Shown: positions 1 through 64,000 of the stretch, in pieces
Position numbering within the stretch: the first letter of the stretch is position 1
Layout: every line of letters begins with the position of its first letter
Source of the DNA: Lytechinus variegatus
Taxonomy: Eukaryota
NCBI RefSeq assembly: GCF_018143015.1
Contig: NC_054742.1
Location: 16,118,441 to 16,182,440, forward strand
Direction: 5' to 3'
Length of the DNA: 64,000 bases
Program-made: the position numbers and the translations under genes
The notes under the pieces: generated by a model
What the model was told of the DNA's origin: nothing
Database searches by the model: none
The model's input: only the letters and a program-made list of their open reading frames with translations

Positions 1-3000
1 TGAGCAAAATGAGATTTGTTCCAAAATCGGAAGGCGAGCAGTCGTAAGGTGTGCAGTGGCCTTTACAAGATACTGATTTAAGGATATCCTTGTTGTTTGA
101 TAAACCATCCTCATCTCAAAACAATAACCGGTCATCAGACTTTCATTATGACCGCTCACCACCAGTCATAGGTTAATGTACTTGCTAGGCAAAACAATTA
201 CCTGGACACACATGAGCAAAACCAATCATTTGATTAGATTCCACTTGTCATCTAGTAATTTATAATGCTTTATAATAAAATAGAGTGTAGCCGGTGAGTA
301 ACTTCATCTCAGCTATGATAAGCCATCCATGAGTTTTAAAGTTTGCTGAAGTTCTGCAATTAAATAAAGAAAAAAAATATGAGCAGAGAAAAAAATTATG
401 ATATTCAATAAAGACAAAGACACTACAAAGCAGGAATCATTCTGTTACAAACAAAAAAATAATTAAGCTGAATGATACATATTGCACAAAAAAAATTTCA
501 TTGACAATTTGAAAAAATGTACAAACATATTTCAATGCCAGAGATGTGAGTGAAATTCATTCTAATCTTAAAAAAAAGCGAGGTAATAAAAAACTTACAT
601 AGTTTATGGTTCTTTAAGCATTGTAAGAATAAACTAAAGAATCAACTTTTGGTTGATTCTTTAGTATAATAAACACAATTTTAAACATCTTGAACACTGA
701 TATCAAGTATCACACTGAACACAACCAACTGCAAATAAAACTCACCACTTAGTAGGGTTCTAAATTTTTCAGAAGAAATGGAGAAAGAAGTGGCATTGAT
801 AGAATTTGTATCTGTATCTCTTAGATTAAGTCTGAGTTGTAAATTAGGCTCATTGATTGTCTCAATCTCGCTTGAACCGAGGATATAATCTACTCTCCAG
901 TCTACAGAATCGAACTTGGATACTGAAAGAGAAAGAAAGACAAATATGAATACATAGTTCATTGTATTAAACCTGCAACAATCTCACAAGAGCAGTGGGC
1001 TCTAAAGATTGTATGGCAATTTGAATAAACAGTGCTTTAAAATCTGAAAAGTCGTTTAAATCAAATATTACATTATTTATTTTTAAATGGTGATATCATG
1101 AATTGAGTTTGAGAAACAATTTTGGTTCTTTATTTCTTTAAATATGCTTTGCTTTCATTTGATAATTTCTGAGCTTGAAAATGCATTCATGGGGTTTCAA
1201 CCCAAGAAACATAAAATATGATGATCCAGAGATCCACTTTCTTACCTACACATATCCTTAAGTTTCCTTACAATATCTGTACTCATGACCTTTTATTTCA
1301 GTTACCCCTTCCTATATTTATTGTAGATTCCCCATTGAATATATCAAAAAATATTCAACTGCATTGTTCAAGGGTAACTTGGAATTTTTCTTCAAAATTA
1401 TATTGGCTTCAGCTTCCTACACTATACAAACACTCAACTTACATCTCAAGCTTCTTGATCTAAAAGTCTCTTGCATCTTCTCTCTTTTGTCTCCATATGA
1501 CCTACTCAGAGCCGCTGAATGTTCTGCATGTAATTAAAAGAGAAATCAACCCAATGACATTCACATTAGTGCAAAGATAAGCACTATATGGTGTGAAGTA
1601 TAGGCAAGTCGTGTAACATGCACATGAATCTTGCAAGACAACTCGCAAAAAAATTGCATGTTTTTTGCTGTTATTTCTTTCAGTGGGAGGTAAATGATGG
1701 GGTACCTCAATTATGTATAGTTTCTTAGCAGTCAAAAATAATATTTGGAATTATAATTCATTTAACTCAGTTTGTGGTAATAAATCTGAAGTTAAAAATG
1801 TCTATTTTATCTCCAAGTACTTGCATCTTTAGAAACACCAATAAATCTTTAAAAAGAAAACATCTTTATCTGCTTGACAGTATATTTCAAAAATAGACAG
1901 AATAGACAGTCTACATATGATGATTTATGCCCAACAAAAGTACTAACAAGTACTTGATGACGTAATCTATTTGGCAGGTCACACAAGAACTTACAATGCA
2001 AACTGGTAATTCAAAATGACATATCATGAAATTATAATACCAAAAGCATAGAAAAATAATCCTTTTCTTTTTGTATCAATTGATTTATTTCATGCATTTG
2101 AATGAAAGTTGTGCTTGGTCTATATGATAGTCTATTGTTTAAATATCTATCTTGTTCTCTTTTCCAAGTTCAGCAAAAGCTCAATATCAATAGCTACATG
2201 TATTTTGGTGCATGTGTAGTTCTTTACATTCTCTTCTCAACTGATCCTTAGTTTATAAAATTACCAAATCATGTACTACAGGTTTTATCTCCTTAATTGA
2301 AAGACTTAACACAGTTATCTTTCTGCACATAATGATCTGCGCATATTTTACACTCTGCTCGCTGATGTCAAAATTGATGAACAGGTGATTGATCAGCTGT
2401 AGGAATGAGCTGATTTTTCTTATTACCTGCACTCTCACTGAAGTTCTGTTGTTATTTGATGAAGCTAATAAACCATAATTAGTCCATAGACCATTTTCTT
2501 AATTACCTCTACAATTTCAAAATACTTTACTCTGCAGTGTTGCAAAGTATGACGAATATGACCCCAGATTGAATAAATGGTTGAGTGGTTTGGAATTTTT
2601 CATTACAAAGATACAAAGAATCTGGCGCGTTTTGATGTTTTGATTTTAATAGCACACTTGCTCAATAAAAAAAGTGCCGATAGTTTGAAAAAAAGCACAT
2701 GAACCCTTATTTTCAAATTTTTGCACCTCTTAGATATACTTTCCTCTACAACTTTTCAAAAATTAGTGAAAAAGAAATAGATTTTAAATAAAGTGCAGCA
2801 TTCTCAAGTTTGTTATTGAAATTTCCTATTTTTTTAGATTGGGTTTTTGTTATCTTTCATACAATTTTTTTTCAGAACTGGCAGTGCTGTTTAAGAGACA
2901 AAAGAGCAAACAAATGGTAATACAGACAGATTTCCCCATCGTTAGGACACATTTCTCATGGATTTTGACTGAGTAATAGAGGTTAAAACTCATTTTAGTG

Positions 3001-4239
3001 ATCTTGTCAGGTCTAAAAATGCGAAATTCTGTTGAAGAGCAATTTGGGTGAATTCTGAAGCTCTATAGCAAAGAATCAAGCACATGGATCCATGTTAATT
3101 TTTGCATATTTGGAATATTCAGGTGCTTAAGTATCTATGTGCAAAGTTTAGAGAAATTACATGGATTTCACTTTAACTGTGGAACGTCCTTAAAACCATA
3201 TCAAATTACAAAAAACAATTCTGAATCAGTCAATAAATTTTAAATCTTTACTTCCAATAATAATTTTGGCACTAAAAGCAATTTAGAACAAACTAATATC
3301 TCATTACACTGGGTTTGGGAAATGATAAAAATCTACAATCTTAGTCTTGGAATTTACATTGGAGGTAGGCATAAAGTTATACACAACTTATTTGCCCCTC
3401 TTATTACCTCATTGGTATGATTCATTTTGTTCATTTGGATCAGTGATGTTAAATTAAAATGAAAATTTATACCTTTTGGTAAGCCTAACTGTTGTAATTC
3501 ATTTGAGAGGGATTCTCCATCAACATTGTATTTAGCAGCACTTGACAAGATGAATGATAGAGCAGCAATACTGGCTTTCACATCACTTGATTCTGTAGTA
3601 ATAAAAGATGTAAAAGAGAAAGAAACAATAATCTTTAATCCATTTCATGTCCAAGGTACGGTACATTTAATCTTGCTTGGAATCATATGTGACCCACAGA
3701 TAAAAATCTTTATAATAAATTTTCAATTCTTTTACATGTGAATTCTCACAGAACAATATATCGCATTCAAAGGAGTCAATTTTCTTGTAATTAAAAAAAA
3801 AATGATGCACAAGGCAACCTAGAAATATTTACCTCTAGTTTATGGCTAAAGCAAGTGTAGGTGAGTGCTAGACATCCTTCTTGTTCATCCCGATTATGTT
3901 AGGGGCCAATTAGCAATTCTATATTTGTATAAAACCTAATTCAGCCCTTTCAAATATTTCAATTTGGAAAGTACAAATTCTGCTGGTATTGCAGCCAGTT
4001 TGAATAATTAAGCAAATATTGCCATCCCAAATAGGCAACTATTGATGATGCCACTAAATGAAAATACATGCAATACTAAAAATAGGCCTACAGAAAAATT
4101 TGTTTGTGCTGCACATCTGGTGTTTTAAAATCTAAAACAAGTGGAATGCCTCTGGCCGTCTCACTTGCATCACGCGATTCAACATAGCAGCATTGCTGAC
4201 TTTGAAAACTACTGTAACTCGCACAAGATGTTAAGTGAT

Positions 4240-5230
4240 ACTTGGTTTCTCTTATTTCCACGTTTTATGAACTAGACCAAAAACTTACAGAGATAGGATG
4301 GTAATTCACCGAATACCCCCAATGTGGCCAAAATTCATTGACCTCACATGACCTTTGTTCTTGATCATGTGACCTAAAACTTGCACAGGATATTCAGTGA
4401 TACTTGATTACTCTTATGTCCACGTTTCAAAAGTCAGATCAATAAACTTGCAAAGTTATGATGGTATTTCAACAGATACCCCCATTATGGCCAAAGTTCA
4501 TTGACCTTTGACCTTGGTCATGTGACCTAAAATGCGCACAGGATGTTCAGTGATACTTGATTACTCTTATGTCCAAGTTTTATGAACTAGACCAACATAC
4601 TTTCAAGTTATGATGGTAATTCAACAAATACCCCCAATTCGGCCAAAGTTCATTGACCCTAAATAACCTTTGACCTTGATCATGTGACCTGAAACTTGCA
4701 CAGGATGTTCAGTGATACTTGATTACTATTATGTCCAAGTTTCATGAATCAGATAAAAAAAACTTTTAAAGTTTTGATTGTAATTCAAGAAATACCCCCA
4801 AAATTGGCCAAAGTTCATTGACCCGAAATGACCTTTGACCTTGGTCATGTGACATGAAACTCATGCAGGATGTTTGGTGATACATGATTAACCTTATGTC
4901 CAAGTTAAATGAACTAGGTCCATATATTTTCTAAGTTATGATGACATTTCAAAAACTTAACCTCAGGTTAAGATTTTGATGTTGATTCCCCCAACATGGT
5001 CTAAGTTCATTGACACTAAATGACCTTTGACCTTGCTGCATATACTGTAGAGCGCTTAGACACTTCTGACAAAGTAAGTATTAAGCGCTATATAAGCAAG
5101 TATAATCATTATTATTGGTCATGTGACATGACACTCACTCTAATAGGATGTTCAGTAATACTTGATTAACCTTATGGCCAAGTTTCATGAACTAGGTCCA
5201 TATACTTTCTAAGTTATGATGTCATTTCAA
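4240..5230 (+). repeat. Satellite array A1: about 6.5 tandem units of a ~150-bp repeat (...ttcattgacctttgaccttggtcatgtgacctgaaacttgcacaggatgttcagtgatacttgattactcttatgtccaagtttcatgaa...). One unit is interrupted by a ~80-bp insertion at ~5030-5110.
   Basis: Direct reading of periodic near-identical units. ORF 5216..5407 lies inside it and is not a gene. Confidence 0.9.
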
Positions 5231-7167
5231 AAACTTAACCTCAAGTTAAGATTTGACATTGACGCCGCCGCCGCCGCCACTGTCGGAAAAGCGGCGCCTA
5301 TAGTCTCACACTGCTATGCAGGTGAGACAAAAACAGTCTCCAAAATTTCTGATGATTCTGGGGTCAGTGATTTATTGTTCACTGTTGCAAATGACAAATT
5401 TCTTTGATGGTAATCAGTCCATTCGACATGCATTGCTGATCTTCAGCTGGCCAATCTATGACAACTCTGTTTATGCATATTTCTATATCCTCTGAGGGAG
5501 GACACTAGGAGATTATGAGGTAATTTCCATTTGGTCTATTGTTATTTTGTTCAGGATTTCTTATTGATGGCTATAATTGAAATAATGAAACATACTGAAT
5601 TTGAGCTTTGAAATATTTTTAAAATATGTATATTTAAATCGTGCTACATTCTAAATGATGTTGTCTCTCAGCACTTACCATACTTTGCATCTGCTGTTAA
5701 CTTGTAAACTTTTTCAAACTGCAATAACAAATTCAATGAAATTAAAGAGGCAAGCATCATCAATATTTTTGTTAAACACTGAAATATGTGAAAATCATAA
5801 GCAATATGTTTTGATTACATGAATAGTCAACAATGAAAAAATTGTTTGTACTTGTATACTTTCAAGAGGAATTTGAAAATCTATAGGGGAATTCCAAGCT
5901 CAGTCACATTACACTTTTATGTGTCCATTCTATTACTTAGTTTTGTCAATTTTATAAGTATGAGTCTTTCTGCAAAGTTTCTCATGGGAATTTAACTTGA
6001 CAATCAAAGCTTTAAATTAATTCTTTGGGAAGGTTATACTTTGAACAACATGACAACATAAGAATTGGTCAGTTGCACTACAAAAATGTCATGAAAAGAA
6101 AATCAGGCATTTCAAAATAAGGTAACTTGTTAAAAAGTCACAATGAAAAGATGCATGAAAGCTGAATTCCTATTAAAAAAAGATGCCATGCAGACCTTTG
6201 ACAAGGTACCTAAACTTTACTGCTCCAACCATGTTGATGATCACTACAATTTATGCATATATTATATATGGCAAAGTTCTCTGTGACCAAATTATCTATT
6301 GAACACAAATTACAATATCAAAATACGTAAATATGAATAACATTTTATAACATGAAAATTACTCACATCAATGCTATCCCCAAGAAGATCTTTGATAACT
6401 TGGATGCATAGAAGCTTCATTTTAACCGACGTCTGTAGTGAAAATAAAAAATTATCACAAGATTCATTAAACAGCTTGAATATTTTACAATCACGTATTG
6501 TGCAGAAAATGACACAACTTCAAACTTTACCAATATGTAAATACATAGAAGAAATTGAATTGATATTATCTTCGCAGTTATTTCAATAGGCTTAATCAAA
6601 TGGAAGGGATAGTAGATCAGTCAATCAAGAATTTCAACTTAATGCCATTCATTCTTTTCATTTTCCTTCTCATTCTCCATCTACTAGTCTGAATCCTTCT
6701 TATCCTCCTACTTCCACCTTTCTTCTTTATCCTCTCATCTCTACTACTACATGTCCATGTACTACCAGTACTACATACTAATACTTCAATACTCCTACTA
6801 TGTGTACTTCTAATTCATTACAATATTGCTCTTTAAAACAATCACCATTAGAAGTGGTAAGAGTCATAGTTGTACTCATTCAAGCATACTAGTATTATTA
6901 TTATTGCTATCATTTAAAATACAATGTCATTATCAAATGTCCTCAGGTACCTTACAAGGGTCATACAAGTTAGTAAATAATTCCTTATTACTGCACTTAC
7001 TTGATCTACCAATAAATTACATTTTTATGGCAAGTCATTGCTACATGCATTGTTGATTAATATGATTAAACAGCAAAAGAAATCATTGTCATCAGCAACA
7101 TTCACTGTGACACAACATTTTCCTTACCTTAACTGAATATAATTATTTCCATTATCATCATCATCAT

Positions 7168-7270
7168 TGGTATTAATATCATTATGATTATCAGAACTAA
7201 GTATATTAATATCATTATGATTATCAGAACTAAGTATATTAATATCATTATGATTATCAGAACTAAGTAT
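7168..7270 (+). repeat. 33-bp minisatellite x about 3.3 (tattaatatcattatgattatcagaactaagta).
   Basis: Read directly. Confidence 0.9.
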
Positions 7271-8031
7271 AGCAATTATGAAATACTAACAAAAGTAATT
7301 AACATCTTCAAGGATTAAGCCATAAATCATTAGCAAAGTAGCCTATTGATGATAGGCCAGAACCAAAATAATAATAAAAAAGAATAACTACTTTAATGCA
7401 AAACTCACTATTTTACTCAGAATGCTGATCTCTGCAAGCACCCAATCGGGGCAGTCCAAATCTCCACAAAATCTGAATCTCTGTTATATGCCATGGTTTT
7501 GAAAAAGACATAATTAGATACATGTAGTTGAACAAAAACAAAACGAAAAGCTCAATCAATGACAAAATTTGCAAATTTTCTCTTCTTAATCTTCTTCCGA
7601 ACTACATGTATGGCAAACAAAATTTCTTGTCTTAATCATAATTTACATGTGCCATTTTTATGATTTTGAGTTTGACTGAGAGTTAGATACCACGTAATCA
7701 CAAATGAAAAATGTCAGGTAAATGTGTATTTTGTGTAAATTTCTGTGATTTCCTTTGCCTCAATGGTGAGTACTTGAAAGAGTACTCATCATTAAGGGGG
7801 TGTCTTTGGCACTATCAAAGATCATTGTGCCAAATTTTGACAAAAAAACAAACTTGACTAGGGCCTGGCCCTAAATCTAAATATTCATTTGGTCTGGTAG
7901 ATTAATGAGTGAAAATTAAACATATTAACAAATTTAGTCAGTTATATTTTGAGTGAATGTGCTACAATCGATGAACAAGCACATAAGTCTGACATTATTT
8001 TCATCTTAAGTACTGTAGTCTATTGGATTGC

Positions 8032-8150
8032 CCGGGAAGTGGACCCGGGGGGGGGGGGGGGGCACTCAGTATATAATGAATAATGGGTATGTGCCGCGGA
8101 GGGGACCCCCATTTTTACACCCAAATTTCCGTTCCAAGGCATAGCATTTT
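8032..8150 (+). mobile_element. 5' end of a poly-G-TIR MITE (cccggg...GGGGGGGGGGGGGGGGCACTCAGTATATAATG...) immediately upstream of satellite array A2. This is the compound element head.
   Basis: Matches the 5' part of the complete ~390-bp copy at 53165-53547. ORF 8083..8298 is inside and not a gene. Confidence 0.7.
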
Positions 8151-8249
8151 TGTCTTATTGAAAAACAAGTGGAATGCCTCTGGCCGTCTCACCTGCATCA
8201 CACGGTTCAATATAGCAGCAGTGCTGACTTTGAATACTACTCTAACTCG

Positions 8250-9230
8250 CACAAGATTTTCAGTGATACATGGTTACTCTTATGTCCACTTTTTATGAAC
8301 TAGACCAATAAACTTACAGAGATATGATGGTTATTCAACAAAAAAAACCCAACATGGCCAAAGTTCATTGACCTTACATGACCTTTGACCTTGATCATGT
8401 GACCTGAAACTCACACAGGATGTTCAGTGATACTTGATTACTCTTATATACAAGTTTCATGAATCAGATCCATAAACTTTCAAAGTTATGATGGTGATTC
8501 AACAGATACACCCAATTCGGGCAAAGTTCATTGACCTTTGACCTTGGTCATGTGACCTGAAACGCGCACAGGATGTTCAGTGATACTTGATTACTCTAAT
8601 GTCCAAGTTTAATGAACTAGACCAATAAACTTTTAAAGTTATGATGGTAATTCAACAGATACCCCCGATTTGGCCAAAGTTCATTGACCCTAAATGACCT
8701 TTGACCTTAATCATGAGACCTGAAACTTGCACAAAATGTTCAGTGATGCTTGATTACTATTATGTCCAAGTTTCATGAATCAGATCCATAAACTTTCAAA
8801 GTTATGATGGGAATTCAACAGATATCCCCAATTCGGCCAAAATTCATTGACCCTAAATGACCTTTGACCTTGGTCATGTGACGTGAAACTCATGCAGGAT
8901 GTTCAGTGATACTTGATTAACCTTATGTCCAAGTTTCATGAACTAGGTCCATATATCTTCTAAGTTATGATGACATTTCAAAAACTCAACCTCAGGTTAA
9001 GATTTCGATGTTGATTCCTCCAACATGGCCTAAGTTCATTGACCCTAAATGACCTTTGACCTTGGTCATGTGACATGAAACTCTAATAGGATGTTCAGTA
9101 ATACTTGATTAACCTTATGGCCAAGTTTTATGAACTAGGTCCATATACTTTCTAAGTTATGACGTCATTTCAAAAACTTAACCTCAGGTTAAGATTTGAT
9201 GTTGACGCCGCCGTCGGAAAAGCGGCGCCT
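8250..9230 (+). repeat. Satellite array A2: about 6.5 units of the same ~150-bp satellite, same orientation. Bounded by the same conserved 5' and 3' flank sequences as array A1.
   Basis: Direct reading. The 5' flank (8147-8250) matches 4120-4240. The 3' flank (9180-9260) matches 5230-5330. Confidence 0.9.
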
Positions 9231-9490
9231 ATAGTCTCACTTTGCTTCGCAGGTGAGACAAAAAAACAAAGAAAGCCAGAAAGCCGCTCCAAGGCATAGC
9301 ATTTTGTTCTTATTGAGAAAAAAGAAGAAAGAAATCCGCTCCAAAGCTTTGCATATTTTTCGTTACGCCATTTCGGTCGCATTGATCTGCTACAAGGAGC
9401 TGCAATTTTGGTGAAAAGCGGCCGCAGAGCGCTGTGCAACCATCGCACAGTGGGCCAGAATGAACCCAAAGTGCGACAAAACCCTTTATT
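9230..9490 (+). mobile_element. 3' flank of the compound satellite-bearing element. It contains duplicated GCCGCTCCAAGGCATAGCATTTT...CTTATTGAGAAAAAA modules shared with the poly-G MITE. Truncated: no 3' TIR.
   Basis: Module similarity to 53243-53300. Region 9400-9480 is inverse-related to 12235-12290. Listed ORF 9170..9493(-) is repeat-derived. Confidence 0.6.
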
Positions 9491-9784
9491 CACATATTTG
9501 TACGATTAAATTTGGTAAATAGGGGTAATTTCACCCGTAGAATTCAATAAAAGTATTTTAAAATATTGATGACGTCGTTAAAATACTGTTTTCTGATTGG
9601 CTGTTAACATTTGAGAAGAAATTACATGTTTCTAATTCTACAATAATTTTCAAATTTTCAGAAACTAGTTTTAGAGAAATTTCAGCAATAAGGAAGCATA
9701 TTAGCAAACAGCAAACACACAAACAGGCAAACAAACAAAAAAAGTCTGTGCTCGGGGTACAAACAATTCAATTTGTGACTTGAG

Positions 9785-10545
9785 TATCGCTTAACCCTAA
9801 AAAGACTGGGGGCTGATTCAGCCCCCCCCTTGACATTTTTCGCGTTAAATCCGCCGCGCAAATTTTTTTGACCGCGTCGCTCACTGACTTTTTACTTTCA
9901 AGTCTCGGGCAACTGTTGAGACCAAAATTGTGACCCCTGGGTACTCGGTTCCGAAATTACGCAACATTTTGTAAGTGCATGCAGACCCCAAATTACTCAA
10001 AAACGTGAATTTGTGTACAAATCCAATGCAAATAGTGTTTTCAGTCAAAATTCATAAATGTATCATTATTTTTCCTTTTACTGCTTAAAATCAATTAATA
10101 TTATCTTTAAAATGGTCAAAATAAAGCCCCTGACAATTTCCATTAAAAAAAACAATAAAAAAAAACATAAATTCGAAAAACAGAGAAATACATAAGAAAT
10201 TTAGAAAACAATAGAAAACATAAAAAAAATAAATGTGATGTTGAAATTTTTTAAAATAAATTTTATCAGATGCATATCTAGAGTATGTGAAACAAAAATA
10301 AGCAATTCAGGGGCATTATTTTATTAATTAGAGCAAACTTATGGTTTTACGCATAAATTAGCATAATTTATGAGACATGAGATTTTTTGCAGAATTTGAT
10401 GTTATAGTTTTATAGGTAATCCCATGGGTAATGCGTGTGCCAATGTTCGTCGCGATCGCGCGATCGACGGCCGAGATCATAAGGGTGGGCTGAATCAGCC
10501 CCCCCCCGTCTTCTTAGGTGTCGAAATAGCCCAGTCTATTTAGGG
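9785..10545 (+). mobile_element. piggyBac-like MITE copy 1 (761 bp). TTAA target-site duplication on both sides (9781-9784 and 10546-10549). TIR CCCTAAA(A/T)AGACTGGG.
   Basis: TTAA flanks and CCCTA-type TIRs read directly. Near-identical to copy 2. Confidence 0.85.
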
Positions 10546-11576
10546 TTAAAGAGGGCGCCCTACCATGAATCCGGAATTGTAAAATTCAAAGTGAAATTGT
10601 AAAAAAAAATGCAAAGGAGTATTTTCGTTCAATGGGTACAATTATTAACCACACCTACATGAATTAAAATGGATTGATGCCAGTAGTGGACAGTGAAATC
10701 TTTAAAATAATTATCCCAATGATAAATGATAGAGGCCGGGTCCTCTGCAGGTTAATCGGTACAAGGCCTACCTATATATTTAACAAAGAACAGCGTATAC
10801 AAAGTTTTTCCGAAACAGAGTCTCTCTCTCTGTTATCTCAACAACAATTATATCTTTGGTGAGAGGATCTTTTAGCATACTTTGAACATCAGGAGAAAGA
10901 GGCTGTGCTTGTTGTACTCTTAAAAATTTGCTACTAATCACAATGTCACTTGTTACCATTAGTCTGTGGAATACATATAAAGTCAATAAGATTCATAAAC
11001 CAATCAATCCTTGAAATGATAATATGCACTTCCTTCTTGATTGATTTTAACAATAATTTATAGCAAATTTAGAATGAGCCAAGAGATAAACGAATTCATA
11101 CGTGTATGTGAAGTTACATACCCTTCATTTCTTTCTTCTTTTTTTTTTGGGGGGGGGATAAATACTGATAATGATAATGCAACATATACATGTATAGATC
11201 CCACGTATCTGTCATTTTCATATTCTGGCAGAAAACTGAGTGAGACCAATCACATCCCTAGTCATGTGTGTTATAGCGATATACAGTAGGACTTGCCTTA
11301 TGATAGCGATATACAGTAGGACTTGGTTTATGAACAACAAAACAAATTAATAATCTTACCCGGGAATCTTACCTTAAGAATTAATCTTCTCAGAATGACA
11401 GCATATATGCAACACGGGATGGAACAGTTTGACATCAAAATGAAGTTGTTTTACATGTATTACTATATAGTTAGTGGAAGTGGAAATGAAAGCTTGTCTT
11501 AGCGTATGTTTAACGAAAATATTTTAGGAAGATACCAGTCTAAAGAACCAGACACCTGAGCCAGACACCCCACCCC

Positions 11577-11607
11577 CCCTCTCTCTCTCTCTCTCTCTCC
11601 CTCTCCC
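11577..11607 (+). repeat. (CT)n microsatellite.
   Basis: Read directly. Confidence 0.9.
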
Positions 11608-12229
11608 ACCACGCGACGGTGAGTTTCCGAACGGAGCGGGGAGTTTGTTTAATGTCACCCGCAACGTTCGGCACGCGCATAATGGGACACTAACTTGGAA
11701 CGATTTTTGTGATAAATACGGCGAACATGTGGTTGGAAAATTGGTTATATCTCCAGAAAATGCACGTATCTGCAGCTAAATTTGGTATCATTGTAAAGCA
11801 TGGACTATAACAAAGACTGTCATGGTACTTACAGCGCAGCAATCGGCAGCAATTTGTAAAAGAAATGCTCATGAATAAAAAATTTGCTAAAACCCCCCAT
11901 TGTCAAATGGTTTCGTCCAAAATTACCTCTGAAGGGATCATCATTTTATCTTGAAAATTTTTGATCACTTAAAACAATCATTCATCAAAAAGTACCGTGA
12001 ATTAGAAATAAATTAAGCTATCCGTTTTGTTAAAACAGTGAAATATATAAAACTTGTCATTTTCACATGCGGTAGCCGTAAAGGGTCATTTTTCCGATAA
12101 TATAGAATAAAATGGGCAACTAATAATCAATTTCATGGAGAAATATTGTATGGAGACATCCTACAGGTTCTTATCTTTGCTTAGAACATGAAAAAAACAA
12201 AATTTGTTTCATGACCAAAAACCAGTTTT

Positions 12230-12545
12230 GGCGCACTTTTGCTCTCTCCTGGCCCACTGTGCATCGTCTCTGCGCGAGCGCACCCGGCGGAGGCCGTGCT
12301 AGTTGCATCATGCACGGATGCCCTTTCCATAGGGATGCATACGCCACGTACTCACATGCTGGTGATCCGTTCCAAGGACCCCCGTTTTCACAAAATTGTG
12401 GTTCCGAAACCCATTCCGAGGACCCTCCTTTTTACAATAAGCCCGCTCCAAAGCCCCCGTTTTTTGTCTCTCCCGCGGCACACCCCTACCACTTTTTTGG
12501 TCGAGTGCCCCCCCCCCCCCGGGAGTGGACAGCATCCGTGACAAA
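12230..12545 (+). mobile_element. Variant or 5'-truncated copy of the poly-G MITE, ending in the 3' TIR ...GGTCGAGTGCCCCCCCCCCCCGGGAGTGGAC.
   Basis: 12300-12545 aligns with 53330-53550. ORFs 12211..12606, 12239..12541 and 12308..12595 are repeat-derived. Confidence 0.75.
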
Positions 12546-14699
12546 GATAACACCCAAAATGAGAAAAAAAAGCCCCCTAAATCACAATGGCCCAAAACAC
12601 GATTAGAGTAGGATGAGGGGGGGGGGTCGGGTGTTCAAACGTTTTATAATTTTGAAACCTTTCTTCGTTCGATTACACTTAAAATATGAATTCAATAGTT
12701 ATAATCATCTTCTATTTTGTTCTCTAAATATTGCTTTACATTTTATGCAAACTGATGAAACTTTGCTTTTTATTTATTTCCAAATGACTGTTTAAAATCG
12801 ATTTCCGGACACACAACAACTGAGTATATCATGTAATTTGCACCAACTGCCACTGTAAGCCCTTGACGTCACAAATCCAGTCTTCATTTTTATAATGAAA
12901 GGAGAGCTTATTTTTCTTCGTTGCTAGATAATATTCTACTTCTTTTTGTTCTTAACAAAGATTTAAAACCAATATAATGGGTAGACTCTAGGTCTAGATC
13001 TAATTCATTTTTTACATTTACATTTACATTACAAGTGTAGACCAAAGTAATATTTCAATAATAAAATCAATTATTTTACAAAAGTCAAAGGGCCACCAAA
13101 TAATGATTTCATTTATTTAAGTATTTCATTTCATTGAGTGCTCGATCGCATGTTGATTCCCACATACATATAATGTAGATTATTTTTTTCATGGTAGGTG
13201 TGGAATGCAAATAGAGTGTAATACCAAAAATCATATAAATCTAAGCCTAAGGCTTAGACCAATTCAAGGGTTCATTACATGCCATCATGCACAGGAAAAA
13301 TCAAGGCACGACAGATGCAACTCTCTCTCTGAGCTGATCCTTCCACTTCTTTGGAGACTCCTGGAGTCCAGATGAAACACTTCCATGCGATTGCATGAAG
13401 TAAATTATTTCTACGAAATCTAAAATCTAATCAAATTGTTCCATTTCACTTTGGTGACTATTTTAGAACCCTGTTCTTCATCTTTTCTTGCTCTTGATGT
13501 TGCTGCCTGTAGAACCACAACAGCAATTTTTGGCCTAGAGAGGGCACAGGATTTATATTCATATCAAAGACACTACAAGGGAAAGACTAGGCACATAAAC
13601 TATTTTAAACGCAAATCGACGCAAAAAATTGTGCGAAGTCCGTGAAGTGTCCAACCTACTAATACTATAGTATCGACTTTGGTAGACCGTATTATTGACA
13701 AATGAACAAAGCTTGTATTGCTGGTTTCATTCAAGGTATGTAGTTTTCTTTCTATTTTTTCAATTAGTCATTGTTTTAAATTATTTGCAAGAAATTGTTA
13801 CCATCGCCAATAATAATCTGAAATTATGATTATTAAGGTAGGCCTATTTCATTTATTGGTGCCCATATTCAATCAAGTAAATATACTAAAGAATTGCGCA
13901 TTCTAATAATTTAGCTAAATCTACTAACACAGTTCTAAAATTACAGAGGAGCTGAATCAAGGCTGTGAAATTTATTAGTGCCACCATCTGGCTTCCTTTT
14001 ATTTCCGTAGAAGAGACACGCAAGTCACTTTGTAGGCCAAGACAAGCAGATTTGCTCTTTTTTGTATGATTTTGATTTATTATGAATTTTCAAGAAATAC
14101 AATTGTACATGTATGGCTAGTTGGCTACTCACCAGAAAAAGCCCCGGTGAGTAGCAAGAAGGAGTTTCGGCAAATATTACTTCTGTAATAAAGCGATGTT
14201 TGCTGACTACATAGAAATCCAGGGCCAAACACGGTTCGGTGTAAGAATAGCATACTAACCTCTCACAAGTGTTGGTGGATCGAACCCCTCCTAGTACCAA
14301 TGAGGTCCAAACTTTAATATGTATGCAACTCATAAGCGACAATACCCAAATTATGGGTTGGTCAATGCTGTTTTGATTTGCAAGGGACTTTGATAACTGT
14401 ACACCTTAATACAAGTTGGATGCATGAGATATGACTTTCATAAGGTCGAATAAACAATAATATTAATAACATTTCAAATTAAAATGGATTACTGTTAAAA
14501 TTACATTTCAGGCCCTTTTTGTTGATTTTTCGGTCAGCATTCCACACATTGCGACGACTGATCAACTCCGAAGTGATACGCGTACAGGTTAGATGATCAG
14601 TTGGTTATCTTTTTGTCAGATGTTCCTAATTTATATTACAGAATATGAATCTTCCGTATTATCTTGATTTCAGAGCATCAGTATTAAGTCATTTTAGGA

Positions 14700-15130
14700 T
14701 GGAATCAGTGGCGAATCCAGGGGTGAACATTTCCGGTCCATGCCCCCTTGGTCGGTGGCATTCCAAATATTACGCAGGAAAAAATTACCTTTTTTCAGTG
14801 ATAATCTTTCTTTTTTTTATCTGTAAAATTATACGGGAAACAAAACGACTATCGATTTTTAGTGACAACCTTTTTATGGGGATTAGGGGCTTGCCAAAAA
14901 CGGGACAAAATAACCTTCTTTTCTTCAGTGACTATTTTTTTTACTCGTCAAATTTTATGCCAGAAAAAATTACCTTCATTTTTTTCGTGAGAACCCTTTT
15001 TTTTAGGGGGGGTGGGGTGGTTGTCAAATTTTACATGAGAAATTGTACCCCCTTACTTTAGAAAATCTTGGATGCGCTAGTCAGTATCCAAGGGCGTTGA
15101 TCCATTTTTCAGACAGGGGGGGGGCAAAAT
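14700..15130 (+). mobile_element. Poly-G-containing repeat element with internal ~65-bp tandem units (aaaaattacctt...ttcagtga.aa...). Related to 60690-61010.
   Basis: Shared ...GGGGGG(C/T)TGTCAAATTTT(A/C)CATG... segments. ORF 14645..15061 is repeat-derived. Confidence 0.5.
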
Positions 15131-15237
15131 CATGAATCAACGTTCCAAAGGCGCTCGATCACACAAAACGAACAAACTGACCCACACACACATATAGGCC
15201 TATATGCATATATGCATATATATATATATATGCATAT

Positions 15238-16044
15238 AGGGACAGTGATTTTCTGCGATCGCGGAAAACGGACGGAATTCACGGAAAGGGCCTTTTGAAA
15301 CGGAAAGTGGCATTTTAAACGGAAAATCACGGAAAACGTATTTTCCCTCAAAATACACAGAATAGCAACACAAATAACTTCAAAATCACAACAAAATGAG
15401 AATATTAAGTGGCCACAAAACACCAGAAAACACTATCTCACTTCGCTACAATCATGATAATTCACACATCGTGACTGCACTCGACATCAGCACACTCGAT
15501 TGTACCCGCCGCCCGTACCCAGCCGGCCGGGTTAGGCTTCACTGCACTGTACACATATCAATCATATCGTTCCAACTACACGGTCGTGTTTTGCTGCCCT
15601 CTACGTTTGAAGATGTAACAGCACGATATCGTGGTCTTAAAATCCAAGATGGCGGATTGGCAAATGCTGTTGACTGATGATAACAATGTAAAAAACCCAC
15701 AAAATTATCGATGAAATATCATTTCACCATGAAATAATGCTAATAATGTGAAAGGTGACGATGTATGCATGCTAAATATTTTTGTAAAAATATTATATAC
15801 ACCCGCATAGATCCGATTAGAACGGATTCTATTGTGTTGTTGGTACAGTAGCAGATCAATTTTGACCAGTGCGAGTGTAGATCTAATTTTGCTATTCAAT
15901 GTGGAAACGGAACTGTCACTTTTCCATGTGTACTACAAAGTCTATGGGGAAACGGAATTTCCGTTTTCTGACATGCTGAAACGGAATTTGAGATTTTCTG
16001 AAACGGAAAGGGCAATTTTTTGAAACGGAAAATCACTGTCCCTA
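15238..16044 (+). mobile_element. ~810-bp TIR element. TIR TAGGGACAGTGATTTTC / GAAAATCACTGTCCCTA, with subterminal AACGGAAA repeats. Possible 6-bp TSD TGCATA.
   Basis: TIRs read directly. ORFs 15396..15677, 15705..15899, 15832..16023 and 15896..16108 are internal and non-homologous. Confidence 0.75.
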
Positions 16045-16856
16045 TGCATACGTATTGATAGATCTCGATAGATTGCTCCTTTTCAGCCAGCTCTCTAATT
16101 AGGATCACAACCGTTTTGAATAACGGACATTTCTAGCAGCTTTTGAGTTTAGTTCAATTTAATATGAGTTTGCTTGTTTCTGACTGATTTTGTGAGGTAG
16201 ACATGCTAGAACACTCGGCCACGCTACAGTATCTTAGAATAATTTTTGTATTGACCAGAGCGCTCAAAAACTTGAATTTTTGGCATATTTTTGTGTACGC
16301 TCTCTATTGGCGGAAAGTAATATGGCAAGAAAATTTCCATTTTTCAAGCTCTATTTTAATAGCGAAAAAATAATTTAAAGCATCAAATTTACTTAGTCTT
16401 AAGAGCCAAGTTATATAATGAAAAGCTGTAATGGAAACTGACAGTGTAAAAAAAAAATTGGCGCTAATTCAGTTGTGCACCACCCGATTACCAGCACACC
16501 TCATCACCAATATTCATGTGTAAGACAGTTTTTTTTTGTCAACGAGAAGAAAAATCAATGCTCAAATGATGCTTTTTGAGGGATATTCATCATATTAGGG
16601 GAATTGGCTTCTTATCGGTTAATAAGTTTCGTAGGACTTCATTCTGTAAGTCCTCTTATTAAATTTGTTGAATGTGCCGTGCCCTCAATTTTCCTGTAGT
16701 CGGCGGCAGAGATGCAGCCATGGGTGATAGAGATGTATCTAACCTTGTTCATTGAATGAGTGGTAGGATGGAAAGTCGAGTCTCGGTGTCCGGAAACTTA
16801 TGATGGGGTGACCATAATTTGCGCACATTTTAAAAATCATCATGAAGTTGATTTTT

Positions 16857-17292
16857 GATCAACAGTAGAGGAGCACGGCCAATATTGGAGACTGTCTCCA
16901 ATGTGGGAGATTATCTCCAATTATCAGAGACTTTTGTAAAGAATTTGGGTATCCAATTTCAGAGACAGTCTCTAGTTTTGGAGGCTAATTTCCTTTGTTT
17001 ACATTTGCGGCAAAAGGATTACCTTGGCGGCAAATAAAATGTGATAAGCAGATTCCTCATGAAAAATTACACCTTTTCACCGTCTACTTTTGTTTTGATA
17101 AGGAGTTTTGTTGTCATCCACACACAAAACAAATGGGCTTCTGACCTCAGCGAGACAAAATTTTGTGTGGAAAAAGTTATGCTTTTGTTGGTGTTGTTTC
17201 TTTTGTCCTTTTGCAAAGCAAGTCTCCAATGTGGGAGATTGTCTCCCCTATTGGAGAGAGTCTCCCATATTGGTCGTGCGCCTCTACTGTCT
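16857..17292 (+). mobile_element. ~430-bp MITE with ~45-bp TIRs: CAGTAGAGGAGCACGGCCAATATTGGAGACTGTCTCCAAT ... ATTGGAGAGAGTCTCCCATATTGGTCGTGCGCCTCTACTG.
   Basis: TIRs read directly. ORFs 16855..17037, 17041..17295 and 17108..17299 are inside. Confidence 0.8.
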
Positions 17293-17919
17293 TAACTGAT
17301 CAAAATTTTGTAACACTGACTAACAAGTAACACTAACAGCTCACACAAAATTAATCAAAATCATGAATACCAAACGAAAGTCAAGATCCTAAACTTTAAA
17401 GTAAAATTCACTTCTAAATTTTTCCAAATGACTTTCCGGATACAGAACCTGTCCGGACAAACAACAAATGGGTATAATTTATAAATGAGTGGTCAGCACC
17501 AACATTTATTACTATGCATGGGACTGTCTAGATATTCAGACTACGAGGTCAACGCCCCCTTTTGGAAGAGATTTTGTTACATTACACAAAATGAAAATAC
17601 CGAATCAAATAACAAAACTGTTCCAGTATTACTTAAATATGATTCAATTTACCATGTTGCTTGTTAGACCCAGGAATCGTGGTGAAAATCACTTTGAAGA
17701 ATGGGAGAAACGGTGTGAATGGTGTGAGAAACGTTGGAGTCAACCGATTTTAACTAACAGTCCCGGCAATCTACACAGCTGGCCGGCGCGGCCGGCCGGA
17801 TGCGAATATTTTTTCCGTACATGGGAACGCTATGGTGCATGAATTATTCATAAGTTGAGCTAAAAAATGAAATGCGCAGGCGCATGGACATAAAAATAGC
17901 TTCATGAACGAATCAAGGA

Positions 17920-18110
17920 GCTTATACCTTGGTCACATTTGATCTACGGCGCGGCGGCCGTACGGCGAGTCGACAACAGCCGCTTTATTACAATTCAAAC
18001 CACCTACATGTATACGTATATATAGTTGGTACAAAAAGTGTTGAAACGGCTGTTTTCGACTCGCCGTACGGCCGCCGTAGAGCGCCTTAGAGCAAATGTG
18101 ACCATGGTAT
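17920..18110. repeat. Long inverted repeat or hairpin: ~60-bp arms (ccttggtcacatttgatctacggcgcggcggccgtacggcgagtcgacaacagccg and its reverse complement) separated by ~55 bp.
   Basis: Read directly. GC-rich arms in an AT-rich context. Confidence 0.7.
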
Positions 18111-18299
18111 TATGGACGAGCACACTCTTGTACATGAATGAATGGACTCAATCCCATTCGCCCCTCTTTCTCAAGTTTCGATTTCTCTTCCCCTCTCTCT
18201 GCCTTAGCACACCACTCCTCTGAATCATGAATGATTTGACTCGCGTAATACGTCCTCGTAACCCCCCCCCCATCCAAATCTCGGTGTTTCTTTCTGTAA

Positions 18300-18540
18300 T
18301 GCAGTTTCCAGTGGCGTAGCGAGGATTTTTTTATCGGGGGGGGGGCACTGGTGGGTCCTTGCTTTTTTCAGGGGGGGGGGGCACCGGCCATTTTTCCGAT
18401 GTGTGTGTATGTGTCACAAGGGCGGATCCGACTTTTGCCAACAGGAGACGGGGCCCGAATTATATTTACCTATATCAGTCACTTCTTAGTTTTATTCTTA
18501 TAAAACAACATAAATATGAAATAATCTCATAGCCTTATAC
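18300..18540 (+). mobile_element. Repeat-family member: gcagtttCCAGTGGCGTAGCgagg...GGGGGGGGGCAC...gggcccgaattatatttacctatatcagtcacttcttagttttattcttataaaacaac. Possibly SINE-like.
   Basis: CCAGTGGCGTAG also at 19770-19790 (rc) and 28620-28640. Tail matches 28645-28700. Confidence 0.5.
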
Positions 18541-19589
18541 AAAGTGCGAGCGCGAAGCGCAAGCGATTTTTTTTTTTACTTTTCATGTATTTTTCCTGAA
18601 AATTTAATTTTCTGGGCAATGTTATGTGTGATCCTGAACAAGATTCGTATGTAACTAAATGGTTACTGCGAACACCAAGCGCGAACAGAATTTTTTATCA
18701 ACTGTTCTAGCATTATCGAAAAGGGACCTGTTAAGGACTGCGTACAGTTACCCACGAAGACGGTATATTTTAATAATGTGAGCGCGAAGCGCGAGCAAAT
18801 TTTTTGACATTCCGACCTAAAAAATTGTCATTCTAAGCACTTTTTGTATTAATAAATGGGATAGGTGTGTAACTAAACAATTGATGCGAGCGCGAGAGGA
18901 CTAATTGAGATTTTAGACCTAAAAGCGTGACACTCTATTCATAATTTGTAAATCATAAATAGGATATAGTCATTGGGGTATCATTAATAATGCGATCATG
19001 AAACCTGGGCAGACAATTATTGATATTCTCATGTGAAACTGGATAATTTAAGTACATTTGCGCTGTGAACGCTGAGCTTAGCCTGGTAATATAGGATTAT
19101 AGGAGCGCCTTGAGCATCTAATAAGGTGGATATGTGCGCAATATAATACCCTATATTATTATATTATATTATTATCATTATTATTTCAAATAAAGAACAT
19201 GCAGGCTATCACGCATGTTTTAGATTTAGACCTAGAATCTGGGCATTCTAAATACATTTGTTTAATGGAACATTATGGAATACACGTAGACAATATGAAC
19301 TTGGCAAATCAAACAATGTGACCACGAAGCGTGAGCTTAAAATGCTGATATGTAGACCATAAAACGGACATTTTACAGAGCGCTTAAATTTGTAAATGAA
19401 AAAAAAATAATGAAAGCTCGATGTTCGAGCTAAAATGTGTTTTGCATATTGACTTCAAAACTTGCTCCATATCAGCTTATCGAGCAAGATATGAATCTTA
19501 TCGAACAGGCAATTCTGGCGCGAAGCGCCAGCAAAAATTTTATGAAGTAACATGAAAAGATTTGTTTTTTAATTGGAAGTCTTCCCCTC

Positions 19590-19720
19590 ACATTCTTTCA
19601 TTCACTCATCTCCTTCCTCTTATTTTCCTCTTCTTTTTTTCTTCTGTCTTTCTTCTTTTCCTTTTTTCTTTTCTTTTTTTCCTTTTTTCTTTTCTTCTTT
19701 CTCCCTTTTTTTTGCTCTGC
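19590..19720 (+). repeat. CT-rich low-complexity tract (tcttcttttcctttttt...). Source of spurious lysine/arginine- or phenylalanine-rich ORFs 19562..19831, 19573..19824 and 19598..20044(-).
   Basis: Read directly. Confidence 0.85.
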
Positions 19721-19859
19721 CAATTTTTTCTGGGGGGGGGGGGGGCACGTGCCCCCCCATCCCAGCCCCCCGTAGCTACGCCACTGCAACTTTCTCTTTG
19801 CTCTCCCCCTCGAGAGGGAGGTGAGAAATAAGAGTAGTGAGAGGGGATTCAGGGAAGAG

Positions 19860-20240
19860 AGAGAGAGAGTGTGAATTAAAGAAAGAAACAGAGATTGAAA
19901 TGGATCGAGCATTCGTTCATGTTTCATAAATAAACAGAGAAAGCCAGTGAGGGGGAGAGAACGAGAAACTAAAGAAAGGAACAGAGATTGAGATGGAGGG
20001 GGGGGGGCGGGTGGCGATCGATCGAGGACAATATGCGAGTCCATTTATTTAAGTTTTATAAAGAAACAGAGATGTTGCAAGAGAAGCTGGGTAGGAGAGA
20101 GAGACGGGGGGGGGGGCAAGAACTTGGTCATCATAGAGAAAGAAACAGAAATTTAGATGGAGAGGGGCCGGGGGGGGGGGGTGGCGAGGACATCATGCGA
20201 GTTCGTTCATTCATGTTTCAGAGAGTGCAAGATAGAGTGC
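19860..20240 (+). repeat. Minisatellite, ~115-bp unit x about 3 (agaaagaaacagagattgagatggaGGGGGGGGG...atgcgagt.cgttcat...gtttcataaa).
   Basis: Read directly. ORFs 19988..20272 and 20157..20387 are inside. Confidence 0.75.
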
Positions 20241-20589
20241 GCGCTTCAGTTTTTAGATCAACTTATGAATAACGTTCACATGTACGGAAAAAAAATATTC
20301 GCCCGGGGGGGGGGGGCACTTCCATTGACGAGTGGATACCATGCGCGATCATGGGGTCTCGAAAAGCACGTAATTTCCATATTTTGAAAATGCACCCCTT
20401 AACAAGTTGGTGTGTGAATTAACAAGTATTGGAAACAAAACGATGCTCTTGGCAAATATTCACTGAAATGAACCCCTAAACAAGTACAGGAATATTACAT
20501 TATGTCATGGCGGGACCCCGGGCATGGGTCCTTCGCCTCGGTAGTCGGTTTTACCTTTATATAAACTTCTTTTGGGCTATTCCACTGTT

Positions 20590-21870
20590 ACTCACGTTAC
20601 ATTTGGAGACACCTTGGGGGGTTTGAACCCCCAACCCCCCCCCCTTGCGTACGCGCCTGCTTGGAGCTGTAACTCCATCATTATTGATAGGAACTAAACA
20701 TCTCCTTATCCCAACAAAGTACTCAGTCTGACTATCCTTTGTATAAAAACAAAACTTGGGAAATTTTATTATGCTCCTGGCAAATCTTTGGAATGTTTCG
20801 GTTACTCACGTTACATGATTTGGACATGCATAAAATGAAAAGTCGACATAAGTGAAAAGTCTCCTCATACAAGGCTTCTATGAAAGTTGATTATATCCAT
20901 TTCAAAGAAGTACATTAGTGAGACAAACTTTGTACATAATTACAAAAATAAAGAACACATGGTTTTTAGTTGGGGTGCAGATAATATGGTTACTCACGTT
21001 ACGGTTACTCACGTTACATTTTGTCCATGTATGGTTAACAACACATATGTCATCAAAAATTCAATAATGTGTGTAAAATTCATTGCTAGGAACATCAAAA
21101 AGAGATTTTATACCAAAAATTTGAACAATTGGAGCTTTATTAGGGAGTAAGAGGGAAAAGTATGATTTTGCTTACTAATTATGCATAAATTAGCATAATC
21201 GCTTAATACCAATTTGCATGAAATAAATTACTGTATAGTATTGTAGATTATGTCCAAGACAACCTGCGTGCAAATTTTCGGCATGATCGTGCGGCCAATG
21301 GCCGAGATCTCAAGAGGGGCCTGGGAGCCCCCCCCCCCCCCGGGCCATATTAACTCCCAAAATACCCCAGCCTAGATAGGGTGTTGTTCGAACACTCTTT
21401 AAAGTTTGGTTAATGAAAACCAAGTCTTACTAATGCACTCTCGCATTGTGAATACTTCTACTAATATTCAATTTTTTGTGTGATTGTATGACCACGGATA
21501 TTTTGATGAACAAAGAGTCACATCAAAGAGGTGTACCCTCATTTTGCTTTTAATTAATTAAAAATAACTTTACAACTCACCATGAGACTTAAAACTTGAC
21601 ATCCCACAGAAAATGTTACCTAACTGCATAATTTTTACTGGTTACTCACATTACATGATGGTTACTCACGTTACAAAGTTACTCACGTTACAGTTTTTCT
21701 TCATCATTTTTATCAAAAATTGTACTTTTTAATGATTTTGAAAGTCATCACTGTGTCAAACATTGTTTGAAGGAAGAGAATTAAAAATCCCACCATTTAA
21801 CTGTGAAGAATTTTTCTCTCAGAAAACAAAGTCATTTTTTTTCGGTTACTCACGTTACATCACCTGAGCA
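20590..21870 (+). repeat. Cluster of at least 9 copies of the 16-mer GGTTACTCACGTTACA (two with minor variation, once as an adjacent pair) spread over ~1.3 kb.
   Basis: Occurrences near 20591, 20800, 20989, 21001, 21641, 21661, 21680 and 21845. Confidence 0.7.
21170..21390 (+). mobile_element. 3' fragment of a related piggyBac-like MITE (internal similarity to 10330-10480; ends ...CCCCAGCCTAGATAGGGTG).
   Basis: Shared gcataaattagcataat...ggccgagatc motif. No clear TTAA at the end. Confidence 0.5.
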
Positions 21871-23344
21871 GGTTGCAATATTCATTTTTGAATGAGTACT
21901 ACAAATTTACTTGAAAAGCTGTTGTGTATTTTAAGTAATTTGACTCTTCTAAACTTCAGAAATATATAAAGTGGTATGTTGTTGCAATAACAAAATAGTA
22001 ATAAGGCATATTTCCTTTTTCACTATTTTTCTTGTATTTTAATTGGTACAGAATGGAAGAGACAAGGCTTTTGACCATTTTTTCCAAAGTATACATATGA
22101 AAATAAACTTTTTATTTCTTATTCCTGAAACTATCATGCATGAAGGACTTAAAATATTAAAAAATTCAAGAAAATATTGAATTTTAATTTTTAAGCTCAT
22201 GTCCACCAACCTAAGGAATTGCCCATTTGGTTTAGTACGACGCCACCTTTTAAGCCTCGCGCAAATCGGACTCTAAACACGTAGTGTTGCTATGCCTATG
22301 GGGTAAAAAGGACATCCTCTATTGTTTTATCATCCCCACAAATTTGACCCAAAACACGTAACTTTCCTAGCGAAATATAGATACCCTTTTTTCATTATTT
22401 TTGTGTTTTTGATACCCTAATCACGTTTCGTACGTAACGTGCCCTATCGTGAAAAAGACATCCTTTTTACGTGGTTTTTTTTTGGTCGCGCATGGTATCC
22501 ACTCGTTAATGTAAGCCCCCCCCCCCCAGTTTTTAGCTCAACTTATGAATAATTCATGTGCCATAGCGTTTCCATGTACGGAAAAAATATTCGCTGTGAC
22601 GGCGGCTAACGCTCGATCGCCATTGATCATTACACTCTTCCCGTTGATCACCATTTTTTGATAAAAACCTTTGTCAAATCTTTCCCAGAGATTCTATTAA
22701 TCAGCGGTGGATGTTTTTTCCGTTTATGATATATCGGGAATAATACGGTACGGTTTCAGAATATTTTTGTCACTTATTTTGTTCACAATTTCAGTCCAAA
22801 CTGGTTATTTTTTGTCTACCATAATAAAAATACCCACAAAGGCCACATTGTCATGATTGTTTGCTGAGGCCCACGTATAGCGATGCACGTAAGGAATGGA
22901 GTGATGTTGGGTATTCAGATAAGGCAAGCCCAGGTTAGGGCAGGCCCTATGCAAAAACTTGGCCCAGTACTAGTATTACTAGCTAGGCGAGATAAGAGAG
23001 AGAAGGAGGAGCTATGACCTATGTCATGTATGTGGGGAGAGAGGGGGGGGGGGGGGGCGGGGAAAGAAAAAGTGTACTGATCAGTGATAATAATTGAATT
23101 ATGATTAAAATTAGGCCTAGTGAGACTGAGAGGAGAGGGCTGAGGCCGGGGTGTCGAGATCACTCCTAAAAAAAGTAGGTACCATTTTTTTACTTCAAGA
23201 ATGAGGTCCAATTTCTAAACATTAACATGTATGGACCTCGGAGTCGATAGCTATAGCCTAGGCATGATAGGGGACTTGAGGACTCCATGACCATGAATGA
23301 TTGATGATGTCTTTTTTAAAAAACTTTGACATAGGCCTAGGGCC

Positions 23345-23560
23345 TATACCCAGTTGTTGTGTCTGGACAGGTTGTGTGTCCGGACGATCAATGTTTTATT
23401 AGAAAGTCATTTGGAAAAAATTACAAGCAAAGTTTCATCAATTTTTAGTATGTGTTAGGAAATAATAGAGAACAAAATGACTAGTGAATTCGTATTTTTA
23501 GTGTAATCCAAAGACAAAAAAGGCTTAAAAAATAAAAGTGTCCGGACACCCGACCCCCCA
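23345..23560 (+). mobile_element. Small MITE (~215 bp) with TIR GTGTCCGGAC. Related fragments at 17395-17470 and 12795-12830.
   Basis: Inverted GTGTCCGGAC termini. ttttccaaatgactttc shared with 17405-17425. Confidence 0.6.
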
Positions 23561-24419
23561 TCCTAACTGGGCGTTGTGGTGTGCACCTGTATTGCTGTAA
23601 TCCAAGCTGTTGGGAAGTTACAAATTGATGCAGAGGTTCGAGCCCTGGTCACGTCTTTCGGATGGTGACGTTAGAGGTCGGTCCCAGACGTAAATAATCA
23701 TATCTGATTGATACACGTCTGACAAAACTCAAATACACACACCCCCATCCTACTTCATTGGATTTGGAGTCTTGAATCCCCTCCATATGCATATGAGACA
23801 CATGTAAAAACTGATGGATTTCCCTAGGAAATCCACCATTTTTATTAAAAATCACGTAAATGGTCATGATTTTATTAATCTCTATACCTTCCTATGCCTA
23901 ATGCGTAGGTAGGTTTAAAAAAATTAGTCAATTAAAATGTTAAAAAATAACTGTTCCTTACCAGACCAATGTGTAGATCGCTCGATCCAAATGTATGCAA
24001 TGCAAATACAATATTTTAAATATTAGTGTTTCTTTCCCTCTCCGAAAAGTGAGCACAACACTTAGATATGTTTGTTAAAATGATATTCCTATGCCTATGG
24101 ATACATGTAGATGTACATTTATTGAAAAGGGAGGTTAGGAATATGACGAAGCGATGGAGAAGGAGAGAATAAAGGGGGAAAGATAAAGAGGAGAACAGGA
24201 GTGATGTTGAGAAAGAGTTTTAGTTAGTTACAAGAAAATATTACACTTCTAAATTATACAAAAAAATGTTCATCTGAAATTGCATCCATGTGAATTCACC
24301 AGACTTAATCTATGTTGTGTTTTTAAAGCACGTTTAAAAAAAAAACAGGTGTTTTAAAACGTGTGTTTAAACATGTTTTAAAACGCACTGTTTAATAATT
24401 TGGTGTGTATGATTCTAGC

Positions 24420-24535
24420 ATGGATTCCAGGAAGCCTATTGATTTTGAGGTCAAAAGGTCACAGGTCAAGATTACAGTGACATGTTTTCATCTTACCTTC
24501 TGAAGTCCTTGTTAACACACTGTTTAAAACACGCC
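24420..24535 (+). repeat. Family-B repeat unit (gtgtgtatgattctagcatggattccaggaagcctattgattttGAGGTCAAAAGGTCACAGGTCAAGattacagtgacatgttttcatcttaccttctgaagtccttgttaac).
   Basis: Recurs at 24880-25165, 26196-26320, 28160-28380, 30965-31190 and (inverted, tandem) 59840-60680. Confidence 0.8.
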
Positions 24536-24720
24536 AACCCTGCACACAAAGGAATAGCGTAAGAAATTTTTTTAGAAAAGGTGTATTTTCAATGACCTAT
24601 AAGAATGGGAGAGTTTCTTATAATACTAGAAGAGGAATTCCAGGTTTAGAGCCAGCAACTGGAATAGATATACATGTACCGGTAATAGTATTTGAAATGA
24701 AATAGCAAAACCTGTCAATG

Positions 24721-24735
24721 TTTATATAATTTTAT
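24721..24735 (+). promoter_or_regulatory. TATA-like element (tttatataatttta) about 35-45 bp upstream of the inferred MRPL9 ATG.
   Basis: Sequence motif and position only. Confidence 0.25.
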
Positions 24736-24765
24736 ATTGCCTTTCTTTTCCTTCCTCCCAGTGTC

Positions 24766-24864
24766 ATGTTTTCTTCAATCTGTCAGTCATTATTGACTCG
24801 ATCCAGTCAGTTTATGGTTTCTGGTTTTAGGGGCACAGCAGCAATACAATGGCAGCAACTAAGA
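24766..24864 (+). CDS. MRPL9: MRPL9-like exon 1. ATG at 24766, 33 codons (MFSSICQSLLTRSSQFMVSGFRGTAAIQWQQLR), S/R-rich like a mitochondrial presequence. Ends phase 0 at an AGA|GTAAGT donor.
   Basis: In-frame ATG about 30 bp downstream of a TATA-like motif (tttatataat, 24721-24735). Consensus GTAAGT donor at 24865. Phase compatible with exon 2. No sequence homology in this exon; placement is inference. Confidence 0.45.
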
Positions 24865-24879
24865 GTAAGTTTTTTAAAT

Positions 24880-25165
24880 AAATTTTATATGGGACGTATT
24901 ATGGTATCACACTCCATGTCCGTCTGTCCGTCAACTTTGTAAATGCGATAACTTCAGTTTAACTCAACCTAGGCTCATATAATTTGGTGTGTATGATTCT
25001 AGCATGGATTCCAGGAAGCCTATTGATTTTGAGGTCAAAAGGTCAGAGGTCAAGATTACAGTGACATGTTTTCATCTTACCTTCTGAAGTCCTTGTTAAC
25101 GCGATAACTTTAGTTTAACTTTACCTAGGCTCATATAATTTTGGGTGTATCATAACTAGCTTAGA
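24880..25165 (+). repeat. Family-B element head (gggacgtattatggtatcac...gtccgtctgtccgtc...) plus about 1.5 units, in MRPL9 intron 1. Interrupted at 25165 by a TIR element.
   Basis: Direct comparison with 28160-28380 and 60600-60680 (rc). Confidence 0.75.
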
Positions 25166-26200
25166 TCCCAGGGGCCCGTTTCTCAACACCGTCATAAGTC
25201 TAACTTCTTGACTAAATCGGAGATAGTGGGCTACTTGTCTGCTAACTGTTTCACGAAATGTTTTCATCGGGTACAACAACCTCACTAAATATTTATGACA
25301 CCTCCGAACCTGTCATAACTTCTTAATGACGTAGTGGCATCACGTAGGTAGACTACATGTATGACATGCAAAAGTGCCGATAAATTTGAAAATTATAATC
25401 TTACGTAATCAATCATAGAGGTTGAAATTACATCCCAAAACAAGTGGGATAATGCATTCAATGATCACTGTAATACAAAGTAACTATGAAAACTGTTGGT
25501 AAAACGCCACAAAACCATTCATTTTGAAATAGTAAAATAATTTAATCGATGAAAATTCTACCATGTCAGGCCATCCATAACTGGACTTGTATTTGTAGTT
25601 TTCAGACCCTATTGACATTTGGATAAATTCTAATCTCTAATTTATGCATAGAATTTGTCAAATCGTAAGATTGGTATCAAAGATTTATAAAAAAAAATGT
25701 TAAACTATATTTTGATGATGTTTGGAATTGTAAAACATGGTATGATTATCATAATTTTACAAATAAAACCGTTATGGTTTACTTTCGTAAACTATTAAAA
25801 TTGGATATCCCGGGGTACCCATCTCAACGTCCACATGTGATTTTTTAGTCATGAAATAAATTATTCATAATTCTATTTTTCAGCAGTTGAATGCCCCAGT
25901 CTTCATGGTCTAAGTATGTATGATGCATAATTTACCCGTGCTATTATTTTTAAAAGATGTAATTCCCAATTCATCACAATATTTGTAATTTTGTCATAAT
26001 TTTTATTTTTGAAAATTATGCTATTTTGTAACTAAGGCTACATCTCGTCTGCTCTTTTTACCGATAATATCAATATCAAGGTATTTTAGTTAGGAAGCCT
26101 TTCGTGAAACAGGTTTAGTAAGATTGGAACTAACTCTGTGGTTTGTGGATAAAGATATGACTAACTTGTCCAGGTGTTGAGAAACGGGCCCCAGGTATTC
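25165..26200 (+). mobile_element. ~1-kb TIR element (TIR CCAGGGGCCCGTTTCTCAACAC) inserted into a family-B repeat. The B sequence resumes at 26196.
   Basis: Inverted termini at 25168-25195 and 26165-26195 read directly. Confidence 0.65.
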
Positions 26201-26682
26201 TATTGATTTTGGGGTCAGAAGGTCAAAGGAAAAGTTGCCACTTTCCACTTTTCTTGCTTGACCAATAAGTCATTTTCTGTGTTAAAGGCGGGAATTTTAT
26301 GTGCTCGCATCTTGTTAGAATAAGATTCTTGTAAATGATTTGACCTACATGTACTGCCTACAGAAGCAGGAGCCATTTCAATGGCAAATTATTGGATAGA
26401 GGGGTCTAGTGATGTAAAGTATTTATTTCTTTGGAGCTGTAGATTATTTTGGATAATTGTAATATCTCTATGTAGTGAAATAAACAATGATGGCCTTTTC
26501 TGTATAGCTGTATTTTCGTTGGGAGATTAATAGAGTTGTCTGGATTAATGCGGTTGAAATGCTTGTATTTTTGATTAACCAAATTGTTATATTTACACAT
26601 TATTTTGATCTCCCAGGGTGTTCAATGCAACTAGGTTTATTGTATATATGTTATTCATGTGACTTGTATGGATTTTTTTCAG

Positions 26683-26842
26683 ACTGTAGTTATAGTGCGC
26701 CGTCTTTTTCCACCACCTATTCCTAAACTTGGAAAGAAATACACTAGACCGAAGAAGAGCCATAAGGTTTATATCTTAGAAGAGGATACAACGCATCGAC
26801 CAAGGCAAAAGCTTAAACTTATTCTCAAAGATGATGTACCAA
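26683..26842 (+). CDS. MRPL9: MRPL9-like exon 2: TVVIVRRLFPPPIPKLGKKYTRPKKSHKVYILEEDTTHRPRQKLKLILKDDVP plus 1 nt.
   Basis: Aligns with human MRPL9 [50 protein letters not shown]. Acceptor tttttttcAG at 26681-26682. Donor GTAAGT at 26843. Confidence 0.8.
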
Positions 26843-28159
26843 GTAAGTTAAAGGAAATAATGATTTTTTTTTATATATATATTCAATTGAATTGAATAGT
26901 TTACATATTACAAAGATAAAAATATACAAAGCATAACAAAGAACATTATCAAGAAAACAAACAATTTTATAAAAAAAAACATACAATGGAAATGAGAAGA
27001 GATCATGAAAAAATTTGAAAATAATTCACATGATCCCAATTAACATTAAGATAAGACTTAACATAATAAATACATTCAGAGATTTTTAGAATTGGTTAGA
27101 GATTGATTTTAAAAGAATTGGGAAAAGAAGAAAACAAAAATTATGTATCTGTATTTTGTTTAGCAGTAAATAGTCCTCAACTTCCATAAATTTAAGAGAG
27201 TTTAATGAGTTCTATTGTTTTTAATGTTACCTGGTATGTTATTTCAGAGAAGTGGCCCTCTACATGTTTCAATCGATCTAAAAAGGAGGTATGACCATGA
27301 TTGACTTGATAATCTTATCTGATTCATGTATCATGAATATGAATGCTTTTGTGTCTTACAAAGCTAGAATCAAATACATGAAAATACCCAAATTGTAGTT
27401 GTGGAGTTATATACATTTTGACATTAAGAATATGAAGTTTTTTGAAAAATATAAAAACAGGTTCAAGGATGCAACTAATCTATTAGCAAATACTGGTATG
27501 TGTGATGCAAGTCATGTTCCAGCTGTGCATTATGGATGCATCATTTTCACCTCTTACTGTGCACTTGAAACCGAGTTGCCATGAAATATTCTTTCTTTAA
27601 GGAGAATGGTATCATTGAATAGATTTGATGTGCTTCCTCAGATACACTTCATACTATCCACATTGTATGCTTGTGATATGGGGTTTGTGCTATCAGAGGA
27701 AATTTTGAGGAATTTCATTAAAGTCTTAAGGCTAGGTCCCACTGCACGTATGGATGCAGAGAAGATGGAATAGGGAAAACAATCTTGCCATCCATTTGAA
27801 AATGTTATGTATCCGTCGTGTACTCTTTGCATACATGTTTCATACGCTCCAGATATAATATCCACTGAGCATCCGTCCACTGTGATTAAATTGTTCACCC
27901 ATTTTGTCCATTGTCTGGAGCGGATGGAGCAACCACGAAATTTTGCTTGGCCACTGTATCCATTATGAATACGTTTTGTGTCCGTCGGCCAGTGGGACCA
28001 GGCCTTTACTAACCAACATTTCCAAATTGAATATTTCACAGGTTTGACAGTGGGGTCTGCATAGCAAGTAGCAGGTATTTTTGTTATTGCGGCATCTTTC
28101 ATTGTTATTGAATTAACAAAAAAAAATTTGTTGGAATTTTTATACACCCGTCCTAAGGA

Positions 28160-28380
28160 TGTATTATGGTATCACGCTTGGTGTCTGTCCGTTAACTTTT
28201 CCTTGTAAACGCGATAACTTCAGTTTAACTTAGCCTCGGCAAATGTAATTTGGTGTGTATGATACCAGCATGGTTCCCAGGAGGCGTATTGATTTTGAGG
28301 TCCATAGGTCAAGGTCACACTGACATGTTTTCATCTTACCTTTCTGAAGTCCTTGTTAATGCGATAACTTAATATAACTT
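28160..28380 (+). repeat. Family-B head plus 1.5 units. This is the left half of the B copy that was split by the Penelope-like insertion.
   Basis: Direct reading. Confidence 0.75.
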
Positions 28381-28619
28381 CTGAAGGGTTACGTGGCGAA
28401 GAAGAATAGTATAGTAGGTTTCACGGTACACCATGTATCTTTCTTTGGCAAGTGTTGGTCCTGAAAAGGACCACCCAATCTCGATATTTCGACAAGTGTG
28501 TTCTTGTCGTCCTCAGGAGAATGAGCAAAGGTTTGTAAAATCAGGCCTTGTATACTCTGTCGAAGTGCCGTCTGCATGGTATCTCGCAGGGTACATGTGT
28601 CTGATTGGCTAGAAAAGTC

Positions 28620-28700
28620 ACATGACATCCAGTGGCGTAGGGGACGGGGCCCGAATTATATAAACCTATATCAGTCACTTCTTAATTTTATTCTTATAAA
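28620..28700 (+). mobile_element. Fragment of the CCAGTGGCGTAG...GGGGCCCGAATTATAT...TATATCAGTCACTTCTTA repeat family, also at 18300-18540.
   Basis: ~80-bp match to 18440-18520. Confidence 0.6.
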
Positions 28701-29990
28701 ACAACATATGAAATATCTCCCTGTGCTGTCCTCGTAATCTTTGTATCAAGAAAGGGGATAGACCCCTCATTCTCCATTTTCATGGTGAACTTGATTCACT
28801 CGTGTTGAGAGTTTAGGTGCTGTAAGAAATTGCTAGTTTCCTCAGCTCCGTGTTGCCAAACCATGAAAGTGTCGTCCACATATCTAAGACACACTTTGGG
28901 TTTGTGGGTTGCTGACTGGAGAGCCGTTGCCTCGAAGTGTTCCATGAACATGTTTGCTACTACTGGGGACAGGGGAGACCCCCATGGCAGCCCCCTCCGT
29001 TTGCCTGTAGAATGTGTCTCTCCATCTGAAAGAGGTGGATTTGAGGCACATCTCAAGCAGGTCATGGATCTCTAGAGGAGACAACTGTGTCCTGTCGGAG
29101 AGTTCTGTCAAATTTCAATCTCTCAAGGATGATGGCGCAAGCATCCTTGTACACTGGTACACTTGTGAAAAGTGGCTCAACATCAAAGCTGATCTCTGAT
29201 GAGGAGGTCATTGTTAGAGATGGTCGTCTGACAGATCTGCTCAACGAAATGTTTAGAGTTTCTCACGTGATGTACGCCGTGACCAACAAGAAGCTGTAAG
29301 ATGCTAGTCAAATGTTGAGCCAGGGCGTACGTGGGAGATCCTCTAGTAGACACAATAGGTCTGAGTGGAGTGTCTGGTTTATTAATCTTCGGTTGCCCAG
29401 AGATTATTGGACATAGACCAGACGAGCTCCGGAGTTGTTGGTAAAGGGGTCTAGATAAGACATCCTTCCTCTGGAGAGAGAGGAGCTTATCGTTAACCCT
29501 ACGTTCGATGGCCGGTGTGGGGTCTCTAGGAAGTTTCCTATAGGTCCCCGAATCCAGTAGTCTTTGAACCTTGGTCTCATAATCCAATCTGTCCATCACA
29601 ACAGTAGCATTACCCTTGTCTGCCTTGAGAATATGAATGGAATTATCTTCTCGGAGACTAGCAAGGCCTGACTTCTCGGCTTTGGTGAGGTTGGGCCGAG
29701 GTTGGTTAACCGAAGTCAGTACTTGTGAGATTTGGATACGAAATGTGTTTGATTGAGACCAAGTAAGATTTCTGAGGCTAGGTTCAATCTTCTGGATGAT
29801 TTCTTTTCGGTGAACTTGCTTAACCTTATGTTCGTTCTCATACAACTGACATTGACTGAGGTTGACAACAGTTTTGCTAGGATGCAAGTTGCGTCTAGGC
29901 TGGCGGTTGTGTCTCGGCTGGCGGTAGTGTTTCGGCTGGTGTTTGTTGAAACGGGAAGGACGGATCAGTTTCTCAAACTTCCTCACTTGT
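28700..29990 (-). pseudogene. Degenerate reverse-transcriptase ORF of the Penelope-like element. Split over at least three frames (listed ORFs 29183..29986, 28884..29111 and 28796..29065, all minus strand).
   Basis: Recognisable RT motifs through the YVDD box, but frameshifted. Ends in stops before any endonuclease domain. Confidence 0.7.
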
Positions 29991-30964
29991 TTGGACTGAG
30001 TTGTCTAGAAAACAAAGTGGCTAGAAGATTTGATGAGACGATTGATTTTACCCCAATCATTGCTCGAGGGCTTTGACTTAAGGTATTCTTCTGATGTTTC
30101 AACACAAGGTTGAAGTTGTCTGAGCTGGTTATGGACGTATCTGATCCTCTCTCTGATGAGAATCTCAGAAGCATGTCTACGAACCTGCTCCGCTCGTCTG
30201 GAACGGACAGGTGCATGGAGTACCAATCCGCGGGGGATAACCCCTGAATACCTGCACCTTTTGAGAAAGGTGAGGTGGTTGACAAATCTGGCTTCTTTGA
30301 TCTTGTTCCGCTGTAGTCTTCTGGAACGATATAACTTCTGAAAGTTTCCATGGCGAAGAAGAATAGTATAGTAGGTTTCACGGTACACCATGTATCTTTC
30401 TTGGGCAAGTGTTGGTCCTGAAAAGGACCACCCAATCTCAACGTTTCGACAAGTGTGTTCTTGTCGTCCTCAGGAGAATAAGCAAAGTTTGTAAAAGCAG
30501 GCCTTATCTATATACTCTGTCGAAGTGCCGTCTGCACGGTATCTCGCAATGTACATGTGTCTGATTGGCTAGAAAAGTCACATGACATCCACATGTGCGG
30601 ACGTGGGTGACAACACACAAAATTGGGCGCGCAAAACCAGCGACGACCGGAATTGCCGTCAGTTGTCATTCCCGCTAGGATTAGCATGAATGACAAAAGT
30701 CACCACTTTCGTCGTGCACTGCAATGCTCACACATGTGTAGAAAGTTTCGGTAGGCTAATTAGGCAAATTAGCCTCTTTGTCTAGAACGGTAAGCCAGAT
30801 GTTGCTAAGTTGGAGGCTGCTGTCTTGAGGAACAGTGTTATGTTCCTCAATCTCCAACGCTTCTCTGACTCTCTGCTGATACCAGTAGGGGACACGGGTG
30901 ACCAGTCTACTCTCATCCCAAAGGATCCAGTGATCGTGCATATGAGCAAGTACATGGTGTACCA

Positions 30965-31190
30965 TGAAACCTATTGCACTGCGATAACTTTAGTTGAACT
31001 TAACCTAGGCTCATATAATTTGGTGTGTATGATACTTGCATAGATCACAGGAATTCTATTAATTTTGAGGTCAGAAGGTCAAAGGTGAAGTTGCCACCTT
31101 CCAATTTTCTTGCTTGACCAATAACTCCATTTTCTGTGTTACAGGTGAGCGTATTATGTGCTCGCCTTAGCGACACTCTTGTTCTTGTTG
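30965..31190 (+). repeat. Family-B tail (resumes at gcgataactttagttgaactt, the same ~20-bp stretch that closes the left half at 28360-28380), ending ...gagcgtattatgtgctcgcc. This is the right half of the split B copy.
   Basis: Direct reading. Matches 26196-26320. Confidence 0.75.
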
Positions 31191-31418
31191 CTAGAATGAT
31201 AAGACAGGTTTACATTTCCAGAATTGCTTCTGTTTAAATTTCTACAGAGTGCCTCTCAGAGGTTGCCGAATTCTGTTATAATGAACAAAGGAGAAATTAA
31301 TGATTAAATTTAATTGGTTTTTCTTCAGTAAAGAACTTATAAATCTGTTGTCTCATTTTGATATTCACTACCCTTTGTTGTAACCTGATTGCTTTCTAAT
31401 TCCATCTTCCCATTGCAG

Positions 31419-31543
31419 AGATAGGTAACCGAGGAGAAGTGGTAATGGTTGACAAGAGAATAGGTAGAAACAAACTAATACCATCAGGTGCTGCAGTCTA
31501 TGCTTCCCCAGAAAACATTCAAGAATTTGCAATGACAATGAAG
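31419..31543 (+). CDS. MRPL9: MRPL9-like exon 3 (ribosomal L9 N-domain): (K)[41 protein letters not shown].
   Basis: Matches human [32 protein letters not shown] and the bacterial L9 N-domain motif GD.V.VK.GYARN.L.P.G.AV. Acceptor cattgcAG at 31417-31418. Donor appears to be a GC-type AG|GCAAGT at 31544. Confidence 0.8.
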
Positions 31544-31933
31544 GCAAGTTGAATACAAAAACAAAACCTCACCAAGGAATAAATGTTTTTCAATTCTTGT
31601 TGTTATGTTGTGATACAAGTAATATATTCTAATTATGTATTAGCACATGTTTGGATTACATGTATGAAATAGGTTATACTAAGAGATTAAAGAACTTTAT
31701 ACATAAACAATATTAGCAGTAATAGTTGGGTGATTAAAAACTTTGTTACTTGTGGGGTTTTAAGGTTATCAATTTATATGTTACTTCATTGAATTGTCTT
31801 TCATCTTATAGTGGTAACAAAGCTGTTGCAGTATTGAAATAAAAGCAGGGACATTTATTTTGGTGAAAATGAGAATGATGAAGTTTGATATAACATCAAG
31901 TAATCTTGTTTTTGCATTGTAAATTTGATACAG

Positions 31934-31987
31934 AAAGAGAAGGAAGAGTCAACAGATGAAGGAAGATTATCTCCAATGGCAATGAAG
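31934..31987 (+). CDS. MRPL9: MRPL9-like exon 4 (KEKEESTDEGRLSPMAMK), a short linker exon.
   Basis: Phase-0 exon between acceptor tttgatacAG (31932-31933) and donor GTAATT (31988). Charged linker comparable to human EEEKLLRQEGKLEKIQTK. Weakest of the MRPL9 exons. Confidence 0.5.
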
Positions 31988-32475
31988 GTAATTAGAACAT
32001 ATAAAGCATTCATATCCCCATTTGCTAATGTTAGAGATAAGCAGACCCTTTCATACATGAAGATGCAATATGGAGCAAAAATTAATTCCTTTATGTGATC
32101 AGTTAGTTTGCTTCATTGCAAGTCTCCCACAAAATTGATTCAGGTAAAACGAGTGCTTTGTCTTGTGGACTAAGGTGGTGTTGGATGTTCTAGATGCATG
32201 TTGGTCAAGTTGGTACAAGACTTTACAATTACAAATGTGATTGCTTTGGTGTGAGTGGAGATTCAAATAATTTGAAATACTAGACAAAGTGGTTTTTGAA
32301 AGAAAAGAATAGATAACTATGCACAAAATTGGCAAAATTAATGAATGTATTCATTCCATATTGACATGCAATAAATAATCTAGTATATCAAGGGTTAATG
32401 CATAAAAGATGACTGACATTCTGTGTTTATTCAGTACATGTATTTTTGTATGTGTTGTGTATTTCTCATTTAAAG

Positions 32476-32580
32476 ACAATCAAGCACCTACAGAAGAACA
32501 TGTTAGAAGTCAGAATGCATGCAGACTCTGAATGGACAGAAGTTACTAAGGATCATGTGATTCATGCCTTCAGACATAGA
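32476..32580 (+). CDS. MRPL9: MRPL9-like exon 5: TIKHLQKNMLEVRMHADSEWTEVTKDHVIHAFRHR.
   Basis: Aligns with human [35 protein letters not shown]. Acceptor tcatttaaAG at 32474-32475. Donor GTAAGC at 32581. Confidence 0.75.
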
Positions 32581-33608
32581 GTAAGCATCCATCCTACTCC
32601 CTTGAATAAACATGTCAGACACATGTAGGGCTTCACAAAATCACTTGCCCAGGGCAGTGAAAAGGATGTGCAAGCATTTCTCAAATTCACTTGCCTGACA
32701 GGACAAGTGATAAAAAAAAACTTGTATATGCCTACTGTGTTTATCACCAGCAAAATACCATGCCAGAGGGTAGACACAGCAGATGCATCTAGGCAAGCAT
32801 ACCCAGATTTTGCCAACTAGGAAAATGTATATTTCACACATGATTTTGAAGAGTTCGGTGAACAGTTCCTTGTAACATTACCTAATATTAATGATAATTT
32901 GCTGTTGACGGGTCATACACAAGTGATATTCTTATGTCAAATATTTAAAATATAAAATAATTATATAATATTGACTGGCCTTGAGGGGAACATCAAATAT
33001 ATTGCCAGCAAATGAATCATATTGGCCCGAGTCTTTAGACGAGGGCAATATGGGTCATTTAAGAGCAATATATTTGATGTTCCCTGAAAGAAGAGCCAGT
33101 CAATATTTTATATTGTCATCCAAATCAGATATCTAGAGCAAAAATCATGATAATGGGGATATTTCTTTTAAAAATAGAGTTCTGCACTTAACCATTATTA
33201 CGTACTTGCAAGCGCTCGGATTCAGCGTTGTCTTTATTATGACGTATATTGTTGGTGGGCGGATCATTATGAAGCATCCACAAATGCCCGGATGTGAGAC
33301 CAGGGAAAATACAAAGGTATATTTTGCTTCGTCTCTGCATGCAAAGTAAATACGCGCATTGAGACCGAGGAAAATACAAACAATATACCTACCCTTCCCG
33401 ATATTCAGAAAATGTAGGGCAATACGGTTTTGTAAATGACCAGCTCAGATGTCTGATACGGGTGATAATGTTTTTTATGTGATCTAAGGATTGGGCCAAT
33501 GTGCCAGATAAGAGAAAAAAATTATATTTGGATTTTAATTTGAGCTTTGTAGGTTTTATCATTTACAGCTATCTAGGAAAACATGTAATTGTCTTGTTAT
33601 CCTTATAG

Positions 33609-33692
33609 CTTGGTGTTGTTGTGGCTGAACATGCTCTGAAACTACCAGATGAAACCATTACCAAATGTGGCACATATCCATTGGAAGTTACT
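33609..33692 (+). CDS. MRPL9: MRPL9-like exon 6: LGVVVAEHALKLPDETITKCGTYPLEVT.
   Basis: Aligns with human [29 protein letters not shown]. Acceptor ccttatAG at 33607-33608. Donor GTAAGT at 33693. Confidence 0.85.
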
Positions 33693-33711
33693 GTAAGTAC
33701 TCTAAACACAT

Positions 33712-34160
33712 GAGTTCTGGAGGGTGTTTCACAAAAGTGTGAATTAGGCCCTTCTCACACTATGCGATACAATTTTTCAATAAATCACATTTTGCAAGTA
33801 TGAAAGTTCCAAGAAGTAAAATTATTTCATTTAAAGTTTGGCATATTGTTAGGAAAACTAAAATCATATTTTTTACTTTGTTGCAAGCTATATGGTCAGA
33901 GTAAAGTCCGGCTTCAAGTCGCAGCTGATGACGTCATTACACTTTTGAATTGAATTTGTTTTTATTCATTCAGGGAGTGTCTAATGGATTGAATTTTTTA
34001 TTTCAATAGTTCTGAACTCTGATCTGTAATATTTTATTAGTTGGAACATCCATATCAAATGTTATCACGATTAATTTAAAATTCGGATCGCAACGAATTG
34101 CATAGTGTGAGACGGGCTTTAGAGTCGCAATTAAATTCCCAGTTGCGTACCGGTTAGCAG
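33712..34160 (+). mobile_element. Putative MITE bounded by inverted CCC(T/G)TCTCACACTATGC termini (33745-33775 versus 34090-34125).
   Basis: Inverted repeat read directly. Boundaries approximate. Confidence 0.4.
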
Positions 34161-34339
34161 ACATCACCACATTGGTCAGATAATGCGCACAGGACGCGCA
34201 CTCCATCAGTCAGATTGTGCCCTGCATATCATGTGCGTGTCAACAATTAATTTCGGCTTAAGGCATACCTCAATCTTTGTGAAATTACCCCCCCCCCCCG
34301 TTCTTCTAGATTTAATAGCAATATTTATGCCCCTGCCAA

Positions 34340-34920
34340 ACAAAGTTTGAAGGGGGTATATAGGAATCTGTTGCAAATTGTGCACATTGAATCACTTCCT
34401 TAGTTTGTAACCAATTCTCATGCTACTTGGAACACATATTGTAAGATACATTTTTTGTATGTGTCGACAATTTTCTTGCCATGGTAACGGTATATTTTGG
34501 CAAAAATGAGGTAGAAATATTGCAGTTAAAACTACTTCCTCTGTTTTTAACCAATTCTCATGAAATTTGGCTCACACATTGGTATTGATGTAAAGACATA
34601 TTTTTTGTGTGTACTAGAAATTGTGTTGACATTGTAACAATGTATGATATTGCAAAAATTGGGTAAAAAACTTTCAGTTTTATTTGCATCATCATTTTTC
34701 AACTAATTTTCATGTTGATTTTGATGTAAAGGGTGCGAGACACATATTTTGTGTGTCGGAAATAGTGTTGCCATGGTAACAACATATGCCCCACATTAGG
34801 TGAAAATCTATTGGTTCAAACTACTTGATCCGTTTTCAACCAATTCTCATGATATTCTGTTTGCTCACACAGGTTTTGGGGTAAAGATGGCAAGACATAT
34901 TTATTGTAATGGCATAGGGC
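34340..34920 (+). repeat. Tandem repeat, ~118-bp unit x about 5 (...accaattctcatga...tgatgtaaag...atattttgtgtgtcg.caatt...gccatggtaac...), in MRPL9 intron 6.
   Basis: Periodicity read directly. Confidence 0.8.
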
Positions 34921-35223
34921 GCAGGTATCACCTTCAGTGATAGTTCAAGTTATTATTCAAAATCAATATTTTATCTTTGATATCATTGTGAAAAGACATG
35001 TTTTCAGTTTCATTTCCAGAGCTAGATATGGAAACAATACATGTACTTACTGAAGGAAAACAAAAAAACAATAAAGTGTCACAAGATTTACCATGGATGT
35101 CTTTCAAAACTAAGGAATATATGTAGACATAAAAAATGGTAAATATGATAATCAGAAAGCAGTACTAGAAATGTTATTCTTAAGCAGTACTAGAAATGTT
35201 ACATGAAAATTTTGACAGCCTAG

Positions 35224-36319
35224 CTTCTCTTATACCCCCATTACACCAACGCTACGTCCATGCAGCTCTCGCTACGTCAAAGAAAAATGACCATGACGCA
35301 GTGGGAACTGCTGCAGCGTACTGAGAGCGTAGCGAGAACTGTTATTGACGTGGCATAGCCTTCATGATCTCCGGAGACAAATTTTCCACCACGTGGACTT
35401 TGAACATGTCCAAAGTCCGCGTAGTGGAAGCGCCGTCTGAACCAAGCGTAGTAATGACGCAGTAAAGACCTACCAACAGCTTTATAGACGTAGCGGACAC
35501 CACACGAAAGTGGCAACAACTCTGTCCATGTCTACTGTACTGCCACTACGCGGCCACCACGTAAACTCGGTTGGCTCTACGTCCAAATAAACGAAGGTAC
35601 AAAAAGTCGCGCAATCTGCTGGATGTAGTCGGAACGTAGCGGGAACCGTTTTGACGCAACCGATTGAACCGGCTCTGCGCGCAGAATGAACTTAGTGGGC
35701 ACACCACACTAGGCCCGGTTTGAAAGTCCATTTTTGATGCACGTGTACACGGCGTGTTTTTCGGTCGTGTACACGTCGTAAACACTGAGTGTACGGTACA
35801 GTATGCAAATTGCGCATCCAACGAACGTCGGCGCTAACTAGGGCCCTGCACTGACCGGAGCATACCAATTTCGTGTGGTACAAAAACTTGAGTCTCCAGA
35901 ATAAATGTGGATTAAATCGGCGATTTTGGAAGTAAACTCACTCTAGGTTAATTTAAATATATTGACATATTAGTGATTAAAACATGTGCAGTGTCTTTGA
36001 ACTAAGAATTAATGTGGACTGTGAGTTTGTTCACTGACTTTGCAGTCCCACGCAAGCTTTATGCAGATGTTACCGTGTACACGGTGATGGAATTTAGTAC
36101 ACGTGCACTGACTTGACCGTGCGTGTACACGTGTACCCGAAACGGGCCTACACCACACACGCAGCATAAACGTCACAGTAACGTGATGCGGACGTAGCAC
36201 GCACGTGACAATTTCACATCTATCGAGAAATTCAAACAAAGTTGACACCACGTCCCAGGGTTTCTTCTGAACTTCAAGAACGTAGCGGGAACTTCGTCTG
36301 GTGTAATGGGGGTATTAGA
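35224..36319 (+). mobile_element. ~1.1-kb non-autonomous DNA transposon in the last MRPL9 intron. TIR (TA)CCCCCATTACACCA ... TGGTGTAATGGGGG(TA). Subterminal GCTACGTC/CGTAGCG repeats. GC-rich interior.
   Basis: TIRs read directly at 35226-35245 and 36300-36319. Possible TA target duplication. ORFs 35277..35519, 35546..35821, 35692..35883 and 36009..36251 (all minus strand) are internal and have no recognisable homology. Confidence 0.7.
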
Positions 36320-36382
36320 TGTTAAAATGGATGCTGTTATTCTGCTGACAACATTGTATTATCATGTATCATTTCCTCACAG

Positions 36383-36484
36383 ATCAATGGCATTGAAACA
36401 GTTCATGTGGAGATGGAGGTTATCAACTTCTTGCCAAAGAGGAGAAGAACTCAAGAATCAGAAGGGAGTCGAGAAGATGAATGA
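36383..36484 (+). CDS. MRPL9: MRPL9-like terminal exon: INGIETVHVEMEVINFLPKRRRTQESEGSREDE, stop TGA at 36482-36484.
   Basis: Aligns with human [26 protein letters not shown]. Acceptor tttcctcacAG at 36381-36382. The listed ORF 36306..36518 is in a different, non-homologous frame. Confidence 0.75.
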   Translation: MNGIETVHVEMEVINFLPKRRRTQESEGSREDE

Positions 36485-36954
36485 TATTGAATCAAGAAAA
36501 AAAAAACATTGCCCTTAAATCTGTGTTAACCATATGCAATCATTATACCTGACAAAGATCCTTGTTTGGGAAAGCCATATCCTTTATATCCCTTGCTTCT
36601 TTCTTGGTCAGGGATATGACCAAATAGCCTTCAAGCAAGCTATAAAATACCTGTTAAATGACCCTGAGCAACACACACCCTCAACCACAGCTAGGGGCCA
36701 CACATGAGAAACTAGAGAGGCTCCTCTGCCAGCTTGTACATGTATGCTCTCATTTCTATTCCCCTATTTTCCTTTTTTCCAAAGTAGATTACTTTTTTGC
36801 TTGAAATTACAAACGGGTAAGCATTGAAATGCTTAATACAAATGTTTCTTAAATTCTTGTTAAAACTAGAATTGAATTCACTCAGAATTATCTAGCACAG
36901 CCAGAAATCTGTGACATGCTCTTACCATACATAACAGTTATTGTTGTCATTAAG

Positions 36955-37135
36955 CTCTGGTAGGTGTTTCATAAAGCTGTTCGTAAGTTAAGAGTGACTT
37001 TAAGAATGACTAGTGAACCTTATGTGCTAAATAATCACTAATGAGTACATAATGGTGAACATCATTTACCACAAGAAAGGATCACCAGTCGTTCTTAAAG
37101 TCGCTCTTAACTTACGAACAGCTTTATGAAATGGC
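36955..37135 (+). mobile_element. Small foldback element: ~45-bp perfect-ish inverted repeat (gtttcataaagctgttcgtaagttaagagtgactttaagaa...) separated by ~70 bp.
   Basis: Read directly. Confidence 0.6.
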
Positions 37136-40100
37136 CCCTAGGCTTGATCCTGAGGCTGGCCATGCAGCAATAGGAAGTTGAGACTTCTTATTCTCTTACG
37201 TCGCAAGTTTTTAAATAGGGAATAATTATAACAGAGATTTGAGTTTGATGGCATGGGTTTCTATAGAAGCATTATTTGATGTATTTATCATGTTTCCCCT
37301 GTACTTGTGAGAGCATCAGGAATTCAATTGATGGTCTTCTTGGCATAAATTACATCTTCCATGTAAATGTGGAAAGAGATTCAAGACTTACAAAATGTGT
37401 GTATTGTCTCCTAATATTGAAAGATGTATGGAGAAAGTTGAGGCAGTAATCATATGGTCCTTGAAGTCTTTTATTAAGCTGTTTAGAATTTGTCAATTTT
37501 AACCAGGACTGATGAGTTCTCAACCACTTTGATTTCCATCAACCGAAATTGAAATCAGGTCTTGGTATTTTTACTCACAATCACACTTATGAAATTAGAG
37601 TATGATGCATTACACATGATTATTGTTATGTACAAGATTAATGCCTTTGTATCTTCCATGTTCTCCCTAAGGAGATGAACTTTGAATGTAAGATTATCAT
37701 ATAATTTCACACGCTCTCTTTTGACATGTGGCCATTAGGATTTTGTTAAGAATGAGGTTTGGCGGTGAAAAATAGTTTGTAGCCATGGACTATCGTAGAA
37801 AGCACTGCACGATTGTCACAGGAACACTTAAGACAGGCTGCATACAAATTCAAATTACAATATAGATACTTCCTAATTGGACAAAGGAAAAGTATCAAAA
37901 GTGTAATTTCCTGGAAAAGTGCAAAAATTGTCTCTTATTTAAATAGACACTGAAACATTATCAGTGTTTTATCTATGAAATTTTGCCAGGAAGGAAAAAA
38001 AATCAATGTATATTACAAGCACATTAAAACAAAATTTAGGTTAATTTATCACTTTCTTTTTGTCAAAGTAGGGCAGCATACTTTCTACATGATAGAGAGG
38101 ATACCTAAATATCAGATGGATATTTTTCTCGGGACATTTAATACGACATGTACTAAAATTCCTGGAGGAATAACATAGCTTCCTTTGTTTAAAAAGGTAT
38201 TTTTTGACAATGTTTGATGCTATGGCATTACTTAACTCTTTCAGGCAGAGAATGAACTATCTGGGTATTATATTTTTCTCTTTGAAATTAAGATACCACT
38301 GTACCTTCTCTTCCTCACTCTTGCTCATATATGTGCAATGAATTGATTATAACTGGTTAACTGTTAAGTTCTGATCAAAGATCTTCAAAACTTCTTGGTT
38401 CATTTTTCTGGGATGCTCTCAATCGATACATTCTTCAAAGCAGCACATTTATTTCATTGAAGTTGTACAGTGTATGTGAATTTCTTTCAAAAAATTAATA
38501 AAAATTAATGAAAGGGAATAAAAGAAAGGCAAGTGAGACAGACACCCTTATAACAAAAAAAAGACAAGAGAGACAGACACAGAAGGGTCTGGATGAGAGA
38601 CTGAATGAAGACTGAGAGTAGGAAAAGTGACCAGACAAAAGATATCTATGTGTACACTTCATTCATATCTAATTGGGATACTGTTAAAAACTTGTGGCTT
38701 GTGTTCATGATATTAGTGAATGGGCAAGTAGTAATTCTTTGAAATTGAAGAGAAGTTTGAAGGGAAATTTAAGAGTCCGGGAGTGGGGATGAATCAACCC
38801 TCCCCCCCCCAAGATCTTGGCTGCCGATGGCGCGAACGCCGTGGAAATTGGCACGATAGTAGTGTGGGATGTAATCTACAAGGCTGTATAGGTTTTCTTA
38901 ATGTGAATTAATTATGCTTAAAATCACTTAAAATATTACAAAATGTCTAGGTCTGCCCAGATCCCTGCCATGTGTAAATCTTGGTCTATAATTAGGGGAA
39001 GGCGATTTAAGTTGAGCCACCCCAGAATAATGAATGAGTCAGACGTTTTCAACGTTGAAAGAAATAATAATTTTTCAGAGGGAAAAATATAAAATTCAGT
39101 GAAAAAAGGTGTGAAATAGATAAGCACATTTTACTTTGAATATAATAAAGGCATAAGACCAATATTGTTAGTCCAGGTATGGATCTTCATTCTTGTCAGT
39201 CTTTTACATGATGGATGCATAAGAAATGTGTTGATGGGGAAATATCACATTAAGTTCAGATTGGGTTAGGTTGAGCCAGCCAACTTCTCCCCCCAATCCC
39301 TCTATCTTTCTCTGATTCTTCTTAGCTTGGAGAATTCCACTACAAGTGCAATCAACAAAGTTTCATATTAAATGAATTTTTGTATATATCTAAAAAAAAT
39401 CAACTTTGCACAAGTCATTTGATAAAAACATGCAATTTGCATATTGCATTTTCTACATTAATGATTTATTTATGTGGTTCAAATTCACGTCTTAAAACTA
39501 TGGCTTAAACCCAGGTAGTGATAACTAGTTTACAGAATAATGACCTGTAATGTATGACTTAAACTTAAGTGTGTATTAATTTCTTGTAACTCAGCAAGCC
39601 TAGATGAGACAGAAGTCTTAATGACAAAAGAGTTTATTCACTCAAGCCAAGTCATAAATTCAATTGAGAGAATATAGAAAATTTTTCAGACCTCTACTGT
39701 GTGATGCATTGAGATTCTGAGGTCTGCATAAGTCAAAGTAGTTTTTCAGATGAGATTTCACAGAATGTGTTATTTCAAATTTGCCCTTTGAAGTTGAACA
39801 GATTTCAGTTATCCTAAAAGATTTGACTTAGGCCGAGTCATCTGTAATCTCAATATGAAAATCTCAACAAGCAACTATTGCACAATTTTTCAATTGCCAA
39901 ATTCAAAATAAGGAGAAACCAAAAAAAAAATCCTATACACTTGTATGCTATGTCAAAATGGGAATTTGGTCTTGCTTAGTTATAGAATTATAAGATGCAT
40001 CAAGTGGTACATTTTGTAACATTTGCACATGAATATAGGATTAAAGATTTATATCTGCATGCTATCTCAATAAAACTACAAGATTAATATGAACTCTCCA

Positions 40101-40785
40101 ACAGGTCTTCAGTTATTATACCTCCACCATGGGTTAAATAATTAAAATTCATTTCATTTTTTCTGAAACAATGTGAATGGGTAAAATAATGCGCTTCATG
40201 GTATCCTTTACAGTTACAATCCTCACTCATGATTATGAATTCAACCAAGAACTGATAAGCGGTTATATATGGATTCTGTCTGGAGGATAATGACATTTTG
40301 TGACAAGCTTCAGTTTAGTTCAATTAAAATAATTTGAGAGTATTCAAGTTTAAAAATTATGATATGAGCATGGAATACAATACTAGATGTATGTCCAACA
40401 TTCCAAGTGGTTTTGCGATTCCATTTTTTTTATATATCAAAATCTTTGTGTAGCAAAATGAAATGGACATGCTTTGGTGAATGATGTAGACAGTTTCCAA
40501 AAATCACAATAATTTGAATTTAATGTTAAAAATATTTCTGAAATGTTAAACCCAAAAGTATGAGTACATTTAGTTACACAGCAACACACTTTTCAAACTT
40601 TGCAAATCATGAATTTCCAATCATATTTTGTAGTTAACACTGACTTGGAGGATCAATGTGCAATACATTACATATAATTGTTAAGCATGCAATAAACTCT
40701 TGATTTATAATAAGTCCTTCTAATAGAGTGATGAATCGAATCACCACTGTAGCTTGATGGGGTCAAAGGTCATTCATTGCTTGTA

Positions 40786-40951
40786 TCATCTGCTTCTCTC
40801 CCTTTCAATGAAGTATCTTTCTCTAATACGATCACAGAAACGCACCAGGGTGGGATACTTGTTAACCATGTCTGCTAGACGTTGATCTTCTGCTTCCATT
40901 ATCTGAAGGGTTTTGAGATGTCCATACACCAATGCATCCAGCTCAGTTGGT
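40786..40951 (-). CDS. MTX2: MTX2 terminal exon: (R)[54 protein letters not shown], stop TGA = rc of 40786-40788.
   Basis: Aligns with human [56 protein letters not shown]. Acceptor tcctttAG (40953-40952). Part of listed ORF 40786..40968(-). Confidence 0.9.
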
Positions 40952-41019
40952 CTAAAGGATAAATACATGGAATGAAAGTCTCAATTCAAATGGTATTGGC
41001 AGTATAAATTTATGCTTAA

Positions 41020-41745
41020 CCCTAAAAAGACTGGGGGGCTGATTCAGCCCCCCCTCGACATTTTTCGTGATAAATCCGCCGCGCGAAATTTTTTGACCGC
41101 GTCGCTCACTGAATTTTTACATTTAAGTCTCGCGCAAATTTTGAGACCAAATTTGCGACCCCCGGGTACGCGGTTCCGAAATTACGCAACATTTTGCAAC
41201 TGCATGCAGACCCAAAATTGCACAATAACGGGAATTTGTGTACAAATCCAATGCAAATAAAGTTTTTAGCCAAAATTCACAAATGTATCATTATTTTTCC
41301 TTTTACTGATTGAAATCAATTAATTCCATCTTATTTATGCTCCAAATAAAGTCCCCGACAATTTCCATTGAAAAAACAATAAAAAACAGAAAGTCGAAAA
41401 ACAACGAAATACATGTAAATAAATGTGATTTTGATTTTTTTTTCGTACATTTGATCAGATTCATATAAAGTGTCTGTGTACCAAAAATTAGCATTTTAGG
41501 GGCATTATTTAGTTGATTAAAGCAAAATTTTGATTTTACGCATAAATAAGCAAAATTAATTAGCAATGGGATTTTTCACAGAATTTGATCTAGTAGTTTT
41601 GTAGACTATGCCATGGGTAACACGCGTGCCAAGTTTCCTCACGATCGCGCGATCGACGGCCGAGATCATAAGGGGGGCCGAATCAGCCCCCCCCCCCGTC
41701 TTCTTAGGCATCGAAATAGCCCAGTCTATTTAGGGTTAACAGAGT
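41020..41745 (+). mobile_element. piggyBac-like MITE copy 2 (726 bp). TTAA at 41016-41019 and 41746-41749. Lies in the MRPL9/MTX2 intergenic region close to the MTX2 3' end.
   Basis: Same TIRs and internal sequence (gatcgcgcgatcgacggccgagatcataagg...) as copy 1. ORFs 41012..41260 and 41613..41822 are repeat-derived. Confidence 0.85.
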
Positions 41746-42675
41746 GCAATTATTTAAGAATAATGGAGAGGGAAATGATCCACGTCCCAGACATTGTTTT
41801 TTTTTGTCTGAGTAGAACATGATACACTATGATTATTTACTAGTGATTGTAAGTTTCTGTACATAGTTTGCCACAGACTTAAACTGCTGCCCGATTGCTT
41901 ATGTAAGTTCAAGTGACTTATGCATGACTGGTGATTCCTCCTTGTGATAAATGACTCACACCAGATAATGACTTTTGTTGACCTAGTTCCGAAAAAAGGA
42001 TCACAATTACTTTGTTAACTCTTCCCCAACTATGAAACACATTCATACCTGATGAAAATAATATGTATATAATATATTGCTGGTTAAACTTTCAAATTGA
42101 ATTTAACATTTTCATGAAGTAAATAGCTTTCATAAAAAGTGCAAATTCAGCAATACTAAATGAAAACCCTGATGTAAATAAATGATTTTTCACTCTCTTT
42201 CCTCCTTTTTAACATAGATCACCTATTTCAATGACATCTGACAAAGAACAAGTTTTAAAATGGAAATATAAAAGAAAAGCAAATGGTTCATAAGGGCTTG
42301 TCACACTTATTCAGAATAAGCTGGAAGTAATTTTAAAAATCAGGGAAAAGGGGGGGGTCAAATTTACCCAGTTGAGTTTTTTCATGGATATTCGAGCTGG
42401 CCCTAAAAATTCTGACCGTAATTAGGGTCAAATGTTTATGGCCATCCCAAAGGTTTTTGGTCATGTTCAACATATCTGAGGTGCATTCAAAGTGGAAATA
42501 ATTTTGAACATTGTTCAAAGTATATTCTTAATGCATTCTGAAGGTATTCTAACCCACTTGAAACATACTGAAAGCATTGTGAGCTGAATAATGGGGGACT
42601 ACACCACCAACAGTCTTTCCATTCCATCTAATTCTGCTCGAATAGGGATAAATGTGTTGGGTACTTTATACATAC

Positions 42676-42752
42676 CTGTCTAGGAAGAAATATTGTTGTT
42701 CACCAAGTTTGTCTGACAAAGCTTTGCAACAGAGGTTCACTTCATCATAAAC
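42676..42752 (-). CDS. MTX2: MTX2 exon 6: VYDEVNLCCKALSDKLGEQQYFFLD plus 2 nt.
   Basis: Aligns with human [26 protein letters not shown]. Acceptor attcttAG (42754-42753). Donor GTATGT (42675-42670). Confidence 0.85.
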
Positions 42753-43411
42753 CTAAGAATCAATAGGGACAAGATCAAATTTGACAAAAACAATTCATAT
42801 TTTGGACACCAGACAAGAAAGTTACATTCTACATGAATGTTGTAAGGCAGTCAATACGATCCACCTTTGAAAAACAATTCTTAAGTACAAAGAGAGAGGT
42901 TCATCCATTGACAATAGCTTTGATTCTAGATCTGTAATATCAGCATTTATAATTTTCTTTTTGCTTCCAGTAAAATAGGAGGAAAACTGCAAGGGAGGCT
43001 AAGGCAATGTTAATCAAAGTGCAAGTCACCCCATCAAAAAGTTGATTTTAATAAAAAGAACAATAAGAAACAAACAACCCTGAACATTTCATCAAAAGTG
43101 GATGTAAAACAAGAAAGTATAGATGATATTTCAAAGTTTTTCTTATTTTTTTACAAAACAGTTACATGCACAGCTCAGTGATATGGAACTGAGAGAGCTG
43201 ATGATATAACTCACTATTTCTTTTGTTTTTTATTGTTTGAATTAGACAATAGGCTACTTCAAATTTTACCGATTGGAAAATCAATGACTCTCTTTTTTGA
43301 ACCATAAAAACAATGGTAATTCCACATGTTCAGTGAGAAATAAAACTTTGTTTGCAAATTTTAACTACATGTATCAGTAGAAATCTGAAGTAAATGATTT
43401 TGATGATGTAC

Positions 43412-43672
43412 CTGATCCGGTAAGAAGTCATGCCAGCTGTTATGTGCCTTGAGATATGAGATAGCTTCTCTCTGTTTCAAGAATGGTAGAATAAAAGAAA
43501 GAGGCCATGGGAATGGAGACCCATACCTCTGCTTGGTTATCTCATCAGCAGTCTTCTTAACATTCCAGGCCAAGTACATCTCTGCGAGATACAATCTGTT
43601 GATAGAAAGAGCCATGTATGCCTTCATCTCTGATTTTTGACCTCCACTCAATTCCTCTGAAAGAGACAGTCC
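43412..43672 (-). CDS. MTX2: MTX2 exon 5: GLSLSEELSGGQKSEMKAYMALSINRLYLAEMYLAWNVKKTADEITKQRYGSPFPWPLSFILPFLKQREAISYLKAHNSWHDFLPDQ.
   Basis: Near-colinear with human [86 protein letters not shown]. This is part of listed ORF 43361..43717(-). Acceptor tttttaaAG (43674-43673). Donor GTACAT (43411-43406). Confidence 0.9.
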
Positions 43673-44735
43673 CTTTAAAAAAAACAAAAAAAACTTCATG
43701 ACAGATAATGCTAACATTTACAAACCTGTGTTTTATTGCGTATTGCTAAATTTGCTGGAAAGGCAATACACAGCCTAACACAGCATTGTACGCAGCATTG
43801 AGCAATAATATTCAGTTGCTATTATGCCTACAAGCTCATCAGCATTTATATAGAGTTGCATGCAGTAAGGCTAAGTGATTCAAGCTAAAGGGAGGTAAAT
43901 CAAGCTACATGTATATCGAGCAGTAACAGTGCATTGGCTTATACATAAGCTGCTCGCTGTTGCTTGTCCTTGCTCACATTTGCTAACTGCAACTCATCTT
44001 AAGTTTGCTTTTAAGGATTTTTATTGCATTCAGTTGCAGATCAATGTTTAAAAAAAGATAAAACTGCTAAGCTAAAATGCAAAGCCTCCGAGTCTACAAA
44101 TTGACCTCCCATTAGCTCTTTTTATTGCGCTATGTTGCGTTTGACTGCCCAAAACGCAAAGGCCGTGAGTCAGACTTTACTGTCTAACTAATGAATTAAT
44201 AGAATATCATTCTCAAAGTGATTAGCCATGTTTCTAGCTAATGCTGATGATTTCTTTGAATAACAAGCCTATTATTCTATTGGTCATTCATAAATGTGAC
44301 CAGACATGGCCACATTTATACATTTCATATAGCCAGAAATGAATTTTATGTTAAATATCCCTACTGAAAGAGGATGTTCTCATCTTTAAATTAAAATGGT
44401 ATATAACTCACTTAAAATGGTATGCAGCTCTCTTATACTGACATAAAATTATCAAATTTATCCCAGTGCTCTCACGGGCAACACCACTATAATCCTACTA
44501 TATATGCATTCATATTAGAAGAGTTATCCTGACACAGTCTCGGATTACATTCATGTATCCATTCACATCAGGCTGTCAATCCCAATATGACTGGAAACCG
44601 TGGAATTATCTAGGTATACAGATCAGTGCCAGATGTCTGCTCACAAGATCCTCGATCAAAACTACTTTTTATTATCTTTTACTGTCTCCGGACAGTCCCA
44701 GACCGTAGCAGTGTTACAGGCCAGTGTGAAGGCAG

Positions 44736-45348
44736 TATCTTAAAGGGATGGTCCGGGCTGAAAGTATTTATAGCTTAATGAATAGAGTAGAATTCACTGA
44801 GCAAAATGCTGAAAATTTCGTCAAAATCGGATAACATAATGACAAAGTTATTGAATTTTAAATTTTGGCAATATTTTGTGAAAACAGTCTTCATGAATAT
44901 TCATTAGGTGGGCTGATGATGTCACATCTCCACTTGTTCTTTTGTATTTTAATATATGAAATTAGGTTTATTCAAATTTCTCCCTCCAAGAACTAGAAAA
45001 ATTGTATTGACAATCAATTTAGTATTTTAATATCTAATATTTATTGCTGCAAATTATTTTATTATAAGGGAGACATATTATTCACACAAGTATGAAATAA
45101 TGAAAAAATTATGATTTTATTTAATAGCATAAGAAAACGGAAAGTGGAGATGTGACATCATCAGACCCACTAATGAATATTCATAACGACTGCTTTCACA
45201 AAATATTGCTGAACTTTAAACTTCAATAACTTTATTATTTGTTATCTGATTTCGATGAAATTTTCAGCATTTTGCTCAGTGAATTCTACTCTATGTATTA
45301 AGCTATTAATATTTTCATCCCCGGACAATCCCTTTAACCCTCATTACA
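44736..45348 (+). mobile_element. Foldback or long-TIR element (~610 bp) with ~195-bp TIRs. Flanked by TTAA on both sides (TTAA|AGGGATGGTCCGGG ... CCCGGACAATCCCT|TTAA).
   Basis: Long inverted repeat 44745-44940 versus 45130-45335, read directly. TTAA at both junctions. Confidence 0.75.
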
Positions 45349-47125
45349 AAGAGAAGAAAAGTTCACTACAATAGAACACTACCATTAAGAAAAGATGGAT
45401 TAAAGTGTATTGGAGCACACTTACCCTAATACTTTTGTGTAAAGCTGACAAAAGGATTAAAATACATTTAAGTTTTACTAGAGTCCTTTGATAAGCTCCA
45501 AAGTTGACATACTAGTTAATCACATCCTGCTCATGATTACAAAGTAGTATTATCATAAGTTTTATTGAGTTCATAGTTTATTGGAGTTTAAAATTAAGGG
45601 ATTTTTTCAGGATGATGAACAAATTTCAACATCACAACAAAGTATTTATGGGTACGATTTTAAAGTGTCAACACACTCTTCTTGTTTAAAAACTCTTAAT
45701 GTCCTCCAACTAAACACCAGTGTGACTTTCTTGTTGGTTTTGCCATGCCTGGTAACAAATATCCTTTCCTTTTGATTTCCATTATCATCATCAATAATTA
45801 TTAGTTTCCATGATGAATCTCTAAAGCCAAAGCTGTAATATTGCAATATTACAAAATAGATAGTCACCCAGCAGTTTATAAAATGACAATAGACAACTTT
45901 GCTATCCTCAAATTTCATTCATTTAGATTTACTATTTTAATATAAAAAAACAAATAAAAACACTCTTGTGCATTTAACTAGTGATACAATTACTACATGA
46001 TATCTATTTTTAAACAGTCATGTAAATGACCTGCAGACCAACTTGATAAGACTTATAGAATGGTCTCATAAATGGCATTTACCATTCAACAAAGAATGTG
46101 CAAGGTCATTCATTATAGTAAAAAAAAATCCTTGCTTCAAATAATAAATGTCGGACATGAGCAAACCTAACCCTTCTGTTGAAGTAGAATCAGTTCTAGG
46201 TGTAACCATTGACCAGCAGACAACTTTTTCGCAACATGTGAAAGGTGTATGTGTCACTGCAAATCGCAAGCTTGGAATTATCAAGCGGAATTTCTCCACC
46301 TGAATCATATAGCATAATTTCTCCACTTTAGACAGAGCTGGATTCATAAGACCTAGTCTTGAGTACTGCTCTACGGTGTAGCATCCAGTTTTAAAAAAGG
46401 ATATTTCCAAAATAGAAAATGTACAACATAGAGCAACGTCAAATACATGTACATTCCATTCAAAATCTTTGTTATAAGAAGAGACTTTGTTATAAGAATT
46501 AAACTTGCCATCTCTTGCCTACAGACGTCAGAGAGCAGACATGATTCAGGTGTATAAAATAATGCATGGCCATAATGACCTTGATACCTCACACTTTTTT
46601 GACCATCTACCTGGCTGTAAAACTTGTTGCCATAAATACAAAATTGCGAAGAAGCAAGTCTCCTCTAGGCTTAGACATGGCTCTTTTTCACAGAGATGCA
46701 TCAACGAATGGAACAACCTCCCAAAAATGTAGTAGGAAGCCCATCTGTAAACAGCTTCAAATCCAATTTGATGAAATATTGGAACTCAGAAGAGACAAAT
46801 TTGACCCTTATGAAAGTTTTGCCAGTCCATTTTCGATTGCTGTACAGCACCGTTGAAAAGTGTTCTGAATTCTTCATAAGAAGTCATCGAGAGGCAAATA
46901 AGTTATTAAGTTTAAAAGCCTACATCCAAGGTATTATAACACATTGACAGTGTAGTATATCAAACATGGTACTACCAGCATGCTAACTTGATGGCACCGG
47001 TGTCATGTGCAGAGCTGCCAAGTAATACACTTTACTATTGAAGGAAAATAAAAATATAATCTTTCAGGCTGATTTATATGTTTTATGAAGTCAATAATTC
47101 ATTGACCTATAAAGCTACTGTTTAC

Positions 47126-47202
47126 CTTTTTTGAAATGTATTCCACAATAGGGTCAAACTCTGATACAATATCGGCCCCAGCCTTGATGAAAGGAACAGC
47201 AC
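47126..47202 (-). CDS. MTX2: MTX2 exon 4: (G)AVPFIKAGADIVSEFDPIVEYISKK.
   Basis: Aligns with human [26 protein letters not shown]. Acceptor aactcAG (47204-47203). Donor GTAAAC (47125-47120). Confidence 0.85.
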
Positions 47203-47593
47203 CTGAGTTTATGAACAGGACAAAAAAAGTTTAAAAATTACATCAACATGACCAGGGATTTAAAAAATAATGTACATGTAGCATGATAATGTCACAATTT
47301 CATTTATGCATATATTGTGAATGCTATAGATGAACATAAGACACTTTTTAAGAGAATGCAAAGATACCGTTGTGCCAATTTAATGCATATTTTACTGCAT
47401 AAGCATTGAGTCTCAGAATAAACTGCATATTTGTTCATCAAGGGAAAATAATTACATGTACCAGTACATGACATGCTAAATAAAAGTCCAATCAATCTAT
47501 CAAATTTGACATATTAATGGTCACATAAGATAGAATCACAGGTATGTAACACTGGTTTAACTATTGAACAAAAGAGGACAGAAATGATATATT

Positions 47594-47713
47594 CCATCAT
47601 AGTTTATCTTCACCTGAAGGAGACATTTGCTCTGCATTGCTTCGGAGCTTGATGCGGAATGGGATATCACACATCTTCAGAAATGCTTTTACTGCAAGGC
47701 ATTGGGCCCTCTC
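47594..47713 (-). CDS. MTX2: MTX2 exon 3: (G)[39 protein letters not shown] plus 1 nt.
   Basis: Aligns with human [39 protein letters not shown]. Acceptor ttgtcAG (47715-47714). Donor GTGAAG (47593-47588). Confidence 0.85.
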
Positions 47714-48110
47714 TGGAAGAGTGATTTGGTCACCTGACAAAATCATAGATGAACAATACAAGTGAGTGAATGGTTAAGTATATTATTATTTCTTGTTTCG
47801 CCAAAGTGAGTGATGCATAGTTCAATCTAACAAGTTCAATTTTCACTTAATCTTCACTAAATTTCACTAAGTTAACAAGTCTCCAACAATTTGTTTTCAT
47901 TAAACTTGAAACTAATATTTGAAAAGTATATTCCATTCACGGTACACTTTATTTTTAATATATTGATCAATGACCCTTGCAAAAAAAGACACTTGAATAA
48001 AAGGATAAATAGATAAAGGGGAAAATAAATAGATAAATGGGAATATAGAGAAGGGTTGGACAGTTCATGATATTGGGCCTGGGAAAGACAAGACACTTTT
48101 TGAAGATTAC

Positions 48111-48173
48111 CTTCATATGGCTGATATAACTCCACACTGTCAGGAATCTGTGGCTGGCCTCCAGCTCCAGTAC
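48111..48173 (-). CDS. MTX2: MTX2 exon 2: (G)TGAGGQPQIPDSVELYQPYE plus 1 nt.
   Basis: Aligns with human [20 protein letters not shown]. Acceptor tgtacAG (48175-48174). Donor GTAATC (48110-48105). Confidence 0.7.
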
Positions 48174-50939
48174 CTGTACATATAAACAATAAAAAATGTC
48201 ATTTTAAGCAAAACTAATGAAGGGACATGCAATGTGCATGCTCAGGGATCACAAGTGCTTGTGTATTATGCTTGCGCAGAGGGGGGGGGGGTGGGACGTT
48301 GTGATGGGGAATTCCCCCCCTTTTTTTAGCTCCACTGAGCAACACACATGTTCATTGGTACCTGTTTGGCCATTTTATGCACTGAAGGGATCAAATGCCG
48401 ATCCATTCATCTTTTTTTTCAGGGTAAATCAGCTTAAATTATAATTCTATTCTACGGAACGAGAAAAGGAATATCCATTGAATTGCGGTGGATGCATAAT
48501 AATCAATCATTCGGGGGTGTTCGTATTAAAGTTGATAATATATGTAAATAAGACCTAAAGATCTATTTTCTTTCTATTATTGCGCCTCTTTTCACCCATC
48601 TAAAGCATGAAAGGGGGAATAGTAATCAAGAAGGCTGAGGTAGCTCACCCTTTTCCCATAGCCATAGTTTGCTGTAATTAGTGTTGGGCAAACCAGCTTA
48701 CAATGGTCACTAGGCCTAACGTTAGGCTATAGCCATCAACGGACTCTATGTATTGACCCCAAAGACAGACAAAATCTCACTCAGCAGAGCATATATCCTA
48801 ACCGAAATAGACTGATTGGAAAGAGTTCCAAATGCACCCTACCCAAAATAACAAAAGACTGTCAAGATTAGCAAGAAGCACTGATACCGGAAGAGGTTTT
48901 TCTAGCAATATAAGCCCATAGTTCCGACTAGTCTAGACTCACAGACCCTTTACTGACTAAATAAACTGATGTCTATGGACAATTAACAAACATAATCGAT
49001 CCTGCTCGAAAATTTTATGGAATAAAATAATATTTTGGTAGGCCTACATGTATGTATAAATCCACTCACCCATCATATATATGTTCTATATAAGGGCTAA
49101 TTTTATTTAGGCCCTAAATTATTTAGAACCTTCTCCATGATTTTATTTCCAATGTTAGTAGGGGTGCATAGATATAGTGAGTTCGATGAATTTTAAATCT
49201 GTTTGTACACGAAAACTAATGTTGCAAACTCATCGATCAAACTTTTTCAAATTGATCTTTTACCTTCCTAAATACATCTGAGTGTAGAGGAGAAGTCTCT
49301 TGTTCTTTTGATACCATTTATTTGACTGTAATCTCTGGAAAAATATAACATTTACGCTATCGTGTATTTACTGGAGGCCGCCAATTTGACAAATTTTTGA
49401 CTGACCTCTGCACGCTGATACTACTTCCAGGGCATCAAACTTGCCGAAGGCCATTGACGACAATGAACATAACCTACGGGAGATTCTAAGCTTTCATTTG
49501 ATACCAAGATTGCCAAGGTTTAGAGCATTTTTCCTGGTGTTCAAAGTCAGAGAAAAGTATGTCTTAATCTTTGCATACATTTTCTTATTTTTTTCTTAAA
49601 AAAAACATAAAGAATGAAGGAGAAACCTAGTTAAACCCATATGTTCAGAAAGTTTGAGGCTTTCTAAATGTAATGGTATACAATGTTAATGCATTCATGC
49701 AATCCCATGGAATCGCATATGCTTGAAAATTAAAAACACATGGAAAATTAGTAATCTTGTCAACATTGATGAGAATTATTGGATCTCGTTTAACTCATAA
49801 CATTCTGTAATTACAGATTTTGTAGTTTGTCTTTTACTTAGGAAATATGTTGCCTTGTGATATTGCTATTGTTGACATTTATTGTGAATTTGTGATGTGT
49901 CTGGGAGTGGGTGCAATTAATACAAAAATCATATTCAAATACATATATAGATATATATTATTTATATCGTATCGTACACTTCAATGTTATTCAAGCTTAT
50001 TGAGTCCATTTTTTTTTCTTTGTTACTTTAATAGAAATAATTGCATCTATAATCATGATTATTATTATTATTCTATCATTATTATGATAATTATTGTTAT
50101 TACTGTCATTGGAAGTATTACTATGATCATTATGAAAATGAGATACTATCCTAACATTTGAAAGGGGTCACACCTTTTAGCTTGTATGCCGTATTTAGTT
50201 TCATCTTTATTGCCTGCAACTTGATTTTTAATTCAAAGTATGCTTTTTGTAGATTTCACCATTATGTTTCAAACTTATTCTCTCTCTACCCTTTTACCCC
50301 TAACTTTGCTTTGATAAAACTTCTATTGGAACACAAATAAGTGTTGAGTCTGCCATCATGTGTTCCACTTTTAAATCCTTGATAAATCCAAAATTCCATT
50401 AAATCAGAACGGATAGACTGTACTACATGTACGGTATGTTGTTTCACAATCTTTCAAGGATTCTCAAGGGAAAACAGCACTTGTCAGTGCAGTTGCTTCA
50501 CAAAGACTGCACAAATAGATGAAAGGTATATTATGAGATAATTTTTATTCCCACTAGACACAGCATTGTCTGATCCAACATTTGAATACAAAGACATGGC
50601 AGTAGAAGATTGGCTATAACATAAAGGTTATTCTTTTGCAATCAAAATGCTACTTAAAAGATTCTCTGACAACCTGCGACACCCGAATACCAGGCATTTT
50701 GAGACATCATGCTGACCTACCAGTAGTATGTAACTAGATGAATTAAGATGAATGAAGAAAACTTGAAACAAAATGAGAATTTTTAAGAATTACTAGAACT
50801 CATAACTTCCAAAGGTCAAACTAAATCATTGGAAATACTAATGGCATCACATGCTATCCCAGCTCACCAAAAACCCTCAAAAACTGCATACAAGAAAAAG
50901 TTACAGAACTTTAAGAAAACATATAAGTTTCAAAAGAGC

Positions 50940-51570
50940 AAGAAATGTGATGGAGGTGCACAAGTCAACAAACTTTAAGAAGGGAATATTTTACTTCCCA
51001 TGATAGCCTGTCAAACGGATCACACTGTGCAAACATCCCCAGCAGTGCCAACATCAACAGCAGTGCAAAGAGAAGTAGTGTTACCCACAATATAGACAAG
51101 GTCCAGAACATTACCAAAGACAATACCCTATATTCACATCGAAAACAAGATAATCTGTTGTTAAAACAGATGTCCTCAATACATTTAAAGACATACTTGA
51201 AGATATTGAAGAAGTTTCCCTGAGTGCAAATGACACAACTAAGAAGATTTTGCTGAATATATCTTCTACCATGACAGACAGAGCAAGTACCCAGCAGAAA
51301 TTCAATTTGTTAGAAGAATATTGCAAGGAAATTCTCCCACAGACTGTTGAAAATTATGACTTGCTTTCTGAGAATGAGAAGTTGTCTTTTGGAAAGTTAT
51401 GTAACTTTTTCAGTGGTCTCCATGCACTTGTCCACTTGGCTGAGATATCATCAGCATCATTTTGTGAAACTCAACAAGGGTTTTTCGGTGAAGAAGTAAC
51501 CGTCTTTGTCAAGTCATTTAGGAAATCAACAGAATCTGGCACAACCAGGCTCGTCCGAAACAGTCTGTAA
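50940..51570 (+). pseudogene. Frameshifted ORF of unknown function (...DVLNTFKDILEDIEEVSLSANDTTKKILLNISSTMTDRASTQQKFNLLEEYCKEILPQTVENYDLLSENEKLSFGKLCNFFSGLHALVHLAEISS...). Possibly a degenerate transposase-derived fragment. Overlaps listed ORF 51250..51570.
   Basis: Long reading frame needing one frameshift near 51150-51200. No confident homology by eye. Lies next to the TIR-element copy at 51655-52018. Confidence 0.3.
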
Positions 51571-51654
51571 AAGCGATATCTCAGGGTGGTGATGAAAAAT
51601 CTGGCTGCCATGGTAGAGTTTTGTATTACGCTAAGCCATGGTTGAAGAGTCAAT

Positions 51655-52018
51655 GTAGGGCTGTATTCGTTAAAAAAATTGTTGATATCGCGCTAAAATA
51701 TTGACATATCGACAAAAGAACAGAATGTGCATTTTTTTTATGCATTAAAGCGATGTCACATACTCGCGTTGGTCAAAAATTTGTATCTGCCACTGTACCA
51801 ACGAGTGGAGTGCAGTCATGTTTAGATTGTCATGATTATAGCGAAGTGAGGCGAGATCGTGTTTTGTGGCTTGTGAGTATTCATATTTTGTGAAGATTTT
51901 GGAGCAATTTCTGTTGCTGTTCAGTGCAGTTTGAGGAAAAATATGTTTTCCATGATTTTCCGTTTGAAAAGCCACTTTCAAAAGGCAGTTTCCATGAAAT
52001 AGCGGAAAATCACTGTCT
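51655..52018 (-). mobile_element. Internally deleted copy of the 15238-16044 element family, in opposite orientation. Shares cacttcgctacaatcatga(t/c)aat, the ggtcaaaa...ctgtaccaac segment and a GAAAATCACTGTC terminus.
   Basis: Segmental similarity read directly. Left boundary uncertain. Confidence 0.5.
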
Positions 52019-52652
52019 CAACATAATAGCAGGTATTATCAACGAGAGAAACGTTATCGTTATCGCTAGGTGGCAAAAACAAGCGATTATCGACAAAAGT
52101 CAAGACTATCGATAAAGACGTTATCGATAACATTAACAGACCAAAGTGAAGGATACTTGAGCAGTTTTGCGGAAAAATAGATTTCAAAACATTGCATGCA
52201 TGACCGTCACGCATGCGATATTTCGAAATCGGCAGTCAATCGCCATGGACCGCGGTACAAACATGACGACTTACGTCTTTTTACGAGCAAAACCCTTGAT
52301 TCCATCAAGATCAAGCACATTTGACTTTAGCCAGGATCTTGCCTTCTGTCTGGTATTTATGATTAATTTTGTGTAAATTGTGAGAAATATTTTATTGAAA
52401 ATCAACTTCATGATAATTTTTAAAACGTGCGCAACTTATGGTCACCCCATCATACCATACATGGGAGCTCTCCCATATGAATTATGATATCGGCCGTGCA
52501 CCCATACAGCCTCACACGACGAGAAATCCTAGCAATGGGACTGAGGCTGCAGAGCACAGAAGAACGAAAGACACACGACACATAATAAGTCATTAAAAAA
52601 AAAACACAATGTTGTCAGACTCAGAGTAATATACACTTTCCCTAAAACTTAC

Positions 52653-52701
52653 CACTTCCAATGTTGTGGATTTCGGTTGCCTGCTGTACGAGAGTGGACA
52701 T
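52653..52701 (-). CDS. MTX2: MTX2 exon 1. ATG at 52701-52699, MSTLVQQATEIHNIGS plus 1 nt. Donor GTAAGT.
   Basis: Matches the human MTX2 N-terminus MSLVAEAFVSQIAA. Perfect GTAAGT donor (minus strand, 52652-52647). Phase compatible with exon 2. Upstream region 52702-52900 is not repetitive. Confidence 0.65.
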
Positions 52702-52862
52702 TTTACCAGAATTTGTGCGAGATCGATCGATGGAGCATTATTATTACGGGGCCGAAGCCGGCCTGATTATCGGTATCCGACAATTGATGATATAGCTATT
52801 CAAATAACTTCAAAGCTAAAAAAGTGCAAATGAATCATGGGTCAACGAGCGACAAAACCACC

Positions 52863-52870
52863 GTGACGTG
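52863..52870 (-). promoter_or_regulatory. CRE/ATF-like TGACGTG motif about 165 bp upstream of the MTX2 start codon, in a non-repetitive, relatively GC-rich putative promoter region (52702-52900).
   Basis: Motif visible in sequence. Position relative to the inferred ATG. No TSS data. Confidence 0.25.
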
Positions 52871-53164
52871 TTTAATTTCCAGGGTTGCTCCTTTTTTTAT
52901 ATTTTTTCTCTTAAAAGTAAAAAATCTAAAAAACTAGGCTGATTTCTTTTGAATCAGTACCGGTACTTTGTTTTTCGTTCAATTTCCAGGAGGCCAGTAA
53001 GAGCTAGAGGAGAAAACAGAAGATATTAGAAATATTAAGTTGGAAAGTCAAGCCCCTTTTCATTTTTAGCACCACATTACCCTTCTGCTGGAGACGGTAG
53101 GAAATTGCATTTAGTGGTTTCAGTATGGATAGCCAATTGTCACATAAATCAGTAACAGTAGAGA

Positions 53165-53547
53165 TCTGGGGGGGGGGCACTCAGTATATAATGCATAGTG
53201 GGTATGTGCCGCGGAGGGGACCCCCATTACACTCAAATTTCCGTTCCAGGGAATAGCATTTTTTCTTATTGAGAAAAAACACAAAGAATGCCGCTCCAAG
53301 GCATAGCATTTTCTTCTTATCAAGAAAAGCTGCATCATACACGCATACCCGTTCAATAGGGATGCATACGCACTCACACGCTAAGCTTAGGACCCCCGTT
53401 TTCACAAACATTTGTAGTTCCGTAGCCCGTTCCAGGACCCTCCTTTATACAATTAGCCCGCTCCAAGGCCCCCATTTTTTGTCTCGCCCGCAGCACACCC
53501 CAACCACTTTTTGGTCGAGTGCCCCCCCCCTCCCCGGGGTAGAGATG
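53165..53547 (+). mobile_element. Complete ~390-bp MITE with poly-G terminal inverted repeats (CTGGGGGGGGGGCACTC ... GAGTGCCCCCCCCCTCCCCGG).
   Basis: TIRs read directly. Internal sequence shared with 8036-8150, 9285-9375 and 12300-12545. ORFs 53120..53377, 53181..53411 and 53269..53562 are repeat-derived. Confidence 0.8.
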
Positions 53548-56500
53548 TCATACTTCAGCTAATTTAGCTCTCAAATCATTCATAATTGTCTAGGAAGTAT
53601 AAATAGATGATTGCCTTCACCATCGATGAATCAGGAAGGAGCACAGTAAACATGAGAAACATACAACATAATAAAAATTTTGATTCTTTTGGCTTCCCAT
53701 ACTTAAACCACAACTTTAAACCTGAGTTTAAGTTAAACCTGCTATCAGAATACGGGCCATAGAGTTTAGTTATGTGGTCCCTAAGCCTTCAATATTGTTT
53801 GGAGGGGGGGGGAATAATTTTTGAGACTCATTGACAAGTGACCACGTGGCATAATGAGAAAAAATTGTGAGATATACGATATGGCGTTATAGCGTAAAAT
53901 TACTAAAAAGTTACCAGTAAAGCGAGCAAGCCAAAATTTTGAGATTTTTATTGCAAAAATCCAAGTTTGTGATTGATTTTGATATATATATATTATTTTC
54001 ATATATTTTACCCTTATCCCTTTCCTTTTCTTTTTTTTTTGAGGGGGGGGGTGGGGTTGGGCAAGAGTCCCCCCAAAAAAAAAATCTATATGCACATGAG
54101 TGACCACAAAAACATTGGGAAACTTAACTGGCCTAGGCCTCACTAATTTTCAGAGAAATCCAACCCAAATATAAAAATATTCTCTTTAAAAAGAGGAGCA
54201 GATAGAAAAGAGTTTGAACATATTCTTCTGAACAATATGAAAGTTGAAAAAAGTTCATAGCACTGAGCCCATGGTTATTTTGAATTGTTAACCTCTGTGA
54301 TGCCATTATGATATAGGATCCAATATGCTCTGATAATTAAGTGAAATGCCTCTTTTTTCAAAAAATTCACTCAGAATATTTAGTGCAACCTTTCTTTGTG
54401 AGAACAAAATATGCTATTGATGTGTATGTTATTGCTCCTCAGCATATGAGAATTTCATATCAAATCAATTCTAAATTTATTGTGATTTATCCCACAAAAA
54501 ATAAATTCAATGATACACAGAGTACTAATGCATTGATGATTTTTAAAATGAAGTTTCATTAATTTGCAACCTTTACTTTTTATTCCTTTCATTCCACTTA
54601 AAAAAAAGGAAATGCATAATGCTGATGTAAAAGATCCTATGAGGGATTCATATTAAATGGCACACATATTTCCTCACATCCTTAAACACATTTTTTTTCT
54701 CATAAAAAAGTCTTGCAAATGCAATTAATATGCTATACATTCAAAATGCATGTACTTTAATGAGAGATATCTTTGAGAAATATCAATGGTTTCATAATTC
54801 TGACAGAACGAACATAACATAATGGATCATACCCAAAAAAATCTATATAAAAATACTTCAAATATTCACTTTATGGACATTAAATCAACTAATAAATACA
54901 TGAAATCATGCATAATTTGTTTCATATAGCAACAAATCAAAATTCTCAGATGATCTCAAGTATAATAAATTACTTCATTTATCCATGGCTTCAGGATGTG
55001 TATAAGATCAGAAAGTTTGTCCATAGTACTCTTTATGTTGACACAACATATTGTGATAACTTCTCAAAACTGATTAAGCTTAACTAGCAAGCATGACTCC
55101 TTCAGTCATTTACAATCATGTCTGAAATCTGTTCTGTCTGCAGCACTGTGTAACATACACAAAATACATTCATGCTTGTTCGGACACAACTGCTGGTGCA
55201 GACATTCACATAATGATGCTTGAAAATAAATTATCTGAACTATTCACAATACAGAAATTACCACGAATATTGCAAATCCAATGGCTATGATATTCTATCA
55301 TCAAGGCCAGTATGGTGTACTGCTGGATCTCATCACCAAGCTTCTACAAGAACAACAAATGTGGGGAAATGGCTTTTACTACATTAAAAACAGAACAGAC
55401 CAATATGGTTGAAGATCTGATATTATTTTGACAAATCATTTAAAAAATAAACATACATAGTTACATAAATTTAGCAAATGATTTATCTATGTTTTCTTTT
55501 ATCTCTTTTGACACAAATATTCACAGATAATTTTGGGTAACAAGCATAACTCACATACAATATTACAATATCTAAAACGAGAGAATGAAATTATACTAAA
55601 TTAATAAAAATTTGTGAAGATTTCAACAACAAAATGGCAAAGAAAATAAAGTAAAACTGTGTCTGTCTTTTACTACTTTTGTTGGATACTAACTGGAATA
55701 AATGTTGTATCTACATACAGTCATTGTATACAGCTCCAAACTGAAGATAAATATATATTGACAATTTACATTCTAAAGAGGTAATGGAATGACTATTCAT
55801 CCTGGTTTGTTTATCTAAGGCTTTGATATACAATATTAACTCCAGTATACAAAGATGGCAGAGTGTATAAACATTCCACACCTACATACATGCATCAATT
55901 ATTACAGACCAAATATACTCTGATATCATGCCGGTTTTAATAGGTTAAAACTCATCAAGCGAAGCAGTACAAATTCCATTAAAATGATATTTAATAAATA
56001 ACAAAATACGGAGTTCTAAGTTTGCAATTTTCATGCAACAGTAAATGATGTATGTTAATTCGTAAACCTATGTTACAAACCTGGTTTTCCTTATGTTTTC
56101 CATCAAATTTTGAACCCTCTGATCACAGAATGTGAAACATACTTTTAAATTCTCGCTGGATGCATTAAGTGCTCATATGAAACAATGAACAATTTTTGTT
56201 AACATCTCTGATGAAAGTGAATATTTGGGATTTCAAATTATAAAATACCTAATGAAAAAAAATGAATATATGACATCACCATCTCACTCATTTCCATACA
56301 GCCTAATGTAGGCTCTGTATATCATTTCTGTTCAATGAAATAATGCTTGACACTAAAATTTGGCCAAAATGATGGAATTCATACTGTTCTGCTAGTTCAT
56401 ATTTGAATATCTTTGTTCAATCAGCATCATGTCAGAGTAAACTTGACTTGGGTTAACATCATCCTATCTATATTTACATTATGAATATTAGACTAACATC

Positions 56501-59139
56501 ATGAATTTCTCATGATGATACATTTTTACAAGAGATGGCGAGAAGATGGTTTTATGTTACTTTAGTAATGACCACTTCAGTTGATCCTTGGCTGACTGTA
56601 GCACCTGAGAAAAGTGAAACAAAGAGAAAGGGGACAGAATTAAAACAATATGGTACCTTCATGAATAAATTATTTGTGAAACAATAAAAAAGAAGTAAAT
56701 CTATTGAACAATTAGGACACATACATTTACTCTGTTACAAGGTTTCACAACTTGAAATCATAACTTTTGCTCACATAATTTTATAATAATTAAAACATAC
56801 TGTCAACTGATATTTCAAAATGGAGAAGATATCATCAATATTGTTTATTTTTGCTCCATTATTTCTTTTAAATGATAAATTTCTTACGTTTATATCTGGT
56901 TATAGACAAATTGGACTTGGGTGCTGTTTTTAAGGTATTTCTATTTTAATATTCTCATTTGAAGCATTTTTATCATCATTTATCACAAAATAAGATAATT
57001 GTCTTGAATTATAAACTAACAAAAGAAGATATACACCCATTTACATCCTGTCTCTTTGTTAGCATATTGATACATCATGATAAATGTGGTAATCATTCAA
57101 TTAATCTGATTTTACAAAGGGCAGTAAGATTGCCATTTACATATAATTCTGTCATCCATCATTTAGAAAGATGAGAAAAATTAAATGTAAAAAAGTGACG
57201 AAAGAAGGGATGTTGCAATGCCAAGAAAGAAAAGAACCATCTATCTACATGTACATATTGAAAAAGAAAATTTATTAATACATCCCCTAAAAAATATTGT
57301 TTTCCAGACTAAATTTATACAAATTACAAAAAACACTGTACTTCTATAACCAGAGGTTTATTTCTTAGAATGAGTATACAAAATACAAGTACACTTTGCT
57401 TGTGTATTAAACTTAAGATTTCAGGATAGATTATCGATATAGATACTTTTTTATAGATAATATCAAGTTAATATTTCACTTAGGATAAATTTCCAGGAGT
57501 TAAGCAAAAGGTTTGGGAAAGAAATTAAGTGGAAATTGGGTTTTCTTTTAATACTACATTCCATGCAAATTCTAAGTAGATCGGCTGCTTGCATATGGGG
57601 CTTCTGACTCAGCATAAATGCGCATAGCATGGGAAAGGAATATTTAAACACCATGCAAAATAGCATGTGTAAGAGCGCCATCTAGTGTCAAATGATACAA
57701 TCAACCCACACGTATCAGCTTCCCATGGTTTCACAGGCTTAATTCATTCCCCTTAGACTCATGTGTTAAATTGGCACTTTAAAAAATTCATAAAAAATAA
57801 GGATGAAATTCGGGGGTTGAATATTTACTACCAGTGGATAGGATTTATATCTGGCAATCCATATCTGACCAGAAAAGGGTCCCTCGACCGGCTCATTTTA
57901 AAATAAATTGGCGTGTTTGAAGACACCTTCGGGGGGAGCAGATTCATCACCTCAAACAGCAAAATAGCCCTAATCCTTCCGCCAGTGAAAATATAGTCCA
58001 AAATTGGTGATATTTCTTCCCAATTTGGGAAAAGGAAGTTCAGTAATTACCAAAAATAGAATCAGTGTTAGATGGACAATCATATGCATACACTTTGTCT
58101 ATCAGCCATATCAAAATAAAAAAAATAGCAATGGGTTGGCTCGAATGAATATTTATGGCCTGCCACTAGTGATTAGGCCCGTGAAACCCCATGCTTATAT
58201 CCTAGACTAAATAAGGATAAAAAGAATATTTTAGTCAATTTTGGATAGTTTCTAGTTGTTTTTGTTAAATCTTGAATTGTAGGTAATCAATTATTAGCCT
58301 ACTGAAATCCAATTAGAAATAACCTAACATATATGATGCTTTTACATAGCATCCGGGAGACATTTCTATTTTTTTTTACTTTTTTTTTCATTAGACAAGT
58401 GGGACTAAATAGTTTGAACCATTCCAAATAGAAATTTAAAAAAAAATCATAAAAAGACAAGTGAATAAATGAATAACTAAAAAAATAATGTAGATGAATG
58501 CATAATTTTACAACTGAATGACTAGATATATAAATGAATAAAACATACCTCAATTAATAATCAAAATAAATAAATGCATCAATAAATGAATAAGTCGAAT
58601 AAATAAATAAATATAACCTGTTGGCACAATACACACATGAATTTTGAAGCTAGAAATTGCTAAATGAGTTTGCTTTGTGATCCCAATAATATAAAAAAAT
58701 CCATAAAAGATTTTCACAATAACAAGTTAGTTCATAATGCAAACAGACCAAAGATAATAATTCTAGTTAGCAACTGTTATTTACAAGTGCAATGCTGTAC
58801 AAAGATACAATATTAAGAAAAAATATATATGGATGTCGTTAGGTGTTCAACAATCTTGCTCTATCACTAAATTTCTAGAAAACAATGCAAGTAATTGGTT
58901 CCATTGAATAAAACAATTTTGATGGAATTTGTTTCATTAAATATAGTTTTTTTTTATTCTACTTTGTTTTTTCCTTCAACATTCAAAACAAATAAATGCA
59001 ATAAAAACCTATGGACCCAATAAAATGTATTGTTAATTTCATTTGTCTATATATCATCATGCTACATTTGACATATCAATTGTGACACCGTTCAATTGTT
59101 TCTGGTCATGTAGAAGCAAGGTCATATCTCCTCCCTCCT

Positions 59140-59275
59140 CTTTCCTTCCTCATTTCTTCCTTCTCCTCCTCCTCCTCCCCTCCTCCTTCTTCTTCTTCTC
59201 CTCCTCCTCCTCCTTCTTCTCCTTCTTCTTTGCCTTCTTCTTCTTCCTCTTCTTTTTCTTCTCTCTTTCTCTCAC
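59140..59275 (+). repeat. (CTC/CTT)n microsatellite-like tract.
   Basis: Read directly. ORF 59043..59303 is an artefact of it. Confidence 0.9.
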
Positions 59276-59839
59276 AAATTCAATAATACAAGTGATCTTA
59301 TAACTACACTAGGATGGATCTAAATAAAAAATTATACTCAGCAGCAGGGCAAAACCCAATGAAATAAGGCAACCATGCAAAATGTTAAAAAGGGGGAAAT
59401 GGTGTATGAGAAGTGTAAGTTCTTGGCATGTTAGAAGTATTATGCAACATCGGCATGAGTTCAAGAAACCATCTCAGCAAGCAAAATATAGCGAGCAACC
59501 AATCAGAATGGACCAATGACTTACATCCAACTTGCTGCTGATGACCTTTTATACCACAACAGAGGGAGGCACAAAACATAAACAAAAATAAATGAAATAA
59601 AGGCAAAGGGATATGACAAAGCACAAGAAAAAAAATCAGCATGAAAATAAAATTCACAAGATACTATTGACTTGAGAAATATAGTAGCACTGATTTTCAA
59701 TCTAAAGAGTACTTCTTTCCTTTTCTTCAAAATAATGAATATATTCCCAAACAAGAGTGTCACTAAAGCGCGCACATAATATGCCTGTCTGTAACACAAA
59801 AAATGAAGCTGTTGGTCAAGCAAGAAAGTGGAAAGTGGT

Positions 59840-60680
59840 GACTTCACCTTTGACCTTCTGACCTCAAAATCAATAGAACTGCTGGGATCTATGCTAGTAT
59901 CACATGCACCAAATTATATGAGCCTAGTTTAAGTTAACTGAAATTATTGCGTTTTCAAGGACTGAAGAAAGGTAAGATGAAAACATGTCACAGTGATCTT
60001 GACCTTTGAGCTTTTAACCTCAAAGTCAATAGGCTTCCTGGGATCCATACTAGTATTATACACACCAAATTATATGAGCCTAGGTTAAGTTAAACTAAAG
60101 TTATCGCATTTACACGGACTTCAGATGGGTAAGATAAAAACATGTCTGTGTGACCTTGACCTTCAACATTTTGACCTCAAAATCAATGGGCTAAATGGGA
60201 TCCACACTAGTATCATATGCACCAAATTATATGAGCTTAGGTTAAGTTAAACTGGACTTATCATGTTTACAACGACTGCAGAAGGGTAAGATGAAAATAT
60301 GTCACTGTGACCTTGACATTTGACCTTTTGACCTCAAAATCAATAGGCTTCCTGAGATCCATGCTATTATCATACACACCACATTATATTTAGCCTGGGT
60401 TAAGTTTAACTGAAATTAACTAACTGAAATTAACACGTTTACAAGGACTGCAGAAGGGTAAGATGAAAATATGTCATTGTGACCTTGACATTTGACCTTT
60501 TGACCTCAAAATCAATAGGCTTCCTGAGATCCATGCTATTATCATACACACCAAATTATATGAGCCTAGGTTAAGTAAAACTGAAGTTATCACGTTTACA
60601 AGGAAAAGTGAACGGACGGACAGACAGACGGACACTGTGCGTGATACCATAGTACGTCCCATCTAGGACGGGCATATAAA
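59840..60680 (-). repeat. Family-B array in reverse orientation: about 5 tandem ~150-bp units followed by the inverted element head (60600-60680).
   Basis: Periodicity read directly. ORFs 60474..60662 and 60571..60885 are repeat-derived. Confidence 0.85.
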
Positions 60681-60689
60681 ATAGAGTGA

Positions 60690-61010
60690 TATCATGCACA
60701 TCATGGTGGTATGAACTGGTGGATCCAGGGGGGAGGGGGGCACAGCTGGACCGTGCCCCCCCCCCTTTGAGAGCCATAATAAAAATTTGTAATGTAAATG
60801 TACTGTTTTTACACAAGTCAGACCCCCCCCCCTTAGTTAAGGCCTTTTTTGTATGTTTTTTGCTTGTCAAATTTTCCATGGACAAAATGACCTAAAATTT
60901 TACATGAAAAGCTTGGTTTTTTTTGGGGGGGGACTTGTCAAATTTTCATCAGGAACATGTGCCCCCCCCCCTCCTTTGAAAATCCTGGATCTGCCCCTGG
61001 TGGTATGGGC
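60690..61010 (+). mobile_element. Poly-G/poly-C-rich element (ggtggatccaggggggaggggggcac...gtgccccccccc...cctggatctgcccctggtgg) adjacent to the inverted family-B head.
   Basis: Read directly. ORFs 60686..60895 and 60853..61038 are inside. Confidence 0.45.
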
Positions 61011-62769
61011 CATGCAAAAATCCATAAATTGCAAATAAGTCAAATAAGGTAGGCTATATGATCAAATCCTCTATTGATATTGCAGCTATAAAGTTTTCTT
61101 CATTTGATTTAAGGCTTTTATTTTCCCCCTTCATGCAATGAAAACGAATAAAATTTTCATGATTTATAAATGATAAAATCCGAGTGATTGACTAAATTTG
61201 AGATTTTAAGATTTTATAGAAGTCTAAACAAAACTTTCATTGGTACATCAAGCTACTACATTCAAGCACATTGTGTTTCAATTTCATATTTCTAGATGTG
61301 TCTGGAATCAGTATCATACACATTACAATATTGAATAATAATTAAATTTAAAGTTAAAACATTTAAAGGAGAGATGTTTTCACTGAATTGTGAAATTTAT
61401 TAATAATTTAACCATCTATAACTAAAACATTTTCACATCTCCCAGGAATAAACAATAACTTAAGAGTAAAATATCCCCTGTCTGATGATATATTATTGAT
61501 GTGTGATTAAAAGAATTGGAACACTGACTGCTGATAACAGTGTTCCAATTATAAATGTATTATCTCTTACTTTTATTAATGTCATACAGTATGATACACA
61601 AGTCATATACATGCACTGATTACAAACAGACTGATATATAGAAACAAAAGACAAATTTAACAGATTGGGTGATACATATTACATTATTCATTATTATGTT
61701 TATTAATACCTGTGACATGGTCTGTTCAGTAATTGGTACATCATCCCCTCTCAGTGAAACTCTTTGTGCAACAGCATTTGGGTCTGCTTCAAGAACAATC
61801 CTGAGAAATGAGAACAATCAGCAAAGAGAATTGGCGCATATACATTATGTACAGTGCTTAGTAGAGACCTAAAAAAAGGCTTTTTTATTTGCACTCCTTA
61901 GAACTAAGAACAGGAGAGCTCAGATTCACTTTCAGAAAGTTATTAAATATCTTCATATTTGGATGTAAGTGCGTGGTACAAGATCTAGGTTTACTGTTAT
62001 TTACTGACCAGAGCTCTTCATCTTTTTGCACTATTTGTTTCTAGTCAACGTAAAGAAATACAGGCAGTACAAAATTATTTTAACAGTGGATTGAAATGAA
62101 TTAATTGCAATATATAATTAGGAAGCTATTTTGTCATTTTATATTAAAAGGGTTGGGGGCATTCAACTGTTGTTGTATCATCTTTATTCACAGTTTTAAA
62201 AAATGGCACATTCACATACAGATAAATAGATACGCTCAAATTCTTAAGTTTTTCTTGTGAATTTGAGATAATCAGCTTAAGCTTCAGACCAACAATAAAA
62301 GGTAACAACATCCCTTGTCATTAAAGGGAAAAGGAATTAAATGTCACATATCCTTTGTTTTAGGAGTAATCTAAAACAGATGTAGACGAGTTGACATCAA
62401 TTGTCTCTGAGAATTGGAACAGCAAAATTTGTAACCCGATACTTGTACAGCATTCAGACACAAATTGATTCCAATCTCAAATATATCACAAATACCAAAC
62501 AAATCTTTTATTTTTTGTTGCATGGAAGGAAACTCTTTTATTTAATCACATCCTGCCTAGACAATCCCCTCATTTCCATCAATGGTTTGAATTTCATTAG
62601 CTTTCTGTTTGCTTCTTTTTTATCTTTATATCTCTATGTCTGATTGGATAGTTCATCAGATTTTGTTTTAAACTGATTTTGGCCTTATTGTGGCCATGTT
62701 TAGGAAAAATAATCTTAAAAACCTAAAAAAACAAATTGTGTTAAAATGGATAGGAAGAAACAATGCTGA

Positions 62770-62990
62770 ATGTACAGAATGGTGTTGTGCTCCTCAATTC
62801 CAAGGCCGACCTCAAGGATGTTTATGTATCCTCGACCTTGTCCTTGGCTTTTGACATATAGTCCTTGGCCTTTGAGTCTGAAGTCCTTGGCCTTGGTCTC
62901 GAAAGAGGCAGGAAAAGGCCAGTAGCGACCGCACAGAAATTCTTTTAGTGGCGGTGTTGTTAGCGCTAACAAGTCACTAACAAATCAGCC
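62770..62990 (+). repeat. Short tandem repeats ((A/G)AGTCCTTGGCC x about 4) followed by a palindrome tgttagcgctaaca and CACTAACA repeats.
   Basis: Read directly. ORF 62715..62972(-) overlaps. Confidence 0.6.
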
Positions 62991-63269
62991 ACTAACACCA
63001 TAAGCAGAATGGCCGCATAGATAGTGCTGTTAAGCACAAGTGTTGTTAGTGGGTTTGAGCCATAGAGTTAGGAAAAGTCTATGACATACTGTACTGATCG
63101 ATGTTTGGACTGATATAGTGTGAGGGACCTTTATCCCATAGGCTCAATGCATTATTCCTATTAAACCAGGGATCGGCTACATTGATTCTTACTTTGTGAT
63201 GAAATTGTACCAGTGTTATTGACTGAATTCTGATAATTTCAAGATAATTCATAGACTTATCCATGTAAA

Positions 63270-63700
63270 ATAAACTTTGACCTTGGTCATGTGACCTGAA
63301 ACTTGCACAGGATGTTTGCTGATACTTCATTGCTCTTATATTCAAGTTTCATAAACAAGATCTATGAACTTTCAAAGTTATGATGGCAATGAAACAAATT
63401 CTCCAGCATGGCCAGATGACCTTTGATCTTGGTAATGTGACTTGAAACTCACACCAGATAATTGGTGTTTAACCATTATATTTATGTCCAAGTTTCATAA
63501 AATAAATCCATAAACAGTCAAAGTTATGATGACATATCACAAACTTAACCTCGGTTAAGATTTTGATGTTGATTCCCCCAACATGGTCTAATTTCATTGA
63601 CCCAAAATGATCTTTGACCTTGGTCATGTGGCCAAAACTCAGGCAGGATGCTCAGTAATACTTGATTAACCTTATTATGTCCAAGTTTCATCAACAATCA
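63270..63700 (+). repeat. Satellite array A3: about 3 diverged units of the same ~150-bp satellite, lacking the conserved flanks seen at A1 and A2.
   Basis: Direct reading (tgaccttggtcatgtgacctgaaacttgcacaggatgtt... recurring). Confidence 0.8.
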
Positions 63701-64000
63701 ACATGCTTTGCATAGATACATGTCATGTTGAAAAATTTTCGAGCTCATTGGAAAACAAGTAAAAAGGGAATGGTACAGTCCGACAGCAGGTCCCTATGCT
63801 AATGAGCAAAAAGGCCAGATTCATCCAAATCATCTCGTGGCTGAATCCTCCTCCCTGCAAAATCTTGTGAATCATGAAATTTTCTTTCTCTAAAAATTCT
63901 CAAGTTAAATCAAATATCATTTCACCATCAGATAGAGTAAATGTTACTCTTTCTTATTGGTCATTTATTATGTATAAAATATTTTGATAAGTAAGTGAAT

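Follow-up and report, generated by a model that had tools for sequence, protein, structure and literature searches.

A dead Penelope-like element inside a sea-urchin tandem repeat, with a histone-like hairpin and a predicted minimal hammerhead in its pseudo-LTRs

The closest described systems are the Penelope-like elements (PLEs) Penelope from Drosophila virilis and PAc/Poseidon from Anolis carolinensis, whose insertions form partial tandems with pseudo-LTRs and carry an inverted, 5′-truncated copy (PMC8557442, PMC11167929). Indeed, the pseudo-LTR, the inverted 5′ copy and a tail of 30–40 bp have been described for PLEs (PMC8557442), as have two internal reverse transcriptase (RT) start sites and the cleavage and extension of both DNA strands (PMC11167929). 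In Penelope/Poseidon PLEs, the 30–40-nt tail is explained by the two RT start sites lying inside the next ORF, and these elements also display a target duplication of variable length and a hammerhead motif in the pseudo-LTR. The origin of the 3′ ends of PLE transcripts, like the regulation of these transcripts, is to our knowledge not understood.

These structural traits of Penelope and PAc are shared by a locus within a 64,000-nucleotide stretch of Lytechinus variegatus DNA (the window), where positions 28372–30980 of the minus strand (2.6 kb) very probably go back to one old insertion, now dead, of a Penelope/Poseidon-type PLE with an endonuclease, for which an order of events is proposed below. 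A sequence-only reading had suggested a PLE with a pseudo-LTR partial-tandem structure inside a family-B repeat, which both homology and repeat architecture bear out; its view that the insertion splits the family-B repeat is correct, while the limits it gave (28381–31190) give way to 28372–30980. Sea urchins of the genus Lytechinus harbour this PLE family in abundance, its unit measuring ~2.77 kb. Unlike Penelope and PAc, the window copy is dead, internally deleted, and furnished with a histone-like hairpin and a purine box. Read 5′ to 3′ on the minus strand, the layout runs from an inverted mini-copy through a truncated unit, a pseudo-LTR, a decayed ORF and a filler to a second pseudo-LTR with its tail:

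30981–30990, minus strand: 5′ copy of the target-site duplication, AAGTTATCGC, within the family-B 157-bp unit; the identical 10-mer stands at both junctions.
30951–30980, plus strand: inverted mini-copy of the element 3′ end (30 nt, AGTGCAATAGGTTTCATGGTACACCATGTA), whose outer end is the tail-less 3′ terminus.
30756–30950, minus strand: 5′-truncated upstream unit, i.e., the last ~63 codons of the GIY-YIG endonuclease and the stop codon (30756–30758).
30592–30755, minus strand: unique 3′ UTR part of the upstream unit, colinear with 6672–6834 of the L. pictus copy L001 and deleted from the downstream unit.
30329–30591, minus strand: pseudo-LTR copy 1 (263 bp), a direct repeat with 28372–28631.
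Motifs of copy 1, minus strand: CCAAT (30561–30570), TATA-like box (30508–30515), predicted minimal hammerhead (30431–30482), histone-like hairpin (30414–30429), CAAGAAAGA (30395–30403), conserved ACATGGTGTACCG box (30375–30393) and ORF ATG (30349–30351).
28720–30351, minus strand: decayed ORF with the N-terminal domain and the RT to just past YVDD/FLD, traced by three-frame translation and tblastn with P0001, P0002, P0003 and P0005.
28637–28719, no strand: foreign filler of ~83 nt replacing 898 nt (RT C-terminus, endonuclease and first part of the 3′ UTR).
28372–28636, minus strand: pseudo-LTR copy 2, with predicted minimal hammerhead (28474–28525), hairpin (28457–28472), AAAGAAAGA (28438–28446) and conserved box (28418–28436).
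28372–28407, minus strand: 36-nt tail forming the 3′ end of copy 2 and reaching ~20 nt into the next ORF, whose ATG is mutated to ACG.
28361–28370, minus strand: 3′ copy of the target-site duplication, the matching 10-mer AAGTTATCGC, separated from the element by a single unassigned T at 28371.

The coding sequence is damaged by at least four frameshifts and by two in-frame stops near 30006 and 28798, and it remains colinear with full-length relatives of 790–860 aa, residues 2–557 of one of them aligning over 30379–28700 (tblastn, E 2e-166). The full RT motif set is present on the minus strand, as had been proposed (ADKGNATVVMD, PKI(N/H)KP..PLRPIVS, with GQPKINKPDTPLRPIVS, SFDV..LFT, AAMGSPLSP and RYVDD), the AAMG and SPLSP halves being parted by a frameshift, and its residues are invariant across 9 relatives. 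An 89-aa piece of the window ORF matches Pfam RVT_1 (E 1.8e-8), whereas NCBIfam returned only generic prokaryotic RT families, well under their cut-offs, and P0001 had no match by sequence in the PDB. Altogether, 1,511 protein homologues were found at E ≤ 1e-5, the best from L. pictus with 89–91% identity, and the close homologues have RT, DUF8422 and HTH_animal as their common architecture. The upstream peptide that had been taken for the end of a GIY-YIG ORF is indeed one: at 30759–30947 it is 92% identical (tblastn, E 4e-32) to residues 494–556 of P0002, the last 63 residues of the L. pictus PLE protein. In alignment, this tail corresponds to the C-terminal portion of the GIY-YIG domain and retains the invariant glutamate of REA.EI, and the relatives conserve GVYxIPCxCGKVYIGETxR...EH...H...REAxEI; of 6 aligned full-length relatives, 3 matched PF01541 itself (best 26 bits, with a cut-off of 22.6), and the tail alone (69–75 aa) matched no Pfam family. 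From 30948 on, the DNA of the upstream unit is 92.7% identical to L001. Note that a further PLE remnant suspected at 62715–62972 is rejected as a chance resemblance that shares only GIEEHNT, since none of 120 PLE proteins matches there (tblastn, E ≤ 10); the segment also has no nucleotide similarity to any PLE locus.

The direct repeats reported at 28386–28636 and 30345–30598 are real and slightly wider (28372–28631 and 30329–30591), with 92.8% identity over 264 aligned nt (E 5e-109), and they contain the ORF start. An assembly-duplication artefact is ruled out because the two copies differ by 7% and by small indels. The partial-tandem order (endonuclease tail, 3′ UTR, repeat, ORF, repeat) is also found in the copies L002 and L004. 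In the downstream unit, coordinates 5937–6834 of L001 are missing, and the filler is 89.5% identical to window positions 18443–18528 while matching nothing in PLE copies. The element 3′ end comes in two forms, since L001 ends 36 nt earlier (...cctaccacacta), with its own 12-bp duplication directly next to it; copies of two other families end 21–24 nt into the ORF, and a third copy of the family (L014) is 3′-truncated within the 3′ UTR, before the 3′ end and the hairpin region. These two termini fit the two-start-site model drawn from in vitro work on Anolis and provide an independent genomic case from a distant phylum, with RT start sites ~13 nt before and ~20 nt after the ATG here, compared with +111 to +118 in PAc. 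The inverted mini-copy is 87% complementary to 30365–30394 and 28408–28437, all mismatches being transitions, and it joins the endonuclease sequence at a shared CATG. In the intact S. purpuratus relative L004, the pseudo-LTRs are 100% identical and a 322-nt inverted copy abuts the upstream one.

The host repeat, family B, consists of tandem units of 157 bp (4.8 copies at 59838–60604) and flanks the insert at ~28138–28370 and 30981–31183. Where intact, a B unit has the sequence ...aact[a/g]AAGTTATCGC[g/a]ttaacaagg, and the 10-bp duplication restores such a unit. A target duplication of about 20 bp had been suggested, of which only the 10 bp AAGTTATCGC is duplicated, the remaining similarity being the element's own tail: AAGTTATAT at 28372–28380 is found again at 30329–30337, within the internal copy of the repeat and just beyond the start codon of the ORF, and thus belongs to the element. 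Annotation is routine in the sense that 2.6 kb of sea-urchin genome are correctly labelled as a dead PLE, and the locus offers a compact example of the obstacles that PLEs pose (pseudo-LTR, tail, inverted 5′ stub and a minimal ribozyme invisible to Rfam). The first reading had passed over the 30-nt inverted mini-copy, the deletion and its filler, the hammerhead ribozyme, the 36-nt tail and the histone-like hairpin.

Each pseudo-LTR holds a predicted minimal hammerhead whose core is intact, with one unpaired nucleotide following A9 and no loop on helix III, and which covariation supports and Rfam misses. Over 8 sequences, 93.8% of the cells are paired with 5 compensatory pairs, compared with 25–40% when the 3′ partners are slid, and the same type is present in 28 of 80 metagenome PLE loci. 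Rfam hammerhead models reported none at the gathering threshold in the whole window, nor at E ≤ 10 in 28300–31100; the one Rfam match of relevance to the family was a weak Histone3 match. Like the minimal hammerheads of metazoan PLEs (Cervera & De la Pena 2014), the motif has the CUGANGA...GAAAC-GUH core, a helix II of 6–7 bp and a short helix I (4–5 bp), lies in both flanking repeats, and has a loopless helix III with a palindromic ACGU, implying that it would act as a dimer. In contrast to these, the predicted ribozyme goes unrecognised by Rfam models. It lies ~120 nt upstream of the ATG, whereas the PAc hammerhead overlaps the ATG. Decay has turned ACGU into AUAU in the 3′ pseudo-LTR copy, leaving it a palindrome.

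The PLE copy is otherwise ordinary, the exception being that its terminal repeat contains a close look-alike of the host signal for histone mRNA 3′-end processing. In each pseudo-LTR, GGTCCTTTTCAGGACC (hairpins 30414–30429 and 28457–28472) is followed, after a gap of 10 nt, by CAAGAAAGA, which reads AAAGAAAGA in the 3′ copy. The hairpin has a 6-bp stem and a 4-nt loop, fits GGYYYU-UHUH-ARRRCC and forms in the minimum-free-energy fold, and hairpin, spacing and downstream element match real sea-urchin histone genes. Indeed, the histone genes compared have (C/T)AAGAAAGA 10 nt after the stem; H2A, H3 and late H2B share with the PLE a CAAGAAAGA-type element exactly 10 nt past a 6-bp stem with a 4-nt UUUC loop and an A/C-rich 3′ flank. 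The PLE hairpin differs in that it sits in a retrotransposon repeat instead of behind a histone ORF, its third stem pair is U-A rather than C-G, and its 5′ flank is not A-rich. The AAAGA motif is the complement of UCUUU, a box conserved universally in U7 (PMC5054213).

We tentatively propose, at somewhat less than even odds, that an echinoderm lineage of Penelope/Poseidon-type PLEs co-opted the host histone mRNA 3′-end signal into its pseudo-LTR, so that SLBP would bind part of its RNA and/or the U7 snRNP would cut it. The co-opted signal may comprise an SLBP-type stem-loop and, in sea urchins, the U7-complementary CAAGAAAGA at the host spacing. There is also a real possibility, short of an even chance, that the hairpin and CAAGAAAGA have no RNA-processing role and reflect chance, a neutral passenger (e.g., a captured scrap of a histone 3′ end) or a PLE-specific look-alike bound by the RT. 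Chance has to contend with the GGYYYTTHTHARRRCC pattern, which occurs twice in 64 kb, in both pseudo-LTRs and nowhere else, compared with 0.02 expected, and with the fact that an L. pictus late H2B gene has, at its 3′ end, an identical hairpin, 10-nt spacer and 9-mer and even the TAC that comes next. The scores with Rfam Histone3 (RF00032) cut both ways: the window copies reach 16.2–16.5 bits, under the gathering score of 34 bits and in favour of no role, whereas related PLE families reach 35.5 bits (L007, above gathering, E 1e-6) and 29.1 bits (L006), with real histone genes at 34.8–41.2. A lack of function is also suggested by the 5′ flank, UGGGU as opposed to the A-rich AAC of real histone genes, by the A-U closing pair of the S. 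purpuratus and starfish families (the latter without a clear AAGAAAGA), and by the position of the signal in the presumed 5′ UTR as well. In addition, every insertion 3′ end observed is located 49 or 85 nt further downstream than the hairpin, which means that the retrotransposition templates cannot have been cut there. Against a passenger, other echinoderm PLE families also have the hairpin, with compensatory changes, and across 8 sequences it is 100% paired and shows 2 compensatory pairs, whereas the UTR around it cannot be aligned; a neutral passenger would not outlast ORF divergence to 47–59% identity. The hairpin and purine box were absent from the 79 more distant PLE loci examined, and a literature search on CAAGAAAGA or histone stem-loops in transposons found nothing relevant.

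If co-option holds, the element would produce non-polyadenylated RNAs ending 4–5 nt beyond GGUCCUUUUCAGGACC, their abundance or translation tied to S phase, to the histone-rich oocyte and to the cleavage-stage embryo, while the templates for retrotransposition would be read-through RNAs. Alternatively, as cleavage by the hammerhead would create an uncapped 5′ end only 10 nt away from the hairpin, the latter might recruit SLBP to that end. A transposon borrowing the SLBP/U7 pathway would be, if true, a new kind of host–transposon interaction, and sea-urchin embryos are a classical system for histone RNA processing. Retroviral and other LTR repeats, such as those of HIV-1, resemble the pseudo-LTR in combining a TATA-type promoter and a downstream 3′-end signal in one repeat, an arrangement that places the signal near both ends of a unit-length transcript. 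In contrast to the retroviral LTR, the pseudo-LTR arises from tandem copying rather than strand transfer, and its signal is of histone type rather than poly(A). In HIV-1, the 3′ copy of the LTR uses its poly(A) site and the 5′ copy keeps it silent; that the two pseudo-LTR signals might likewise be used differentially is pure conjecture by analogy.

Concerning the insertion itself, we infer the order of events from published PLE biochemistry. A tandem source would have been transcribed from a pseudo-LTR promoter (the CCAAT and TATA-like boxes being candidates) into a multi-unit RNA, which would then have been copied into the 157-bp family-B repeat where the GIY-YIG endonuclease had opened a staggered break at AAGTTATCGC. 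Reverse transcription probably started internally, ~20 nt into the ORF of the next unit, leaving the 36-nt tail, and would have proceeded through one unit to stop in the endonuclease region of the upstream unit, thus yielding the partial tandem and its pseudo-LTRs. A second cDNA on the other DNA strand would have used the alternative, tail-less start site, aborted at 30 nt and been joined at the CATG microhomology, giving the inverted 5′ mini-copy. Later decay would account for the frameshifts (at least four), the two stops and the loss of 898 nt with ~83 nt of filler in place.

It is improbable that two or more separate events built the block, for example a 5′-truncated PLE later hit by a second copy homing into the tail, or unequal recombination. 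The pseudo-LTRs are as distant from each other (92.8% identity) as either is from L001 (92.5–92.7%), and a difference of 7% that is about as large as that from L001 means that a single-event origin is not proven; however, this divergence could equally stem from a heterogeneous tandem source together with age. There is a resemblance between the target AAGTTATCGC and the end of the element's tail, AAGTTATATCG, in line with an apparent preference for AAG(G/T)TAT-like sites, and cleavage by the PLE endonuclease within its own pseudo-LTR/tail region has been reported (PMC11167929), both of which would favour separate events. On the other hand, one pair of target duplications surrounds the whole block with none at the internal unit junction, and this junction is the exact colinear pseudo-LTR-to-ORF sequence of the intact tandems L002 and L004.

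There is next to no chance that the repeats are genuine LTRs (or DIRS split repeats) with an RT of that class, since, although two direct repeats of ~260 bp with CCAAT and TATA-like boxes flank the RT-coding region, no gag, protease, RNase H, integrase or tyrosine recombinase occurs in any frame, the repeats run ~20 nt into coding sequence beyond the ORF start codon, the first repeat has the family's own endonuclease coding sequence directly upstream, and the duplications measure 10 bp here and 12 bp in L001, compared with a fixed 4–6 bp. LTR, DIRS and LINE classifications are thus rejected, and the PLE class first assigned from motifs stands, the close homologues all combining RT with GIY-YIG at the C-terminus in one architecture. 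Within PLEs, the clade would be Penelope/Poseidon, as suggested by the absence of the linker Zn-finger motif (no CX2-5CxxC linker upstream of GIY-YIG in P0001, P0002 and P0005), which separates Penelope/Poseidon from Neptune/Nematis (PMC8557442), and by the presence of Anolis carolinensis proteins among the homologues, with 36% identity.

The sequence-only reading of a Penelope-like element (PLE) on the minus strand correctly recognised a dead, ordinary PLE, in which the sole feature that a specialist might not expect is a histone-type module. A search with the conceptual translation yielded 1,511 protein matches (E<=1e-5), the top named ones being Lytechinus pictus 'uncharacterized proteins' (89-91% identity), followed by proteins of L. 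variegatus, Strongylocentrotus, Diadema, starfish and crinoid, and then of insects and Anolis; the host is a sea urchin of Lytechinus type. The sources call the family just 'uncharacterized protein', and the kind itself is already known. Full-length relatives measure 790-860 aa: residues 2 to ~557 align over 30379-28700 (E 2e-166) and the last 55-65 residues to 30947-30759, where the relative P0002 reaches 92% identity (E 4e-32). GVYxIPCxCGKVYIGETxR...EH...H...REAxEI is present in the relatives, three of six matching Pfam GIY-YIG; the window fragment, only the distal third of this endonuclease domain (invariant glutamate included), matched no Pfam model by itself. No CX2-5CxxC motif was found upstream of GIY-YIG in the relatives' linkers, and since this motif separates Neptune/Nematis from Penelope/Poseidon (PMC8557442), the published criterion points to Penelope/Poseidon.

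The element is a single block running on the minus strand from 30980 to 28372, inserted into a family-B repeat and organized as follows:

30980-30951, 30-nt inverted copy of the 3' terminus of the element (by complementarity)
30950-30756, minus, last ~63 endonuclease codons and stop
30755-30592, minus, unique 3' UTR
30591-30329, minus, pseudo-LTR copy 1, with the ORF ATG (30351-30349) inside
30351-28720, minus, N-terminal domain and RT
28719-28637, unrelated filler DNA, ~83 nt (89.5% identity to 18443-18528)
28636-28372, minus, pseudo-LTR copy 2
30482-30431 and 28525-28474, minus, min-hammerhead, in both pseudo-LTRs
30395-30429 and 28438-28472, minus, histone-mRNA-type stem-loop GGTCCTTTTCAGGACC + 10 nt + CAAGAAAGA

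The pseudo-LTRs (direct repeats from a partial tandem) share 92.8% identity across 264 nt (E 5e-109), and their spacing of 1,957-1,960 nt, once corrected for the deletion, gives a unit of ~2.77 kb. The filler stands in place of 898 nt of element (5937-6834 of L001, an L. pictus locus with a second copy of the family); its sequence GGGGCCCGAATTATAT...CTTATAAAACAAC (81-86 nt), common to 28637-28719 and 18443-18528, 10 kb apart, probably represents part of some other dispersed repeat. The ORF is damaged by one indel/frameshift directly after METFRSYI, three +1 frameshifts between 29200 and 28985, and in-frame stops near 30006 and 28798. The inverted stub shows 87% complementarity with both 30365-30394 and 28408-28437, every mismatch being a transition, and joins the endonuclease at a common CATG. 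An 18-bp tandem duplication in the N-terminal region (29888-29939, 2.1-2.6 copies) encodes HYRQPRHNRQPRRN and is absent from the full-length relatives P0001 and P0005.

Family B, a 157-bp unit, flanks the PLE at 28138-28370 and 30981-31183 and forms arrays at 59838-60604 (4.8 tandem copies), 24396-25172 (~24.4-25.2 kb) and 26192-26308 (~26.2 kb). Outside the tandem at 59838-60604 it is dispersed, and (GACGGACAGAC)-like motifs end some copies. The undisturbed unit reads ...aact[a/g]AAGTTATCGC[g/a]ttaacaagg, and because AAGTTATCGC is found at both junctions (30981-30990 and 28361-28370), the target duplication is 10 bp and not the ~20 bp previously proposed; the extra 10 bp are AAGTTATAT (28372-28380), the element's own sequence, whose bases also stand at 30329-30337, after the ORF start codon of the internal repeat copy. 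A further PLE remnant suspected at ~62.7 kb was not supported. The L. pictus copy L014 is also flanked by, and inserted within, a repeat related to family B, at a comparable ...GTTAT.GC... position. Two clean-junction target sites, AAGTTATCGC (window 28361-28380, 30981-30990) and AAGGTATAGCAA (L001 5010-5024, 7061-7072), are similar to the element's tail end AAGTTATATCG, which suggests that the endonuclease may prefer tail-like sites.

L001 is 5'-truncated, 93-94% identical to the window copy and bounded on both sides by a 12-bp duplication (aaggtatagcaa); since its terminus ...cctaccacacta falls 36 nt short of the window copy's end, the latter has a 36-nt 'tail'. Copies of two other families, L002 and L004, likewise end 21-24 nt inside the next ORF. 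In the intact L004 (S. purpuratus), the pseudo-LTRs are 100% identical and a 322-nt inverted copy adjoins the upstream one, its outer end ~15 nt ahead of the ATG; the window's 30-nt stub is this arrangement in miniature. PLEs are known to have pseudo-LTRs, a tail of 30-40 bp and, adjoining, a 5'-truncated copy in inverted orientation (PMC8557442), and the Anolis element has two internal start sites of reverse transcription, inside the next ORF, with both DNA strands cleaved and extended in vitro (PMC11167929). By analogy with the Anolis work (PMC11167929), reverse transcription would initiate internally and run through a multi-unit RNA, and a second-strand-primed cDNA would be aborted. ACATGGTGTWACCG (30375-30393 and 28418-28436), invariant across all related sea-urchin and starfish loci, lies ~10-20 nt 5' of the tail-less 3' terminus, forms the core of the inverted stub, and may serve the RT as a recognition or initiation element.

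Both pseudo-LTRs contain CUCAUUCUC-CUGAGGA-C-GACAAG-AACACA-CUUGUC-GAAAC-GU(U/C)-GAGAUUGGG, which has the features published (PMC4209133) as characteristic of the min-HHR that acts as a dimer in metazoan PLEs, namely an unpaired nucleotide after A9, a long helix II, a short helix I and a loop-less palindromic helix III (ACGU). Rfam reported no hammerhead in the PLE; the motif was found in all related families fetched, with helix II variants GAUAAG/CUUAUC and GGACAG/CUGUCC, as well as GACUAG/CUAGUC in loci outside the 8-sequence pairing count. Across those 8 sequences, 93.8% of the cells in helices I and II (ten pairs) are paired and five pairs show two-sided change; with the 3' partners slid, only 25-40% are paired. 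The same ribozyme type occurs in 28 of 80 metagenome PLE loci. CCAAT and TATA-like boxes, inferred to act as promoter, lie 25-40 nt 5' of the ribozyme in the families readable there.

The histone-type module follows: GGUCCUUUUCAGGACC lies 10 nt past the predicted ribozyme cleavage site, then come 10 nt, CAAGAAAGA and UAC, and the window's two occurrences of the GGYYYTTHTHARRRCC pattern (0.02 expected) both fall in pseudo-LTRs. Real sea-urchin histone genes (L. pictus late H2B and two early H1-H4-H2B-H3-H2A repeats) end in aaC-GGCYCTTTTCAGRGCC-ACCAnnnnnn-(C/T)AAGAAAGA, their purine box standing exactly 10 nt past the stem; the PLE module matches them in sequence and spacing, TAC coming next in late H2B as in the PLE. 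Rfam Histone3 gives these gene ends 34.8-41.2 bits and the window copies weak scores of 16.2-16.5 bits. The hairpin was also noted in L002, L004, L006, L007, L008, L013 and L015, and the module in related families reads:

L002: GGUCCUUUUCAGGGCC + 13 nt + CAAGAAAGA; Histone3 not reported
L007: GGUUCUUCUCAGAACC-ACACACACUCA-CAAAGAGAAAA; Histone3 35.5 bits, above gathering, E 1e-6
L006 (Diadema): CCAAC-GGUCCUUUUCAGGACC-ACUAC; Histone3 29.1 bits
L004, L008: AGUCCUUUU(C/U)AGGACU ... GAAAGA; Histone3 not reported
Starfish families: AGUUCU-U(C/U)UC-AGAACU, without clear purine box

Across 8 sequences, 100% of stem cells are paired, with two compensatory pairs, and only the ribozyme, an invariant ACAUGGUGUWACCG box and the start codon are alignable in the flanking UTR; the minimum-free-energy fold of the region includes the hairpin (z = -2.9). 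Among 80 more distant PLE loci, the hairpin is found only in the closest relative, L015 (56% identity); it is therefore an acquisition specific to the lineage and not a structure general to PLEs. The PLE AAAGA is complementary to the UCUUU box of U7 snRNA, which is universally conserved (PMC5054213). Against a simple role in 3'-end formation, the insertions end 49 or 85 nt 3' of the hairpin, so retrotransposition templates were not cut there, and a transcript begun at the pseudo-LTR TATA would have the signal in its 5' UTR. As a conserved sequence feature, the hairpin with its downstream element has good support; any processing role is putative. In the literature covered, no report of a histone-type signal within a transposon was found, which is weak evidence of novelty.

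Another dispersed repeat family occurs at 9823-10368 and 41047-41414 of the window and at 788-1332 of L001 (79-84% identity). L001 also carries a near-perfect palindromic hairpin at 10914-11002, both strands of which match Rfam mir-9 and mir-77 (43.6 and 41.5 bits, below gathering); an inverted-repeat element is the likelier identity here, rather than a gene for a microRNA.
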